From Pseudomonadota bacterium (lineage in GTDB: Bacteria; Pseudomonadota; Gammaproteobacteria; Pseudomonadales; Oleiphilaceae), in the NCBI GenBank assembly GCA_051750305.1, contig JBNJJM010000009.1:32188-96187 (forward strand): 64,000 bases of DNA. The letters run 5' to 3'. The notes under the pieces are model-generated. The model made no database searches. It had not been told where the DNA came from and saw only the letters and a program-made list of their open reading frames with translations. How positions within the stretch are numbered: position 1 is the first letter of the stretch; each line of letters starts with the position of its first letter. Position numbers and translations under genes: made by a program. Below are positions 1 through 64,000 of this stretch, piece after piece.

Positions 1-2
1 CG

Positions 3-611
3 TTTACCAACTCCCTTCTGCCGTCTTTCAAGAGCGAAGGGGAGTTGGCCAATGGGCCGCTGGAAGTGCGTTTTAATGATGATGGTTCAGGAAATTTGTC
101 TTACAGCGTATTCGATAACACCGGAAGCGCAACGCCCCTTGTTGGTCCTAAACCATATCAAGCCGGCATATCCAACAAGTTGTTCAGTGAAAATCCAGGC
201 GATGGGGCAGAGTATCAGGGTTTCCAGTTTGAGATTTCAGGTAACCCGGCGGATGGGGATGTCTTTACCATCGACTTTAACGAGAATGGGGTGTCCGACA
301 ATCGCAATGCGGAGTTTCTGGCGGCGCTTGGCACCGCCAACACCATGAACGGTGGTACCCAGAACTTCACCGAAGGCTATGCCGGACTGGTGGAAGCGGT
401 GGGGGTAAAAACCCGCCAGAGTCAGCTGGACAGTGACGCCGGCAAGACCTTGCTGGAGCAGTCCACCAATCAGCGGGAATCGGTCTCCGGGGTGAACCTG
501 GATGAAGAGGCCGGCAAGCTGATTCAGTATCAGGCAGCCTACAACGCCTCTGCTCAGGTCATGAGCGTGGCGCAGGATTTGTTCAATACTCTGTTGCAGA
601 GTTTCCGGTAA
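3..611 (+). CDS. flgK: Flagellar hook-associated protein FlgK, C-terminal part (5' truncated by window edge)
   Basis: Frame is open from position 3. C-terminal flagellar basal-body/hook motif SVSGVNLDEEAGKLIQYQAAYNASAQVM. Directly upstream of flgL. Confidence 0.93.
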   Translation, partial: FTNSLLPSFKSEGELANGPLEVRFNDDGSGNLSYSVFDNTGSATPLVGPKPYQAGISNKLFSENPGDGAEYQGFQFEISGNPADGDVFTIDFNENGVSDNRNAEFLAALGTANTMNGGTQNFTEGYAGLVEAVGVKTRQSQLDSDAGKTLLEQSTNQRESVSGVNLDEEAGKLIQYQAAYNASAQVMSVAQDLFNTLLQSFR

Positions 612-630
612 CAGAGGGAGGTGATGTGAC

Positions 631-1854
631 ATGATCAGAATTTCATCACAGCAGGTGTTTTCAGGCGGGATTAACCGGATTCAGGATCTTAACAGCGGCC
701 TGAACAAGACGTCTGAGCAGGTCTCAACCGGTAAACGGGTGAATCGTCCCTCGGATGACCCGGTGGCCGCAGCGCGCATTCTCAAGCTCGACCAGGAGCT
801 CGGGCGTGTGGATACCTACCAGCGCAACGCTGAGCTGGCGGATAATCGCCTGCAGCAGGAAGAGAGCACGCTGGGCAGTGCCATAGATGTCATTCAGCGG
901 GTGCGGGAGCTGACGGTGCAGGCTGGCAGCGGGTCCTTGTCTGCCAATGACCGCCAGTCACTTGCATCGGAAATGAAAGAGCGCCTGGGCCAGCTGGCCA
1001 ATATCGCGAACACCAAAGATGCCTCCGGCGAGTATATCTTCAGCGGCTTCCAGGGCAATCAACAGGCGTTTACCCAGAATGTGTCCGGTGACTATGTCTA
1101 TCAGGGTGACGAAGGGCAGCGGGTGCTGGAAATTGATGACGGTGTAACGGTTCCGATCAGCGATAACGGCAAGGAGATTTTTGTCGACGTTGCCGCGGCA
1201 GAATCTACGTTCTTCGCCGAAGCATCGAAATCGAATGAATCAGGCGCTCGTATCAGTTCCGGGATGGTTGTGGACAGGGCCGCGTTCGATGCGCTCTACC
1301 CCGATGATATTTCGATTCAGGTGGTCGATGACGGCGGGTTGAAGGTCGAGGCGTTTAACCGTCGTACCGGCGACCCGTTGACCGTCGATCCGGAGGGATA
1401 TTCGAATGGCGGAAGTTTTGAGATAGCTGGCGCTCAGGTTGAGATTTTCGGAGCGGAGGAAAAAGACGAGTTCACGCTGAAAACCGCAGAAAAACAGTCT
1501 GTCTTTACCTCCATTGAGAAACTGATCTACGGCCTGGAAAATATCGATAAGTCAGCCGCCGGCGGTCAGGAAGCCTACGACGATCTCATCGCCAACTCGC
1601 TGACCAACCTGGACAATGCCCAGGAAAGCATTGTGCTCAAGCAGACCGAGCTCGGAGGGCGGATGAACGCGGTGGAATCCACCCAGTCGTTCCTTGAGGA
1701 TTCGTCTGTCTACAGCAATGAAATCCGTTCCCAGTTGCAGGATGTGGACTACGCCGAGGCCATCAGTAACCTGAGCTTCCAGAGCTTTGTACTACAGGCG
1801 GCGCAGCAGTCGTTTGCCCAGGTCTCGAGGCTGTCATTGTTTGACCGCCTCTAA
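631..1854 (+). CDS. flgL: Flagellar hook-associated protein 3 FlgL
   Basis: MIRISSQQVF, QVSTGKRVNRPSDDPVAAAR flagellin-type N-terminus. C-terminal DVDYAEAISNLSFQSFVLQAAQQSFAQVSRLSLFDRL. GGAGG RBS. Confidence 0.95.
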   Translation: MIRISSQQVFSGGINRIQDLNSGLNKTSEQVSTGKRVNRPSDDPVAAARILKLDQELGRVDTYQRNAELADNRLQQEESTLGSAIDVIQRVRELTVQAGSGSLSANDRQSLASEMKERLGQLANIANTKDASGEYIFSGFQGNQQAFTQNVSGDYVYQGDEGQRVLEIDDGVTVPISDNGKEIFVDVAAAESTFFAEASKSNESGARISSGMVVDRAAFDALYPDDISIQVVDDGGLKVEAFNRRTGDPLTVDPEGYSNGGSFEIAGAQVEIFGAEEKDEFTLKTAEKQSVFTSIEKLIYGLENIDKSAAGGQEAYDDLIANSLTNLDNAQESIVLKQTELGGRMNAVESTQSFLEDSSVYSNEIRSQLQDVDYAEAISNLSFQSFVLQAAQQSFAQVSRLSLFDRL

Positions 1855-1892
1855 AAAACTGTAGCCGGAACAGGGAAGTCCGGCGCTGGTTA

Positions 1893-1920
1893 TTGCTTTC
1901 AGGTTCAGGCTCAGTATAAT
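1893..1920 (+). promoter_or_regulatory. sigma70 promoter of tRNA-Leu (possibly continuing into queA operon)
   Basis: TTGCTT(1893-1898)-16 bp-TATAAT(1915-1920), followed by C-rich discriminator CCCCAGC. Confidence 0.65.
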
Positions 1921-1937
1921 CCCCAGCACTCTCCGAT

Positions 1938-2024
1938 GGCGGCGTGGTGAAATTGGTAGACACGACGGATTCAAAATCCGTTGGGGTAAAACCCGTGGCG
2001 GTTCGAGTCCGCCCGCCGCTACCA
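1938..2024 (+). tRNA. tRNA-Leu(CAA)
   Basis: Cloverleaf folds by eye: anticodon stem ACGGA/TCCGT with loop TTCAAAA, long variable arm, T-arm GGCGG-TTCGAGT-CCGCC, encoded CCA; 87 nt. Confidence 0.96.
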
Positions 2025-2065
2025 CTTACAAGCCGCAGTACGCGGTGTCGTGAACAGTCCATTCA

Positions 2066-4290
<2,225 letters not shown>

Positions 4291-4363
4291 TGACCCTGCT
4301 CAGGCAGGCTGAAATGACTTACTCACGACTGAAAACAGTTATCTCAATTAACGGAGACTTTGA

Positions 4364-4726
4364 ATGAAATCGATCAAGCTGCTTGTTGCTGCCCTTATTG
4401 CGTTTCTGCCGTCACTGGCCATGGCCCAGGATCCGGCCGCCCAGGGCATGGGTGTGATGGGGCAGGTGATCTTCTTCGCCGGCTTTATTCTGATTTTCTA
4501 CTTCCTGATCTGGCGTCCGCAGTCCAAGCGTGCAAAAGAGCACAAGGCGCTGATGTCTGGCCTGAACAAGGGTGACGAAGTAGTGACTTCCGGTGGTGTT
4601 GCCGGTCGAATCACCAAGGTGACCGACGATTTCATCGTGGTTGAAGTCGCCGACAACGTGGAAATCAAGGTTCAGAAAGTAGCTGTTGCTGCCGCGCTCC
4701 CCAAAGGCACGCTGAAAGATATCTGA
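4364..4726 (+). CDS. yajC: Preprotein translocase subunit YajC
   Basis: FYFLIWRPQSKRAKEH, GDEVVTSGG. Lies between tgt and secD. Confidence 0.95.
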   Translation: MKSIKLLVAALIAFLPSLAMAQDPAAQGMGVMGQVIFFAGFILIFYFLIWRPQSKRAKEHKALMSGLNKGDEVVTSGGVAGRITKVTDDFIVVEVADNVEIKVQKVAVAAALPKGTLKDI

Positions 4727-4802
4727 ACCGGCACCTCGCCAGACTGAATTTGCCAAGCTGACATTTCAGAGCCGGTCCGCGGGCCGGCTATAAAGGGAAC
4801 CC

Positions 4803-6674
4803 ATGCTTAACAAGTACCCGCTCTGGAAAAACCTGATTATCCTGATCGCGCTGGTGATCGGGTTTATCTATGCCTTGCCCAACCTGTTTCCTGATGACCA
4901 CGCCATTCAGATTACCGGTGCCAGAAGCAGCACCGAGATTAATCAGCGTATTCTCGACCGCGCGCTGGATGCCATGGAAGCCGAAGGTATCAACGTCAAA
5001 AGCAGTGAGCTTCAGGACAGGAACGGGCTGATCCGGGTACAAAACGGTGATGACCAGCTCAAGGCGCGCCCGGTTGTCCAGGAAGCACTGGGCAATGACT
5101 ACCTGGTAGCCCTTAATATGGCACCTTCTACGCCCGATTGGCTGCGCAGCCTGGGTGCAGGTCCGATGAAACTCGGTCTCGATCTTCGCGGCGGTGTGCA
5201 CTTCCTGCTGGAGGTGGATATGGATACGGCTGTCGAGCAACGACTTGAGGCCATGTCCGGACAGATCAAGCGCGAGCTACGGGAGGAGCGTATCCGTTAT
5301 CGCGGTGGTGATCTTGACGGCCGCGAAATCACTCTCAGCTTCCGGGACGCAGATTCCCGCAGCGAAGCCTTTGACCTGATTCGTCGCCAGTACGACCAGT
5401 TCCTGATGGACGAGCAGACCGACGGCGATGAGCTGAAGATTGTTCTGTCCCTGTCGGAGCAGGAAGTGAAATCCATTCAGGACTACGCGCTGGAGCAGAA
5501 CCTGACCACGATCCGTAACCGGGTAAATGAACTTGGCGTGGCTGAGCCGCTGGTTCAGCGTCAGGGCGCGGATCGCATTATTGTTGAGCTGCCCGGTGTG
5601 CAGGACACGGCCCAGGCGAAGCGGGTTCTGGGTGCAACGGCCAATCTCGAGTTCCGTCTTGAGGCACGTCAGGATGCATCAGCGGCCGAGACGGAGTCCT
5701 TCGGGTTCCGTGACAATCAGCAGCGTACCGCCCGTCTTGAGCGGGAAGTCATTGTGACCGGTAATAACGTCTCCAACGCGCAGCAGGCCTTTGATGAAAA
5801 TGGCCAGCCGCAGGTCAATATCACCATGGATTCGGTCGGTGGTGATCTGATGAACCGTGCCACCCGCAATGCCATCCAGCGTCGCATGGCGGTCCTGTTC
5901 ATTGAATACAAGACGGAAACCAGCCAGGAGGTGGTTGACGGAGAAGTGCAAGCCGTTGAGGAGCGGGTGGTTGAGAAGGGCATAATCAGCCTTGCGACCA
6001 TCCAGTCGGCGCTCGGTAGCAGCTTCCGCATAACCGGCCTGGATTCCATACCGGAAGCGTCGGAACTGGCGCTGTTGTTGCGGGCCGGTTCACTGGCCGC
6101 CCCCATGTACTTCGTACAGGAACGCACCATTGGCCCCAGCCTGGGTCAGAAAAACATTGATGCCGGCATGATGTCGGTAGCGCTGGGCTTCACGCTGGTG
6201 CTGATCTACATGGTGCTCTACTACCGCGGGTTCGGCCTGATTGCCAACGTGGCCCTGACCCTGAACCTGATGATGCTGATTGCCTGTATGTCGATTCTCT
6301 CGGCCACGCTGACCCTGCCGGGCATTGCCGGTATCGTGTTGACGGTGGGTATGGCGGTAGACGCCAACGTGCTGATCTTTGAGCGAATACGGGAGGAGCT
6401 GAAAGCCGGGGTGCCGCCGCAGTCGGCCATCAATGCCGGTTATTCCCGTGCATTCGTGTCGATTGTCGATGCCAACATCACCACACTGCTGGTAGCGGTC
6501 ATTCTGTTTGCCATGGGTTCCGGTCCGGTGAAGGGCTTCGCCATCACCTTGTGCCTCGGTATTCTCACCTCGATGTTCTCAGGCCTGATGGTCAGTCGCA
6601 GCATCGTGAACCTGGTATACGGCGGTCGTAAGATCGGGAAGCTGTCGATCGGAGGGAAACTGGCTAATGTCTGA
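4803..6674 (+). CDS. secD: Protein translocase subunit SecD
   Basis: MLNKYPLWK, KLGLDLRGGVHFLLEVD, RNRVNELGVAEP, GMAVDANVLIFERIREE. Confidence 0.97.
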   Translation: MLNKYPLWKNLIILIALVIGFIYALPNLFPDDHAIQITGARSSTEINQRILDRALDAMEAEGINVKSSELQDRNGLIRVQNGDDQLKARPVVQEALGNDYLVALNMAPSTPDWLRSLGAGPMKLGLDLRGGVHFLLEVDMDTAVEQRLEAMSGQIKRELREERIRYRGGDLDGREITLSFRDADSRSEAFDLIRRQYDQFLMDEQTDGDELKIVLSLSEQEVKSIQDYALEQNLTTIRNRVNELGVAEPLVQRQGADRIIVELPGVQDTAQAKRVLGATANLEFRLEARQDASAAETESFGFRDNQQRTARLEREVIVTGNNVSNAQQAFDENGQPQVNITMDSVGGDLMNRATRNAIQRRMAVLFIEYKTETSQEVVDGEVQAVEERVVEKGIISLATIQSALGSSFRITGLDSIPEASELALLLRAGSLAAPMYFVQERTIGPSLGQKNIDAGMMSVALGFTLVLIYMVLYYRGFGLIANVALTLNLMMLIACMSILSATLTLPGIAGIVLTVGMAVDANVLIFERIREELKAGVPPQSAINAGYSRAFVSIVDANITTLLVAVILFAMGSGPVKGFAITLCLGILTSMFSGLMVSRSIVNLVYGGRKIGKLSIGGKLANV

Positions 6675-7620
6675 TACACAGAAGAAGCCTATAGATTTCA
6701 TGGGAATACGGAAGATCGCATCTGTATTCTCCATCGCCCTGATTATTGTTTCTATTGTCCTGCTGGCCACTCGTGGCCTGAACCTGGGCATGGACTTTAC
6801 CGGTGGCACGTCCGTTGAGCTGGAGTACCAGGAGCCGCCAGGGCTGGATGAGGTACGTGACACCCTGAATGATGCCGGTTACAGCAACTTTGTGGTGCAG
6901 AATTTCGGCTCTGACACAACAATTCTGGTGCGGATGCGCGAGTCCGGAAATGACGAGCTCGCCAGAGAAGTGACGCAAGCGCTGACGGAGTCCGGCGCCG
7001 AGCTTGAACTGGTCAGTTCCGAGTTTGTCGGTTCGCAGGTCGGCGAGGAGCTCAAGGAAGACAGCGGCCTGGGGCTGTTGATCGCCCTGGCAGTGGTGCT
7101 GATTTACGTCGGCATGCGGTTCCAGTTCAAGTTCGGAATCGCTTCGGTGCTGCCGCTGGCGCACGACGTGATCATCGTGCTGGGCGTGTTTGCCCTGTTC
7201 CAGTGGACCTTCGACTTGTCGGTGCTGGCAGCCTTGCTTGCGGTTATTGGCTACTCGCTGAACGACACCATAGTGGTTGCCGATCGCATCCGGGAAAACT
7301 TCCGCAAGCTGAGGGAAGGGGACTCCTGGTTCATCATCAACGAGTCCATCCATCAGACCATCCGGCGTACCATCAATACATCCGGTACCACGTTGGTTGT
7401 GCTGCTGGCGCTGTATTTCTTCGGCGGTGAGGCGATTAACAACTTTGCTATTGCGTTGATGATCGGTGTGGTTGTGGGTACCTATTCCTCCATCTACGTG
7501 TCAGCCAATATGCTCATGGTGCTCGGTGTGAGTCGTCAGGATCTGATGTTGCCGGCCAAAGAAGGTGCTGAGGACCAGGAAGAGGACGAGCAGCCTCCGG
7601 AATGGCTTAACCGGATGTAA
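6667..7620 (+). CDS. secF: Protein translocase subunit SecF
   Basis: GLNLGMDFTGG, IGYSLNDTIVVADRIRE, GTYSSIYV. Overlaps the secD stop. Confidence 0.97.
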   Translation: MSDTQKKPIDFMGIRKIASVFSIALIIVSIVLLATRGLNLGMDFTGGTSVELEYQEPPGLDEVRDTLNDAGYSNFVVQNFGSDTTILVRMRESGNDELAREVTQALTESGAELELVSSEFVGSQVGEELKEDSGLGLLIALAVVLIYVGMRFQFKFGIASVLPLAHDVIIVLGVFALFQWTFDLSVLAALLAVIGYSLNDTIVVADRIRENFRKLREGDSWFIINESIHQTIRRTINTSGTTLVVLLALYFFGGEAINNFAIALMIGVVVGTYSSIYVSANMLMVLGVSRQDLMLPAKEGAEDQEEDEQPPEWLNRM

Positions 7621-7636
7621 GTCCGGTTCGCGCCCC

Positions 7637-7674
7637 AAAAAAAGCCGCATCCTGAAACAGGGTGCGGCTTTTTT
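7637..7674. terminator. Bidirectional intrinsic terminator between convergent secF and suhB
   Basis: A7-GCCGCATCCTG-AAA-CAGGGTGCGGC-T6. Confidence 0.9.
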
Positions 7675-7684
7675 CGTTATGGCG

Positions 7685-8485
7685 TCAGCGGGGCAGGCGG
7701 CCACGGAAGGGGTGCAGAACCTTGAGTACTTCACGGAACAGCTTCGGGTTGGCAACCACCAGCTGACGGGCCTGCCCGGTGGACGGGTTGCCGGAGAAGT
7801 CGCCGGTCAGTGCGCCGGATTCCATTGCCAGGCTGATGCCTATGTCGAGGTCCGCGGCTTCGGGGCGGAAAATGATCGCCGCATCCAGATGGCCGGCAGA
7901 CACCCGGGCAATATCCAGTGCGACGCAGCCGGAGGTGCGGAACATGCCGGTTTCGCGGGCGATGACAGACGCCATTTCACCCCACAGCAGAGGGTCGTCG
8001 CCGCTGCGGGCCTGATCCAGCAGGTTGCTGGAGACAGCGGCCTGCTGTGTCTGCCGGATTTCACTGGTGCGGACGCGGCGGCTGTTCAGTGCGGCCCCGT
8101 GGCCGCGGCTGGCAGAGTATTCCTCGCCGGTGATCGGGTTGACCAGCAGCAGGTTCTCTGCCCGGTTGTTCTTCTTCTGCACCAGGGCCAGCGCAAAATC
8201 CGGAATGCCCCGGAGAAAATTCTCGCGCCCCAGAAGCGGAAAGATGTGCCAGCTCTTGTCACTGCCGGCGGCATCGGACTCACCCATCGGAGCGATGGTG
8301 TGATCCTTGTAGGCTTTCTCGAGCTGTTCGGTGAAATTGCCATAAATCGACGTTTCGACCCGCTCCAGTTGGCTGCGACGATCTGCGTCGTCCTTGCCGT
8401 TGGGCTCCTGTCGCTCGAAATGGGCTTTCAGATAGTCAGACCCCTGACGCGCGACGCGCAGGGCCATTTTGATTGCTGGTTGCAT
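7685..8485 (-). CDS. suhB: Inositol-monophosphatase-family protein SuhB, catalytic motifs degenerate
   Basis: MQPAIKMALRVARQG start; ASRGHGAALN, FRTSGCVALDIARVSAGHLDA, ESGALTGDFSG follow the SuhB layout. Divergent from trmJ, the canonical suhB position. DPLDGT motif reads FPLLGR. Start placed at ATG 8485. Confidence 0.85.
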   Translation of the reverse strand: MQPAIKMALRVARQGSDYLKAHFERQEPNGKDDADRRSQLERVETSIYGNFTEQLEKAYKDHTIAPMGESDAAGSDKSWHIFPLLGRENFLRGIPDFALALVQKKNNRAENLLLVNPITGEEYSASRGHGAALNSRRVRTSEIRQTQQAAVSSNLLDQARSGDDPLLWGEMASVIARETGMFRTSGCVALDIARVSAGHLDAAIIFRPEAADLDIGISLAMESGALTGDFSGNPSTGQARQLVVANPKLFREVLKVLHPFRGRLPR

Positions 8486-8668
8486 CTGAGTGTTCATTAT
8501 CCGGGTGTATGAAGGTCGCGTATCATAGCAAAAGATCACCCTCCTTGTATGTTTTTTGCCTTAGCAATGTCACGGATATCAGCGGGTTTCGGGATGTTCT
8601 GAGAGGCAAGGGCGCGGAAAAATCTGCTATCATTGCGGCCCCGAAATCAAACACAGAGACCTTGTTTC

Positions 8669-9532
8669 ATGCACAAGCCGGCACTTCCGCAGGAAGGCAC
8701 AGAGACGTTCCAGGACCAGATCCGCATCGTATTGGTGGAAACTTCCCACTCGGGGAACATTGGCGCCGTCGCCCGTGGTATGAAGAACATGGGGTTGGGA
8801 AATCTGTGGCTGGTGAATCCGGTGTCGTTTCCCGATGAGGCGTCCTATGCCCGTTCTGCCGGCGCGTCGGATGTGCTGGACAATGCCCATGTGGTTTCGT
8901 CACTGGATGAAGCCCTGGCCGATTGCGTGTTGGTGATGGGCACCAGCGCCCGCGGCCGCAAGGTGCCCTGGCCGGTAATTGCCCCGCCGGAAGCGGCTGC
9001 CAAGGCCGCGGAACATACCCCGGCGGGCCCGGTGGCGCTGGTGTTCGGTCGCGAGAATCACGGTCTGAGTAATGAAGAGCTGCAGCGCTGTCATTTTCAT
9101 ATCCATATTCCCTCCAATCCGGATTACAGCTCACTGAATCTGGCCATGGCGGTTCAGGTTGTGACCTATGAAATGCGAATGCATTATCTGCGGGGCCTTG
9201 AAGGCGGTGAGGGCAGCCCATACTTAAAGGCCATGACGGTGCCCGGTGATGAGGGGTGGGATGTGCCACTGGCGCCCGTCCATGATGTGGAAGGGTTCTT
9301 CGGGCATCTGGAGCAGGTGCTGGTGGATATTGAATTTCACCGCCGTGAGAATCCGAGGCAACTGATGACCCGGCTACGCCGCCTGTTCCAGAGGTCGAAG
9401 CTCGACCAGATGGAAATCAACATTCTCCGCGGCATTCTGACAGCAGTTCAGAAATCCGCGGGAGCAAACACCACCGGCCCCTCGGAGCCGGCCGGGAACC
9501 CCACGAGTGGGCAGGAAGAAGATCATGTTTGA
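8669..9532 (+). CDS. trmJ: tRNA (cytidine/uridine-32-2'-O)-methyltransferase TrmJ (SPOUT family)
   Basis: [51 protein letters not shown]. Start placed at ATG 8669. Confidence 0.92.
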
Positions 9533-10304
9533 GCGATTGAGGGAAGACGTCAGTAGTGTGTTTCACCGGGACCCGGCTGCCAGAAACACATTTGAGGTGC
9601 TGACGAATTATCCGGGGTTGCACGCACTGCTGTTCCACCGGTTCTCACACTGGCTCTGGAGCCTTGGTCTCAAGTGGCTGGCGCGAACGATCTCCACGCT
9701 CGCCCGCTGGTTTACGGGGATCGAAATTCACCCCGGTGCCACCATCGGTCGGCGCTTTTTCATTGACCACGGCATGGGTGTGGTCATTGGCGAAACGGCG
9801 GTCATCGGAGACGACGTTACGCTTTATCAGGGGGTGACGCTGGGTGGAACCAGCTGGAACAAGGGTAAACGCCACCCCACCATTGGTAATGGCGTTGTGG
9901 TTGGAGCCGGTGCAAAGATTCTCGGGCCTTTTGAGGTTGGCGAAGGCGCCAAGGTGGGTTCCAACTCTGTAGTCACCAAGGCGGTGCCGGCTGGCGCAAC
10001 GGTGGTCGGCATTCCCGGGCGGATCATTGTCAAGCGTAAGCCTGCCGAAGGGGATGAGGTCCGCCGTAAGGAAATGGAAGAGCGGATGGGTTTCGATGCC
10101 TACGGGGTAACCGAGGAAATGCCGGATCCCGTGGCCCGCGCCATGCGCAGTTTGCTGGATCACATGCATGCGGTGGATGACCGCATAGAGAACATGTGCA
10201 AGGCGCTTCGCAAAGTTAACAGCGAATACCAGAATGGCGCACTGCCGCCGCTGGATGAAGAGGATTTTGACTGCGTTCGGGACGAAGAGCCCCGCAACCG
10301 GTGA
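9525..10304 (+). CDS. cysE: Serine O-acetyltransferase
   Basis: [42 protein letters not shown] hexapeptide repeats. ATG 9525 overlaps the trmJ end. Confidence 0.95.
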
Positions 10305-10337
10305 ATACTTGACTGTTTTGGTGGGTCAATTCATACT
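10305..10337 (+). promoter_or_regulatory. iscR promoter with overlapping type-1 IscR operator
   Basis: TTGACT(10309-10314)-17 bp-CATACT(10332-10337). ATACTTGACTGTTTTGGTGGGTCAA resembles the type-1 IscR site ATASYYGACTRWWWYAGTCRRSTAT. Confidence 0.75.
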
Positions 10338-10381
10338 CGGCGCTGTGAATTCTGATTCATTCCCTCATCGGGGCTGAGACT

Positions 10382-10879
10382 ATGAAGCTGACCACCAAAG
10401 GCCGCTATGCCGTTACGGCGATGCTGGATCTGGCTCTCCATGGAGACCACGGGCCGGTCAGTCTCGCGGACATTTCAGCCCGCCAGGAAATCTCCCTCTC
10501 GTATCTTGAGCAACTGTTTTCCCGTCTGCGCAGGCACAAGCTCGTCGTCAGCATCCGGGGCCCGGGTGGTGGCTATCGGCTCAGTCGCGATGCGGCCTCT
10601 GTGTTTGTTGCCGAGGTAGTGGATGCGGTCAGCGAGTCCCTCGATACCACCCGTTGCGGGAACAAAGGTGACTGCCAGAACGGTGAGAAGTGTCTCACGC
10701 ATCATTTGTGGTCCGACCTGAGCGACCAGATCCACCAGTTCCTCAGTGAGATCAGCCTGGCTGATCTGATGAAAAAACGGGAAATCCAGACAGTGGCGGG
10801 CCGCCAGGACCGTCGCCAGTCGGAGTCCGATTCCCAGACTATCAATACCGAGCGGCTGAACGAACAGACGCCGGCCTGA
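10382..10879 (+). CDS. iscR: Fe-S cluster assembly transcription factor IscR (Rrf2 family)
   Basis: [34 protein letters not shown]. Cluster ligands C-x5-C-x5-C-x2-H intact. Confidence 0.96.
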
Positions 10880-10902
10880 ACCAAGTTAATCTCGATACCA
10901 TT

Positions 10903-12051
10903 ATGAAAAAGCCCGTCTATATGGATTACGCGGCGACGACGCCCGTTGATCCCGCCGTTGCCGAAGAAATGGTCCGCTACCTGACACCCGATGGCGTGTT
11001 CGGTAACCCGGCATCGCGCTCCCACGCCTTTGGCTGGCAAGCGGAAGCTGCCGTGGAGAATGCGCGTAAGCAGGTCGCTGAACTGATTCACGCTGACCCG
11101 CGGGAGATTGTATGGACATCCGGCGCGACCGAATCAGATAACCTGGCAATCAAGGGTGCGGTGGCCGGGAAGTCGGCGGCCCATGTGGTGACCTCGGTAA
11201 TCGAGCACAAGGCGGTGCTGGACACCTGTAAATGGCTGGAGGCGCAGGGCGTTGAGGTTACCTGGCTGACACCCCGTGCGGACGGTCGGATCAGCGCCGA
11301 TCAGGTTGAGGGGGCGCTTCGTGATAACACGGTGCTGGTCAGTCTTATGATGGTCAATAACGAGCTGGGTTGCGTTACCGATATCGCTGCCATTGGCGCG
11401 CTGCTGCGGGAGCGGGGCGTACTGTTCCACGTCGATGCCGCCCAGGCCGCCGGCAAGATGGCGATTGATGTGACCCGTATGCCAGTGGATCTGTTGTCAC
11501 TTTCGGCGCACAAGGTATACGGCCCCAAGGGCGTGGGTGCGCTTTACGTGCGTCGTTCCCCGGATGTGCGGATTGAGGCCCAGATTCACGGTGGCGGTCA
11601 TGAGCGAGGGATGCGTTCCGGTACGCTGCCCACCCATCAGATCGTGGGCATGGGCTCGGCGTTCGCTATCGCTCAAGAACGGCTGGCTGACGACACGGCG
11701 CTTCTGGAAGAGTTGCGCGCCCGGTTTATTGATGGCCTTGGCGGACTTGAAGGGGTGTCGCTCAATGGCAGCACCGACGCCCGTGTTCCCGGAATAATGA
11801 ATCTTTCCTTCGCCGGCGTCGATGCCGAGTCCCTGATGCTGGGCCTGCGGGAGTTGGCGGTCTCCTCCGGATCGGCCTGTGCGTCGGCGACCATCGAGCC
11901 CTCTTTCGTATTGCGGGGAATTGGCCTTGACGACGAGCAGGCTCATCGCGCCCTGCGCTTTTCGCTGGGTCGCTTCAGCACCCGCGAAGAAGTGGATTTC
12001 GCAGTTGCACAAATCATTGAAGTTGTTGGGCGTCTCCGCTCGGTGCGGTAG
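10903..12051 (+). CDS. iscS: Cysteine desulfurase, IscS subfamily (C-terminally shortened)
   Basis: [21 protein letters not shown] lysine in [10 protein letters not shown], catalytic SSGSAC. Confidence 0.92.
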
Positions 12052-12077
12052 GCAGTAGCCTCCGGACTGCGTATAAT
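12049..12077 (+). promoter_or_regulatory. Putative sigma70 promoter of ndk
   Basis: TAGGCA-17 bp-TATAAT(12072-12077). Confidence 0.5.
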
Positions 12078-12120
12078 CCCAACCCTGAATTTTCAACCTG
12101 AACCATACTGGAGAAATACC

Positions 12121-12549
12121 ATGGCAAACGAGCGCACGCTCTCGATCATCAAGCCCGACGCAGTCGCCAAGAACGTCATCGGCGAAATCTACACCCGCTT
12201 TGAAAAAGCCGGTCTGAACATTGTTGCCGCCAAGATGATGCACCTGACCCAGGAGCAGGCGGAAGGTTTCTACGCCGAGCACAAAGAACGTCCCTTTTTC
12301 AACGATCTGGTGGCGTTCATGACCTCCGGTCCGGTTGTTGTTCAGGCTCTGGAAGGTGAAGGCGCAATCCTGAAAAACCGCGACCTGATGGGCGCAACCA
12401 ACCCGAAGGAAGCGGAAGCCGGCACCATTCGTGCCGATTTCGCTTCGTCCATCGACGCGAATGCCGTACACGGTTCCGATTCTGCGGCCTCCGCAGAGCG
12501 TGAAATCGCGTACTTCTTCAATGACAGCGAGATCTGCCCGCGCGGCTGA
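12121..12549 (+). CDS. ndk: Nucleoside diphosphate kinase
   Basis: [28 protein letters not shown]. Confidence 0.98.
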
Positions 12550-12611
12550 TGTTGCTGCCGGGGCGGGCGAGTGTGTCCGCCCCGGATTGGTTATCTGATC
12601 GAGGTTATGCA

Positions 12612-13724
12612 ATGACAGCGGCCGCTGAAAAAACCAACCTTCTGGGGATGCCGAAAGCCAAGATGGAGGCTTTCTTTGAAACCCTGGGGGAGAAGCGTTT
12701 TCGTGCCACCCAGGTGATGCAGTGGATTCACCAGCGGGGCGCCGATGATTTCGATCAAATGACCAATATGAGCAAAGTCCTGCGGGAAAAGCTCAAGGAA
12801 GTGGCCGAGATCCGCGGCCCCGAGGTGGTCTACGACGAAACCTCAAAAGACGGCACCCGCAAATGGGTCATGCGCATGGATAACGGCAACAGCGTCGAGA
12901 CCGTGCTGATCCCTGACGGTGAGCGTGGCACCCTGTGTGTATCCTCGCAGATCGGTTGCAGTCTGGACTGCACCTTCTGCTCCACCGGAAAGCGTGGCTT
13001 CAACCGTAACCTGACCGCCGCAGAAATCATCGGTCAGGTGTGGGTCGCCAGAAAAGCGTTCATGCCCTTTGAGCCCGGCCCTGACCGGCCGATCACCAAC
13101 GTGGTGATGATGGGCATGGGCGAGCCTCTGCTCAATTTCGACAATGTCGTCGACGCCATGAATCTCATGATGGAAGACCTGGCCTACGGGATCTCCAAAC
13201 GTCGGGTGACGCTGAGTACCTCCGGGGTTGTTCCGGCTCTGGACCGGCTCGGGGAAGTTACCGATGTTTCACTGGCCATTTCTCTGCATGCCCCCAATGA
13301 TGAGCTGCGTAACAAGCTGGTTCCATTGAATAAAAAGTACCCGATTGCCGAGCTGCTGGCGGCGACCAAACGGTACTTCGCCCGCCTGCCGGACAAGCGC
13401 AAGGCGACCATTGAGTATACCGTGATCGAGGGGATGAACGATCAGCCGGAGCACGCCAGGGAGCTCGCTGAGCTGCTGCGGGATCTGCCATGCAAGATCA
13501 ACCTGATACCGTTCAACCCGTTTCCGGAGAGTGATTTCCGGCGGCCGAGTATGAACGCGACCCGACGGTTCCAGACAGTTCTGAATGAAGCCGGTTACAT
13601 TGCCACCATTCGCACCACCCGTGGTGACGACATAGATGCGGCTTGCGGCCAGCTGGTAGGGCGGGTCGATGACCGGACCAAGCGCAGCCAGCGATACATT
13701 GCGGTTCAACAGGTCAATCCCTGA
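12612..13724 (+). CDS. rlmN: Dual-specificity RNA methyltransferase RlmN (radical SAM)
   Basis: [20 protein letters not shown] (CxxxCxxC), [18 protein letters not shown]. Start placed at ATG 12612 after GAGG. Confidence 0.97.
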
Positions 13725-13769
13725 CCGGAACCGGCGTTCGACCAACAGACGAAGTGGAGTAAGCGAACC

Positions 13770-14573
13770 GTGGCAGTCAATCGAGTGAACAGTATCCGGG
13801 CGGTGATGACGGTAGTACTGGCGATGCTTCTTGCCGCAGGTTGCGTTACCGTTTCCGACAGCCGGTTTTCCCGCGAGGAGGATCGCGACAAGGCAGTAAA
13901 GAACTATGTCCAGCTGGCCACGGCGTATATTGGACAAGGCAATCTGGACCGGGCGCGCAACCACCTTGACCGTGCTCTGGAGCTCTCCCCGGATGACGCT
14001 GGCGCACTGTCCGCGATGGCATTGCTACACAATACCGATGGCGAGGATGAGCTGGCCGAAGAGTCCTTCCGCAAGGCCATCTCCAGTGACGGCGACTATA
14101 CCCGCGGCCGCGTATACTACGGCGCCTTCCTGTACGGCGAGGGCAGGTACCGTGAAGCGCGGGATCAGTTCCAGACTGCAGTCAACGATACCAAATACTC
14201 GGACCGGGCCTCGGTCTTTTTCAATCTGGGCATGAGCGAAGAGCGCCTGGATAATAACGATGCGGCAGTCAATGCCTATCGCCGCGCCGTTGAGCTGTCC
14301 CGGGGAGATGCCAAGTCACTGCTTGCCTTATCCCGAACCCTCGTCAAGGCAGGCGATTACAGCGCCGCCTCCCGCTACTACGGCCGTCTGTCTACGCTGA
14401 TGGCTCAGAACTCCCGCTACCGTCACTCCCCCGAAAGTCTGTTAACGGGTATTCGCATTGCACGTTACTTTGGTGAGGATAACCGGGAGTCCAGTCTTGC
14501 ACTGCAGCTGAGGAATAATTTTCCGGAGTCGGTTGAATACCAACAATACAGGGTGCTGATTGCCAATGACTGA
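13770..14573 (+). CDS. pilW: Type IV pilus biogenesis/stability lipoprotein PilW (PilF), TPR
   Basis: Lipobox LAAGC, TPR repeats, C-terminal QLRNNFPESVEYQQY. Lies between rlmN and rodZ. Confidence 0.88.
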   Translation: MAVNRVNSIRAVMTVVLAMLLAAGCVTVSDSRFSREEDRDKAVKNYVQLATAYIGQGNLDRARNHLDRALELSPDDAGALSAMALLHNTDGEDELAEESFRKAISSDGDYTRGRVYYGAFLYGEGRYREARDQFQTAVNDTKYSDRASVFFNLGMSEERLDNNDAAVNAYRRAVELSRGDAKSLLALSRTLVKAGDYSAASRYYGRLSTLMAQNSRYRHSPESLLTGIRIARYFGEDNRESSLALQLRNNFPESVEYQQYRVLIAND

Positions 14574-15561
14574 TGAAGAAAACGTCCAGCAGCCGATTGG
14601 TGAGTCGGCGGGGAGCCAACTTCGGCGGGGCAGGGAGCAGAAAGGACTGAGCGTGGCGGATGTTGCCAATGCCCAGCATCTGCGCCCGGCGATCATTCAG
14701 TCGATAGAAAACGGTGATTATCAGCAAATCGGCAGCGAACTGTTTCTCAAGGGCTATGTCAGAGCCTATGCGAAACAGGTTGGGCTGAACGCGGATGCCA
14801 TCGTGGCCACGCTGGACCAGGAGCTGGAGCCGCTGCGCCAGCAAAAAGCCCAGGCACTCGAGGCCAGCCCGCTGGTCGATATCGAGCGGCGCAAGCGCCA
14901 GAAACGTCGTGCCGCCAGGGTGCTGATGCTGCTGATCGCCGCGGGCCTTGCGGCTTTTCTGGCGTTCAGTTTTCTTGACCTTGCAGGCGATAGCGACCCC
15001 GCGCCGCGAACGGAATCGATGCCAGAGCCGGAAGCTTCTGATGAAACAGAGTCCAGACCGGTGGACGGCGCCGTACGAGACCAAAACGACGAGGCCGGGG
15101 TCGGTGTTGAACCTGAACCTGAACCTGAAAGGGAGCCGCCGGCTGAGACAGATGCTGAAACGGCAGTGGACCTTGTGGAAGAGCCCGCCGAGCCCGCGCC
15201 GGTCGCCGCAGGTGAGGATGAGTCCGAAGAGATTGATGAATCCCGTATTCCAGTTGTAACGAGTTCAACAGAGCCGGCATTGACCGAAGAGTCCAGAGTC
15301 GGCGATTCGCCCGTCAACGGACGTTTACAGGTAGTCTTTGATGATGATTGCTGGATTGAAGTCACTGACTCCAGCGGCGCCAGACTGGTCAGTTCCCTGC
15401 AGCGGCAAGGTGACCGAATCGATGTTTCCGGCGAGGCTCCGCTGAATGTCGTGATTGGTGCGGTAGACGCCGTGGCAGACATTCAGTTTCAGGGCGAGCC
15501 TATTGAACTTTCCGATTACCGGGTGGTGAATAACCGCACCCAGTTTTCGCTGGAAATCTGA
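14566..15561 (+). CDS. rodZ: Cytoskeleton protein RodZ
   Basis: N-terminal HTH (GSQLRRGREQKGLS...FLKGYVRAYAKQVGL), basic patch plus single TM, acidic Pro-rich linker, C-terminal DCWIEVTD domain. Confidence 0.9.
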   Translation: MTDEENVQQPIGESAGSQLRRGREQKGLSVADVANAQHLRPAIIQSIENGDYQQIGSELFLKGYVRAYAKQVGLNADAIVATLDQELEPLRQQKAQALEASPLVDIERRKRQKRRAARVLMLLIAAGLAAFLAFSFLDLAGDSDPAPRTESMPEPEASDETESRPVDGAVRDQNDEAGVGVEPEPEPEREPPAETDAETAVDLVEEPAEPAPVAAGEDESEEIDESRIPVVTSSTEPALTEESRVGDSPVNGRLQVVFDDDCWIEVTDSSGARLVSSLQRQGDRIDVSGEAPLNVVIGAVDAVADIQFQGEPIELSDYRVVNNRTQFSLEI

Positions 15562-15595
15562 ACATTCCGAAAACACTTATTTTGGTTAGCACCAG

Positions 15596-16714
15596 ATGAA
15601 ACAGGAATCTCCGATTACAAGACGTAAATCCCGCCAGATCATGGTGGGAGATGTGCCCGTTGGCGGTGATGCCCCGATTGCGGTGCAGAGCATGACCAAC
15701 ACCAACACCTGTGATGTGGAAGCCACCGTTGGCCAGATCCAGGCGCTGCAGGAGGCCGGTGCGGACATCGTGCGGGTTTCCGTTCCGAGCATGGAGGCGG
15801 CCGAGGCGTTCGGGCGGATCCGATCGAAAGTGTCGCTGCCCCTGGTGGCGGACATCCACTTTGATCACAAGATCGCCCTGCGGGTCGCTGAACTCGGAGT
15901 GGACTGCCTGCGCATCAACCCCGGTAATATCGGCCGCGAAGACCGTGTGAGCGCGGTCATCAGCGCTGCCCGCGATCGCAATATCCCGATTCGTATCGGC
16001 GTGAATGCCGGGTCTCTCGAGAAAGAGCTTCAGCGCAAATACGGTGAGCCAACGCCTGAGGCGCTTGTGGAGTCGGCCATGCGGCATATCGATATTCTTG
16101 ATCGCCACGACTTCCAGGATTTCAAGGTCAGCCTCAAGGCCTCCGAGGTGTTCATGACGGTGGCGGCCTATCGCAAGATCGCTTCGCAGATCGAGCAGCC
16201 GCTGCATCTGGGCATTACCGAGGCCGGCGGCTTCCGATCGGGCACCGTAAAGTCCTCTATAGGTCTGGGTATGCTGTTGATGGATGGCATCGGTGACACC
16301 ATCCGTGTATCTCTGGCAGCGGACCCGGTACAGGAGATCAAAGTCGGGTTCGATATCCTCAAAAGTCTCCGCCTGCGCAGTCGTGGCATCAATTTCATCG
16401 CTTGCCCGAGCTGCTCGCGTCAGAACTTTGATGTCATCCAGACAATGAACGACCTGGAGGCCCGGCTTGAGGATGTGAATACCGCGATGGACGTGGCCAT
16501 CATCGGCTGCATTGTCAACGGTCCCGGGGAAGCCAAGGAGGCCGACATCGGTCTGACCGGCGGCAGCCCGAAAAACCTGTTCTACATGGGTGGGAAGCCG
16601 AACCAGAAGCTGGACAACTCGACGCTGACTGAAGATCTGGAGCGGCTCATCCGGGAAGAGGTTGCCCGTCGGAAAGAACAGGAAGACGCAATCATTGCCC
16701 GTTCGGGCGAGTAA
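15596..16714 (+). CDS. ispG: 4-hydroxy-3-methylbut-2-en-1-yl diphosphate synthase (flavodoxin)
   Basis: [40 protein letters not shown]. Confidence 0.98.
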
Positions 16715-16756
16715 CCGGTCATCGCCGAACCAACGATTCGAGATTAAGGGTTTAAC

Positions 16757-18037
16757 TTGGCTAAGATTCAGGCAATTCGCGGGATGAACGATATCCTGCC
16801 GGAGCAGACTCCCGTCTGGCAATTCGTCGAAGCAAAGGTCCGCAAGGTTCTTTCCGGCTACGGTTACCGGGAGATTCGAATGCCGATTGTGGAGCAAACG
16901 GATCTGTTCAAGCGTTCAATCGGCGAAGTGACTGATATCGTCGAAAAAGAGATGTACACCTTTGACGATCGCAATGGTGACAGCCTCACTCTGCGTCCGG
17001 AGGGCACGGCAGGCTGTGTGCGGGCGGCGGAGGAACACGGTCTGCTGTTCAACCAGACCCAGCGGCTGTGGTACACCGGTCCGATGTTCCGACATGAACG
17101 CCCGCAGAAGGGGCGCTACCGCCAGTTCCACCAGATCGGCGTGGAATGCTTTGGTATGAGTGGGCCGGATATTGACGCCGAATTGCTGATTCTGACCGCG
17201 CGGCTCTGGAAGGAGCTGGGGTTGGATGCCCACACGCGGCTGGAGATCAACTCCATTGGTACATCAGCGGCCCGCAAGGCCTATCGCGAAGCGCTGGTGG
17301 AGTACCTGTCCGGTTTCCGGGACCAGCTTGACGCAGACAGTCAGCGCCGACTGGAAAGCAATCCTCTGCGGATTCTGGATAGCAAGAATCCGGAAACCCA
17401 GAGCCTTCTGGTCGATGCGCCGAAGCTTGATGACTATCTCGATGAGGAATCCCTGGCCCATTTCAGTCGGTTGCGGGAACTTCTGGATGCGGCCGGTATC
17501 CCGTACAAGGTCAACCCGCGTCTGGTGCGTGGCCTGGATTACTACGGCAAAACGGTATTTGAATGGATTACCGATAGTCTGGGCGCCCAGGGTACTGTGT
17601 GTGCCGGTGGTCGCTACGACGGCCTGGTGGAGCAACTGGGTGGCAAACCCACCGTTGCCGTGGGTTTTGCCATGGGGCTTGAGCGGTTGATTCTTTTGCT
17701 GGAAACCCTGGACCTTATCCCGGCCGAGGTGAACAGCGATGCCGACGTATATATTACGGCGCTGGGCGACCGTGCAGTGCCGGCCGCGCTGGCGTTGGCC
17801 GAAACGCTCAGATCGGCTTTGCCGGACGCGTCAGTGGTCACCCATTGTGGCGGTGGCAGTTTCAAGAGCCAGATGAAAAAGGCCGACCGCAGCGGTGCCC
17901 GTTACGCGGTTATCCTCGGTGAGAATGAAATCGACAGCAACACCGTCGGCCTGAAGCCGCTTCGTTCCGAAGAAGCCCAGCAGGAATTGGCCCAGGCGGA
18001 ACTGGCTGCGACACTCATACCTTTACTGGGCGCCTGA
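16757..18037 (+). CDS. hisS: Histidine--tRNA ligase
   Basis: [45 protein letters not shown] start. Confidence 0.97.
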
Positions 18038-18085
18038 GCAAGGCAGCCCGGAAGACCTATAAAAACGCTTACTACAGGAGTCATC

Positions 18086-18742
18086 ATGGCTGAAATGCGC
18101 ACCGAGGAAGAACAGGTTCAGGCGATCAAGGACTGGTGGAAGAAGAACGGCAGTTCGCTTCTGGTTGGTATCGCTGCGGCTCTGGCCATCGTATTTGGCT
18201 GGCAGACCTGGCAGAACCATCAACAACAGCAACGTACTGAGGCAGCTTCCCAGTTTGCAGACCTGCTCAATGCCTACGGCGATGAATCTGATGAGAACCG
18301 TGCTGAAACCGTGGCATTTGTTGCCGGCAACCTGAAGGAAGAGTTTGGCGACAGCTCCTATGCCATGTACGGCATGCTGCTGTTGGCCCGCCAGCAGCTG
18401 ATGGATGATGGGGATGCGCAGGCCGCTATCGAATCACTGGAATGGGCGCAGAGTAAGGTCGAACAAGGCAGCGCGCTGTCATTTGTCATTCGCAACCGTC
18501 TGGCGCGGGCCCATTTCGCGGCGGAGCAATACGATCAGGCACTCGCAACCCTTGATGAGGGTGGTGAGAATGAAGCGTTTGCAGCCATTTACTCCGAACT
18601 CCGGGGTGATATTCTGCTGGCACAGGGCGACCGTGAAGGGGCTCGTGAGGCCTACCTGGCCGCCCGGGAAGAGAGCCGGCAGGGCCGCAGTGGCATTCTT
18701 GAGCTGAAACTGTCGGATCTCGGCGTTGAAGGGGGTGCATGA
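18086..18742 (+). CDS. yfgM: YfgM ancillary SecYEG translocon subunit (TPR)
   Basis: TEEEQVQAIKDWWKKNG plus TM, ELRGDILL. Lies between hisS and bamB. Confidence 0.9.
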   Translation: MAEMRTEEEQVQAIKDWWKKNGSSLLVGIAAALAIVFGWQTWQNHQQQQRTEAASQFADLLNAYGDESDENRAETVAFVAGNLKEEFGDSSYAMYGMLLLARQQLMDDGDAQAAIESLEWAQSKVEQGSALSFVIRNRLARAHFAAEQYDQALATLDEGGENEAFAAIYSELRGDILLAQGDREGAREAYLAAREESRQGRSGILELKLSDLGVEGGA

Positions 18743-19914
18743 TGCGCTGGTTGGCTGACCGGTCATCGCGCCGCCGTGCTGTTGTCGCGTCCTTGTTTGC
18801 GATAGGCCTTGCGGGCTGCAGCACCAAAGAACCCATCGAAGAGCCGGCACCGGTGCCGGATATTGACGCTTCGGTGGAGCTGGAGTCCGTCTGGACCATG
18901 GGTGTTGGCAATGGTCATGGCGATCAGTTTCTGTACCTGACCCCACTCAATACCGGTGAGGTGATTTATGCGGCGGCTGCCAATGGGGATGTCTATGCAG
19001 TCCAGGCCGAGAACGGGAAAGTAGACTGGTATCAGGATCTCGATGAACAGATTTTTGCCGGCGTCGGTGGTGATCGTGAACAACTGTACCTGGTGACCCG
19101 CGATGCCAAGCTCCTTGGGCTATCCCGTCTCAACGGCGAGGTGGTTTGGGAGGCGGCATTGCCGAATGAGGTGCTTGCCACACCCCAATCCAATGGCGGC
19201 GTAGTTGTGGTGCAGACCATTGATGGCAAAGTTCTGGCCTTCGACACCGCTACCGGCGAGCAGGCCTGGCAGTACGACGGCGTTGTGCCGGTATTGTCGA
19301 TGCGTGCGGCGGCACCACCACTGGTGGGCAGTGAACTGGTTCTGGCCGGCTTCACCAACGGTAAGCTCATGGCCTTGTCTGTGGAAAACGGTCAGCCGGT
19401 CTGGCAATACGACGTTGGGCAACCACAGGGTCGCACGGAGCTGGAGCGACTGGTGGATGTAACCAGCCAGCCTTTGATTCTGGAGAACGCCGCGCTGGTA
19501 GTGGGCTTTCAGGGCAACCTGGCGCTGGTGAACCTGGAGAATGGTGAAGAAATCTGGAGCCGGGCGGCGTCCAGTCTGCATTCACCAATGATTGGTGCAG
19601 GTAATATCTATGTGTCGTCGGCCAACGGTGAGATCATTGCGTACCGTGGCTCAGATCGTCGTGAACTCTGGACCCAGGACAGGCTGTCCTGGCGTCAGAC
19701 CACGCAACCGGTGGTGTACGATGACCAATTGCTGGTGGGCGACTTCGAGGGTTACATTCACATGATGTCGCTTGAGGACGGTTCCCTTCAGGGGCAGCTG
19801 GACTTTGACGATGACGGCCTTCGCGTGCCGGCCCAACGGCTCCGTAACGGCAATCTGCTGGTTTTCGGAAACAGCGGTAAAATGAGCGTGCTCGAACTCA
19901 GGAAAGGCGACTGA
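18739..19914 (+). CDS. bamB: Outer membrane protein assembly factor BamB
   Basis: Lipobox LAGC, PQQ-like beta-propeller repeats, GRTELERLVDV motif. Confidence 0.95.
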   Translation: MMRWLADRSSRRRAVVASLFAIGLAGCSTKEPIEEPAPVPDIDASVELESVWTMGVGNGHGDQFLYLTPLNTGEVIYAAAANGDVYAVQAENGKVDWYQDLDEQIFAGVGGDREQLYLVTRDAKLLGLSRLNGEVVWEAALPNEVLATPQSNGGVVVVQTIDGKVLAFDTATGEQAWQYDGVVPVLSMRAAAPPLVGSELVLAGFTNGKLMALSVENGQPVWQYDVGQPQGRTELERLVDVTSQPLILENAALVVGFQGNLALVNLENGEEIWSRAASSLHSPMIGAGNIYVSSANGEIIAYRGSDRRELWTQDRLSWRQTTQPVVYDDQLLVGDFEGYIHMMSLEDGSLQGQLDFDDDGLRVPAQRLRNGNLLVFGNSGKMSVLELRKGD

Positions 19915-19970
19915 TCGCCTTTCTTCCCGGGCCCACGAGGGCCCGGATAATCCTTTTGTAGCGGAACACT

Positions 19971-21392
19971 ATGACCCCAGTAATTGCCCTTGTCGGCCGA
20001 CCCAATGTCGGCAAATCGACACTTTTTAATCAGATGACGCGGTCCCGGGATGCGCTCGTGGCGGATTTCCCCGGGCTTACCCGCGACCGGAAATACGGTG
20101 AGGGCACATACGAAGGCCAGCGGTTCATTGTTATTGATACCGGCGGTCTGACCGGAGATGAGGAAGGACTGGACGCCGAGATGGCGCGCCAGTCCCTGCA
20201 GGCGGTTGACGAAGCCGATATCGTACTGTTTCTGGTGGATGGCCGGTCCGGACTCACCGCGGGTGATGAGCAGATTGCCAACCATCTGAGAAAGACCGGT
20301 AAGCAGGCGCACCTGGTGGTGAACAAAACCGACGGTCAGGATCCGGACATTGCTGCCGCGGATTTCTACCGCATGGGCTATGACTCGACGTTTCTCATCG
20401 CGGCGTCCCACAACCGTGGCATCCGTTCCATGCTAGAGGCGTTGCTTCCCTCCGAGGAAGAGCGCGAAGAGCAGGATCGGGCCGAGCGGTACCCCGGTAT
20501 CCGCATCGGGATCGTCGGGCGACCGAATGTTGGTAAATCGACGCTGGTTAACCGGATGCTTGGGGAAGAGCGAGTGGTGGTGTACGACATGCCCGGTACC
20601 ACCCGTGACAGTGTATACATTCCCTACGAGCGTCAGGATGCCCAGTACACGCTGATTGACACCGCCGGTGTGCGTCGCCGCAAGAACGTGAGCGAAGTGG
20701 TTGAAAAATTCTCTATCATCAAGACGCTTCAGGCCATCGACGACGCCCATGTGGTGATACTGGTGATCGATGCGAGAGAAGGTCTGGTGGATCAGGATCT
20801 GCACCTTATCGGCTTCGTGCTTGATGCCGGGCGCTCCCTGGTTATTGCTGTCAACAAATGGGATGGTATGGACCCGGAAGACCGGGCGCGGGTGAAAGAA
20901 CAGGTCCAGCGCCGCCTCGACTTCCTGGATTACGCGGACAAGCATTACATTTCTGCGCTACACGGTTCCGGCGTCGGTGTGATGTATGAGTCCGTGCAGG
21001 CGTGTTACGAGTCGGCCATGGCAAAGTGGCCCACTAACCGGCTGACCGCCATTTTGCAGGACGCGATTGCCCAGCATCAGCCGCCAATGGTTCAGGGGCG
21101 GCGCATCAAACTTCGCTACGCGCACCAGGGCGGGTCCAACCCGCCGGTGATTGTGGTCCATGGTAACCAGACTGACGCGCTTCCGGGATCCTATAAACGG
21201 TACCTGGAGAACACCTTCCGTAAGGTATTAAGCGTCACCGGCTCACCCATCCGCTTCGAATTCCGCTCCAGTGAGAACCCGTTTGCCGGCAAGGTGGATC
21301 GTCTGACACCACGTCAGAAGGTCAAGAAAGACAATGATCTGAAGGCGGGCCGGCGTACGAAAAAGCCGCGGATGAAAAGCAAAAAGCGCTGA
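19971..21392 (+). CDS. der: Ribosome biogenesis GTPase Der (EngA)
   Basis: Two G domains (GRPNVGKST twice; DTGG/DTAG; NKTD/NKWD) and KH-like C-terminus. Confidence 0.98.
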
Positions 21393-21427
21393 GCCGCGGC
21401 TGAACCCTTTCTGATACGGCGGGGCGG

Positions 21428-23581
21428 TCAGGCCAGCCCCGCGTCCGCCACCTGCTTTGCCTGCACCGCGGTGAGGGCAATCGTGAAAACGATGTCCTCC
21501 ACCTGCGCCCCTCGCGACAGATCGTTAACCGGCTTTCTCAGGCCTTGCAACATCGGCCCGATGCTCACCACATTGGCACTGCGCTGCACCGCCTTGTAGG
21601 TGGTGTTGCCGGTATTGAGGTCCGGAAAAATGAAGACAGTGGCCCGACCGGCGACCTTGCTGTCAGGCGCCTTGCTCCTGGCAACGCTTTCGATGGCTGC
21701 GGCATCGTATTGCAGGGGACCGTCGATGAGCAGATCCGGGCGCCGCTCGCGGGCAATCCGGGTGGCTTCCCTGACTTTATCGACATCCTGCCCACTGCCC
21801 GATTCCCCGGTACTGTAACTGATCATGGCGACTACGGGATCGATACCGAAAGCTTCGGCCGACTCGGCGCTCTGGATGGCAATATCCGCCAGTTCCTCGG
21901 CGTTCGGATCGGGGTTGATGGCGCAGTCGCCGTAGACAACCACCTGCTGAGGCAGGAGCATGAAAAACACAGAGGACACAACCCTGGCATTGTCGTGGGT
22001 CTTGATCAGCTGCAAGGCGGGGCGTACGGTGTTGGCGGTGGTGTGAACCGCGCCTGACACCAGGCCGTCAGCCTCATCCATCGCCACCATCATGGTGCCA
22101 AGGACGACGTTGTCCTCCAGCATGGCGTCGGCCATGTCTGCCGTCAGGCCCTTGCGCTTGCGCAACTCCACCATGGCATTGACATACTTTTCGCGATCCT
22201 GACCGGGATCGATGATCTCGATATCATCCGGAAACTCAAGGCCCTGGGAACTGGCTACATTGCGTATCTCGGATGGGTCACCGATGAGAGCGCACCGTGC
22301 CAGCCCGCGCTGGTGACAGATGATCGCGGCCTGGACGGTGCGGGGTTCATTGCCTTCCGGGAGCACAATACGCTTGTCCGCTGCACGGGCGCGCTCGGAC
22401 AGCAGGTAGCGGAACGCCGGTGGCGCAAGCCGGCTCTGGCGCTGGACCTTGAGGTGTTCCTGGAGCCAGCCGGTATCCACCCGGGTTGCGACGGCTTCCA
22501 TGGCGCTGTCGATACGGTCCGGATCGTCGATGGGGATGGCGTTGGACAGGTTGGCGAGCTGGTGGGCGGTTTCGTAGGTGTTACTGTCCGCGCGCAGCAC
22601 CGGAAGGCCGGTGTCCAGCGCGCGCCGGCAAAGGTCGATAACCCGCTGATCCGGCATCAGTCCCCCCGTGAGCATGAGGCCGGCGAGCGGTACGCCGTTC
22701 AGCGCGGCGACCGCTGTAGCAACGACGATGTCCTCGCGGTCACCGGGAGTCACCATCAGGGTTCCGGGCTTCAGGGTGTCAATCATGTTGCGGATGGTGC
22801 GGGCGCACACCGACACTTTCTGCACCCGCCGTGAGTGCATCTGGCCCTCATGCAACACCGGCATGCCGGTTTCCCTGGCAATGTCGGACACGCGCACGGC
22901 CAGCAGCTCGGGCTGCCAGGGTATGCAGGCAAGCAGGCGGAAACGGCCTTCGCTGAACACGCTGCACTGGGTCGCGAAATCCACCTCGCCGGCAGACGCC
23001 TCGGAATTGACTCGCGGTGTGAACTCCGAGCGTTCGGGCTCGCCGACCTTGTTGAGAATGACACCAATGACATCCGGGTCTGAGGGGCTGGCGAACAGGC
23101 GAGCCGAAAAGTCCAGCTCCTCGTCCAGTTGCTGGGGAGAGCAGTCTTTCGGCGTACTCACGAGCACGACCTCGGAGCCGAGATTGCGGGCCACCTCGAC
23201 ATTGAGCCTTGCGATATAGGCTTCGCTGCGATCCGGTACCAGACCTTCAATAATCACCACATCAACGGTTTTCGCAACCTTCTGGTATTCACCAACGAGT
23301 GTTTCCATCAGCAGGTCGGCTTTGCCCTTGTTGAGCAGTTGCTGGGCTTCCCTGAGATTTAAAGGATCGGGTGGCTCGAGGTGACTGCGTGCTCGCACAA
23401 AGCTGACAGAGGTGTCCTTGCCGTCATTGTGCTGGCTTTCTCCCTGATGCACAGACTGGCTGAATGGCTTGTAGAAACCAACACTGACCCCCACGCGTTC
23501 CAGTGCTCGGAGCAGGCCAAGACAAACCGACGTCAGGCCGGAGTCCATGGAGGTCGGGGCAATAAACAGACTTTTCGCCAT
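21428..23581 (-). CDS. pta: Phosphate acetyltransferase (long, DRTGG-containing form)
   Basis: N-terminal AAA-like region, VTPGDRED, PEGNEPR, YGDCAINPDP, FPDLNTGN, GPMLQGLRKPVNDLSRG. Confidence 0.96.
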   Translation of the reverse strand: MAKSLFIAPTSMDSGLTSVCLGLLRALERVGVSVGFYKPFSQSVHQGESQHNDGKDTSVSFVRARSHLEPPDPLNLREAQQLLNKGKADLLMETLVGEYQKVAKTVDVVIIEGLVPDRSEAYIARLNVEVARNLGSEVVLVSTPKDCSPQQLDEELDFSARLFASPSDPDVIGVILNKVGEPERSEFTPRVNSEASAGEVDFATQCSVFSEGRFRLLACIPWQPELLAVRVSDIARETGMPVLHEGQMHSRRVQKVSVCARTIRNMIDTLKPGTLMVTPGDREDIVVATAVAALNGVPLAGLMLTGGLMPDQRVIDLCRRALDTGLPVLRADSNTYETAHQLANLSNAIPIDDPDRIDSAMEAVATRVDTGWLQEHLKVQRQSRLAPPAFRYLLSERARAADKRIVLPEGNEPRTVQAAIICHQRGLARCALIGDPSEIRNVASSQGLEFPDDIEIIDPGQDREKYVNAMVELRKRKGLTADMADAMLEDNVVLGTMMVAMDEADGLVSGAVHTTANTVRPALQLIKTHDNARVVSSVFFMLLPQQVVVYGDCAINPDPNAEELADIAIQSAESAEAFGIDPVVAMISYSTGESGSGQDVDKVREATRIARERRPDLLIDGPLQYDAAAIESVARSKAPDSKVAGRATVFIFPDLNTGNTTYKAVQRSANVVSIGPMLQGLRKPVNDLSRGAQVEDIVFTIALTAVQAKQVADAGLA

Positions 23582-23608
23582 ACAGGATTCCTTTCTGGTG
23601 GTGCCTGA

Positions 23609-24805
23609 TCAACTGCGCGGGCCGGACTGAGTAGTGGCAAGCGCTTCTCTGGCAATAACCAGTTCTTCGTTGGTGGGGATGACCATGATGCGGAAGCGGC
23701 TGTCAGAGTCTTCGATACGACCGCCGCTGTACCGACCATGGTGCTGATTGAGGTCGGTGTCGATCGAGAACCCGGCCAGCCCGAGATGACCCAGGGTCTT
23801 GCTCCGCACGAGCGCGCTGTTCTCGCCGATTCCGCCGGTAAACACCAGAGCATCAAGCCGGGTCAGTGACGCCATCATGGCAGCAATATACCGCGCCAGG
23901 CGAAAGCAGAAGACCTCAATGGCCAGAGCCGAAGGTTTGTGACCATGCTCGGCAAGCTCACAAAGGGATCGCATATCGTTGGTCTGGCCCGAGAGCCCCA
24001 GCAAGCCGCTCTCATGGTTGAGAATACGGTGAACTTCTTCCGGATCGATGCCTTTGCCCCGGAGGAAATCAAACAGGCCGGGATCGACATCGCCACTGCG
24101 GGTGCCCATCACCAGGCCTTCGAGCGGTGTAAGCCCCATGCTGGTGTCGACACTGATGCCTTCCCGGATGGCGGTGATGCTGCAGCCGTTACCGAGGTGC
24201 GCCGAGATAATCGAAGTAGTGGCCGGTGTCTTGTCGAGCAGGCGGGCGCTTTCAGTAGCCATGAAGCTATGGCTGGTGCCGTGAAAGCCGTACCGGCGCA
24301 CACCCCAGTCGCGGTAGAACCGTTCGGGCAGGGCATAGCGATAGGCATACTCCGGCAGCGTCTGGTGGAAGGCGGTGTCGAACACAACAACCTGAGGAGT
24401 GTCCGGGAACAGATCGCCGGTGGCTTCGATGCCCGCAAGGTTCACCGGATTGTGCAGCGGGGCAAGACTGGCGCACTGGTCGATGGCCGAGAGGACGTCA
24501 TCGGTGATCAGCGCTGCCTCCCGGAAGGTCTCGCCGCCATGCACCACGCGGTGTCCGATGGCGACGGGCGCCGACGCCAGAAGGTCATGCCGTTGAAATG
24601 CATCTATCAGGGCCTGCAGGGCGTCTTTGTGGCTGGCACCGCTGGCAAGGGGGATGGTTTCTGCTTCGCCGGAGAGGCGGGCAAAGGCGTCGGAGTGGCC
24701 GAGCCGCTCCGCAAGTCCGCCGCCCAGTTTGTTCAGCTCGGAGTCAAACAGTGCAACTTTCAGTGATGAACTGCCACAGTTGATGACCAGTAAGGTGTCG
24801 TCCAT
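23609..24805 (-). CDS. ackA: Acetate kinase
   Basis: LVINCGSSSLK, GHRVVHGG, APLHNP, FDTAFH, HLGNG, GLVMGTRSGDVDP, PTNEEL. Start placed at ATG 24805 after AGGAG. Confidence 0.96.
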   Translation of the reverse strand: MDDTLLVINCGSSSLKVALFDSELNKLGGGLAERLGHSDAFARLSGEAETIPLASGASHKDALQALIDAFQRHDLLASAPVAIGHRVVHGGETFREAALITDDVLSAIDQCASLAPLHNPVNLAGIEATGDLFPDTPQVVVFDTAFHQTLPEYAYRYALPERFYRDWGVRRYGFHGTSHSFMATESARLLDKTPATTSIISAHLGNGCSITAIREGISVDTSMGLTPLEGLVMGTRSGDVDPGLFDFLRGKGIDPEEVHRILNHESGLLGLSGQTNDMRSLCELAEHGHKPSALAIEVFCFRLARYIAAMMASLTRLDALVFTGGIGENSALVRSKTLGHLGLAGFSIDTDLNQHHGRYSGGRIEDSDSRFRIMVIPTNEELVIAREALATTQSGPRS

Positions 24806-24826
24806 GGGAGGTTTGGTTCTCCTCAA

Positions 24827-27244
24827 TCAGGCTTGTACGCGATGGTTGGTGCGCAACCATTTCTCGAATTCGGCTTCCGGGACGGGGCGGCTGTAGAAAT
24901 AACCCTGAGAATAGTCACAACCCTGCTGCTGCAGGAAATGGGTCTGGGCTTCCTCTTCCACTCCTTCCGCAATCACATGAAGACCCAGGCTGTGCGCCAT
25001 GTTGATGATTGCTTTCACCAGAGACGCATCTTCCTGCTCTTTCATGACGTCCTGCACGAAGGACTTGTCGATCTTCAGGGTATCAAAGGGGTAGCTCTTA
25101 AGGTAACTGAGCGCCGAATAACCGGTACCGAAATCATCCACTGACAGCCGGATGCCAGCTGCGTCCAGCTGTTTCAGGATATCCGCCGTCTCGATCGTGT
25201 TATCAAGGATCAGTCTTTCAGTGATTTCCAGTTCCAGCTTCTCTGGCGCCAGCCCGCTGGTTTTCAATGCATTCATAACCGCGGCAGTAAACCCCTGGTC
25301 GCGGAACTGCCGCGGCGAAACATTGACCGAGACTCCGATATCGGTGCCGGTGATTTCCCGCCATCGGACCGCTTTCTGACAGGCTTCGTGGAGCACCCAT
25401 TCGCCAATGGGAATGATCAGGCCGGTTTCCTCTGCCAGCGGAATGAAGCGATCGGGCATCACCATGCCCATGCTGGGATTGTTCCAGCGTAGCAGCGCCT
25501 CGGCGGAACACAGGGCTCCGGTGTCGGTGCGCACAATCGGCTGGAAGTAGAGCTCGAATTCGTTCTGTTCCAGCGCCCGACGCATTCTCGATTCCATCTG
25601 GAGCCGTTCATGGGATACTTCGGTCATCTCCGGTGCGAAGTGGGCGAACGAGCTCTTGCCCTTATGCTTGGCCTGATACATCGCGGCATCCGCGTGCTGG
25701 AGCAGGGTGCCGCTGTTATCGGAGTCGCTCGGGAATATGGCAATGCCGATGCTGGTGGTGACAAAGACTTCCTGGCCGTTCAGCAGGTAGGCGGGCTCGA
25801 AGGTTTTCAGGATGCGCTCGGCCACCTGGGAGGTCGCCTCGGGGCCGGCCAGACCGGGCAGAATGACCAGAAACTCGTCGCCGCCAAGGCGCGCTACCGT
25901 GCTCGTTCCCCGCAGGCAGCTGGAAATGCGGCGTGCGGCCTCAATCAGCAGATTGTCGCCGGCATCGTGGCCGAGGGTGTCATTAATGTGCTTGAAGTTG
26001 TCCAGGTCCAGGAACATGACGCCAACCAGAGAGTTCTCCCTTCGCGCCTGGGCCAGTGCCAGTTTGAGGCGGTCGAGGGCCAGCATCCGGTTGGGCAGTC
26101 CGGTGAGGATGTCGTAGTTCGCCTGTCGCAGCAGCTGCTGTTCGTAGCGCTTGCGGATGCTGATGTCCTCGCCAAGAATCAGGTAACCGGTCGCGTCTCC
26201 GTTGGAGCCCTTGATCGGCGTAACGATCAGTTGTTCCCAGAAGCGCTCGCCGTTACGCCGCACGCTGTTGACCTCGCCCTGCCAGACACCCACCCGCTGA
26301 ACCTGAAGCCGGATGGACTGCCATAAGTGTCGGGTTTCCCGGTGCTCCATGGTGTTATCAGACAATGCACCGGGGTGCTTGCCAAGAATGTTGTTGGCGT
26401 CGTAGCCGGTTAACTGGGTGAACTTCTGGTTGGCGAATTCGATACGCCACTGACGGTCACAGATCAGTACGGAGGAGGGGCTCTGCTCGATCGCTTTGGA
26501 GAATTTTCGGATTTCGGCGGCGTCACGTTCCTGGCGCGCGGCATCGTCGTTGAGACGTTCGCGCATATGGTTGATGGCCTCTGTAACCTGAGCCAGCTCA
26601 TCCCGACGATTCAGGGGAGTATCCGGCCGGTCCAGACGCAGCGGGTTGGTTGGATTGGTCAGGGAAAATTCCCGCGCGTAATTGGCCATGGCCGACAGGT
26701 GTCTGGCGACAAAGTGCTGGAATATCCAGATGATCAGGATGGAGACCAGGAACGTTTTGAAGAACTGGGTAACGAGAATCAGGCCTACTTTGCGTTTCAT
26801 CTCGTTGTAAACGCGGTTGAGGTCGGCCGTTACTGTCAGTTCGCCGAGCTTGAACATCTCATCACCCTGATGCACGAGGTCAAAGCTGTGGGAGGTGGTC
26901 TGTGATTCTCTGGGGACCTCCCCCATGACCAGTTCGGAGTCCGGCTCTATCCGCAGCCTCAAATGAACCACGTCCGGCATGCTGAGGATGCCTTCCATCT
27001 GGGTTTGCAGCAGTTTCTGATCAAGCGCCCACAAACTTCGCGCCAGGCTTGAGGCGTAGCCGGTTTCCACGACCATCATGCGATTGTCGATCTGGGTCAG
27101 ATCCTTGCGGTAATCGGAGTACAGCTGAATAGCGGAGGCGATGAGGGTAAACAGCGAGCTGAAAAGCAGAATCCATGCAAGAAGCCGGAATGACAGGGGA
27201 GACCCCGTTCGGAAACGTTGGAGACGTGTCGACAGTTTTTGCAT
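24827..27244 (-). CDS. Membrane-anchored HAMP-PAS-GGDEF-EAL c-di-GMP protein
   Basis: Two TM segments flanking a periplasmic domain, RRDELAQV HAMP, PAS, ARLGGDEF, AEALLRW, DDFGTGYS. No RxxD I-site (RGTS). Confidence 0.93.
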   Translation of the reverse strand: MQKLSTRLQRFRTGSPLSFRLLAWILLFSSLFTLIASAIQLYSDYRKDLTQIDNRMMVVETGYASSLARSLWALDQKLLQTQMEGILSMPDVVHLRLRIEPDSELVMGEVPRESQTTSHSFDLVHQGDEMFKLGELTVTADLNRVYNEMKRKVGLILVTQFFKTFLVSILIIWIFQHFVARHLSAMANYAREFSLTNPTNPLRLDRPDTPLNRRDELAQVTEAINHMRERLNDDAARQERDAAEIRKFSKAIEQSPSSVLICDRQWRIEFANQKFTQLTGYDANNILGKHPGALSDNTMEHRETRHLWQSIRLQVQRVGVWQGEVNSVRRNGERFWEQLIVTPIKGSNGDATGYLILGEDISIRKRYEQQLLRQANYDILTGLPNRMLALDRLKLALAQARRENSLVGVMFLDLDNFKHINDTLGHDAGDNLLIEAARRISSCLRGTSTVARLGGDEFLVILPGLAGPEATSQVAERILKTFEPAYLLNGQEVFVTTSIGIAIFPSDSDNSGTLLQHADAAMYQAKHKGKSSFAHFAPEMTEVSHERLQMESRMRRALEQNEFELYFQPIVRTDTGALCSAEALLRWNNPSMGMVMPDRFIPLAEETGLIIPIGEWVLHEACQKAVRWREITGTDIGVSVNVSPRQFRDQGFTAAVMNALKTSGLAPEKLELEITERLILDNTIETADILKQLDAAGIRLSVDDFGTGYSALSYLKSYPFDTLKIDKSFVQDVMKEQEDASLVKAIINMAHSLGLHVIAEGVEEEAQTHFLQQQGCDYSQGYFYSRPVPEAEFEKWLRTNHRVQA

Positions 27245-27405
27245 GCCGTTACTTCAGCCACCCTGACAGTGAAACGTGGAACGGATAGGTAGTTACCCTC
27301 AGGACTATAGCAGCAGTTTCTTGCAAGTGCCTTGCAAATACAGGAAAAATCGAAAGAAATGTGGTCAGGTTCCGGCTTTTGGGAATGATATATCCGACAT
27401 GCGGG

Positions 27406-27447
27406 TTGATGCAGATCAATACAGGCCAGACGGGTCGGGCGTAATCT
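27406..27447 (+). promoter_or_regulatory. FNR/Anr-dependent class II promoter (FNR box 27406-27419, -10 TAATCT 27442-27447)
   Basis: Perfect TTGAT-GCAG-ATCAA. Centre 27412.5 is 41.5 bp upstream of the start site (about 27454) implied by the -10 element. Confidence 0.85.
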
Positions 27448-27485
27448 GAGAACCATCAAGTTATGGAACTGTTGGAGATCGGAAT

Positions 27486-27641
27486 ATGTATATGGACGCG
27501 GTCGTTATAGCCGGTATTGCTACAGTATTACTGATGGTGGGCTTTCTTGTGGCGGTGGGGGTCTTCGTGATGAGAGACGCGAAGCACCAGAAGCAGACTG
27601 AGGGCAAGAGAGCCCAGCACCCGACTGGTAAGGCAGTCTGA
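27486..27641 (+). CDS. 51-aa single-TM peptide, CcoM-like (cbb3 oxidase small subunit family)
   Basis: MYMDAVVIAGIATVLLMVGFLVAVGVFVMRDAKHQKQTEGKRAQHPTGKAV*. GGAG RBS and FNR box upstream. Pattern D-x-V-V-x-A-G...L-M-V-x-F...F-x2-[RK]-D matches recalled Pseudomonas CcoM. Below the ORF-track length cutoff. Confidence 0.72.
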   Translation: MYMDAVVIAGIATVLLMVGFLVAVGVFVMRDAKHQKQTEGKRAQHPTGKAV

Positions 27642-27652
27642 CTGAAGAAAAT

Positions 27653-27728
27653 TGGCGTCCCCTAGGGGGTTCGAACCCCTGTTGCCGCCGTGAAAGGGCG
27701 GAGTCCTAGGCCACTAGACGAAGGGGAC
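27653..27728 (-). tRNA. tRNA-Glu(TTC)
   Basis: Reverse complement GTCCCCTTCGTCTAGTGGCCTAGGACTCCGCCCTTTCACGGCGGCAACAGGGGTTCGAACCCCCTAGGGGACGCCA, 76 nt with CCA. Confidence 0.97.
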
Positions 27729-27767
27729 GCAACGTTCTTACTGACTTGCCTCGTCGAGGTGGCGCGT

Positions 27768-27796
27768 ATATTAAGTAACGTTCTTATGCCTGTCAA
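27768..27796 (-). promoter_or_regulatory. sigma70 promoter of tRNA-Glu
   Basis: Minus strand TTGACA-17 bp-TAATAT followed by GC-rich discriminator ACGCGCC. Confidence 0.8.
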
Positions 27797-27815
27797 ACGC
27801 TTTCTTGAAAAAAAA

Positions 27816-28385
27816 TCAGGATTGCGGATTATTCAGGCAATGCTTCAATTCGCTGGCAAGGTTGTCGAAAACCACCAGCGCACCTTCATCCTCATACAAT
27901 CGGTATAATGCCGTCGCCATGGTGTGATGGACCGGTGTCAGGCTGGACTTCACGTCAGGCAACGGCGCGCTCATTATGGCGGCCAGGGTGATTTCGTACC
28001 TGACCTTGTTTTCGCCCGCGCAGAAATGAAAGCTGCTTTCGCGGCTGCCCGCTTCCGGCATGCCGTTGTGTCGGAACACCTGTCGTGCGCAGGCCGCGTA
28101 CTCTGAATGAATTGTCGAATAGGTCTCGATAAGCCCGTCTGTCCGTGACAGCTCAAGCAGGCTGTCGACGCGCTGTTGGGCTGGCGCACTGATGTCGGGC
28201 AGCGAGGCCTTGAGTACGTTTTCATCCAATCCGCGAGAAGCCAGTTGTAATACCGTCAGATATTCTCCCGCAATCAGGCTGCAGGACTCGTAGCTGTGCA
28301 CGGCAGTGCCCGCCAAAGGGGCTTTTCCCGGCACCAGGACGGCCAGGGCGACGGCAGTGAGAAAGGGGAGGCAGGTCGCTTTCAC
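27816..28385 (-). CDS. Hypothetical exported protein with two Cys-flanked internal repeats
   Basis: GTG start overlaps the upstream TGA (GTGA). Signal-peptide-like MKATCLPFLTAVALAVLVPG. Four Cys in the mature region. Confidence 0.72.
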   Translation of the reverse strand: MKATCLPFLTAVALAVLVPGKAPLAGTAVHSYESCSLIAGEYLTVLQLASRGLDENVLKASLPDISAPAQQRVDSLLELSRTDGLIETYSTIHSEYAACARQVFRHNGMPEAGSRESSFHFCAGENKVRYEITLAAIMSAPLPDVKSSLTPVHHTMATALYRLYEDEGALVVFDNLASELKHCLNNPQS

Positions 28386-29284
28386 CGCACACAATCCGCC
28401 AACGCTTCCCGCAGTTCGGGGTGCTGGAACGTGAAGCCCTGCTGCAACAGTTTTTCGGGCATCGCCTGCTGGCCGGTGAGCAGCAACCTCGACATCTCAC
28501 CCAGCGCCAGTTTCAGGACCGGCTCGGGGGCGGGAAACACCGCGGGCCGGTGCAGAACAGCGGCGAGACAGCGGGTGAATTCCCGGTTAGTCACAGGGTT
28601 TGGGCTGACCACGTTGTAGGCGCCGGTGGCCTGTTCTGATTCCAGCATGAACATCAACGCTGAAACGACATCGTCCCGGTGAATCCATGGCATGTATTGC
28701 TGCCCGGAGCCGAGGCGCCCGCCCAGGCCGAGGCGGAAAGGCAGGAGCATGCGCTGCAGAAAACCACCGCCCGGACCGGCGACGACTCCGGTTCGCGACA
28801 GGCATACGCGTACGCCCTCGGCCTCGAGTTCCAGTGCCTCGGCTTCCCAGTCCTTACACAAGCGGTGGCTGAATTCGTCATTGGGGGGCGTCGCCTCAGT
28901 GACCACTGCGCTGCCCTGATCACCATAGAAGCCGACGGCTGAGCCGGAGACCAGGACCCTGGGGGCCGATGACCAGCTTCTGGCGGTCGCTACCAGTTCG
29001 CGGGTAAGGGCGATGCGGCTGTCTCTGAGTTCCTGTTTGCGTTGTTCCGACCAGCGTTGGTCCGCGATACCTTCCCCTGCCAGGTTGATGACCGCATCAA
29101 AGCCGGGATGCTCCTGTAACATGGACAGCCTGGCGACGGCCTCAACGCGGCCACAAATCGCCTTTACGTCGGCCTCATTGCGCCGACTCAGCACCGTGAG
29201 GTTGTATCCTTTGGCGATGAGCCTCGGGCAAAGTACCTGGCCGATGAAACCGGTGCCCCCGGTGACAAGAATGCGCTTGCTCAT
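28382..29284 (-). CDS. TIGR01777 family NAD-dependent epimerase/oxidoreductase (YfcH-like)
   Basis: RILVTGGTGFIG, INLAGEGIA..RW, SGSAVGFYG, MPWIHRDD, LLLTGQ. Confidence 0.93.
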   Translation of the reverse strand: MSKRILVTGGTGFIGQVLCPRLIAKGYNLTVLSRRNEADVKAICGRVEAVARLSMLQEHPGFDAVINLAGEGIADQRWSEQRKQELRDSRIALTRELVATARSWSSAPRVLVSGSAVGFYGDQGSAVVTEATPPNDEFSHRLCKDWEAEALELEAEGVRVCLSRTGVVAGPGGGFLQRMLLPFRLGLGGRLGSGQQYMPWIHRDDVVSALMFMLESEQATGAYNVVSPNPVTNREFTRCLAAVLHRPAVFPAPEPVLKLALGEMSRLLLTGQQAMPEKLLQQGFTFQHPELREALADCVR

Positions 29285-29334
29285 TGGATAGCTCCCTTAA
29301 TCCGGTCAGTCGGGCAATGGATTCCCCGTCCTGC

Positions 29335-29703
29335 TTATTTTGCCAGTTCCTGTTCGACCACGTCGCGAATTGCTTCACCAAGCTGTGGATTTTCACCAAT
29401 CGGAGGTGCCAGGCCGATAGTGACATCAAGCGACTCTTCAAGTGCCGAGATCATGGCGGGCACATCCTTGCGTAAGTGGCGGCCGGCAGCCAGAAACAGG
29501 GGGATGACCCTGAATGTTCGAACTCCGTCGCCCACGCCTGCTTTCACGATGGTTTCAAGGGAGGGCTCGGCCAGCTCCATGTAGGCTATCCGCGCGCCGG
29601 GTATTGATTGCACGGTCGGAGCGGCCAGCTGCTCGAAGGTTCTGCACCAGCGCTCGTCGCTGCTGCCATGGGCCAGAAGAATGATACGATGTTGCTCGGA
29701 CAT
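29335..29703 (-). CDS. Single-domain CbiX/SirB-type sirohydrochlorin chelatase
   Basis: ILLAHGSS, AYMELAEPSL, PLFLAAGRHLRKDVP, PPIG. Start placed at ATG 29703. Confidence 0.85.
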   Translation of the reverse strand: MSEQHRIILLAHGSSDERWCRTFEQLAAPTVQSIPGARIAYMELAEPSLETIVKAGVGDGVRTFRVIPLFLAAGRHLRKDVPAMISALEESLDVTIGLAPPIGENPQLGEAIRDVVEQELAK

Positions 29704-29809
29704 GGGGGCTCCTGTGAACAATCCGGGGCTCGGTGTCGTAAAGTGTAACGCAAAGGCCAGAGGCCCGAGGCGATGATTTCCGTTTCACCACAGATCTGGG
29801 TACCCCGGT

Positions 29810-30412
29810 ATGTTCGATTGGAAAGACATTCTGGATTTCTGGTTTGGCGAACTTGATGATGAGGGCCTGCCTGACAGCTTTCATCGCAATCGATGGTTCC
29901 GCTCGGACCGCCGTTTTGATCAGGAAATACGTCGCCGCTTCCTCTCGCTGGTGCTGTTTGCATCCGAGGGGGGGCTGAGTCACTGGCGGCAATCTCCCGG
30001 TGGAGCGCTTGCCGAAATTCTCATGCTGGACCAGTTTGCCCGCAATATCTATCGGGGCAGTGCGCTGGCATTCGAGCACGACCACCTCGCCCGTAAACTC
30101 ACTCGCCAGGCCATGGATAAGGGGCAGGACATGTCACTGCCAGCCGTGCAGAGGGCTTTCCTCTACATGCCCCTGGAGCATTCCGAGCGGCGCGCGGACC
30201 AGGCACTGTCGCTGGAATGCTATGAGCAACTCGCGGCGGCCACCGATGGCATGCTGGGCAACTTCATGCAGAGCTTTTTGCAGGCAGCCCGGGATCACCG
30301 TGCCATTATCAGCGAATTCGGACGCTTCCCCCATCGTAACGCTGCCCTCAAGCGCCCATCGACCCCCGAAGAAGCCGCCTACCTTGAACAGGGGCGTCGT
30401 TTCGGTCAGTGA
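29810..30412 (+). CDS. DUF924 family protein
   Basis: ILDFWF, LAEILMLDQFARNIYRG, FLYMPLEHSE, FGRFPHRNAAL.R.ST.EE. Confidence 0.92.
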   Translation: MFDWKDILDFWFGELDDEGLPDSFHRNRWFRSDRRFDQEIRRRFLSLVLFASEGGLSHWRQSPGGALAEILMLDQFARNIYRGSALAFEHDHLARKLTRQAMDKGQDMSLPAVQRAFLYMPLEHSERRADQALSLECYEQLAAATDGMLGNFMQSFLQAARDHRAIISEFGRFPHRNAALKRPSTPEEAAYLEQGRRFGQ

Positions 30413-30585
30413 AAACAAAGGCAATCTGCTGACCGGGAGGAGCGAACCTGAAAACTGCCGAACCGGTCAAAGTTTGGCATCGCCATTTCCGTCATCATTT
30501 ACAAAAGTTAACAATAGCCCCGGGTAAACCGGCAAGGCTTCCGGCGTAGTTGCGGAGGCAGAGGCGATGAAACAGGAAATGGGTC

Positions 30586-31311
30586 ATGGGTCGGGCGCAG
30601 AGCATCAGTTTATGGCAGGTTGGTGAACTCCCGGAGGAACGTTCTTTTCGGGAATCGATACGCTACAGCGGTCGCAAGGCGGCAAGAGCAAAAAGTGAGC
30701 AACGGCGCTTACAGATTCTCGAGGCCACCCTGCGCATCGCCGCGAGGGACGGCCTGAAAGGTATCAAACACCGTGCGGTGGCCCGCGAAGCCGGCGTGCC
30801 ACTGGCCGCAACGACCTATTACTTTCGCGACATCGGCGAACTGATCAGTGACTCCTTTATGCTCTTCGCGGAGAAGGCCCGCGAAGAACTCGGGCGCTTC
30901 TATGACACCGTTAATCTGGTACTGGACAACGTGCCTGAGGAGACCCTGATCCGTGGAGGGGCAGGGAGGGCGGCGCTGGCAACCCGACTGAGTGCGATCG
31001 CAACCGCTTATCTGGCCGAACAGTTCACAGAAAGGCGCGAGCAGATGCTGGCGGAACAGGTCTTTCTGATGGAGTCGCTGAGAGACGAGCGGCTTGCCGG
31101 TCTGGCGCGGAATTATCGCAGTGTGTGGGTCGCAGGGCTGGAGCAGATCCTGCACAGACTTGATTCTCCGGCGCCGGCGCGGGACGCCTCGTTGCTTGTC
31201 AATGTTGTATTGGGTCTTGGCTATGACCACCTGTTGAATCGCCGAAATGCGGATCGGGAGGCGCTTGAAGAGGCGGTTCGCCGTATGGTGTGTCTGGTGC
31301 TGGTGGTTTGA
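30586..31311 (+). CDS. TetR/AcrR family transcriptional regulator
   Basis: RRLQILEATLRIAARDG...HRAVAREAGVPLAATTYYF HTH. Confidence 0.9.
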   Translation: MGRAQSISLWQVGELPEERSFRESIRYSGRKAARAKSEQRRLQILEATLRIAARDGLKGIKHRAVAREAGVPLAATTYYFRDIGELISDSFMLFAEKAREELGRFYDTVNLVLDNVPEETLIRGGAGRAALATRLSAIATAYLAEQFTERREQMLAEQVFLMESLRDERLAGLARNYRSVWVAGLEQILHRLDSPAPARDASLLVNVVLGLGYDHLLNRRNADREALEEAVRRMVCLVLVV

Positions 31312-31457
31312 TGTACCGGTGTGTGCCGGATTGTATGAATAATGTACAGCATGATCGGTGTCGCGAATTTCCCTGTTAAAATGGCGCACACTTGAGCTCG
31401 GGGTCGTGGTTATTCCGCGGGCCTGTTTTGAGCCGAACTGACAGGGTTTGCCGAATA

Positions 31458-32186
31458 ATGAAACGTAACCAATCCAGCCGCGGTTTTTTCTCAGGGCTCG
31501 TGCTGACAGCGATCGTCTCGTTGCCGGCTCCTGCTGCAGCATCTGCTTTCGAGTCATCGCTTCTGGCCCGGCTCGCAGGTGTTGCCCCGGCACTGAACAT
31601 TGAGGTTCTGCAGCGGGCGCTAAGGGCGTCTGCATGCGCTGTCAGCAACGGCGTGGTGATGCCGGAACGGCTGGCAGTTATTGATTTTTCGCTCCCTTCC
31701 AGTGAAAAGCGGCTGTGGATCTTTGATTTGCAAAGCGGTGAACTCGTGCTTCGGGACCTGGTGGCGCATGGCAAAAATTCCGGCAACCTGGAATCTACCG
31801 CGTTCTCCAATATCGAAGGCAGTCACCAGTCCAGTATTGGCCTGTTCAGAGCGAGCGAGTCGTACCGCGGCAAGCACGGTTATTCCCTGCGGCTGGATGG
31901 TCTGGAGCCGGGTATCAATGATCTGGCCCGACAGCGGGCCATCGTTATCCACGGAGCCGACTATGTGAATGACTCCTGGGTCCGGGATTATGGCCGCATC
32001 GGCCGGAGCCATGGCTGCCCGGCGGTGGATCAGCAGGTGATCAGGCAGGTGGTGGACAATCTCAAGGGCGGCCAGCTGGTCTTTAAGTACTATCCGGATC
32101 AGCAGTGGCTGCAATCGTCCGGCTACCTGAATTGCGACACCGGGCGCATGGCTAGCGCATCGGGGCAGGGTGCAGACCGAAGCTGA
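31458..32186 (+). CDS. Murein L,D-transpeptidase catalytic-domain (YkuD_2-type) protein, exported
   Basis: VIDFSLPSSEKRLWIFDL, VAHGKNSG, SSIGLF, RAIVIHGADY, GRSHGCPAV. Start placed at ATG 31458. Confidence 0.88.
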   Translation: MKRNQSSRGFFSGLVLTAIVSLPAPAAASAFESSLLARLAGVAPALNIEVLQRALRASACAVSNGVVMPERLAVIDFSLPSSEKRLWIFDLQSGELVLRDLVAHGKNSGNLESTAFSNIEGSHQSSIGLFRASESYRGKHGYSLRLDGLEPGINDLARQRAIVIHGADYVNDSWVRDYGRIGRSHGCPAVDQQVIRQVVDNLKGGQLVFKYYPDQQWLQSSGYLNCDTGRMASASGQGADRS

Positions 32187-32227
32187 TCAGACCTTGATCA
32201 GGCGGTCAAAAAGTTGGAAAAAAGTGG

Positions 32228-32255
32228 TTGACGACCGCGAACGAATCCGTAGAAT
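32228..32255 (+). promoter_or_regulatory. sigma70 promoter of tRNA-Gly
   Basis: TTGACG-16 bp-TAGAAT followed by GC-rich ACGCCTCC. Confidence 0.75.
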
Positions 32256-32291
32256 ACGCCTCCGTTGTCGGCATCAAGCCAGCAGCGTAAA

Positions 32292-32367
32292 GCGGGAATA
32301 GCTCAGTTGGTAGAGCACAACCTTGCCAAGGTTGGGGTCGCGAGTTCGAATCTCGTTTCCCGCTCCA
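32292..32367 (+). tRNA. tRNA-Gly(GCC)
   Basis: GCGGGAATAGCTCAGTTGGTAGAGCACAACCTTGCCAAGGTTGGGGTCGCGAGTTCGAATCTCGTTTCCCGCTCCA, 76 nt. Confidence 0.98.
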
Positions 32368-32374
32368 TATTCCG

Positions 32375-32410
32375 GAAACCCGGCCCTTAAAACGGCCGGG
32401 TTTCTTCGTT
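32375..32410 (+). terminator. Probable intrinsic terminator after tRNA-Gly
   Basis: GAAACCCGGCC-CTTAAAAC-GGCCGGGTTTC followed by TTCGTTT. Confidence 0.7.
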
Positions 32411-32499
32411 TCCGGGCCAGCCAATTTCCGCGCTTCCGGGGTGAACTCGGGTATACTCTGTGCCCGTGCTTTTCATTTCCGCTGCCCGTGGGAGCCATT

Positions 32500-33294
32500 G
32501 TGCGAGTCCATTCCCTGTTTCTCTACCCGGTCAAATCGCTTGCCGGGATCCCGGTGTCTTCGTTTGCCATGGACGATTTCGGCCCGCAGGGGGATCGTCG
32601 CTGGATGATTGTCGACAGCGAACGTCAGTTTGTCACCCAGCGTAATTATCCGGAGCTGGCACGGGTTGCCACCTCGATGGAGCGGGAGTGTGTTACGGTG
32701 GCTATCCCCGGTGAGGGTGAGTTCCGGTTGCAGGCGACTGACACAGGGGTTCGTGTCAGGGTGTGGCGGGACTGGGTGAAGGCCACCTGCGGGGCCGAAG
32801 CCGCATCGGCGGCGTTGAGCCGTTTCTGTGGTATTGACGTCCGGTTTGTGTATATGCCCGGGAATAGCTTTCGCAGGGTGGATGCCGGGCGCGTTTCTGA
32901 CGCACGGCGCGTGAGTTTTGCAGATGGTTTTCCGTTCCTGGTAACTAATCTGGCCTCCCTTGAGGAGCTGAACCGGCGTCTGCCGGCGCCCGTCGGCATG
33001 AGCCGGTTCCGCCCCAACATTGTGGTGGAGGGCGCTGAACCCTGGCAGGAGGATCACTGGCGTGAACTGCTCATTGGCCAGCGCTCATTCAGCCTTGTCA
33101 AACCCTGTTCACGGTGTGTGATGACGACTGTGGATCCGCTCACCGGCGTGAAGGACGCAGGCCTGCAACCACTCAGAACTCTCGGTCAGTATCGACGCAC
33201 AGCCGACGGCGTCATCTTCGGCATGAATGCCATTCACGAATCACCGGGTCGGATCAGTGTTGGCGACCCGGTCATCAACAGAATCACGGAGTAA
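32500..33294 (+). CDS. MOSC domain protein (YcbX/mARC-like, no ferredoxin domain)
   Basis: LYPVKS, DRRWMIVD, FADGFP, RFRPNIVV, KPCSRC. GTG start at 32500 after GGAG; the ORF-track start lies inside the tRNA. Confidence 0.92.
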   Translation: MRVHSLFLYPVKSLAGIPVSSFAMDDFGPQGDRRWMIVDSERQFVTQRNYPELARVATSMERECVTVAIPGEGEFRLQATDTGVRVRVWRDWVKATCGAEAASAALSRFCGIDVRFVYMPGNSFRRVDAGRVSDARRVSFADGFPFLVTNLASLEELNRRLPAPVGMSRFRPNIVVEGAEPWQEDHWRELLIGQRSFSLVKPCSRCVMTTVDPLTGVKDAGLQPLRTLGQYRRTADGVIFGMNAIHESPGRISVGDPVINRITE

Positions 33295-33300
33295 CATCAG

Positions 33301-35229
33301 GTGCCATTGTTATCGCTGGATGCCATTTCCCTGGCTTTTGGTATGCAGCCTTTGCTGGATCATGCCGCCCTGAACATTGAGGCAGGGGAACGGGTGTGTC
33401 TGCTGGGCCGGAACGGAGAAGGAAAATCTACGCTGCTGAAGATTGTCAGCGGCGAAGTCACCCCCGATGGCGGCGTGGTTCGCCTGGACGAGGGTGCGGT
33501 GCTGGCGGTGCTGCCGCAGAACCTTCCGGCTGATGACGACCGCACGGCCTACGAGGCCGTTGCCAGTGCATTTCCCGAAACCGGCGAGTTGCTGGCCCGC
33601 TTTCACACTTTGTCCCAGCAGGCCGACGAGGCAAGCCTGGAGGAGTTGATGAATGTCCAGGAGCGCCTGGAGGCGCTGGACGGCTGGCGGCTGGACCAGA
33701 AAGTCAGCGCCATTCTCGCCCAGTACCGGGTTGATCCCGAGCAGCGACTGAACACGCTGTCCGGCGGCTGGCAGCGCAGGGTGTTACTGGCGAAAGCTCT
33801 GGTGGCGGAGCCTGATATTCTTTTGCTCGACGAGCCCACAAACCATCTGGATGTCCCGGCGATCGCCTGGCTGGAAGAGGCGCTCGGCCAGTTCCGGGGC
33901 GCGATGCTGTTTGTCAGTCACGACCGCGCCTTCATTCGCAGCATGGCAACCCGGATTGTGGAGCTGGACCGCGGAAAGTTGGTCAGTTTTTCAGCGACGT
34001 ACGACAAGTATCTGGAGTTGAAGGAAAAAGCGCTGGAGGAAGAGGAACGCCAGAATGCGCTTTTCGACAAGCGTCTCAAGCAGGAAGAAGCCTGGATTCG
34101 CCAGGGCATCAAGGCACGGCGAACCCGCAACATGGGGCGGGTCAGGGCGCTGAAGGCGATGCGGGAAGAGCACCGTCAGCGGCGCGTTCGCGGCGGAACG
34201 GCAAGTTTTGCGGTCGAGGACGCCGCCCGCTCCGGCAAGCTGGTTGTTGAAGCGCGGGACGCCGGGTTCCGCTATCCGGATGGTTGTCCGGTGATCAGTG
34301 ACATGAACCTGACCATCTTGCGGGGTGACAAAATCGGGCTGGTGGGTGAGAACGGCACCGGCAAAACCACGCTGGTCAGGCTGTTGCTCGGGGATCTGAA
34401 ACCGACCGAAGGCAGCATCCGGCTTGGCACCAACCTGGAGGTGGCTTACTTCGATCAGCTCCGGGGCGAGCTGGATCTGGAGCGCAATGCGCTCGACAAC
34501 CTGTCCGAAGGGCGGGAGTTCATCGAGATCAATGGTCAGAGCAAGCACGTGCTGGGCTACCTGCAGGAGTTCCTGTTCAGTCCGCAACGAGCGCGTTCGC
34601 CGGTCAGCGTTTTCTCCGGCGGGGAACGAGCACGACTGTTGCTGGCGAAACTGTTCAGTAAGCCGGCCAATATCCTGGTGCTGGATGAGCCCACCAACGA
34701 CCTTGATGTGGAAACGCTGGAATTGCTTGAAGCGCAGCTGGTGGAATTCAAGGGCACGGTAATTGTGATCAGTCACGATCGGGAGTTTCTGGACAACGTC
34801 GTGACCGATACCATTTTCCTCGATGGCAGTGGCGCTGTGCGGGAATACGTTGGCGGGTACACCGACTGGCGACGCCAGGGCGGCGCGTTCCCGGCTGAGC
34901 AGAAAACAGTGCGGCCGGAAAAGCCGGCAAAGCCTCAGAAGGCAGTGGAACCGGAAAAGAAAAATGCCGGGGCTGTGGCCGAATCCACAAAAACGAAACC
35001 GGTTAAACTCAGTTACAAGCTTAAGCTTGAGCTTGAGGAATTACCGGGCAAAATTGAGGCTCTGGAGAATGAGATCGCTGCGTTACAGGCGAAAATTTCT
35101 GACCCGGAATTTTATTCAGGCCCACCGAACGAAGTCTCGGCTACTCTGGAAGCGTTGACGGAGACGGAATCCCGTCTGGAGCAGGTTATCGAGCGGTGGA
35201 TGGACCTGGAAGAACAGGCCAATCAATGA
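33301..35229 (+). CDS. uup: ABC-F ATPase Uup
   Basis: Two ABC domains (GRNGEGKST, LSGGW, LLLDEPTNHLD; GENGTGKT, SGGERAR), EEAWIRQGIKARRTRNMGRV linker, C-terminal KLSYK coiled coil. Confidence 0.93.
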   Translation: MPLLSLDAISLAFGMQPLLDHAALNIEAGERVCLLGRNGEGKSTLLKIVSGEVTPDGGVVRLDEGAVLAVLPQNLPADDDRTAYEAVASAFPETGELLARFHTLSQQADEASLEELMNVQERLEALDGWRLDQKVSAILAQYRVDPEQRLNTLSGGWQRRVLLAKALVAEPDILLLDEPTNHLDVPAIAWLEEALGQFRGAMLFVSHDRAFIRSMATRIVELDRGKLVSFSATYDKYLELKEKALEEEERQNALFDKRLKQEEAWIRQGIKARRTRNMGRVRALKAMREEHRQRRVRGGTASFAVEDAARSGKLVVEARDAGFRYPDGCPVISDMNLTILRGDKIGLVGENGTGKTTLVRLLLGDLKPTEGSIRLGTNLEVAYFDQLRGELDLERNALDNLSEGREFIEINGQSKHVLGYLQEFLFSPQRARSPVSVFSGGERARLLLAKLFSKPANILVLDEPTNDLDVETLELLEAQLVEFKGTVIVISHDREFLDNVVTDTIFLDGSGAVREYVGGYTDWRRQGGAFPAEQKTVRPEKPAKPQKAVEPEKKNAGAVAESTKTKPVKLSYKLKLELEELPGKIEALENEIAALQAKISDPEFYSGPPNEVSATLEALTETESRLEQVIERWMDLEEQANQ

Positions 35230-35894
35230 ACGTTAACTACAATTTCAAGTTTCAGGATGGGCGGCAGGTGGAGTTCAGGGTCACTGACCAGCCTGCCCAA
35301 GTCGTATCCCCGTTGCCTTCGTGGACGCGCCTGGAGCACTGCCAGTGCTCCAACTGTCCGCTCAAGCCGGCAGATTCCCCTAATTGCCCCGCCGCTACCG
35401 AGATTCTTCCGGTGGTCAACGAGTTCCAGGCCGAGGATGCGTACCAGAAGGTCGAGGTGTCGGTCACTGACGATCGCCGCACCTATTCCAAGAGCACAGC
35501 GCTGGAGGAGGCTCTGCGATCGCTGTTGGGGCTGAAAATGGCGACCAGCGGTTGCCCGGTGCTGGGTGAGCTCAAACCAATGGCAGTGCACCACCTGCCG
35601 TTCGCCAGTACCGATGAGTTCATCATGCGCAGTGTGTCCCATTACCTGCTTCAGCAATACTTTGCCAAACGCAACCATCGGGAACCCGACTGGGAGCTCA
35701 AAGGGTTGGTAGAGCGGAATCAGCGTCTGCAACTGGTCAATCAGGCCCTTTGGCAGCGCATTCACTCCGTCTGTAAAGGCGACAGCAACCTCAAAGCGCT
35801 GCTCAATTTCTTTTCGATGGCCTCCAGTGTCAGTTTTTCGCTGGAAAGTCAGTTGCGAAAACTGGAAAGCAAGATGGAAGGCGGCGCTGAATAG
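35226..35894 (+). CDS. Conserved Cys-rich hypothetical protein (DUF6901-like)
   Basis: ATGA overlap with the uup stop. WTRLEHCQCSNCP...CP, MATSGCPVLGELKPMA..HLPFAS. Family name from recall. Confidence 0.75.
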   Translation: MNVNYNFKFQDGRQVEFRVTDQPAQVVSPLPSWTRLEHCQCSNCPLKPADSPNCPAATEILPVVNEFQAEDAYQKVEVSVTDDRRTYSKSTALEEALRSLLGLKMATSGCPVLGELKPMAVHHLPFASTDEFIMRSVSHYLLQQYFAKRNHREPDWELKGLVERNQRLQLVNQALWQRIHSVCKGDSNLKALLNFFSMASSVSFSLESQLRKLESKMEGGAE

Positions 35895-35947
35895 CACCTG
35901 ACACGTGGGACCCGGCTCGCTTTCACTCGAACCGGGGTTCCGCGGAA

Positions 35948-36379
35948 TCAGTGGATGCGCACAGCGAGCACGTCGCACTCGGTGCCATGCAGGACACCGT
36001 TGGCGGTTGAGCCAAGCAGTAACTGAAAGCCCTTGCGCCCGTGGCTGCCAACAATCACCAGATCCACGCTGTGTTCCTTGGCGAGCCGATGGATTTCCGA
36101 CTCAGGCCTGCCAACGGTGACGATCTGGTGCTCTTTACTAACGCCGTACTGGTCACCATAAGCCGTGAGCTGCTCGTGGGCGGCCTTGTCGAGCTGATCC
36201 TGGAGCTCCGTCAGATCCATCGGGATGTCACCACCGTAGGCGTAACCCACGGGTTCAACCACATGGACCAGAAGCAGCTGGGCACCGTGGGCCTTGCTGA
36301 CCTCCATTGCCTTGTTCAATACCTGTGGCGCTTCCTCGGTGAGGTCTATGGCAACCAGCATTTTCTGATAAGTCGACAT
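35948..36379 (-). CDS. Universal stress protein (UspA family)
   Basis: YQKMLVAIDL, DLVIVGSHGRKG..LLLGSTANGVLH...CDVLAVR. Confidence 0.95.
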   Translation of the reverse strand: MSTYQKMLVAIDLTEEAPQVLNKAMEVSKAHGAQLLLVHVVEPVGYAYGGDIPMDLTELQDQLDKAAHEQLTAYGDQYGVSKEHQIVTVGRPESEIHRLAKEHSVDLVIVGSHGRKGFQLLLGSTANGVLHGTECDVLAVRIH

Positions 36380-36430
36380 CGCATTGCTCCTTCGCGAACA
36401 GAGTGTTTTTTACAGCATAACAATGAAATC

Positions 36431-36472
36431 AGGATAGTCGAGCAGGTTGACCGCGGTAGTGATCGGTATCAA
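36431..36472 (-). promoter_or_regulatory. Putative FNR/Anr class II promoter of the usp gene
   Basis: GTGAT-CGGT-ATCAA (36459-36472, one mismatch). Minus-strand -10 TATCCT at 36436-36431 gives -41.5 spacing. Confidence 0.7.
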
Positions 36473-36537
36473 GAACCGAAGCGGTCTGGCAGGCGCGGAG
36501 TGGGAGGTCGGGGCCGCCGGAACGCGGCCCCGGACAA

Positions 36538-37356
36538 TCAGGCGTTGGCCTGCAGCAGCTCGATCGTGGTGGAGAGCCCCTGAAGGATACCTTTGGAATA
36601 ACGGTCAATCACGAACGACACGTTGTTGTCGTTGTAGTTGATGTAGGAGCCGCGGATAAACTGCCACTTGGAAGATACATCGTCCAGGGCGGATTTCAGC
36701 TGACCCTCACTTGCGCCCTTGGTGATCTCTCCGAGCAGCGTATCGAACTCAAGCGCTTGTTGATCAAGCGACTTGTCGCTGGAGGAGCCCTGAAACGTCT
36801 GCGATACCGTGGAGTGGGTCCGGGCCGAGTATTTGGCCATCATCTGTGCCAGGGTAATGGCGGCCGATCGGGCCGCTTCCACGCGCGGGCTGGTGGAGGT
36901 TTCACTGCTTTCCTGGGCGATCTGGTACAACTCTGTGGCCATTTCGCTGATTGTTGTTGCCTGGTTCGCCATGTCGGACACCAGGCGCAGATCCGGATAA
37001 CCAGTGTTGCGCACGTCGTTGATGTTGTCGCGCATCAGGTTCTTGAAGGTGTCGAACTCCTGATTGAGAGACTCCACTTCATCATCGCTGAGGACGTCAG
37101 CGGTGCTTTCGGCCAGATCGTTCATCGAGGTGTTTGCCATGTTGATACTGCCGACAATTTCGTTGAGGGTGTCCGTATCGCCATTGGCACTGAAACGGTA
37201 ATAGGCATCCAGGGCCAGATAGTTGCTGACGCGGAAGCTGTGCAGATCCGCAAGAAATCCGTCTCCGGTTTCTTCTGCCCGGGCCGTGAGGGAGGTAAGG
37301 GCAAGCAGAATCAGGGCTGCCACCAGTGAGCGTACCCGCAGGCGAGCGTCTTTCAT
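36538..37356 (-). CDS. Hypothetical exported all-helical protein
   Basis: Signal peptide ending ARA|EE, amphipathic helices, no stop for 272 aa. Divergent from fadBA. Confidence 0.8.
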   Translation of the reverse strand: MKDARLRVRSLVAALILLALTSLTARAEETGDGFLADLHSFRVSNYLALDAYYRFSANGDTDTLNEIVGSINMANTSMNDLAESTADVLSDDEVESLNQEFDTFKNLMRDNINDVRNTGYPDLRLVSDMANQATTISEMATELYQIAQESSETSTSPRVEAARSAAITLAQMMAKYSARTHSTVSQTFQGSSSDKSLDQQALEFDTLLGEITKGASEGQLKSALDDVSSKWQFIRGSYINYNDNNVSFVIDRYSKGILQGLSTTIELLQANA

Positions 37357-37658
37357 CGGATATGTCTCCGTACATGGGTGTTATTATTGTGGACTAAAGT
37401 CTCAAACCGAAGGTAAAGTAACTGGGCCGACCGATCAAGCGGTTTTACAGCCTGCACCCCGGGCAATTGTAAAGAACTGACAAATTTGCGTGACGAAGTT
37501 CCGGTTTCTTGGTCGGGCCCGGATGTACCGCACTGAAAAAACAACAAATCCCCATAACGAACTTCCCGGTGCCTTCACGGAGAGTGAAGAATTTTGCGCC
37601 GTTTCTTCCAGAAACAAATTGACAAATGAGCCGTTTTTTTTCATCGTGTGCCCTCCCG

Positions 37659-37678
37659 ATTCAAACGACTGTATGAAT
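37659..37678. promoter_or_regulatory. PsrA-like operator upstream of fadBA
   Basis: ATTCAAACGACTGTATGAAT, a near-perfect palindrome matching the CAAAC-N4-GTTTG-type PsrA consensus with one mismatch, downstream of TTGACA (37619-37624). Confidence 0.65.
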
Positions 37679-37796
37679 TTTGAATCGATTTATCGGGCAG
37701 TGACCGAAATCTCGCTGCATCCGCAGGCGTTCGTCAACTTCGTGTAACAGGCGGAACGTTTGCAGGCAGTTCCAAACACAGACTGGAGATCAGTTG

Positions 37797-39944
37797 ATGA
37801 TTTACGAAGGTAAAGCCATCACGGTTAAAGAGATCGAAGGCGGGATCGCTCAGTTGGACTTTGACTTGCAGGGCGAGTCTGTCAACAAGTTCAACCGTCT
37901 CACCATCGAAGAACTGGGCGCCGCAGCTGACGCACTCAAATCCCAGAAGAACCTGAAGGGCCTGGTAGTCACCAGTTCCAAGGACAGTTTCATTGTCGGT
38001 GCTGATATCACCGAGTTTACCGAGCTGTTTGCCGGTTCCGAAGAAGACCTCGTTGCCAACAACCTGAAGGCAAACGATGTGTTCAACGCTATCGAAGACC
38101 TGCCATTCCCCACCGTTACCGCGATCAACGGTATTGCGCTGGGCGGTGGTTTCGAGATGTGTCTGGCCACTGACTACCGTGTTATGGCGCCGAAGGCCAA
38201 GGTAGGGCTGCCAGAGGTCAAGCTTGGCATTTTCCCGGGCTTCGGTGGCACTGTGCGCCTGTCCCGTTTGGTGGGTGTGGATAACGCCATCGAATGGATC
38301 AGTGGCGGTACCGAGAACCGCGCTGATGCAGCGTTGAAAGTAGGTGCAGTTGACGCTGTAGTCGAAGCCGACAAGCTGGTAGCGGCTGCCGTTGCAATCA
38401 TTGAACAGTGCAACGAAGGCAAGCTGGACAACAAAGCCCGTCGCGAAGAAAAGAAAGGCAAGATCAAGCTCAATGCCATGGAAAGCATGATGGCGTTCGA
38501 GATCTCCAAGGCGTTCGTCGCTGGCAAGGCTGGCAAGAACTACCCGGCGCCGGTGGAAGCCATCAAGACCATGCAGAAGCATGCCGGCATGACCCGTGAC
38601 AAGGCCATCGAGGTTGAAGCCAAAGGTTTTGCCAAAATGGCCAAGACCAACGTCGCGGCTTGTCTGGTGGGTCTGTTCCTGAACGATCAGGCACTCAAGA
38701 AGAAAGCCAGTGCCTGGGAGAAAGAAGCCAACGATGTGAAACTGGCAGCGGTTCTGGGCGCCGGTATCATGGGTGGTGGCGTGGCTTATCAGTCGGCACT
38801 GAAGGGCACCCCCATCATCATGAAGGACATCAACCAGGACGGTATCGCCCTGGGTCTGAAGGAAGCCAAGAAGCTTCTGTCCAAGCGTGTTGATAAGGGC
38901 AAGATGGACGCCGGCAAGATGGCCGACGTACTCAACAGCATTACTCCGACCCTGAACTACGGTGATTTCAAGAACGTAGACCTGGTAGTCGAAGCGGTTG
39001 TCGAGAACCCGAAAGTGAAGGATGCGGTGCTTCGTGAGACCGAGGATGCCGTTCGCGAAGACGCGATTCTGACTTCCAACACCTCCACCATTTCCATCGA
39101 TCTTCTGGCCAAGAACCTGAAGCGTCCGGAAAACTTCTGTGGCATGCACTTCTTCAACCCGGTGCACATGATGCCTCTGGTTGAGGTTATCCGTGGCGAG
39201 AAGACCTCAGATCGTGCGATCGCTACCACCGTTGCCTACGCCAAGGCCATGGGCAAGACGCCGATCGTTGTCAACGATTGCCCGGGCTTCCTGGTCAACC
39301 GTGTTCTGTTTCCGTATTTCGGCGGTTTTGTGAACCTCGTGCGTGACGGCGCCGACTTCCAGCAAGTCGACAAAGTCATGGAAAAGTTTGGCTGGCCCAT
39401 GGGTCCGGCGTACCTGCTGGACGTGGTTGGCATGGATACCGGCAAGCACGCGGGTGAAGTAATGGCCGAAGGCTTCCCGGACCGGATGAAGCATGAAGGC
39501 ACCACCGCCATTGACGTGATGTTCGATAACAACCGTTACGGACAGAAGAACGACAAGGGCTTCTACAAGTATGAACTGGACCGCAAGGGCAAGCAGAAGA
39601 AGGTTGTCGACGAAGAGACCTACAAGCTGCTTGAACCGGTTGTTCAGGGTAAGAACGACTTCAGCGAAGAAGACATCATCGCCCGTATGATGATTCCTCT
39701 GTGCCTGGAAACCGTTCGCTGCCTGGAAGACGGCATTGTCGAAGATCCGGCAGATGCTGATATGGGCCTGATCTTCGGCATCGGCTTCCCGCCGTTCCGT
39801 GGTGGCGCCCTGCGCTATATCGACGACATGGGTGTAGACAAGTTCGTCGAACTGGCAGACAAGTTTGCAGACCTCGGTGCTTTGTACCATCCGACCGAGA
39901 AGCTGCGTGAAATGGCCAAGACTGGCGAAAAGTTCTTTGGCTAA
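37797..39944 (+). CDS. fadB: Fatty acid oxidation complex subunit alpha
   Basis: Enoyl-CoA hydratase ([31 protein letters not shown]) plus 3-hydroxyacyl-CoA dehydrogenase ([19 protein letters not shown]). Confidence 0.97.
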
Positions 39945-39950
39945 CCCTGA

Positions 39951-41153
<1,203 letters not shown>

Positions 41154-41183
41154 TTCGCTAGGCCGAATCGGTAACGCTTTCCT

Positions 41184-41215
41184 GAAGGCCCGGCAATTGC
41201 CGGGCCTTCCTGTTT
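41184..41215 (+). terminator. Probable terminator after fadA
   Basis: GAAGGCCCGGCA-AT-TGCCGGGCCTTC followed by CTGTTT. Confidence 0.65.
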
Positions 41216-41401
41216 ATGCTTCATTTAAAAAAAGCGGGTATGAATCCGAAGAATGGGTTGTCTTGCTTTTGTTGACCCTGTAAAACAATGCACCTATACA
41301 ATGCTCCGGCTATTCCGAGTTTTCTAGCCGACTGATTTTACAGCGAGTTTACGGTTTGCTGATTTATTAACCGATTATCGCCAAGGATACAGATCTCCGA
41401 T

Positions 41402-44038
41402 ATGGGTAAAAGTCTCGTTATTGTCGAGTCGCCTGCGAAAGCGAAGACCATCAACAAGTACCTGGGCTCAGACTTCATCGTCAAGTCGAGCGTTGGGCAC
41501 ATTCGTGATCTTCCGGTCAGTGGTAGTGGCTCTCAGTCAGATCCCAAAGAGCGCGCGAAACAGGCGGCGATAACGCGCAAGATGAGCCCGGACGAAAAGG
41601 CGGCTCACAAGAAGCGCAAAGCCCGCGAGCAGCTGGTGGCGCGGATGGGCGTCGATCCGGATCAGGACTGGAGCGCCCGCTACGAGATCCTGCCGGGCAA
41701 GGAGAAGGTTGTCAGTGAGCTCAAGCGCCTGGCGAAATCCGCAGATCATATCTACCTCGCGACGGATTTGGACCGTGAGGGTGAGGCGATTGCCTGGCAC
41801 CTTCAGCAAACCATTGGTGGTGAGCCGGACAAATACCGCCGCGTGGTGTTCAATGAAATCACCAAGCGGGCCATTCAGGCGGCGTTCGAGGATCCGGGTG
41901 CGCTCGACACCAACCGGGTGAATGCTCAGCAGGCGCGGCGCTTTCTCGACCGCGTTGTGGGTTACATGGTGTCGCCGCTGCTGTGGGCCAAGATTGCCCG
42001 TGGGTTGTCAGCTGGTCGTGTTCAGTCAGTCGCGGTACGGCTGATCGTCGAGCGTGAGCGCGAGATCCGCAAATTCATCCCCGAGGAATTCTGGCAGTTG
42101 CATGCCGATCTGGGAGCAAAGCAGGCCAAAGAGCCGGTTCGCTTCGAGGTGACCCGTTTTCAGGACAAGCCCTACCGCCCGGTTAACGAGCAACAGAGCA
42201 GCGAACACGTAGAGCGCCTGAAGGAAGGCTCGTTCCGTGTGGCCAAGCGGGAAGACAAGCCAACCAGGTCACGTCCCTCGGCACCGTTCATTACCTCGAC
42301 GCTGCAGCAGGCTGCGAGCAACCGCATGGGCTTCAGTGTCAAGAAGACCATGATGCTGGCCCAGCGGCTATACGAGGCCGGTTACATTACCTACATGCGA
42401 ACAGACTCAACCAACCTGAGTCAGGACGCGGTGGCCAGTTGCCGGGATTTCATCACGAAGCAGTTCGGCGATCGCTTCCTGCCGGAGAAGCCGCGGGTTT
42501 ATGGTAGCAAGGAAGGCGCTCAGGAAGCCCACGAAGCGATTCGGCCGACCGAAGTCAGTCGCAGGCCAGCCGATATAAGTGGTCTCGAGAAAGACGCTGA
42601 GAAGCTCTACGATCTGATCTGGCGACAGTTTATTGCCTGCCAGATGGCGGATGCGGAATTCCTGAGCACATCGATCGTGGTTGCCAACGGCGACTATGAG
42701 CTGCGCACCCGCGGCCGCATCATCAAGTTTGAGGGGTTTCTCAAGGCCGCGCCCCAGTCCGCCAAGAAAGACGAAGACGTGGCGCTACCGGACATCCAGG
42801 TCGATGAGACCCTCGATCTGGCCAGGCTCGATCCGACCCAGCACTTTACCAAACCCGCGCCGCGCTTCACGGAAGCCAGCCTGGTCAAGGAACTGGAAAA
42901 ACAGGGCATTGGTCGTCCGTCGACCTACGCTTCCATTATTTCCACGATTCAGGATCGCGGCTACGTCAGGCTCCAGAATCGACGTTTCTACGCCGAAAAG
43001 ATGGGTGAGATTGTCACTGAGCGGCTGTCCGAATCATTCCCGAACCTGATGGACTTCGATTTCACTGCGAAGATGGAGGATGAGCTCGACGATATCGCCG
43101 AAGGCGAGGTGCAGTGGAAGAAGGTCCTGAATGACTTCTACGGCCGCTTCCGCAAACAGCTCGAAACCGCCGAAAGCAGTGAGGACGGGGGGATGCGAGC
43201 CAATACTCCCACCGAAACCGACATTCCGTGCCCGACCTGCAGTCGCCCGATGCAGATACGCGTGGCCAGTACCGGGGTGTTTCTGGGCTGTTCCGGCTAT
43301 TCATTGCCACCCAAGGAACGCTGCAAGACCACTATTAACCTGGTGTCAGGGGATGAAGTGGTCAGTGCGGATGATGACGTGGAAGGTGAGGGCGAGTCTC
43401 GCTTGCTGCGCAAGAAGCGTCGTTGTCCGAAATGTGGCACTGCCATGGACAGCTATCTGGTGGACGAAGGCCGTAAACTCCATGTATGCGGCAATAACCC
43501 TGACTGCTCCGGGTTCGAAGTGGAAACCGGGACCTTCCGTATCAAGGGGTACGAAGGGCCGACGCTGGAGTGTGACAAGTGCGGCTCGGAGATGCAGCTG
43601 AAGACCGGTCGTTTCGGCAAGTACTTTGGCTGTACTAACAGCGAGTGCAAGAACACCCGCAAGCTGCTGAAGAGTGGCGAGCCGGCACCGCCCAAGATGG
43701 ATCCTGTGCCGATGCCGGAACTTCAGTGTCAGAAGGTAGACGACACCTACGTGCTGCGGGATGGTGCTTCTGGCCTCTTCCTGGCGGCCAGCAAGTTCCC
43801 CAAGAACCGGGAAACCCGGCCACCGCTGGTGATGGAGATCAAGCCGCATCGCAAGGAGATTGATCCGAAGTACGATTACCTGATGGACGCGCCAGAGCGT
43901 GACCCTGAGGGAAATCCGACGGTGATCCGCTTCAGCCGCAAGAGCAACGAGCAGTACGTCATGTCCGAAAAAGAGGGCAAGGCGACGGGCTGGTCTGCGT
44001 GGTATGTCAACGGAAAGTGGCAGCCCAAGGAGAAGTAG
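41402..44038 (+). CDS. topA: DNA topoisomerase I
   Basis: [29 protein letters not shown], catalytic [11 protein letters not shown]-terminal Zn ribbons. Confidence 0.98.
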
Positions 44039-44113
44039 CCGGCGGGGCGCCCCTCATTGCGGTCCCTTTCTCGTGAGTGGAAGGGGGCCGCGAGCGGGGG
44101 CAGGGTATGACCG

Positions 44114-44989
44114 TTACCGGAACTTTCTCAGGCGCTGGATCAGGGATGAGGTGTCCCAGCGATTCCCACCCATGGATTGCACGTCCGCATAGAACTGATC
44201 AACCAGTGCTGTGACCGGCAGCGAGGCATTCACTTTGCGTGCTTCCTCGAGACAGATCCCCAGATCCTTGCGCATCCAGTCGACCGCGAACCCGTAGTCG
44301 AACTTGCCGTCGATCATGGTTCCCGAGCGGTTTTCCATCTGCCAGGACTGGGCTGCACCCTTGGAAATCACGTCGACGACTTTGCGCACATCCAGGTCCG
44401 CCTGTTCCGCGAAATGCAGCGCTTCGGACAGGCCCTGAACCAGCCCTGCAATCGCTATCTGGTTGACCATTTTGGTTTTCTGACCGCTACCGGCGGGCCC
44501 CATCAGATTCAATGCTCGTGAGTAATGCTCCAGAACCGGGCGGGCGCGCTCGAATACCTCCGGGTCGCCGCCGCACATGATGGTGAGCTGGCCGTTGTCC
44601 GCCCCTTGCTGGCCGCCAGAGACCGGCGCATCAATAAAGCCCTGTTTGCGCCTGGCAGCGCAGGCGGCAAGCTTTCCGGCGATGCCGGCGGATGCCGTGG
44701 TGTGGTCCACCAGAATGGCGCCTTCAGGGGCACTGGCAATGATGCCGTCCTCGCTCAGGTAGATGGCCTCCAGATCCTTGTCGGCGCCGACGCAGGTCAA
44801 AACAATATCGGCGTCATTGACGGCATCGTTGATGGAGTTGCAGGCGTTTCCGGGGTATTCCCCAGCCCAGGTTTTGGCTTTCGGGAGGGTGCGGTTCCAA
44901 ACCTTGACGTGAATGCCAGCTCGGGCCAGGTGTCCGGCCATCGGGTAGCCCATCACGCCGAGTCCGATAAAAGCCGCTCTGATAGTCAT
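44114..44989 (-). CDS. NAD(P)-dependent oxidoreductase, 3-hydroxyisobutyrate dehydrogenase family
   Basis: FIGLGVMG, DAPVSGG, GQKTKMVNQ, FAVDWMRKDL. Confidence 0.92.
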   Translation of the reverse strand: MTIRAAFIGLGVMGYPMAGHLARAGIHVKVWNRTLPKAKTWAGEYPGNACNSINDAVNDADIVLTCVGADKDLEAIYLSEDGIIASAPEGAILVDHTTASAGIAGKLAACAARRKQGFIDAPVSGGQQGADNGQLTIMCGGDPEVFERARPVLEHYSRALNLMGPAGSGQKTKMVNQIAIAGLVQGLSEALHFAEQADLDVRKVVDVISKGAAQSWQMENRSGTMIDGKFDYGFAVDWMRKDLGICLEEARKVNASLPVTALVDQFYADVQSMGGNRWDTSSLIQRLRKFR

Positions 44990-45051
44990 GCATCATCTCC
45001 CGCTGTTGTTTTATTTGCCCTAACTTACCACACGGGCTGAACGGCAGGCAT

Positions 45052-45081
45052 AAAAAAAGGCCGCTGAATCAGCGGCCTTTT
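45052..45081 (-). terminator. Intrinsic terminator of gltA
   Basis: Minus strand AAAAGGCCGCTGA-T-TCAGCGGCC-T7. Confidence 0.88.
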
Positions 45082-45105
45082 CCGTATCCGTTGCCGGAGC
45101 TGCAG

Positions 45106-46380
45106 TTACTTCTTGGGGTAATCGCGAGCGTCGGAACCGGTGTACAGCTGGCGTGGGCGACCGATGCGGTAATCACCAGACACCATCTCGTTCCAGTGCG
45201 AGAACCAGCCAATGGTGCGGGACAAGGCAAAGATCACCGTGAACATGGAAGTCGGGATACCGATGGCCTTGAGAATCAGGCCAGAGTAGAAGTCCACGTT
45301 CGGATACAGTTTGCGCTTGACGAAATACTCGTCTTCCAGCGCAATTTTCTCCAGTCGCTGGGCGATCTTCAGCAGCGGGTCATTTTCCAGGCCGAGCTCG
45401 GTCAGGACTTCGTGTGCGGTTTCCGCCATGACCTTGGCGCGCGGGTCGAAGTTCTTGTATACGCGGTGGCCAAAGCCCATCAGGCGGAAGGGGTCGTCTT
45501 TGTCCTTCGCCTTGGCAATGAATTTCTCGATGTTCTTCTCATCACCGATTTCCGCGAGCATATCCAGAACCGCTTCGTTGGCCCCGCCGTGTGCCGGGCC
45601 CCACAGAGCGGCAATGCCGGAGGCAATGCAGGCATAGGGATTGGCGCCTGTGGAGCCGGCAAGACGTACAGTCGACGTCGAGGCGTTCTGCTCGTGGTCT
45701 GCATGCAGGATGAAGATCTTGTCCATGGCTTTCGCCAGGATCGGGTTCGGCTTGTACTCTTCGCACGGTACGCCGAACATCATCTGCAGGAAGTTCTCGG
45801 AATAGGAGAGGTCATTGCGCGGATACATGAACGGCTGGCCCAGGCTGTACTTGTAACACCAGGCAGCGATGGTCGGCATCTTTGCAATCAGGCGGTGTGC
45901 GGTGATCTCGCGCTGCTCCTGATTGGTGACGTCCATCTGGTCGTGATAGAAAGCGGAGAGGGCGCCGACCACGCCGCACATGATCGCCATCGGGTGTGCA
46001 TCACGGCGGAAACCCTGGAAAAAGTTCCGCATCTGGTCGTGAAGCATGGTGTGGTTCTTGATGGTGTCGTGGAACTTCTGGTTTTCCTCGGCTGTGGGCA
46101 GCTCGCCGTGCAGCAGCAGGTAGCAGACTTCCAGGTAATCGGAGTGCTCCGCCAGTTCCTCTATCGGGTAGCCGCGGTGCAGGAGAACACCGTTTGCGCC
46201 GTCAATGTAGGTAATCTTTGATTCACAGGCCGCCGTGGAAACGAAGCCCGGGTCATAGGTGAAAACGCCTTCCTGGACGAGGCCTCGTACGTCGATAACG
46301 TCAGGGCCGACGGTGCCTGAGTAAACCGGTAGCTCAATGGACTTGTCCCCCACCGAGAGCGTGGCTTTCCTGTCGGTCAT
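45106..46380 (-). CDS. gltA: Citrate synthase (type II)
   Basis: [54 protein letters not shown]. Confidence 0.98.
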
Positions 46381-46468
46381 GGTGCTCTCCTATTTATCAG
46401 CTTTGAAAGCTTTATCTACGTTTATAGATGCGCTTGGAAGGCGCGTATTATCGCAAAACTGGCGGCAA

Positions 46469-46496
46469 AATATAGGGCGTTGGCTTTTTTTGTCAA
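46469..46496 (-). promoter_or_regulatory. Putative sigma70 promoter of gltA
   Basis: Minus strand TTGACA-16 bp-TATATT. Confidence 0.6.
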
Positions 46497-46646
46497 TGCA
46501 TGGGGCCGGAAAACCCGATATTTGACAAATGATGTAAATGAGGGAATTCCCGAATACGGCTGTACCCGGGTTCAAATTGAATTTGTCAATCATCCATATA
46601 GCGGGTGCGGGCCCGCTGTTTACGGGCACTGGGCGAAGTTGCGCGT

Positions 46647-46675
46647 TTGTAATTAAGGGGGGTACTCCTTATAAT
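46647..46675 (+). promoter_or_regulatory. Putative sigma70 promoter of sdhCDAB
   Basis: TTGTAA-17 bp-TATAAT, implying a leader of about 180 nt before sdhC. Confidence 0.7.
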
Positions 46676-46858
46676 CCGTAGCCCGGAATCGGGGATATGC
46701 CTTGCCTCAGCGCCTTTGAAGTCTGGGCGCGCTTGGTGTGGTCTCCCTCCTGAGCCAATCGTGTGCGGGTTTCGCCGGCACGCTGATCCATTACATACCA
46801 ACCATCCGCATCGGTCTGTCCGGCCGCCTGTGGAACCAAGAGAGAGTGTGAGAGCGCT

Positions 46859-47239
46859 GTGAATAGCAAACGACCAGTTAATCTCGATCTCGGCAAGTTT
46901 CATTTTCCACTGCCAGCCATTACGTCCATATTGCACCGTATCAGCGGCATCATCATTTTTGTTGGTGTTGCGTTTCTGCTTTACGGACTTCAGCTTTCCC
47001 TGTCCGGGGAAGAGGGCTTCAGTCGCGTCAATGAACTGCTGAACAGCTTCCTGGCGAAGCTGATCATCTGGGGCATTTTGTCTGCTCTGCTGTACCACCT
47101 GGTTGCAGGTATCAAGCACCTACTGATGGATATGGGCATCGGAGAAGAGCTTGAAAGCGGCCGTCTCGCCGCGAAAATCACGATTGTGGTTTCCGTTATT
47201 CTCATTGTTCTGGCTGGAGTCTGGGTATGGGCAGCGTAA
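46859..47239 (+). CDS. sdhC: Succinate dehydrogenase cytochrome b556 subunit
   Basis: KRPVNLDL, AITSILHRISG, YHLVAGIKHLLMD. GTG start. Confidence 0.96.
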   Translation: MNSKRPVNLDLGKFHFPLPAITSILHRISGIIIFVGVAFLLYGLQLSLSGEEGFSRVNELLNSFLAKLIIWGILSALLYHLVAGIKHLLMDMGIGEELESGRLAAKITIVVSVILIVLAGVWVWAA

Positions 47240-47577
47240 ATAGCGTAACGAATCTCGGTCGCAGTGGTGTCTTTGACTGGCTGATCCAGCGTGTCACGGC
47301 CTACGTACTGGCTCTGTACACGCTGTTCCTGTTGGGTTTCATGGTATTCAGTGATGTCAACTACGAAACCTGGTCCGCGCTGTTTGCACAGACCTGGTTC
47401 CGCATCTTCACCCTGCTGGCGCTGCTGTCTCTTGGCGCTCACGCGTGGGTAGGGCTCTGGACCGTAACGACCGATTACATCAAGGCCATGGCGCCGCGTT
47501 TCCTGGTTCAGGCGGTGTGTGGTCTGGCCATGTTCGTGTATGTGGTCTGGGGCATTCAGATTCTTTGGGGGCTTTAA
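47227..47577 (+). CDS. sdhD: Succinate dehydrogenase membrane anchor subunit
   Basis: VTNLGRSGVFDWLIQRVTA, AHAWVGLWTVTTDY. Exact start uncertain. Confidence 0.93.
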   Translation: MGSVNSVTNLGRSGVFDWLIQRVTAYVLALYTLFLLGFMVFSDVNYETWSALFAQTWFRIFTLLALLSLGAHAWVGLWTVTTDYIKAMAPRFLVQAVCGLAMFVYVVWGIQILWGL

Positions 47578-47580
47578 TCG

Positions 47581-49353
47581 ATGGCTAATATCAAGACCAT
47601 GTCTTACGACGCGATTGTTATCGGTGGCGGCGGTGCCGGTATGCGAGCGGCCCTGCAGCTGACCGAGTCCGGCGTTAACACCGCGTGTATCACGAAAGTA
47701 TTTCCTACCCGTTCGCACACGGTTTCAGCCCAGGGCGGCATCACCTGCGCCATCGCAAGTGCCGACCCCAACGATGACTGGCGCTGGCACATGTATGACA
47801 CCGTCAAGGGCTCCGACTATATCGGTGACCAGGATGCCATCGAATATATGTGTTCCGTGGGTCCTCAGGCGGTTTTTGAGCTGGAGCACATGGGGCTGCC
47901 GTTCTCGCGCACCGAGCAGGGGCGCATCTATCAGCGTCCGTTCGGCGGCCAGTCCAAAGGGCCGGATAATCCTGCCCAGGCAGCCCGCACCTGTGCGGCT
48001 GCTGACCGTACCGGTCACGCATTGCTGCACACCCTGTATCAGGCCAACCTGAAAGGCGGTACCACCTTCCTGAACGAGTGGTATGCAGTTGATCTGGTCA
48101 AGAACAGCAAAGATGAAGTGGTTGGTGTTGTCGCCATCGAAATCGAGACCGGTGAAGTGGCCTACATCAAGTCCAAGGCAACGGTACTGGCTACCGGTGG
48201 TGCCGGCCGCATCTACGCGTCCACCACTAACGCACTGATCAACACCGGCGACGGTATCGGTATGGCGCTGCGCGCAGGTTTCCCGGTCCAGGATATGGAA
48301 ATGTGGCAGTTCCACCCGACCGGTATTCACGGTGCTGGTACGCTGGTAACCGAAGGCTGTCGCGGTGAGGGTGGCTATCTGATCAACGCCGAAGGTGAGC
48401 GCTTCATGGAGCGGTATGCTCCGAACGCCAAGGACCTTGCCGGTCGTGACGTTGTTGCCCGTTCCATGGTGATCGAGATTCTTGAGGGTCGCGGCTGTGG
48501 CCCCGAAAAGGATCACGTCCTGCTGAAGCTGGACCACCTTGGTGAAGAGACCCTGAACCTGCGTCTGCCGGGCATCTGTGAACTGTCCCGTACCTTTGCC
48601 CATGTGGATCCGGTGAAAGAGCCGATCCCGGTCGTTCCGACCTGTCACTACATGATGGGCGGTATTCCCACCAACGTGGGCGGCCAGGCCCTGACCCAGG
48701 ATGAAAGCGGCACTGACAAGCCGATCCCGGGCCTCTTTGCCTGTGGTGAGGCGGCATGTGTATCGGTGCATGGTGCCAACCGTCTGGGCGGCAACTCGCT
48801 GCTGGATCTGGTGGTGTTCGGTCGTGCAGCCGGCCTGCACATCGAAGAGCAACTGCGCGGCGGTTTCGAAGTAGACGGCGCCAGCGAAGACGATATCAAG
48901 CGTGCCATGGCCCGCCTCGATCGTCTGAACAGTGCTTCGGAGGGTGAAAGTGTCGCTGAGGTTCGCAAGGACCTGCAGAACTGCATGCAGCTGTATTTCG
49001 GCGTTTTCCGTGACGGCAACAGCATGGAAGAAGGTCTGAAGAAGCTTGAGGCTATTGGTGAGCGTGTTCGCAATACCAAGCTGGCAGACACCAGCAGCGC
49101 CTTCAACACCGCCCGTATTGAAGCGCTTGAGCTCGACAACCTGTATGAGGTGGCTCTGGCAACGGCGATTTCGGCGTTCGAGCGTAAGGAAAGTCGCGGT
49201 GCCCACGCCCGCAACGACTTCACCGAGCGTGATGATGAAAACTGGCTGAAGCACTCCGTGTACTTCCCGCTCGAGAAGCGTGTCGGCAAGCGTGATGTGA
49301 ATTTTGCGCCGAAGACCGTGGATACCTTCCAGCCGAAGATCCGGACTTACTAA
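47581..49353 (+). CDS. sdhA: Succinate dehydrogenase flavoprotein subunit
   Basis: [16 protein letters not shown] (covalent FAD His), [17 protein letters not shown]. Confidence 0.98.
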
Positions 49354-49367
49354 GGGGGACGCACAAC

Positions 49368-50072
49368 ATGTTGGTAAGCCTTTATCGCTATAACCCGGAA
49401 ACGGACAACGCACCCTACATGCAGGATGTGGAACTGGAACTTCCGGAAGGCAAGGACCTGATGGTTCTGGACGTCCTCAATCTGCTGAAGGAAAGGGATC
49501 CGTCCGTCGCCTATCGTCGCTCCTGTCGCGAGGGTGTTTGTGGTTCTGATGGCATGAACATGAACGGCAAGAACGGGCTGGCGTGCATCACGCCCATGTC
49601 CCAGGTGGTCAAGAATAACAAGCTGGTCCTGCGCCCGCTGCCGGGCCTGCCGGTAATTCGCGACCTGGTGGTGGACATGAGTCTGTTCTACAAGCAGTAC
49701 GAGAAGGTCATGCCGTACCTGGTGAACGACAAGCCGGCGCCGGCCATCGAGCGCCTGCAATCGCCGGAAGATCGGGAAAAGCTGGATGGCCTGTACGAGT
49801 GTATTCTCTGTGCCTGTTGTTCCACTTCGTGCCCGTCGTTCTGGTGGAACCCGGACAAGTTCATCGGTCCGGCGGGTCTGCTCCAGGCCTACCGCTTCCT
49901 GGCGGACAGCCGGGACACGGCGCAGGCGGAGCGTCTCGCCAATCTGGATGACCCGTTCAGCGTGTTCCGCTGCCGGGGTATCATGAACTGTGTCAGCGTT
50001 TGTCCGAAAGGCCTGAACCCCACAAGGGCTATCGGCCACATTCGGAATCTTCTGCTTCAACGGGCGACATAA
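49368..50072 (+). CDS. sdhB: Succinate dehydrogenase iron-sulfur subunit
   Basis: SCREGVCGSD, CILCACCSTSCP, CRGIMNCVSVCP. Confidence 0.98.
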   Translation: MLVSLYRYNPETDNAPYMQDVELELPEGKDLMVLDVLNLLKERDPSVAYRRSCREGVCGSDGMNMNGKNGLACITPMSQVVKNNKLVLRPLPGLPVIRDLVVDMSLFYKQYEKVMPYLVNDKPAPAIERLQSPEDREKLDGLYECILCACCSTSCPSFWWNPDKFIGPAGLLQAYRFLADSRDTAQAERLANLDDPFSVFRCRGIMNCVSVCPKGLNPTRAIGHIRNLLLQRAT

Positions 50073-50384
50073 CAGCAGAAAATTCAACAAACGCTATACT
50101 GTTCGGATCAGGTTAGCACCCGGAAGGCCCTGCAACGACGCAGGGCCTTCAACCAAAGGCTTATAGTCAAAAGTCTTACCAGGGTGCACACTACGCAAGC
50201 CGTGACGGGAGCTTACCCAGCTTTCTCACGGCTTTGCTGAGTACAAAAACCACCGGGGAACGGAAAACATCCATGCTGGGTGTGGTGGCCATAGTCGATC
50301 CCGTAAAAACCCGTATTGACTGAGATTTACCCCTGGCCGACCATATCGAGCTCCCCCGCACCAGCCCAAGGTGAGCTATTCAAA

Positions 50385-53222
50385 ATGCACGAAAGCATCA
50401 TGGAGCAGTTATGGCAGACGTCCCACCTGCAGGGTGGCAATCTTGCCTATGTTGAACAGCTTTTTGAAACCTACCTGACAGACCCGAATGCCGTTCCTGA
50501 AGAATGGCGCAGCTATTTCGACAAGCTTCCCAGTGTTGACGGCTATCACGGTCGCGACATTGCTCACTCTTCCATTCGCGAACAGTTCGAGCACATCTCC
50601 CGCAATCAGCGTTTCCTGGCCAGTAGCGGCGTACCAGCCAGCGTGACCTCAGACGCTGACAAGAAACAGATTCGTGTCCTTCAGTTGATCAACGCTTTCC
50701 GGTTCCGCGGCCATCAGGAATCAAAGCTTGATCCCCTGGGAGTCTGGCAGCGTCCGAAGGTGGAAGATCTCGACCCTTCATTCCATGAGCTGTCCGACGT
50801 TGACCGCGATCTGGAGTTTCAGACCGGTTCTCTGAGCTTCGGCTCGGAGACCATGAAGCTGGGCGACATCATTGAAGGTCTGCGCCAGACCTATTGTGAA
50901 AGCATCGGCGCCGAGTACATGCATGTGGTCGACACCCGCATCAAGCGTTGGTTCCAGCAGCGCATGGAGCCGGTTCGCTCGCGTCCGGCGTACGAAGCGA
51001 AGACCCGCAAACATGTCCTGGAGCGCCTGACGGCAGCGGAAGGCCTGGAGAAATATCTGGGTTCCCGTTATCCGGGCGTGAAGCGGTTTGGTCTGGAAGG
51101 CGGCGAAAGCCTGATTCCCTGTCTGGATGAGCTGATCCAGCGTGCCGGCTCCTATGGCGCCAAGGAAATCGTTCTTGGTATGGCCCATCGCGGGCGTCTG
51201 AACGTGCTGGTCAACACCCTGGGCAAGAACCCGAAAGAGCTGTTTGACGAATTCGAAGGCAAAAAACTGGCGGATTCCGGCTCCGGCGACGTGAAGTACC
51301 ACCAGGGTTTCTCATCCAACGTGATGACCCCGGGCGGTGAGGTCCACCTCGCTATGGCGTTCAACCCCTCGCACCTTGAGATTGTCTCTCCGGTGGTTGA
51401 AGGTTCGGTTCGCGCTCGCCAGACCCGCCGTAATGATAACGACGGCACCCAGGTTGTTCCGATTATCATGCACGGGGACGCGGCGTTTGCCGGCCAGGGC
51501 GTGGTGATGGAAACCTTCCAGATGTCCCAGACCCGGGGCTACGGAATTGGCGGTACGATTCACATCGTCATTAACAACCAGGTCGGCTTCACCACCAGCA
51601 AGCAGGAAGATGCGCGCTCCACTGAATACTGCACCGACGTTGCCAAGATGGTTCAGGCGCCGATTCTGCACGTTAATGCGGATGATCCCGAAGCGGTGAT
51701 GTTCGTCACTCAGATGGCGATGGACTACCGCAACGAATTCAAGCGCGACGTAGTGATTGATCTGGTCTGCTACCGTCGCCGTGGGCATAACGAGGCGGAT
51801 GAGCCGGCGGCAACCCAGCCGGTCATGTACGAGAAGATTCGCAAGCTGAAAACCACCCGCGCGCTTTACGCGGATGTGCTCATCGCCGACGGGGTAATCT
51901 CCGAAGACGAAGCCAAGCAGATGGACCTGGATTACCGGGACGCACTTGATAAGGGTGACCACGTGGTCAAGTCCCTGGTCAAGGAGCCGAACAAGGAGCT
52001 CTACGTAGACTGGACGCCTTACCTCGGGCACGAGTGGACCGCCAAGTGCAAATCCAGTGTGGCGCTGAAAACCATCCAGAAGCTGGGCAAGAAACTGACC
52101 CAGGTGCCGGAAGGTTTCAGCATTCAGCGCCAGGTGTCCAAGATCGTATCCGACCGCGAAAAGATGACCGCCGGTGCGCTGCCCATTAACTGGGGTTACG
52201 GCGAAATCATGGCGTACGCCACCTTGCTGGAAGAGGGTCACCCGATCCGCATCACCGGTCAGGACGTGGGGCGCGGTACCTTCTCTCACCGCCACGCGGT
52301 TCTGCACAATCAGAAGGACGGTTCAACCCACATTGCCCTTGAGCACCTGTACGACGATCAGCCAAAGTTCGAGATCTACGATTCGCTGCTGTCCGAAGAG
52401 GCGGTAATGGCGTTCGAGTACGGCTATTCAACCACTGCACCCAAAGGTCTCGTGGTCTGGGAAGCGCAGTTTGGTGATTTTGCCAACGGGGCCCAGGTGG
52501 TCATTGATCAGTTCCTCACCAGTGGTGAGCACAAGTGGGGCCGCCTGTGTGGCCTGACCCTGTTGCTGCCGCACGGCTACGAAGGGCAGGGGCCCGAGCA
52601 CAGCTCGGCACGCCTTGAGCGCTTCCTGCAGATGTCTGCAGAGCACAATATCCAGGTATGTGTGCCGACCACGCCGTCGCAGGTGTTCCACATGCTGCGT
52701 CGCCAGGTCAAGCGCCCGCTGCGCAAGCCGCTGGTGGCGATCACGCCGAAGAGCCTGCTGCGTCACAAAGAGGCAACGTCCGATCTGGACGACCTGACCT
52801 CAGGCACATTCCAGACCGTGCTTCCGGAAAAGGAGCCGACCGATCCGAAGAAGACGACCCGCCTGATTCTGTGCAGTGGGAAGGTTTACTTCGATCTGCT
52901 TGAGAAGAAAAAGGCCGATGAGCGGGACGATGTTGCCATTGTGCGCATCGAGCAACTGTATCCGTTCCCGGGCGACGATCTGGACGAACTGCTTGCCCAG
53001 TATCCCAAGCTCAAGCATGTGGTGTGGTGTCAGGAAGAGCCGATGAACCAGGGCGCCTGGTACTGCAGCCAGCACCACATGCGTAATGCATTGCATCGGA
53101 AGAACAGCAAATTGTACCTTCAGTATGCCGGCCGTGACGCCTCCGCTGCACCTGCGTGTGGCCATATGTCCGTGCACATTGAAGAGCAGAAGAAACTGGT
53201 TAACGACGCGTTCGAAATCTGA
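50385..53222 (+). CDS. sucA: 2-oxoglutarate dehydrogenase E1
   Basis: KRFGLEGGE, GMAHRGRLN, HGDAAFAGQG, WEAQFGDFANGAQ, HGYEGQGPEHSSAR. Start placed at ATG 50385. Confidence 0.98.
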   Translation: MHESIMEQLWQTSHLQGGNLAYVEQLFETYLTDPNAVPEEWRSYFDKLPSVDGYHGRDIAHSSIREQFEHISRNQRFLASSGVPASVTSDADKKQIRVLQLINAFRFRGHQESKLDPLGVWQRPKVEDLDPSFHELSDVDRDLEFQTGSLSFGSETMKLGDIIEGLRQTYCESIGAEYMHVVDTRIKRWFQQRMEPVRSRPAYEAKTRKHVLERLTAAEGLEKYLGSRYPGVKRFGLEGGESLIPCLDELIQRAGSYGAKEIVLGMAHRGRLNVLVNTLGKNPKELFDEFEGKKLADSGSGDVKYHQGFSSNVMTPGGEVHLAMAFNPSHLEIVSPVVEGSVRARQTRRNDNDGTQVVPIIMHGDAAFAGQGVVMETFQMSQTRGYGIGGTIHIVINNQVGFTTSKQEDARSTEYCTDVAKMVQAPILHVNADDPEAVMFVTQMAMDYRNEFKRDVVIDLVCYRRRGHNEADEPAATQPVMYEKIRKLKTTRALYADVLIADGVISEDEAKQMDLDYRDALDKGDHVVKSLVKEPNKELYVDWTPYLGHEWTAKCKSSVALKTIQKLGKKLTQVPEGFSIQRQVSKIVSDREKMTAGALPINWGYGEIMAYATLLEEGHPIRITGQDVGRGTFSHRHAVLHNQKDGSTHIALEHLYDDQPKFEIYDSLLSEEAVMAFEYGYSTTAPKGLVVWEAQFGDFANGAQVVIDQFLTSGEHKWGRLCGLTLLLPHGYEGQGPEHSSARLERFLQMSAEHNIQVCVPTTPSQVFHMLRRQVKRPLRKPLVAITPKSLLRHKEATSDLDDLTSGTFQTVLPEKEPTDPKKTTRLILCSGKVYFDLLEKKKADERDDVAIVRIEQLYPFPGDDLDELLAQYPKLKHVVWCQEEPMNQGAWYCSQHHMRNALHRKNSKLYLQYAGRDASAAPACGHMSVHIEEQKKLVNDAFEI

Positions 53223-53247
53223 CGAGCTACCGAACTAAGGATCCGAG

Positions 53248-54477
53248 ATGTCAACTGAGATTAAAGCCCCCGTTTTCCCAGAGTCGGTCGCAGAGGGCAC
53301 CGTCGCGACCTGGCACAAGCAGCCGGGTGAAGCCTGTTCCCGAGATGAACTGATTGTCGATATTGAAACTGACAAGGTGGTTCTGGAAGTGGTTGCGCCG
53401 GCAGACGGCGTTATTGAAGAGGTGTTGAAGGGCGAAGGCGATACCGTCGAAAGTGGTGAAGTCATCGGCAAGTTCAAGGAAGGGGCAGCCGGTGAGTCCA
53501 AGCCTGCAGAAAGCAAGCAGGAGAGCAAGAAAGACGAAGCGCCGAAGGACGAATCCGCCAGCGATGCCCCGTCCGGGGAGGCCATTCTGAGCCCGGCGGC
53601 CCGCAAGCTTGCCGAAGAGAATAACGTTGATCCGAACGCCGTGAAGGGTACCGGAAAAGACGGCAGAGTTACCAAAGAAGACGTTCAGAATCATGTGGAT
53701 AGCGCGAAGTCTTCAGGTTCTGCTTCAAGCGTCAAGCCGGCCGGTGAGATGCCGCAGGTCGATGTGGCTTCCGGCGAGCGCCCGGAGAAGCGGGTACCGA
53801 TGACCCGTCTGCGCGCCAGCATCGCCAAGCGTCTGGTCAATGCGCAGCAGACCGCTGCCATGCTGACCACGTTCAACGAAGTGAACATGGCGCCGATCAT
53901 GGAGCTGCGCAAGCAGTACCAGGACAGCTTCGTGAAGCGTCATGGTATCAAGCTCGGTTTCATGTCGTTCTTCACCAAGGCGGCCACGGAAGCACTCAAG
54001 CGATTCCCGGCTGTGAATGCCTCCATCGATGGTAATGACATGGTGTACCACGGCTATCAGGACGTGGGCGTGGCTGTGTCCACCGACCGTGGACTGGTGG
54101 TTCCGGTGGTACGTGACGTCGACGCACTGGGTCTGGCTGACATCGAGAAGAAGATTGTCGAATACGGTACCAAGGCCAAAGACGGCAAGCTGGCCATCGA
54201 AGACATGACAGGCGGCACCTTCACCATCACCAATGGCGGCATTTTCGGTTCGCTGATCTCCACGCCGATCCTGAACCCACCGCAGACAGCCATTCTGGGT
54301 ATGCACAAGATTCAGGAACGTCCGATGGCGGTGAATGGCAAGGTTGAGATCCTGCCGATGATGTACCTGGCGCTTTCCTATGACCACCGCATGGTTGATG
54401 GCAAGGAAGCGGTGCAGTTCCTGGTAGCGATCAAGGAAATGCTTGAAGACCCGGCGCGTATTCTGCTGGACGTCTGA
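53248..54477 (+). CDS. sucB: Dihydrolipoyllysine-residue succinyltransferase (E2)
   Basis: Lipoyl domain IETDKV, E3-binding [21 protein letters not shown]. Confidence 0.98.
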
Positions 54478-54482
54478 GCTGA

Positions 54483-55952
<1,470 letters not shown>

Positions 55953-56147
55953 CGCAACACCGGAATCGGGGCGCCAGTTTGGGCGCCCCGCTGCCATCAT
56001 AACGGCAGCTTTCCGGGCGCGTGACCGGCAGGTGAAGGCGATCCCTGGCCTGCCAGAACGAATTCGCGTCAGGGGCACCAAAGGCGGTGCGCCAGCGGGT
56101 TCATTTCCGTACGTGGTTATCCTCCATCAAAAGACGGGACATTAACT

Positions 56148-57314
56148 ATGAATTTGCACGAATATCAGGGCAAGCAGCTGTTCGCTGAATATGGCCTGCC
56201 AGTATCCAAGGGCATTGCCTGCGATACTCCGAAAGAAGCAGTCGACGCGGCCGGTGAAATCGGCGGTGACGCATGGGTGGTCAAGGCTCAGGTGCACGCT
56301 GGTGGCCGTGGTAAGGCCGGCGGTGTAAAGCTGGTCAAGAGCAAGGACGAAATCCGCGAGTTCGCCGAGAAGTGGCTGGGACAGAACCTGGTCACCTATC
56401 AGACGGACGAACATGGCCAGCCGGTCAGCAAGATTCTGGTTGAATCCCTCACCGACATTGATCAGGAGCTGTACCTCGGTGCCGTGGTTGACCGTGGCAC
56501 TCGTCGTATCGTGTTCATGGCTTCCACCGAAGGTGGTGTTGAGATTGAGCAGGTTGCCGAGGAAACCCCGGAAAAGATCCTGAAGGCAGAAATTGATCCG
56601 CTGGTGGGTGCGCAGCCATATCAGGGCCGCGAACTGGCCTTCAAGCTGGGACTGGAAGGCAAGCAGATCGGACAGTTCACCAAGATTTTCCTGGGCCTGG
56701 CCAAGCTGTTTGAAGATCGTGACCTGGCGCTGCTGGAGATCAACCCGCTGGTCATCACGCCGGCCGGTGACCTGCATTGCCTGGATGCCAAGATCGGCGT
56801 GGACGGCAATGCGCTGTACCGTCAGAAGAAGATTCACGAGATGCACGACCCCTCCCAGGAAGATTCCCGGGAAGCGGAAGCGGCCAAGTGGGAACTGAAC
56901 TACGTCGCCCTGGAAGGCAACATCGGCTGCATGGTCAATGGTGCCGGCCTGGCCATGGGTACCATGGACATCATCAAGTTGTCCGGTGGTCAGCCTGCGA
57001 ACTTCCTGGACGTTGGCGGCGGTGCAACCAAAGAGCGCGTTTCCGAAGCGTTCAAGATCATCCTGTCTGACGACAACGTGCAAGCGGTTCTGGTCAACAT
57101 CTTCGGTGGCATTGTGCGCTGCGACATGATCGCAGAAGGCATTATCGGTGCGGTCAAGGAAGTCGGCGTCAAGGTCCCTGTCGTTGTGCGCCTGGAAGGT
57201 AACAACGCCGAGGTTGGCACCAAGGTTCTGGCTGACAGTGGCCTGAACATCATCGCCGCCACCAGCCTGGCGGATGCCGCAGAGCAAGTCGTTAAAGCCG
57301 CAGGGGGTAAATAA
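56148..57314 (+). CDS. sucC: Succinate--CoA ligase beta subunit
   Basis: [48 protein letters not shown]. Confidence 0.98.
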
Positions 57315-58186
57315 TGAGCATCCTGATTAACAAAGACACCAAGGTCATCTGCCAGGGCTTTACCGGCGCACAGGGTACTTTCCACTCTGAGCAGGCCATT
57401 GAGTACGGCACCAAAATGGTTGGTGGTGTCAGCCCGGGTAAGGGCGGCACCGAGCATCTGGGTCTGCCGGTGTTCAACACCGTGCGTGAAGCCGTCGAAA
57501 AGACCGGTGCGGAAGCCACGGTTATCTACGTGCCCGCTCCGTTCTGTAAGGATGCCATCATTGAAGCCGCCGACGCTGGTATCCAGCTGATTGTGTGCAT
57601 CACCGAAGGCATCCCGACCATCGACATGCTCTATGCGAAAGAATACGTCGATCGCAAAGGCGTGCGCATGATCGGTCCGAACTGTCCGGGTGTGATCACG
57701 CCGGGCGAGTGCAAGATCGGTATCATGCCCGGTCACATTCACAAGCCGGGTAAAGTGGGCATTGTTTCCCGTTCAGGCACGCTGACGTACGAAGCGGTCA
57801 AGCAGACCACGGACTTCGGCTACGGTCAGTCTACCTGCATCGGTATCGGTGGCGACCCGATTCCGGGCTCCAACTTCATCGATATCCTCAAGCTGCTGCA
57901 GGAAGATCCGCAGACTGAAGCCATCGTGATGATCGGTGAGATTGGTGGCACGGCGGAAGAAGAAGCCGCCGCGTTCATCAAAGAGAACGTCACCAAGCCG
58001 GTGGTGTCCTACATCGCAGGTGTTACTGCACCTCCGGGCAAGCGTATGGGCCATGCTGGCGCCATCATTTCCGGTGGCAAGGGCACAGCAGACGAGAAGT
58101 TTGCTGCTCTGAACGACGCCGGTGTCAAAACCGTGCGCAGCCTGGCTGAAATCGGCAAGGCGCTGAAGGAAGTGACCGGCTGGTAA
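57314..58186 (+). CDS. sucD: Succinate--CoA ligase alpha subunit
   Basis: [34 protein letters not shown]. Confidence 0.98.
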
Positions 58187-58204
58187 ATACCAGAACCGGT
58201 CCAG

Positions 58205-58244
58205 AAAGCCCCCGGGTCAGCCGCAAGGCGCCGGGGGCTTTTTT
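58205..58244 (+). terminator. Intrinsic terminator of the suc operon
   Basis: AAAGCCCCCGG...CCGGGGGC-T6 with an inner GCC-GCAA-GGC hairpin. Confidence 0.85.
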
Positions 58245-58372
58245 GTTCCGTTTCCGCTGGCTTGTGCCGGTTTTTCAATGGCTTCTTAACGCCGGCGCCA
58301 CATAAGACTATAATGCCCGGTCAGCCTGCTCTAAGATGGGCTGACTTTATATCACCAGAAGGAGTTCATGCT

Positions 58373-59587
58373 TTGAGTTCTGTAGATTCCCAGCAACGGG
58401 TTTTGTCCGGAATGCGTCCTACCGGCAAGCTTCACCTTGGCCACTACCACGGTGTGCTGAAAAACTGGGTTAAACTCCAGCATGAGTATGAGTGCTTCTT
58501 CTTTGTTGCCGACTGGCATGCACTGACCACCGATTATGAAGACACCTCGGGCATCGAGAACAGCGTCTGGGATATGGTTATCGACTGGTTGGCGGCGGGT
58601 GTCAATCCGGGCTCGTCCACCATGTTTATCCAGTCACGGGTGCCGGAACATGCGGAACTGCACTTGTTGTTGTCGATGATTACCCCGCTGGGCTGGCTGG
58701 AGCGAATTCCCACTTACAAGGATCAGCAGGAAAAACTGCGCGAGAAAGACCTGGCGACTTATGGCTTTCTCGGTTATCCGCTGCTGCAGAGCGCAGATAT
58801 CCTGATGTACCGCGCCGGTAAGGTGCCCGTTGGGGCGGACCAGGTGTCCCACGTGGAAATTACCCGTGAGGTCGCCCGGCGTTTCAATCACATCTACGGA
58901 CGTGAGCCCGGCTTCGAAGAGCAGGCTGAAGGCGCCATCGTGAAAATGGGCAAGAAGAACGCCAAGCTCTACCGCACTCTGAAGAAGCGCTACCAGGAAG
59001 AGGGTGATATGGAAGCGCTGGAAACGGCGCGGGCGTTGTTGAAAGAACAGCAGAATATTTCCCTGGGTGACCGTGAGCGCCTTTATGGCTACATCGAGGG
59101 CGGCGGCAAGGTCATCCTGCCGGAGCCCCAGCCATTGCTGACCCCGGAATCCAAAATGCCGGGGCTGGATGGGCAGAAAATGTCCAAATCCTACAACAAC
59201 TACATCGGTTTGCGGGAAGACCAGGATTCCGTGGCGCAGAAGGTCCGTACCATGCAGACCGATCCCCAGCGCGTACGCCGGACCGACCCCGGCGATCCCG
59301 AAAAATGCCCGGTCTGGGGCATGCACAAGATCTACTCCGACGCTGACACCAGAGCATGGGTGGACACCGGGTGCCGCAGCGCGGGCATCGGCTGCCTGGA
59401 TTGCAAGAAACCGCTGATCGACGCCATTATTGAAGAACAGCGGCCGCTCCACGAACGCGCGCGCGAGTATGAGGGCAATCCGGATCTCGTCCATTCCATC
59501 ATTGAGGAAGGGTGCGAGCAGGCCCGGGATGCAGCGCGGGATACGCTTGAAGAGGTGCGCACAGCCATGGGGCTGAATTACCGTTAA
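58373..59587 (+). CDS. trpS: Tryptophan--tRNA ligase (long form with internal insertion)
   Basis: SGMRPTGKLHLGH, YPLLQSADIL, VPVGADQ, KMSKS. TTG start 8 nt after AAGGAG. Confidence 0.95.
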   Translation: MSSVDSQQRVLSGMRPTGKLHLGHYHGVLKNWVKLQHEYECFFFVADWHALTTDYEDTSGIENSVWDMVIDWLAAGVNPGSSTMFIQSRVPEHAELHLLLSMITPLGWLERIPTYKDQQEKLREKDLATYGFLGYPLLQSADILMYRAGKVPVGADQVSHVEITREVARRFNHIYGREPGFEEQAEGAIVKMGKKNAKLYRTLKKRYQEEGDMEALETARALLKEQQNISLGDRERLYGYIEGGGKVILPEPQPLLTPESKMPGLDGQKMSKSYNNYIGLREDQDSVAQKVRTMQTDPQRVRRTDPGDPEKCPVWGMHKIYSDADTRAWVDTGCRSAGIGCLDCKKPLIDAIIEEQRPLHERAREYEGNPDLVHSIIEEGCEQARDAARDTLEEVRTAMGLNYR

Positions 59588-59629
59588 CTCGGCTGAACCG
59601 GAGGTTCGCTTTCGGACGCTGGAGACCTT

Positions 59630-60475
59630 ATGACCGATGACACCGTGAGCACATCGCCGGCCGAACGGGCCGAGGAAACGCCGTCGTCGGCAGATGGGCA
59701 GGTGCCGCTTGCCCTGGTATCCGGCAAGCCGGTGGTGGATCTGCCGCGGGATCTCTACATTCCGCCCGATGCACTGGCGGTGTTCCTCGAGGCGTTTGAA
59801 GGGCCACTGGATCTGCTGCTGTACCTGATCCGTCGCCAGAACATGAACATCCTTGATATTGATGTCAGTGAGATTACGCGTCAGTACATGGACTATATCG
59901 GCGCAGTGGAAGCCATGCGTTTCGAGCTGGCGGCGGAATACCTGGTGATGGCTGCGACCCTGGCTGAGATCAAGTCGCGGATGTTGCTGCCGCGTCAGGA
60001 CAGCGACGACGAAGAAGAAGTGGATCCCCGTGCCGAACTGATACGACGGCTGCAGCAATACGAGCGGTTCAAGAAGGCAGCTGAAGATCTGGATGCATTG
60101 CCTCGTCTGGAGCGTGACAATTTTGCAGGCTCCGCCGCATTGCCCAGGCTACCCTCCAGCCAGCCTCATCCGGACGTGGAAATGTCGGAACTGTTGTTGG
60201 CGCTGCAGGGGGTTCTCAAGCGTGCGGATCTGTTCACCAGCCACCATGTGGAGCGGGAAAAGCTGTCAACCCGGGAGCGGATGTCGGCGATCCTCGCGGT
60301 GCTGCAGGGTGACCGGTTTGTTAACTTCGAGAGCCTGTTTACCCCGGAAGAAGGACGGCTTGGGGTGGTGGTAACATTCCTGGCAACGCTGGAGCTGGTC
60401 AAGGAGCAGCTCATTGAGGTGGTCCAGGGCGAAGTGCTGGGGCCGATTCATGTCAGGGCCAGAGCATCCAGTTAG
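59630..60475 (+). CDS. scpA: Segregation and condensation protein A (kleisin)
   Basis: FEGPLDLLLYLIRR, AAEYLVMAATLAEIKSRMLLP, VVVTFLATLELVK. Confidence 0.96.
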   Translation: MTDDTVSTSPAERAEETPSSADGQVPLALVSGKPVVDLPRDLYIPPDALAVFLEAFEGPLDLLLYLIRRQNMNILDIDVSEITRQYMDYIGAVEAMRFELAAEYLVMAATLAEIKSRMLLPRQDSDDEEEVDPRAELIRRLQQYERFKKAAEDLDALPRLERDNFAGSAALPRLPSSQPHPDVEMSELLLALQGVLKRADLFTSHHVEREKLSTRERMSAILAVLQGDRFVNFESLFTPEEGRLGVVVTFLATLELVKEQLIEVVQGEVLGPIHVRARASS

Positions 60476-60504
60476 ACACCTCAGCAGTCGGATAAAAGAA
60501 TGCT

Positions 60505-61167
60505 ATGAACGACGAGAACCTGCGGAAAATACAGGCGATTACTGAAGCCGCGTTGCTGGCAGCCGGAAGACCCATGTCACTGGAACAGCTCCGGGAGTTG
60601 TTCAGTGAGGATGAGCGCCCGGCGCGTCAGGTGATGGAACATGTGCTGGTGCTGCTCGAAAACGCCTGTGAAGGCCGCGGGTTTGAGCTGAAAAAGGTCG
60701 CCAGTGGGTACCGGCTGCAGGTTCGCGAGGAATATGCGCCCTGGGTTGGTCGGCTGTTTGAGGAAAAACCCCAGCGGTATTCCCGGGCGCTGCTGGAAAC
60801 CCTGGCCCTGATCGCCTATCGCCAGCCCATTACCCGTGGCGAGATTGAAGACATCCGCGGTGTGACGGTAAGCAGCAATATTGTCCGTACCTTGCTGGAG
60901 CGAGAATGGGTGCGGGTGGTCGGTCATCGTGATGTGCCGGGCCGGCCTGCCATGTACGCCACCACACGCCAGTTTCTGGATTACTTCAACCTGTCGGGTC
61001 TTGATCAGCTGCCGCCCTTGTCCGAGGTGCGGGATCTGGAGGAAATAGGCCGGGAAATTGAAAAGAACATGCAGGCGGAGATCGAGTTCGAATCCTCTGC
61101 CGGCAACGACGATGACGGCGCCTCTGAACCGGCGCCCGACACTGATTCGAATCAGACACTTCACTGA
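60505..61167 (+). CDS. scpB: Segregation and condensation protein B
   Basis: LETLALIAYRQPITRGEIEDIRGV, GRPAMYATT..FLDYFNL. Confidence 0.96.
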   Translation: MNDENLRKIQAITEAALLAAGRPMSLEQLRELFSEDERPARQVMEHVLVLLENACEGRGFELKKVASGYRLQVREEYAPWVGRLFEEKPQRYSRALLETLALIAYRQPITRGEIEDIRGVTVSSNIVRTLLEREWVRVVGHRDVPGRPAMYATTRQFLDYFNLSGLDQLPPLSEVRDLEEIGREIEKNMQAEIEFESSAGNDDDGASEPAPDTDSNQTLH

Positions 61168-61203
61168 TGCCAGGGGCATCAGCCCAGTTGAAAGGATAAG
61201 TAC

Positions 61204-62193
61204 ATGGCGTCAGAACGCCCCGGGAAGCCAGGAGCAAAGACCTCCGGCCCCAAGAAAGCACCCGCTGTATCAGGCGAGCCCGAGAGAATCCAGAAGCTGC
61301 TTTCCCGCGCCGGTGTGGGTTCGCGGCGGGAAGTGGAAAGCTGGATGGAGGCTGGTCGCGTAACGGTTAACAATCAGCTTCCGGAGCCCGGTCAGAAGGT
61401 CACCGTCAATGATCGCATCGAACTGGATGGCAAGCGTCTGGACCTGACCTCCGGGTCCGAGGTGGTCAGGCGGGTACTGATCTACAACAAGCCCGAAGGC
61501 GAAGTCACCACCCGTCGCGACCCCGAAGGTCGCCCTACGGTATTCGACCGGCTCCCGCGGCTCAAGGATCACCGCTGGATCTCCATCGGTCGACTGGACA
61601 TCAACACCACCGGGCTGGTGCTGTTCACCACCGATGGAGAACTGGCGAATCGCCTGATGCATCCGTCCCGTGAGATTGATCGGGAATACGCGGTGCGGGT
61701 GTTTGGTGAAGTCGATGACGACATGCTTAAACGCCTGATGGACGGAGTCCTGCTGGACGATGGCATGGCCAAGTTCTCAGACATCTCTCCCGCCGGTGGC
61801 AGCGGCATCAACCGTTGGTTTCATGTCACACTGCTGGAAGGCCGGAACCGTGAAGTCCGTCGCCTCTGGGAGTCCCAGGGGGTGCGGGTGAGCCGACTCA
61901 AGCGCGTGCGTTACGGACCAATCTTTCTACCGAGTCGTCTCACGGTCGGCAAGTGGGAGGAGCTGGATCAGAAGGCGGTGGATCTGCTGAGCCGCTCAGT
62001 TGGGCTCGACGCCGTGGCTATTCCGGCTAAAACCCCGAATGAGCAGGCGGCCCTTGATCGCAAGCGTAATAAACAGCCGGGGCGTCCTGCGCGCAAATCC
62101 GGTGGCCGGAAATGGGATGTCGCCACTCCAAAGCCCGCGGACAGCGCTAGAAAACCCTCGCCGAAAGCCTCCGGGCGAAGCCCGAAACGCTGA
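61204..62193 (+). CDS. rluB: 23S rRNA pseudouridine(2605) synthase RluB
   Basis: S4 domain ERIQKLLSRAGVGSRRE, YNKPEGE, IGRLDINTTGL, EGRNREVRRLWE. Follows scpB. Confidence 0.92.
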   Translation: MASERPGKPGAKTSGPKKAPAVSGEPERIQKLLSRAGVGSRREVESWMEAGRVTVNNQLPEPGQKVTVNDRIELDGKRLDLTSGSEVVRRVLIYNKPEGEVTTRRDPEGRPTVFDRLPRLKDHRWISIGRLDINTTGLVLFTTDGELANRLMHPSREIDREYAVRVFGEVDDDMLKRLMDGVLLDDGMAKFSDISPAGGSGINRWFHVTLLEGRNREVRRLWESQGVRVSRLKRVRYGPIFLPSRLTVGKWEELDQKAVDLLSRSVGLDAVAIPAKTPNEQAALDRKRNKQPGRPARKSGGRKWDVATPKPADSARKPSPKASGRSPKR

Positions 62194-62198
62194 ACCGA

Positions 62199-63155
62199 TC
62201 AGCTGATACTGGCAAAGACCCGGGTGCAATTACGGCCCTGGTCTTTTGCGCGGTAGAGGGCTTCATCGGCCCGGGCGACCCATTGATCCGCGGTTTCGTC
62301 CACCAGCCTCATGGCCACTCCACAACTGGCGGTAACGGATACGTCCGTATCGCCACAGTTAACGGTGATGTTTTCAATGTTGCGGCGGATTCGATCTGCC
62401 ACCTCCCGCGCTTCCTGCTCGGCGGTGTGGGGCAGCAGGACGGCAAACTCCTCCCCGCCGAAGCGGTAAACCGAATCGGAATTTCTCACGGCGTTCTCCA
62501 GTTCCAGCGCCGCCAGTTTAAGGAGGTGGTCGCCGACCACGTGTCCATGGTTGTCGTTCACCGCCTTGAAGTGATCAAGGTCGCAGAGTATCAGTGAGTA
62601 CTGATCCCCGTGGCGGTCTGACAGCAGGCAGGCCCGTTGCAGGGACTGATCCAGCGACCGTTTGTTGGGGACGCCGGTTAATGAGTCCGTCAATGCGGCC
62701 TGTTCTATGGAAATGAATTTGCAGGCGTTGCGAATCGGGCAGATTGCGGCGCTCAGCATCAGCTCAATGCCTTCCAGCTCCTGCTCGGCAAATCGCTGCC
62801 GGCGCTTCAGACAGAGCGTGCCGAAGAACTCGCCCTCAAGGTTCAGCCGATAATCACAGCTGTGGGGGCCACCGATGCCGGAGGCGTACACAAATTCGGT
62901 GCCACCAATGTGGTGCCGGTAACTGAGGGCGTCAAAGGGCACCACCGTCGCTATTTCCTCGGCCAGAATGGCAAGCTGGAGCTCGAGGGAGAGTGTGGTG
63001 GACAACCGTCTGGTCAGCCGGGTCAGTGGGTCGGGCGATTCGTTCCAGTCGCGATGCGCCTGCCGAAGAGCGGCAAGCTTCTGTGGCTGGGGGCCATGTG
63101 TGGCTATGGAAGGAATCTGTTTCACTGGGCAGTCGCTCTGAGTCAAGGTTTCCAT
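62199..63155 (-). CDS. Diguanylate cyclase (GGEEF) with small N-terminal GAF-like region
   Basis: TDSLTG, DLDHFKAVND.HGH..GD, RNSD I-site five residues before RFGGEEF. Confidence 0.93.
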   Translation of the reverse strand: METLTQSDCPVKQIPSIATHGPQPQKLAALRQAHRDWNESPDPLTRLTRRLSTTLSLELQLAILAEEIATVVPFDALSYRHHIGGTEFVYASGIGGPHSCDYRLNLEGEFFGTLCLKRRQRFAEQELEGIELMLSAAICPIRNACKFISIEQAALTDSLTGVPNKRSLDQSLQRACLLSDRHGDQYSLILCDLDHFKAVNDNHGHVVGDHLLKLAALELENAVRNSDSVYRFGGEEFAVLLPHTAEQEAREVADRIRRNIENITVNCGDTDVSVTASCGVAMRLVDETADQWVARADEALYRAKDQGRNCTRVFASIS

Positions 63156-63398
63156 TCCTAAAGCATAAACTGTGCCTGCCAGTAATATCGTATTTAAAAC
63201 AAAGGCCTATAAGGTGTACCTTATTTCAATTATTGCATCGTTTCAGAATTGACACAGAAGCGTCAGATTTCCGGCATCGTTTTGCCGCCGCAAAGGGTGG
63301 TCAAAATGTCGGACAAGGGGATGGGGGCTGCCAATCCCTGTGGTAAACTTTTGCGCTTATTATCGTGCCCTCAGTACAGCTAGTGAGCGTCCAGGTTT

Positions 63399-64000
63399 AT
63401 GAGGTTTCAGGCCCCCGAAAGTCTATCAGAGCAAATTGCCCAGCACCTTGGGCAGCGCATCATGACCGGCGATCTAAAGCCCGGTGAGCGGATTCAGGAG
63501 CTGAAGGTCGCCGGTGATCTGAACGTCAGTCGAGGCTCGGTGCGCGAAGCCCTGTTGATTCTCCAGCGCCGCCATCTGGTCGAGATCTTCCCGCGGCGGG
63601 GTGCGGTTGTGTCACGGCTGACCCCGGAACTGGTGAACAGCCTCTACGACATTTATATCGATTTGCTGTGTATGCTCGGCCGTAAGGTCATGGAGCGCTG
63701 GTCAGGTCCGGAGCTGTCCGGGGTAATCAGTCAGGCCCGGGAATTGCAGGCGGTCACCGATGCGTTGAACTCCTCTGAGGGCGATGCCGCGGAACAGGTC
63801 ATTGACGCCGGTTTCGGGGTCATGCGTTATGCCTACACGCTGGTCGACAACCCGTTCCTGGAAGAGACGCTGGAAAACTTCAGACCGGCCATCAGTCGGA
63901 CCTATTACGTTGCCCTCGAGAATTTCCGTGAAGAGATGACCGAAACCGGGCGCTTCTTCAGCGATGTGGCCGACGCGGCGGTCAGCGGTGACGCCGGAAA
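63399..64000 (+). CDS. GntR family transcriptional regulator (3' truncated by window edge)
   Basis: Own translation: MRFQAPESLSEQIAQHLGQRIMTGDLKPGERIQELKVAGDLNVSRGSVREALLILQRRHLVEIFPRRGAVV. Absent from the ORF track because no stop lies in the window. Confidence 0.92.
   Translation, partial: MRFQAPESLSEQIAQHLGQRIMTGDLKPGERIQELKVAGDLNVSRGSVREALLILQRRHLVEIFPRRGAVVSRLTPELVNSLYDIYIDLLCMLGRKVMERWSGPELSGVISQARELQAVTDALNSSEGDAAEQVIDAGFGVMRYAYTLVDNPFLEETLENFRPAISRTYYVALENFREEMTETGRFFSDVADAAVSGDAG

Follow-up and report, generated by a model that had tools for sequence, protein, structure and literature searches.

A SuhB orthologue without its catalytic residues, probably kept as a Nus factor, in a marine and halophilic clade of the Pseudomonadales

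In E. coli, SuhB forms a dimer in the rRNA transcription antitermination and chaperone complex (rrnTAC), uses its C-terminal helix to dock on NusA-AR2 and, with NusA, NusB, NusE and NusG, holds boxA-boxC RNA at the RNA exit channel. For ribosome biogenesis in E. coli the protein is essential or nearly so, and in Pseudomonas it controls virulence. Laboratory mutants have so far been the only basis for arguing which SuhB activity matters in nature. The separation-of-function mutant D87N, reportedly described by Chen and Roberts in 2000, is said to lose inositol monophosphatase (IMPase) activity and to keep the biological function. IMPase activity is dispensable for complementation of an E. coli suhB mutant, RNAP binding is required, and the KL251/254AA substitution lowers the affinity for AR2 more than 1000-fold and weakens anti-Rho activity (PMC6614801). 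P. aeruginosa SuhB (PA3818; PDB 8WDQ, 8WIP, 9JFC), from the same GTDB order as the protein described here, is its closest solved relative (E 3e-34, 32% identity, TM 0.87) and is an active Mg2+-dependent IMPase.

Loss of catalysis with retention of the fold has precedents. In the eukaryotic pseudophosphatases STYX, MK-STYX and the myotubularin-related proteins, the fold remains under selection for binding or scaffolding after catalysis is lost; these proteins have the protein-tyrosine-phosphatase fold, however, which is unrelated to that of SuhB. We know of no bacterial pseudophosphatase with the IMPase fold, and a literature search for SuhB as a pseudoenzyme, or for SuhB in Halomonas, Marinobacter, Marinomonas or Hahella, turned up no relevant work.

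The gene analyzed here lies in a 64,000-nucleotide stretch of a Marinobacter genome of the Oleiphilaceae (the window; contig JBNJJM010000009.1), with the following features.

6667 to 7620, plus strand: secF, the convergent neighbour of suhB.
7638 to 7674, no strand assigned: bidirectional terminator-like hairpin in the gap that separates secF from the convergent suhB, flanked by an A-tract and, on its other side, a T-tract (RNA folding).
7685 to 8485, minus strand: suhB orthologue, 266 aa plus stop, with the IMPase fold and the catalytic residues lost (translation, profile matches, AlphaFold, dN/dS).
7724 to 7744, minus strand: C-terminal helix K248-L-F-R251-E-V-L254, the equivalent of the E. 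coli K251/L254 contact to NusA-AR2 (position mapping).
7850 to 7855, minus strand: former motif B (W211-D212), now A211-D212 (alignments).
8069 to 8113, minus strand: conserved block A125-S-R-G-H-G-A-A-L-N-S-R-R137-V-R139, E. coli residues 127-141, including R139/R141 (alignment).
8225 to 8242, minus strand: former metal-binding motif A (DPLDGT), now F82-P-L-L85-G-R87 (translation, alignments).
8447 to 8485, minus strand: SuhB-type N-terminal helix M-Q-P-A-I-K-M-A-L-R-V-A-R (alignment).
8669 to 9532, plus strand: trmJ, the divergent neighbour of suhB, whose start may be a TTG at 8633.

The preliminary description of this DNA had presented an intact, full-length frame in the canonical secF/suhB/trmJ slot, and both points hold: all 266 codons read open, with secF on one side and the divergent trmJ on the other. 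Across the order, where SuhB proteins with an eroded catalytic site are called dead below, trmJ adjoins suhB in 33 of 35 dead and 44 of 47 intact loci, and secF in 26 of 35 and 23 of 47, respectively. The gene thus meets the genomic-position criterion for the SuhB orthologous group (divergent from trmJ, usually beside secDF) as well as the phylogenetic one, placement in the gammaproteobacterial SuhB clade; by position and phylogeny, it is a true suhB orthologue. The hairpin between secF and suhB folds at -30.6 and -30.5 kcal/mol as RNA (z-scores -6.4 and -5.9); a scan of positions 7560-8720 for promoters and simple terminators reported nothing, this hairpin included.

As a fold, the protein belongs to the IMPase superfamily. 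It matches Pfam PF00459 over residues 2-252 with 58.9 bits against a cut-off of 27, its best PDB matches are the P. aeruginosa and E. coli SuhB proteins, and its AlphaFold model (pLDDT 90.8) superposes on P. aeruginosa SuhB with a Foldseek TM of 0.87 (9jfc/8wip), on SuhB inside the rrnTAC with 0.85 (6tqn_T) and on many solved IMPases with 0.75-0.87. Compared with E. coli SuhB (PDB 2QFL, 6IB7, 6IB8; rrnTAC 6TQN/6TQO), the fold (TM 0.82-0.85), the length and the gene neighbourhood are alike, as are the N-terminal helix, the R139/R141 block and the C-terminal K/R251-L254 helix that binds NusA-AR2 in E. coli, whereas identity is only 26%. The NCBIfam SuhB equivalog model NF008027 matches over the full length but scores 97.8 bits against a cut-off of 332, so this criterion is not met; a low score is no surprise, as much of the model score rests on the catalytic motifs.

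The active site is where the two proteins part. Alignments with E. coli SuhB (the reference is identical to PDB 6ib7) and P. aeruginosa SuhB bear out the reading made from the sequence alone: Y59 and H62-T63-I64 fall at the same numbers in the window and E. coli proteins, DPLDGT (84-89) has become F82-P-L-L85-G-R87 (nt 8225-8242), the K34xxxD38xVT loop reads A34DRRS38QLE and W211-D212 reads A211-D212. The loss of E67/E68 is equally firm, with the replacement depending on the method: M67/G68 if ungapped, as first described, A65/P66 by MAFFT and a gap by HMMER, the Glu pair being absent in every alignment. Relative to E. coli SuhB, the window protein has replaced the metal ligands E67, D84 and D87 as well as T89, which activates the nucleophile, the K34-D38 loop, and E205 and R184; D212 is the only surviving metal ligand. 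Of five metal-ligand side chains, four are gone (D38S, E67 gap, D86F, D89L). In motif B, W-D-x-[AC]-[AG] reads A-D-L-D-I: W211 and the subsequent AAG are lost and the Asp is kept in the window species, though not throughout the dead clade. Neither motif A (D-P-[IL]-D-[GS]-[TS]), nor E67 with D38, nor motif B satisfies the criteria for an inositol monophosphatase. The P. aeruginosa SuhB-substrate structure defines 16 active-site residues (bioRxiv 10.1101/2025.11.12.687946); P. aeruginosa SuhB has all of them, the window protein 4.

The replacement of DPLDGT is no chance feature because the same motif, WHIFP[LVI][LI]G, recurs in over 100 orthologues from Marinobacter (52-94% identity). The orthologue comparison proposed with the preliminary description therefore turned up not relatives with intact motifs but the same dead motif. 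The companion proposal, a dN/dS analysis of whether the gene is decaying, gave about 0.09 and not about 1: the median is 0.088 (NG86, 317 pairs, 30 Marinobacter genomes), compared with 0.085 for secF and 0.068 for trmJ in the same genomes, and the closest pair has a dN of 0.008 at a dS of 0.75. The gene is under purifying selection across Marinobacter, and its frame is intact in 49 of 49 sampled Marinobacter genomes and in nearly all of the 115 genomes of the family with a match. An enzyme homologue that lacks catalytic residues and is under purifying selection meets the definition of a pseudoenzyme. We infer that the window SuhB is a pseudo-phosphatase, which keeps the IMPase fold and binds neither the catalytic Mg2+ nor substrate; the loss of activity is likewise an inference.

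The dead state marks a single clade of nine GTDB families, with Marinobacter, Hahella, Oleiphilus, Kushneria (Halomonadaceae), Marinomonas, Nitrincola, Balneatrix, Salinispirillum and Bacterioplanes among its members; the remaining 44 families of the order retain all six catalytic residues. The bacteria with the dead SuhB are free-living, with genomes of 3-7 Mb. In the SuhB tree of the order, the dead sequences nest as one clade (SH-aLRT 98-99), with the IMPase paralogue described below and CysQ outside, and a TrmJ tree does not reject this clade (AU p = 0.94). Long branches could inflate the single-clade support. Catalytic residues survive as a different patchwork in each family of the clade, and a single member, genome G216, has an intact DEDDTD pattern, although E205 and R184 are lost there too. 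A single clean loss is ruled out by this family-specific patchwork together with the one fully intact genome, in family f53. As far as the sequences can tell, one relaxation event followed by parallel erosion is the better description. SuhB is seemingly absent from most of one family of the clade (f17) and from genome G255.

A search for a second IMPase, also suggested at the outset, found one: the genome encodes, at 383472-384275 of contig C4, a separate protein with intact DPIDGT and WD motifs. Within the family, 115 of 121 genomes have this paralogue; across the order, it occurs in 48 of the 74 genomes that belong to dead families vs 0 of 227 elsewhere. It is missing from G216, in which the SuhB site is intact, and from some genomes in which SuhB is dead (7 of 8 in family f45, 2 of 5 in f43). 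The partition between SuhB and paralogue is not obligatory, because some genomes of the clade have a dead SuhB without the paralogue or seemingly no SuhB at all. The paralogue falls outside the SuhB clade of beta- and gammaproteobacteria (SH-aLRT 100), a placement that rules out a recent SuhB duplicate. Its relatives form a continuum of 36-59% identity among the full-length matches from 1.84 billion representatives searched; the only named one in that search is Pseudohongiella, which itself probably belongs to the dead clade. Whether the paralogue came by horizontal transfer or is an ancient paralogue remains unresolved, since the relatives search does not separate the two.

The surfaces that bind the Nus machinery in E. 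coli have fared differently from the active site. The interface mapping rested on two sources alone, the AR2 contacts in PMC6614801 and a putative P. aeruginosa surface from the bioRxiv preprint, and residues were counted in 31 dead-clade and 51 intact SuhB sequences. The NusA-AR2 contact criterion is met by R251 and L254 of the window protein; all 31 dead-clade sequences have K or R at position 251 (K23/R8), and at position 254 the counts are L18/V8/I2/S2. Dead SuhB shows no variation at R139 and R141 (31/31), and intact SuhB almost none (50/51 and 51/51). Conservation in dead and intact SuhB alike, and not in the paralogue, extends over the N-terminal MxP..N..R..R (M1, P3, A8, R10 and R13 are retained in both), R139, R141, K248, K251 and L254; the paralogue has P and Q for R139/R141, A for K248 and D or E for K251, and lacks L254 and the SuhB N-terminus. 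With P. aeruginosa SuhB, the window protein shares six of seven putative AR2-surface residues, kept or conservatively replaced; the seventh differs (H238 to P234). The partner is present as well. The genome's own NusA (497 aa) ends in ...ARAPWFEDQA, the AR2 PWF tail, and the WF pair, corresponding to the key AR2 determinants W490/F491 of NusA (PMC6614797), occurs in every one of the 30 NusA proteins compared, a set to which the dead clade contributes 22. The 16S-23S spacer on contig C14 contains a perfect boxA, TGCTCTTTAACAA, located after the spacer tRNA genes and before the 23S gene; only the spacer boxA is visible, as the 5' end of the 16S gene is unassembled in the draft.

The explanation we favour, with a probability of roughly 0.78, is that a phosphatase-dead SuhB has been retained as a Nus factor only and that the two functions now reside in two genes. 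Loss of activity, NusA binding and the Nus role are inferred, and there are no expression data. The division between two genes is drawn from the fact that most clade members carry an intact IMPase without the SuhB-specific surfaces. The preliminary description had already proposed a natural separation-of-function allele in "this lineage". The first part has come through every in-silico test proposed there; the limitation to one lineage has to go, as the state is common to nine GTDB families, and a separate intact IMPase paralogue accompanies it. The window protein looks like a natural and far more extreme version of D87N: in place of one engineered substitution, it has a fully eroded site, long fixed across nine families. 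A protein that has discarded its chemistry and stays under housekeeping-level selection in Marinobacter, Halomonadaceae, Marinomonas and Hahella, a large clade of ecological importance, is independent evolutionary evidence that selection acts on the non-enzymatic role; its retained residues (N-terminal helix, R139/R141, K248-K251-L254 helix) map a functional surface for the rrnTAC, and with an intact IMPase in the same genomes, knock-out and complementation could be done cleanly.

The strongest competitor, which we nevertheless regard as unlikely, is a new function, the IMPase fold serving as a non-hydrolytic ligand sensor or as a binder of a new protein or RNA partner, without part in rRNA antitermination. 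The dead clade has evolved about 2.5-fold faster than intact SuhB (median root-to-tip 3.33 vs 1.34), and some relatives apparently do without SuhB. Besides the H238 replacement by Pro, R184 and G173 have changed (T184 and S173 in the window protein); in E. coli, R184I and G173V, reportedly studied by Wang et al. in JBC in 2007, are said to do away with both RNAP sensitivity and complementation. Conservation restricted to the dead clade is seen at a handful of positions (C187, P234, A245, L249); most of these are hydrophobic or structural, none brings in an Asp, Glu or His, and several sit within the AR2-binding helix, which speaks against a new function, as does the fact that almost all residues conserved clade-wide in dead SuhB are conserved in intact SuhB too. 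A ligand site would be expected to be conserved, yet the former pocket residues differ between families (top-residue frequencies at the former catalytic positions are 0.15-0.5), and the WF tail of NusA is invariant. The faster evolution of the dead clade, which together with the changes at R184, G173 and H238 also weighs against the favoured explanation, could reflect a shift to a different partner.

That the protein is still a phosphatase, through a rebuilt active site or another metal arrangement and perhaps on another substrate, is improbable. D212, D191 and E222 survive in the window species, and altered-specificity enzymes may exist in the clade, because G216 keeps six catalytic residues without E205 and R184. 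Several observations speak against continued catalysis in the window protein: D38 has become S, D84 F, D87 L and T89 R, E67 is absent, the positions for metal and substrate are now hydrophobic (F82, L85, I205, V188), and no alternative acidic cluster is conserved.

Slightly less credible still is a transfer of the Nus role to the intact paralogue, the syntenic suhB being a leftover with a minor role. The paralogue scores higher with the E. coli-type SuhB model (159 vs 98 bits) and evolves more slowly (51-92% identity across the family vs 30-98% for dead SuhB). This score advantage derives from the catalytic motifs, however, and a protein that lies outside the SuhB clade, lacks the SuhB-type surfaces and is absent from many genomes that retain dead SuhB is a poor candidate for a Nus factor.

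The favoured explanation also covers the origin of the dead state. It probably originated in the common ancestor of the marine and halophilic clade of Pseudomonadales (in the GTDB sense), where the substrate-site residues E205 and R184 changed once; metal ligands eroded later, in parallel, in the daughter lineages, while SuhB was kept for an inferred non-enzymatic job in rRNA antitermination. A fuller version, for which we see even odds, is that displacement and not duplication split the moonlighting SuhB: the ancestor of Halomonadaceae, Oleiphilaceae (Marinobacter, Hahella), Marinomonadaceae, Nitrincolaceae and relatives had both SuhB and an IMPase of unrelated lineage, E205/R184 were lost first, at least three to five daughter lineages afterwards eroded the metal site independently of one another with the Nus surfaces fixed, and the lineage without the extra IMPase kept its metal site. 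If so, hundreds of species constitute a natural mutational scan that parts the RNA polymerase/Nus function of SuhB from catalysis.

A decaying pseudogene or an annotation artefact, to which only the score far below the NCBIfam equivalog cut-off points, can be set aside: the frames are intact, dN/dS is the same as for secF, its essential neighbour, the AlphaFold model is of high confidence, suhB possesses a terminator hairpin, and decay as such is ruled out by dN/dS and by conservation across the nine families. Those dead SuhB proteins whose public database entries were consulted carry the annotation 'inositol monophosphatase'; if they are inactive, reconstructions of inositol and compatible-solute pathways in these halophiles name the wrong gene.

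The findings are consistent with a SuhB acting solely as a Nus factor, although both its lack of activity and its Nus role are inferred. The ORF at window 7685-8485 (-) encodes 266 aa without internal stops, belongs over its whole length to the inositol-monophosphatase family (Pfam PF00459, 58.9 bits; cut-off 27) and matches the NCBIfam equivalog for E. coli-type SuhB end to end, scoring only 97.8 bits where the cut-off is 332. Among solved structures, the best matches are to P. aeruginosa SuhB (E 3e-34) and then to E. coli SuhB, whose chains within the rRNA antitermination complex 6TQN match at E about 5e-25. The gene is a suhB orthologue: in maximum-likelihood trees the catalytically dead sequences nest within the SuhB radiation of the order, and trmJ is the divergent neighbour in 33/35 dead and 44/47 intact suhB loci sampled across it.

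The preliminary description held that the catalytic signatures had been replaced, and alignments numbered on E. coli SuhB (sequence identical to PDB 6ib7) bear this out. In the window protein, DPLDGT has become F82-P-L-L85-G-R87 (nt 8225-8242), the K34-D38 loop is lost (A34...S38), WD is altered to A211-D212, and the EE pair is absent, its counterpart being M/G, A/P or a gap depending on the aligner. Of the 16 active-site residues identified in the P. aeruginosa SuhB-substrate structure, four are retained; compared with the same enzyme, four of the five metal-ligand side chains are gone. The replacement motif WHIFP[LVI][LI]G is present in all of more than 100 Marinobacter orthologues (identity 52-94%).

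The frame had also been described as maintained rather than decaying, which the substitution pattern supports. Across 30 Marinobacter genomes (Nei-Gojobori on codon alignments, pairs with dS between 0.05 and 1.5), suhB has a median dN/dS of 0.088 (317 pairs), comparable to the flanking housekeeping genes secF (0.085) and trmJ (0.068), and its closest Marinobacter pair combines dN 0.008 with dS 0.75. The window suhB is a maintained gene, not a decayed remnant. An AlphaFold model built on an alignment of 29 orthologues has a mean pLDDT of 90.8 and superposes with TM 0.87 on P. aeruginosa SuhB and with TM 0.85 on the E. coli SuhB of 6tqn. Single in-frame stops were flagged within the dead suhB of three other genomes (G026, locus L045; G206, L146; G320, L163), which may be sequencing errors or genuine pseudogenes in some genomes; a fourth flagged gene (G391, L159), cut by a contig end, was left out.

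The loss had been described for the window's lineage; it is confirmed there and extends far wider, to nine GTDB families. Within the window's own family, SuhB is degenerate in representatives of 19/21 genera, those whose SuhB was read. A survey of the order, with one representative for each of 53 families, found degenerate SuhB in the nine families listed below, and D-E-D-D-T-D (E. coli positions 38, 67, 84, 87, 89 and 212) in 46 of 47 sequences from the 44 intact families, the remaining one reading N-E-D-D-T-D. Among 30 further genomes of the nine families, SuhB is degenerate in 28/29 and intact in 1/29, while the locus of G255 yielded only the paralogue discussed below.

Families of Pseudomonadales with degenerate SuhB: members named through exact-sequence look-ups, state of catalytic positions, and sampled genomes with the intact IMPase paralogue
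f1: Marinobacter, Hahella, Oleiphilus, Alkalimarinus; paralogue 10/10
f8: Salinispirillum, Natronospirillum; D84 retained in part; paralogue 6/9
f17: paralogue 0/9
f19: Marinomonas; D84 retained; paralogue 7/9
f43: Litoribrevibacter; D87 retained; paralogue 3/5
f44: Kushneria (Halomonadaceae); E84/H87; paralogue 8/8
f45: Balneatrix, Nitrincola; D87 retained, E67 in part; paralogue 1/8
f46: Bacterioplanes; D87 retained in part; paralogue 6/8
f53: probably Pseudohongiellaceae; D84 retained; paralogue 7/8

The dead sequences form one clade in SuhB trees (SH-aLRT 98-99), and TrmJ, an independent gene, does not reject these genomes as a group (AU p = 0.94; the constrained tree beats the free quick search). 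Median root-to-tip distance is 3.33 substitutions per site in this clade vs 1.34 in intact SuhB, i.e., evolution is about 2.5 times faster. The patchwork of surviving catalytic positions differs by family. A single sequence of the dead clade, from the f53 genome G216 (locus L151), keeps all six catalytic residues (DEDDTD); it groups with its dead f53 relatives (SH-aLRT 100), and its R184 and E205, the latter being the inositol-binding Glu, are already changed. Mapped on the tree, E205 and R184 each changed once, at the base of the entire clade with G216 included, the metal ligands require 3-5 independent changes each, and D212 requires 13. The simplest history is that selection on the site relaxed once, early on, and that its residues then eroded in parallel. 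G255 (f53) and most f17 genomes (G136, G185, G228, G264, G295, G353, G378, G402), all reported to be at least 92% complete, gave no SuhB homologue at E <= 1e-15; SuhB may have been lost entirely there or have diverged past recognition. In one genus of the window's family (g10; L111 from G028 and L112 from G009), the SuhB homologue extends to about 314 aa and carries a Lys/Gly/Asp/Ala-rich insertion of ~50 aa (...GSPADKGGKAGKAAKSRDDGKAGDR...) roughly at the former catalytic loop. A Marinobacter-like protein reading WHIFPLLGGENF may be another dead SuhB.

A check of the window genome (G000) for a second IMPase with an intact motif was positive: a profile search found two further PF00459 genes, CysQ and a 268-aa IMPase.

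Contig C4:383472-384275 (-), also read as locus L001:1384-2190 (-): IMPase paralogue, 268 aa

The paralogue has EE, DPIDGT and WD all intact, adjoins a PAS/methyl-accepting chemotaxis gene and does not fall within the SuhB clade of beta- and gammaproteobacteria (SH-aLRT 100). It lacks SuhB-specific residues (P139, Q141, A248 and D or E251 instead) and has a different N-terminus. Judged by its residues, it is the mirror image of the dead SuhB, with catalytic residues present and SuhB-specific positions altered. It occurs in 115/121 genomes of the window's family at 51-92% identity, the range for SuhB there being 30-98%. In an order sample of 301 genomes (call at E <= 1e-55), 48/74 genomes of the nine dead families have it vs 0/227 of the other 44 families; these counts are not phylogenetically independent. 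G216 is the sole sampled f53 genome without it, and the SuhB metal site there is intact. Dead SuhB can occur without the paralogue, the source of which was not resolved by tree or homologue search.

Of 96 positions with conservation of 85% or more in intact SuhB, the dead clade still conserves 34 at 70% or more and has lost 35; among those lost are the catalytic and substrate residues K34, D38, D44, E48, E67, E68, D84, D87, T89, T90, R184, A188, E205, W211 and D212. The retained positions include the helix M-x-P..A..A-R at the N-terminus, W81, E112-H113, the block A-x-R-G-x-G-A-x-L-N-x-x-R139-x-R141, and E222, G224, D229, G232, K248, K251 and L254. Conservation analysis of the dead clade revealed no newly conserved cluster of acidic residues or histidines. 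K251 and L254 of E. coli SuhB touch the NusA AR2 domain, and the KL251/254AA substitution lowers AR2 affinity >1000-fold and impairs rho delay (PMC6614801); the window protein has R251 and L254. Seven residues are proposed to form the AR2-binding surface in P. aeruginosa SuhB; six of these are kept or conservatively replaced. On the partner's side, the 497-aa NusA of the window genome ends in ...ARAPWFEDQA, in which WF is the counterpart of W490/F491, key AR2 determinants of SuhB binding (PMC6614797). All 30 NusA proteins checked have the WF pair, and 22 of these come from genomes of the dead clade. The rrn contig of the window genome has a perfect boxA (TGCTCTTTAACAA) in its 16S-23S spacer.

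E. coli SuhB sits at the RNA exit channel with NusA/B/E/G on rrn operons (PMC6614801; PMC6614797; review PMC8632103). Dead SuhB, with fold, dimer-sized body and NusA-binding helix retained, presumably does the same, and phosphatase chemistry, where still required, would be done by another gene. The inference of a Nus factor is weakened because the dead clade evolves faster, because R184 and G173 are changed and H238 is replaced by Pro in the window protein, and because some relatives seem to be without SuhB entirely. Substitutions at R184 and G173 are said to affect RNAP interaction in E. coli, in work attributed to Wang et al. 2007. No description of a naturally inactive SuhB was found in the literature, and the public-database proteins looked up are labelled 'inositol monophosphatase'. 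A natural pseudo-phosphatase of this kind would be relevant to research into how transcription antitermination and ribosome biogenesis work, and into pseudoenzymes.

The surroundings of the window gene have the typical gammaproteobacterial arrangement.

Window 4803-12051: secD-secF, suhB on the opposite strand, trmJ-cysE-iscR-iscS
Window 7638-7674, both strands: bidirectional terminator-like hairpin between convergent secF and suhB
Window 8486-8668: suhB-trmJ divergent intergenic region, 183 bp

The hairpin has a perfect 17-pair stem (+ strand, flanking A-U pairs counted) flanked by A7 at one end and T6 at the opposite end, and folds at -30.6 kcal/mol on one strand and -30.5 kcal/mol on the other (z about -6); a consensus terminator scan did not report it. 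A simple scan of the divergent region gave no match to the sigma-70 consensus. cysE overlaps the trmJ end by 26 nt, and suhB has two in-frame ATG starts (MNTQMQP... and MQP...), either of which is used in database entries, giving 270 or 266 aa.

Follow-up and report, generated by a model that had tools for sequence, protein, structure and literature searches.

The 64,000-nucleotide stretch of DNA that we analysed (hereafter the window) very probably carries a Marinobacter ccoM, encoding a one-helix subunit of cbb3-type cytochrome c oxidase that would pack on CcoN, be synthesised at low oxygen from a class II Anr/FNR promoter and end in a disordered tail. According to the model that we propose, ccoM would be monocistronic and driven by an Anr/FNR-activated promoter, and falling oxygen would lead to synthesis of the peptide alongside the products of ccoNOQP, nap and anr. 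The peptide would cross the membrane once, with its N-terminus outside and its C-terminus inside, would most likely pack against helices VIII/IX of CcoN in the sole cbb3 oxidase of the genome, and would stabilise the complex with catalysis unchanged, as in Pseudomonas stutzeri. Its basic, Gly/His/Lys-rich cytoplasmic tail of 16-20 residues, predicted to be disordered, would be kept in length and composition and not in sequence. The gene and the parts of its product are as follows:

27486 to 27641, forward strand: ccoM, 51 codons plus stop (family model NF041600, structure chain 5DJQ_N, pN/pS of the core, AlphaFold2 helix)
27474 to 27477, forward strand: Shine-Dalgarno core GGAG, 8 nt 5' of the ATG at 27486
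27498 to 27572, forward strand: predicted transmembrane helix, residues about 5-29 (alignment to 5DJQ_N, hydropathy, residue tallies)
27585 to 27638, forward strand: predicted cytoplasmic tail, residues 34-51, basic, hydrophilic and of low complexity; typical of the genus and variable in sequence

Judged from its sequence, the open reading frame at 27486-27641, whose 51-residue product is MYMDAVVIAGIATVLLMVGFLVAVGVFVMRDAKHQKQTEGKRAQHPTGKAV, is the Marinobacter orthologue of ccoM. The original prediction had proposed a ccoM homologue and had named similarity to CcoM by HMM as a check; the product passed it over the full length of NCBIfam NF041600 ("cytochrome c oxidase subunit CcoM"), a curated equivalog model with a cut-off of 40 bits, scoring 54.8 bits with model positions 1-34 of 34 aligned to residues 1-34. 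This is the sole match to the model in the whole genome. Among PDB chains, the only significant match was chain N of 5DJQ, the CcoM helix of P. stutzeri Cbb3-1 (E 1.5e-6); a search with the family profile recovered the same chain at E 2.7e-18, with a profile that contained 34 residues of the 5DJQ sequence itself. A collection of 5.8 billion proteins held 62 relatives, 35-63 aa long and mostly of 45-57 aa, among which all the named ones come from Marinobacter and many are labelled CcoM by NCBI/UniRef; the organism is accordingly assigned to Marinobacter. The NF041600 proteins of M. goseongensis, M. lutaoensis, M. vulgaris and M. salexigens are orthologues that are 59-80% identical to this one; synteny, promoter and type of tail are the same in these species, and only the sequence of the tail differs. 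That a CcoM occurs outside Pseudomonas, as had also been predicted, is true, and is new when set against the 2016 paper on the P. stutzeri protein (PMC4742706) but not otherwise, given that NCBI/UniRef already name many Marinobacter CcoM proteins.

Comparison within the genus shows that the frame is coding. Over 46 distinct Marinobacter loci, the core (codons 2-33) has a pN/pS of 0.17, with a pS of 0.72 and synonymous sites near saturation; the frame and the start codon are kept, the proteins begin with a conserved MY(M/T/L)D, and a GGAG, GAGG or AGGA core lies within -18 to -5 of the start in 41 of the 46. A chance ORF or non-coding leader is ruled out by the HMM score, the low core pN/pS and the conserved start codon and ribosome-binding site. 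The frame and its GGAG had been correctly placed by the original prediction, and conservation in sister genomes, which it had listed as a further check, was found in these 46 loci, the ORF being absent from four complete genomes. The nearest sampled species, judged by a neighbouring protein, is M. lipolyticus AESS41 (95% amino-acid identity). An entry in the protein collection that bears the marks of the protein encoded in this window has only a 35-aa form starting at Met17 (window 27534-27641), which would halve the transmembrane helix. The HMM alignment, the ribosome-binding site and the conservation support the full 51-aa start over Met17, and the shorter form is probably why the gene had earlier been seen as unannotated.

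Mean Kyte-Doolittle hydropathy is +2.75 over residues 5-29 and -1.94 over residues 30-51, the latter with six K/R against two D/E, in agreement with the single hydrophobic helix and basic tail that had been predicted. AlphaFold2, run on a 40-sequence alignment, likewise predicts one helix, confident over residues 2-33 (pLDDT 88-98 over residues 1-30). We infer an N-out/C-in topology from the positive-inside rule and from homology to P. stutzeri CcoM, a 36-aa subunit with that orientation (PMC4742706). The first 34 residues align gaplessly to CcoM of P. stutzeri ZoBell (PstZoBell_05036, 5DJQ chain N; PMC4742706), and the single helix, its predicted topology, D4, G10, T13, M17, F20, F27 and the R/K30-D31 motif are all kept. 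The two proteins differ in length (51 vs 36 aa), in the Gly/His/Lys-rich tail of 16-20 aa present here, and in two substitutions, F24 to Val and W29 to Met, the latter replacing the lipid-anchoring Trp of the P. stutzeri protein.

The crystal structure places P. stutzeri CcoM on helices VIII/IX of CcoN, held through T13, M17, F20, F24 and F27 and touching W284, M287, M291 and F322 of CcoN (PMC4742706). Deletion mutants have a less thermostable complex and a longer lag when denitrifying, with heme spectra and oxidase activity unchanged (PMC4742706). The published contact pattern consists of conserved M17 and F20, with F, V or L at position 24 (PMC4742706). Here, T13, M17, F20 and F27 are retained and position 24 is Val, one of the allowed variants; all of 48 distinct CcoM sequences have F20, 36 have M17 and 44 have V24.

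The genome contains one ccoNOQP operon, located on contig C2; the window is on contig C9, which agrees with the earlier remark that no ccoNOQP genes lie within it. The ccoN product scores 743.6 bits against TIGR00780 (cut-off 583), and the operon ccoQ is a genuine FixQ (39 bits, cut-off 29). CcoN aligns gaplessly, with an offset of one residue, to chain A of 3MK7/5DJQ, and has the same residues, W285, M288, M292 and F323, where P. stutzeri has the contacts W284, M287, M291 and F322. Two other aligned cbb3 CcoN chains have them as well, and because the stretch as a whole tends to be conserved their retention proves little: they are a necessary feature of a CcoM docking site, present here and non-discriminating. 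As in P. stutzeri, ccoM stands apart from ccoNOQP behind an Anr-type box, in a genome that also encodes a cbb3 oxidase with CcoQ. The two organisms differ in that there is one cbb3 operon here and two in tandem there.

The original prediction of a longer C-terminal tail holds for the length, 51 aa here against the 35-39 aa published for CcoM in Pseudomonas (PMC4742706); the tail is nonetheless a fast-evolving trait of the whole genus and not peculiar to this genome. Lengths in Marinobacter range over 43-53 aa (49-53 in 44 of 46 loci) and those in other families of the order over 36-47 aa, and the tail itself measures 16-20 aa in 44 of the 46 Marinobacter loci. A product of 51 aa falls outside the published range, which reflects the sampling of 2016; the NF041600 HMM does not use length. 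Tails in the 46 loci average 18% Gly, 16% His and 16% Lys (together 50%), with a mean net charge of +2.2. Their pN/pS is 0.77 on a positional alignment, a figure that unaligned indels may distort. Compared with M. lipolyticus AESS41, 30 of the 33 core residues are the same and only 5 of the 18 tail residues, the divergence in the tail consisting of in-frame indels plus substitutions. With an AlphaFold2 pLDDT of about 50, the tail is predicted to be a disordered basic extension, and by the positive-inside rule and analogy with the topology of the P. stutzeri protein (PMC4742706) it would lie in the cytoplasm. Its function, if any, would depend on composition and not on sequence.

Upstream of the gene we found two elements of a candidate promoter:

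27406 to 27419, no strand: candidate Anr/FNR box, perfect palindrome TTGATGCAGATCAA (TTGAT-GCAG-ATCAA), starting 80 nt 5' of the ccoM ATG
27439 to 27449, forward strand: candidate -10 block GCGTAATCTGA with the hexamer TAATCT at 27442-27447, read from the sequence and conserved at a fixed spacing from the box

Class II promoters of E. coli FNR and Pseudomonas Anr carry TTGAT-N4-ATCAA centred at -41.5. The box here is centred at 27412.5, so that a class II arrangement predicts a transcription start at about 27454 and a -10 element at -12 to -7, which is exactly where TAATCT (27442-27447) stands; we infer a start near 27454. Both parts of the promoter that had been claimed at the outset, the perfect TTGAT-N4-ATCAA and a TAATCT at class II spacing, were thus confirmed in the sequence. 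The candidate promoter resembles class II FNR/Anr promoters in its match with the consensus, in a putative -10 placed as a -41.5 site would predict and in the presence in the genome of a cognate regulator that has Fe-S cysteines and a box of its own. A generic sigma-70 scan called no promoter at ccoM, as expected of a promoter that lacks a -35 element.

By chance, 0.04 perfect boxes would be expected in the window, which has one (4 of 100 shuffles had one), and about 1.1 in the 4.02-Mb genome on its base composition, which has six. Conservation is the stronger argument for the box. All 46 distinct Marinobacter loci have it with 0-2 mismatches at -77 to -89, mostly at -79 to -81; the distance to the ATG is -79 to -81 in 39 of 48 distinct loci when two from other families are included. 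When the 46 loci are anchored on the box, the TTGA and TCAA half-sites are invariant (2.0 bits), most of the spacer and the 30 columns to the left of the box carry about 0-0.4 bits, and a GCGTAAYCTGA block follows at a fixed distance 3' throughout the genus. Outside Marinobacter, 14 of 19 CcoM homologues from ten other families of the order have a box with 0-1 mismatches in the 140 nt upstream, in most cases between -67 and -91; by chance, roughly 0.004 would be expected per locus. An Anr-type box is a property of the CcoM family in most of the homologues examined. In P. stutzeri the box has one mismatch, whereas it is perfect here, and the published case for Anr control of that gene was drawn from this "putative" box, TTGAT-N4-gTCAA (PMC4742706). 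The original prediction had treated such control as established along with the rest of what is known of CcoM; the small cbb3 subunit encoded apart from ccoNOQP stands as established, and Anr control in P. stutzeri is at the level of inference (PMC4742706).

A suitable regulator is encoded in the same genome. It is an Fnr/Anr protein of 248 aa that scores 250.6 bits against the NF008365 Fnr subfamily model (cut-off 228) and has an N-terminal cysteine cluster, C17-x2-C20-x5-C26. Its gene lies outside the window (G000:C8:95096-95875, G000 being this genome), and a perfect TTGATATGAATCAA box starts 33 nt 5' of its ATG, which suggests autoregulation. Another perfect box, at G000:C5:397923-397936, starts 71 nt upstream of a gene for a 57-aa NapE (TIGR02973, 72.4 bits) and brings periplasmic nitrate reductase into the putative regulon of ccoM. 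The six perfect boxes of the genome are accounted for by the regulator gene, napE, ccoM, a 181-aa ORF with a secreted-looking product, the start of a 263-aa ORF and one interval between two ORFs, which by eye we take to resemble map and rpsB. The box upstream of ccoN is degenerate; it reads TTGACCTGAGTCAT, begins 84 nt 5' of the ATG and is followed by CATACT at class II spacing (L001 2993-3006, G000:C2). If both boxes are functional, Anr may act more strongly on ccoM than on the oxidase operon.

Two neighbours flank the unit, the first as context only and outside the CcoM unit:

24827 to 27244, reverse strand: divergent gene with CHASE5, HAMP, PAS, GGDEF and EAL domains (by Pfam)
27653 to 27728, reverse strand: tRNA-Glu(UUC) gene, convergent, its 3' end 11 nt after the ccoM stop

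The GGDEF-EAL gene adjoins ccoM in 55 of 57 loci, and the convergent tRNA-Glu gene lies downstream of ccoM in 46 of 46, at a gap of 8 to 122 nt in the five loci for which distances are given. This setting differs from that in P. stutzeri, where the neighbours of ccoM are a gene for DNA repair and one for type II secretion. A search for an intrinsic terminator between ccoM and tRNA-Glu found none, so that transcription of ccoM would continue antisense through the tRNA gene. Beyond the latter, the reverse strand has a 192-aa ORF (window 27816-28394) that belongs to no Pfam family; with only 4 of 57 related loci having it beside ccoM, this neighbour is variable. Upstream of the GGDEF-EAL gene lies a stretch of about 57 nt, CTATAGCAGCAGTTTCTTGCAAGTGCCTTGCAAATACAGGAAAAATCGAAAGAAATGTG (window 27306-27362), which can be recognised even in three of four ccoM-less genomes and may be that gene's own promoter or leader. 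The Anr-type box could also serve this divergent gene.

Distribution was followed in an even set of 301 genomes from the same GTDB order, representing 131 genera. CcoM scored above cut-off in 54 of them, which belong to 11 families and 25 of the genera, a far wider range than the "almost exclusively Pseudomonas" of the 2016 paper (PMC4742706). Each of the 54 CcoM-positive genomes also has ccoN above cut-off, compared with 235 of the 301 overall, a co-occurrence that is suggestive only, because related genomes are not independent. In one family (f10), seven genomes (G033, G085, G128, G165, G198, G285 and G309) have ccoM and ccoN on one contig, some 10-12 kb apart, as at C1:1241664 and 1251862 in G085; the genes are not linked in this way in Marinobacter or P. 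stutzeri. Taken together, the distribution, the co-occurrence with ccoN and the Anr-type box support a putative role of CcoM as a low-oxygen accessory subunit of the cbb3 oxidase.

Within Marinobacter, ccoM is present in 17 of 24 sampled genomes. Four complete genomes keep ccoN without ccoM (G010, G004, G005 and G008; loci L061, L062, L063 and L064, respectively), and in these the gap between the GGDEF-EAL and tRNA-Glu genes is 208-255 nt, as opposed to 408 nt. We rejected a hidden, diverged ccoM in the four: neither the HMM nor the protein search gave a match, and the syntenic gap contains no ORF. What looks like a relic of the box persists in two of them (TTGACCTGGATCAA in L062, TTGAGACTGGTCAA in L063), and the other two have lost the box along with the ORF. 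The gene is probably ancestral in Marinobacter and was secondarily lost by deletion. The four genomes with ccoN and a deleted ccoM indicate that the subunit is dispensable, and its secondary loss fits a dispensable stabilising subunit.

These losses also bear on another reading, in which the product is an Anr-induced CcoM-family membrane peptide that in Marinobacter associates chiefly with some other low-oxygen respiratory complex, such as one of nitrate respiration or denitrification, with the tail as the contact. We regard it as unlikely. The P. stutzeri deletion mutant, with no microaerobic phenotype, wild-type oxidase activity and a long lag under denitrifying conditions (PMC4742706), speaks for it, as do the suggestion of Kohlstaedt and colleagues that CcoM interacts with denitrification proteins (PMC4742706), the perfect Anr box of napE in this genome and the Marinobacter species with ccoN and no ccoM. 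Against this, 5DJQ places CcoM directly on CcoN and the interface residues are kept here, ccoM was never found without ccoN in the 54 genomes, and in one family the two genes are linked. CcoN in the cbb3 oxidase stays our preferred partner.

Quite improbable, too, is that the peptide is a diverged CcoQ (FixQ) paralogue which competes for the CcoQ site, so that subunits would be swapped according to oxygen and none added. CcoM and CcoQ/FixQ (PF05545) are both single-helix accessory subunits of cbb3 oxidases with a weak resemblance in the helix: the product matches FixQ at 15.1 bits and is 30% identical over 44 aa to the CcoQ of this genome (E 1e-4, in a single comparison), and the 2016 paper notes residues common to the two proteins and leaves a shared site open (PMC4742706). 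The FixQ score is, however, below the cut-off of 29, whereas the CcoM model was passed, and the authors mention MALDI data, not shown, which suggest an interaction of CcoM with the CcoQ-containing Cbb3-2 as well (PMC4742706). CcoQ/FixQ is a separate family, and we rejected a CcoQ paralogue on the sub-threshold FixQ score and the real, FixQ-positive ccoQ in the ccoNOQP operon of this genome. That the box mainly regulates the divergent CHASE5-PAS-GGDEF-EAL gene, with the small ORF as a passenger, is scarcely credible: the box does lie 162-175 nt upstream of that gene's ATG and leaves a relic beside it in two ccoM-less genomes, but the spacing to ccoM and the -10 on the ccoM side are conserved, the other flank is almost unconserved and lacks a -10 at class II spacing, the box disappeared with the ORF in two other ccoM-less genomes, and CcoM homologues in other families carry the box despite different neighbours.

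A further proposal can be made for Marinobacter. Because it has a single ccoNOQP operon, the organism cannot switch oxidase isoforms as Pseudomonas does. It is conceivable, though we hold it to be doubtful, that it instead remodels its one cbb3 oxidase at low oxygen through Anr-induced CcoM, placed beside CcoQ or replacing it, and that the genus-specific tail adds a function absent from Pseudomonas CcoM, for example metal or lipid binding or the docking of an assembly factor. A tail that keeps its length and composition without its sequence would fit a fuzzy interaction of this sort.

Part of this picture was already available, in the form of a curated NCBI model for CcoM and of sister Marinobacter species annotated with it. 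Our literature search found no paper on CcoM in Marinobacter, the co-mentions being judged unrelated from titles and abstracts. The additions to the 2016 paper are modest: the far wider occurrence of the family, the Anr box across families, the long-tailed Marinobacter variant and the deletion of the gene in some species. The finding raises no new question; it is useful for annotation and for the purification of cbb3 oxidases from marine gammaproteobacteria. For this genome, it corrects a mis-called or missed gene of 51 aa and puts that gene in the putative low-oxygen regulon of Anr.
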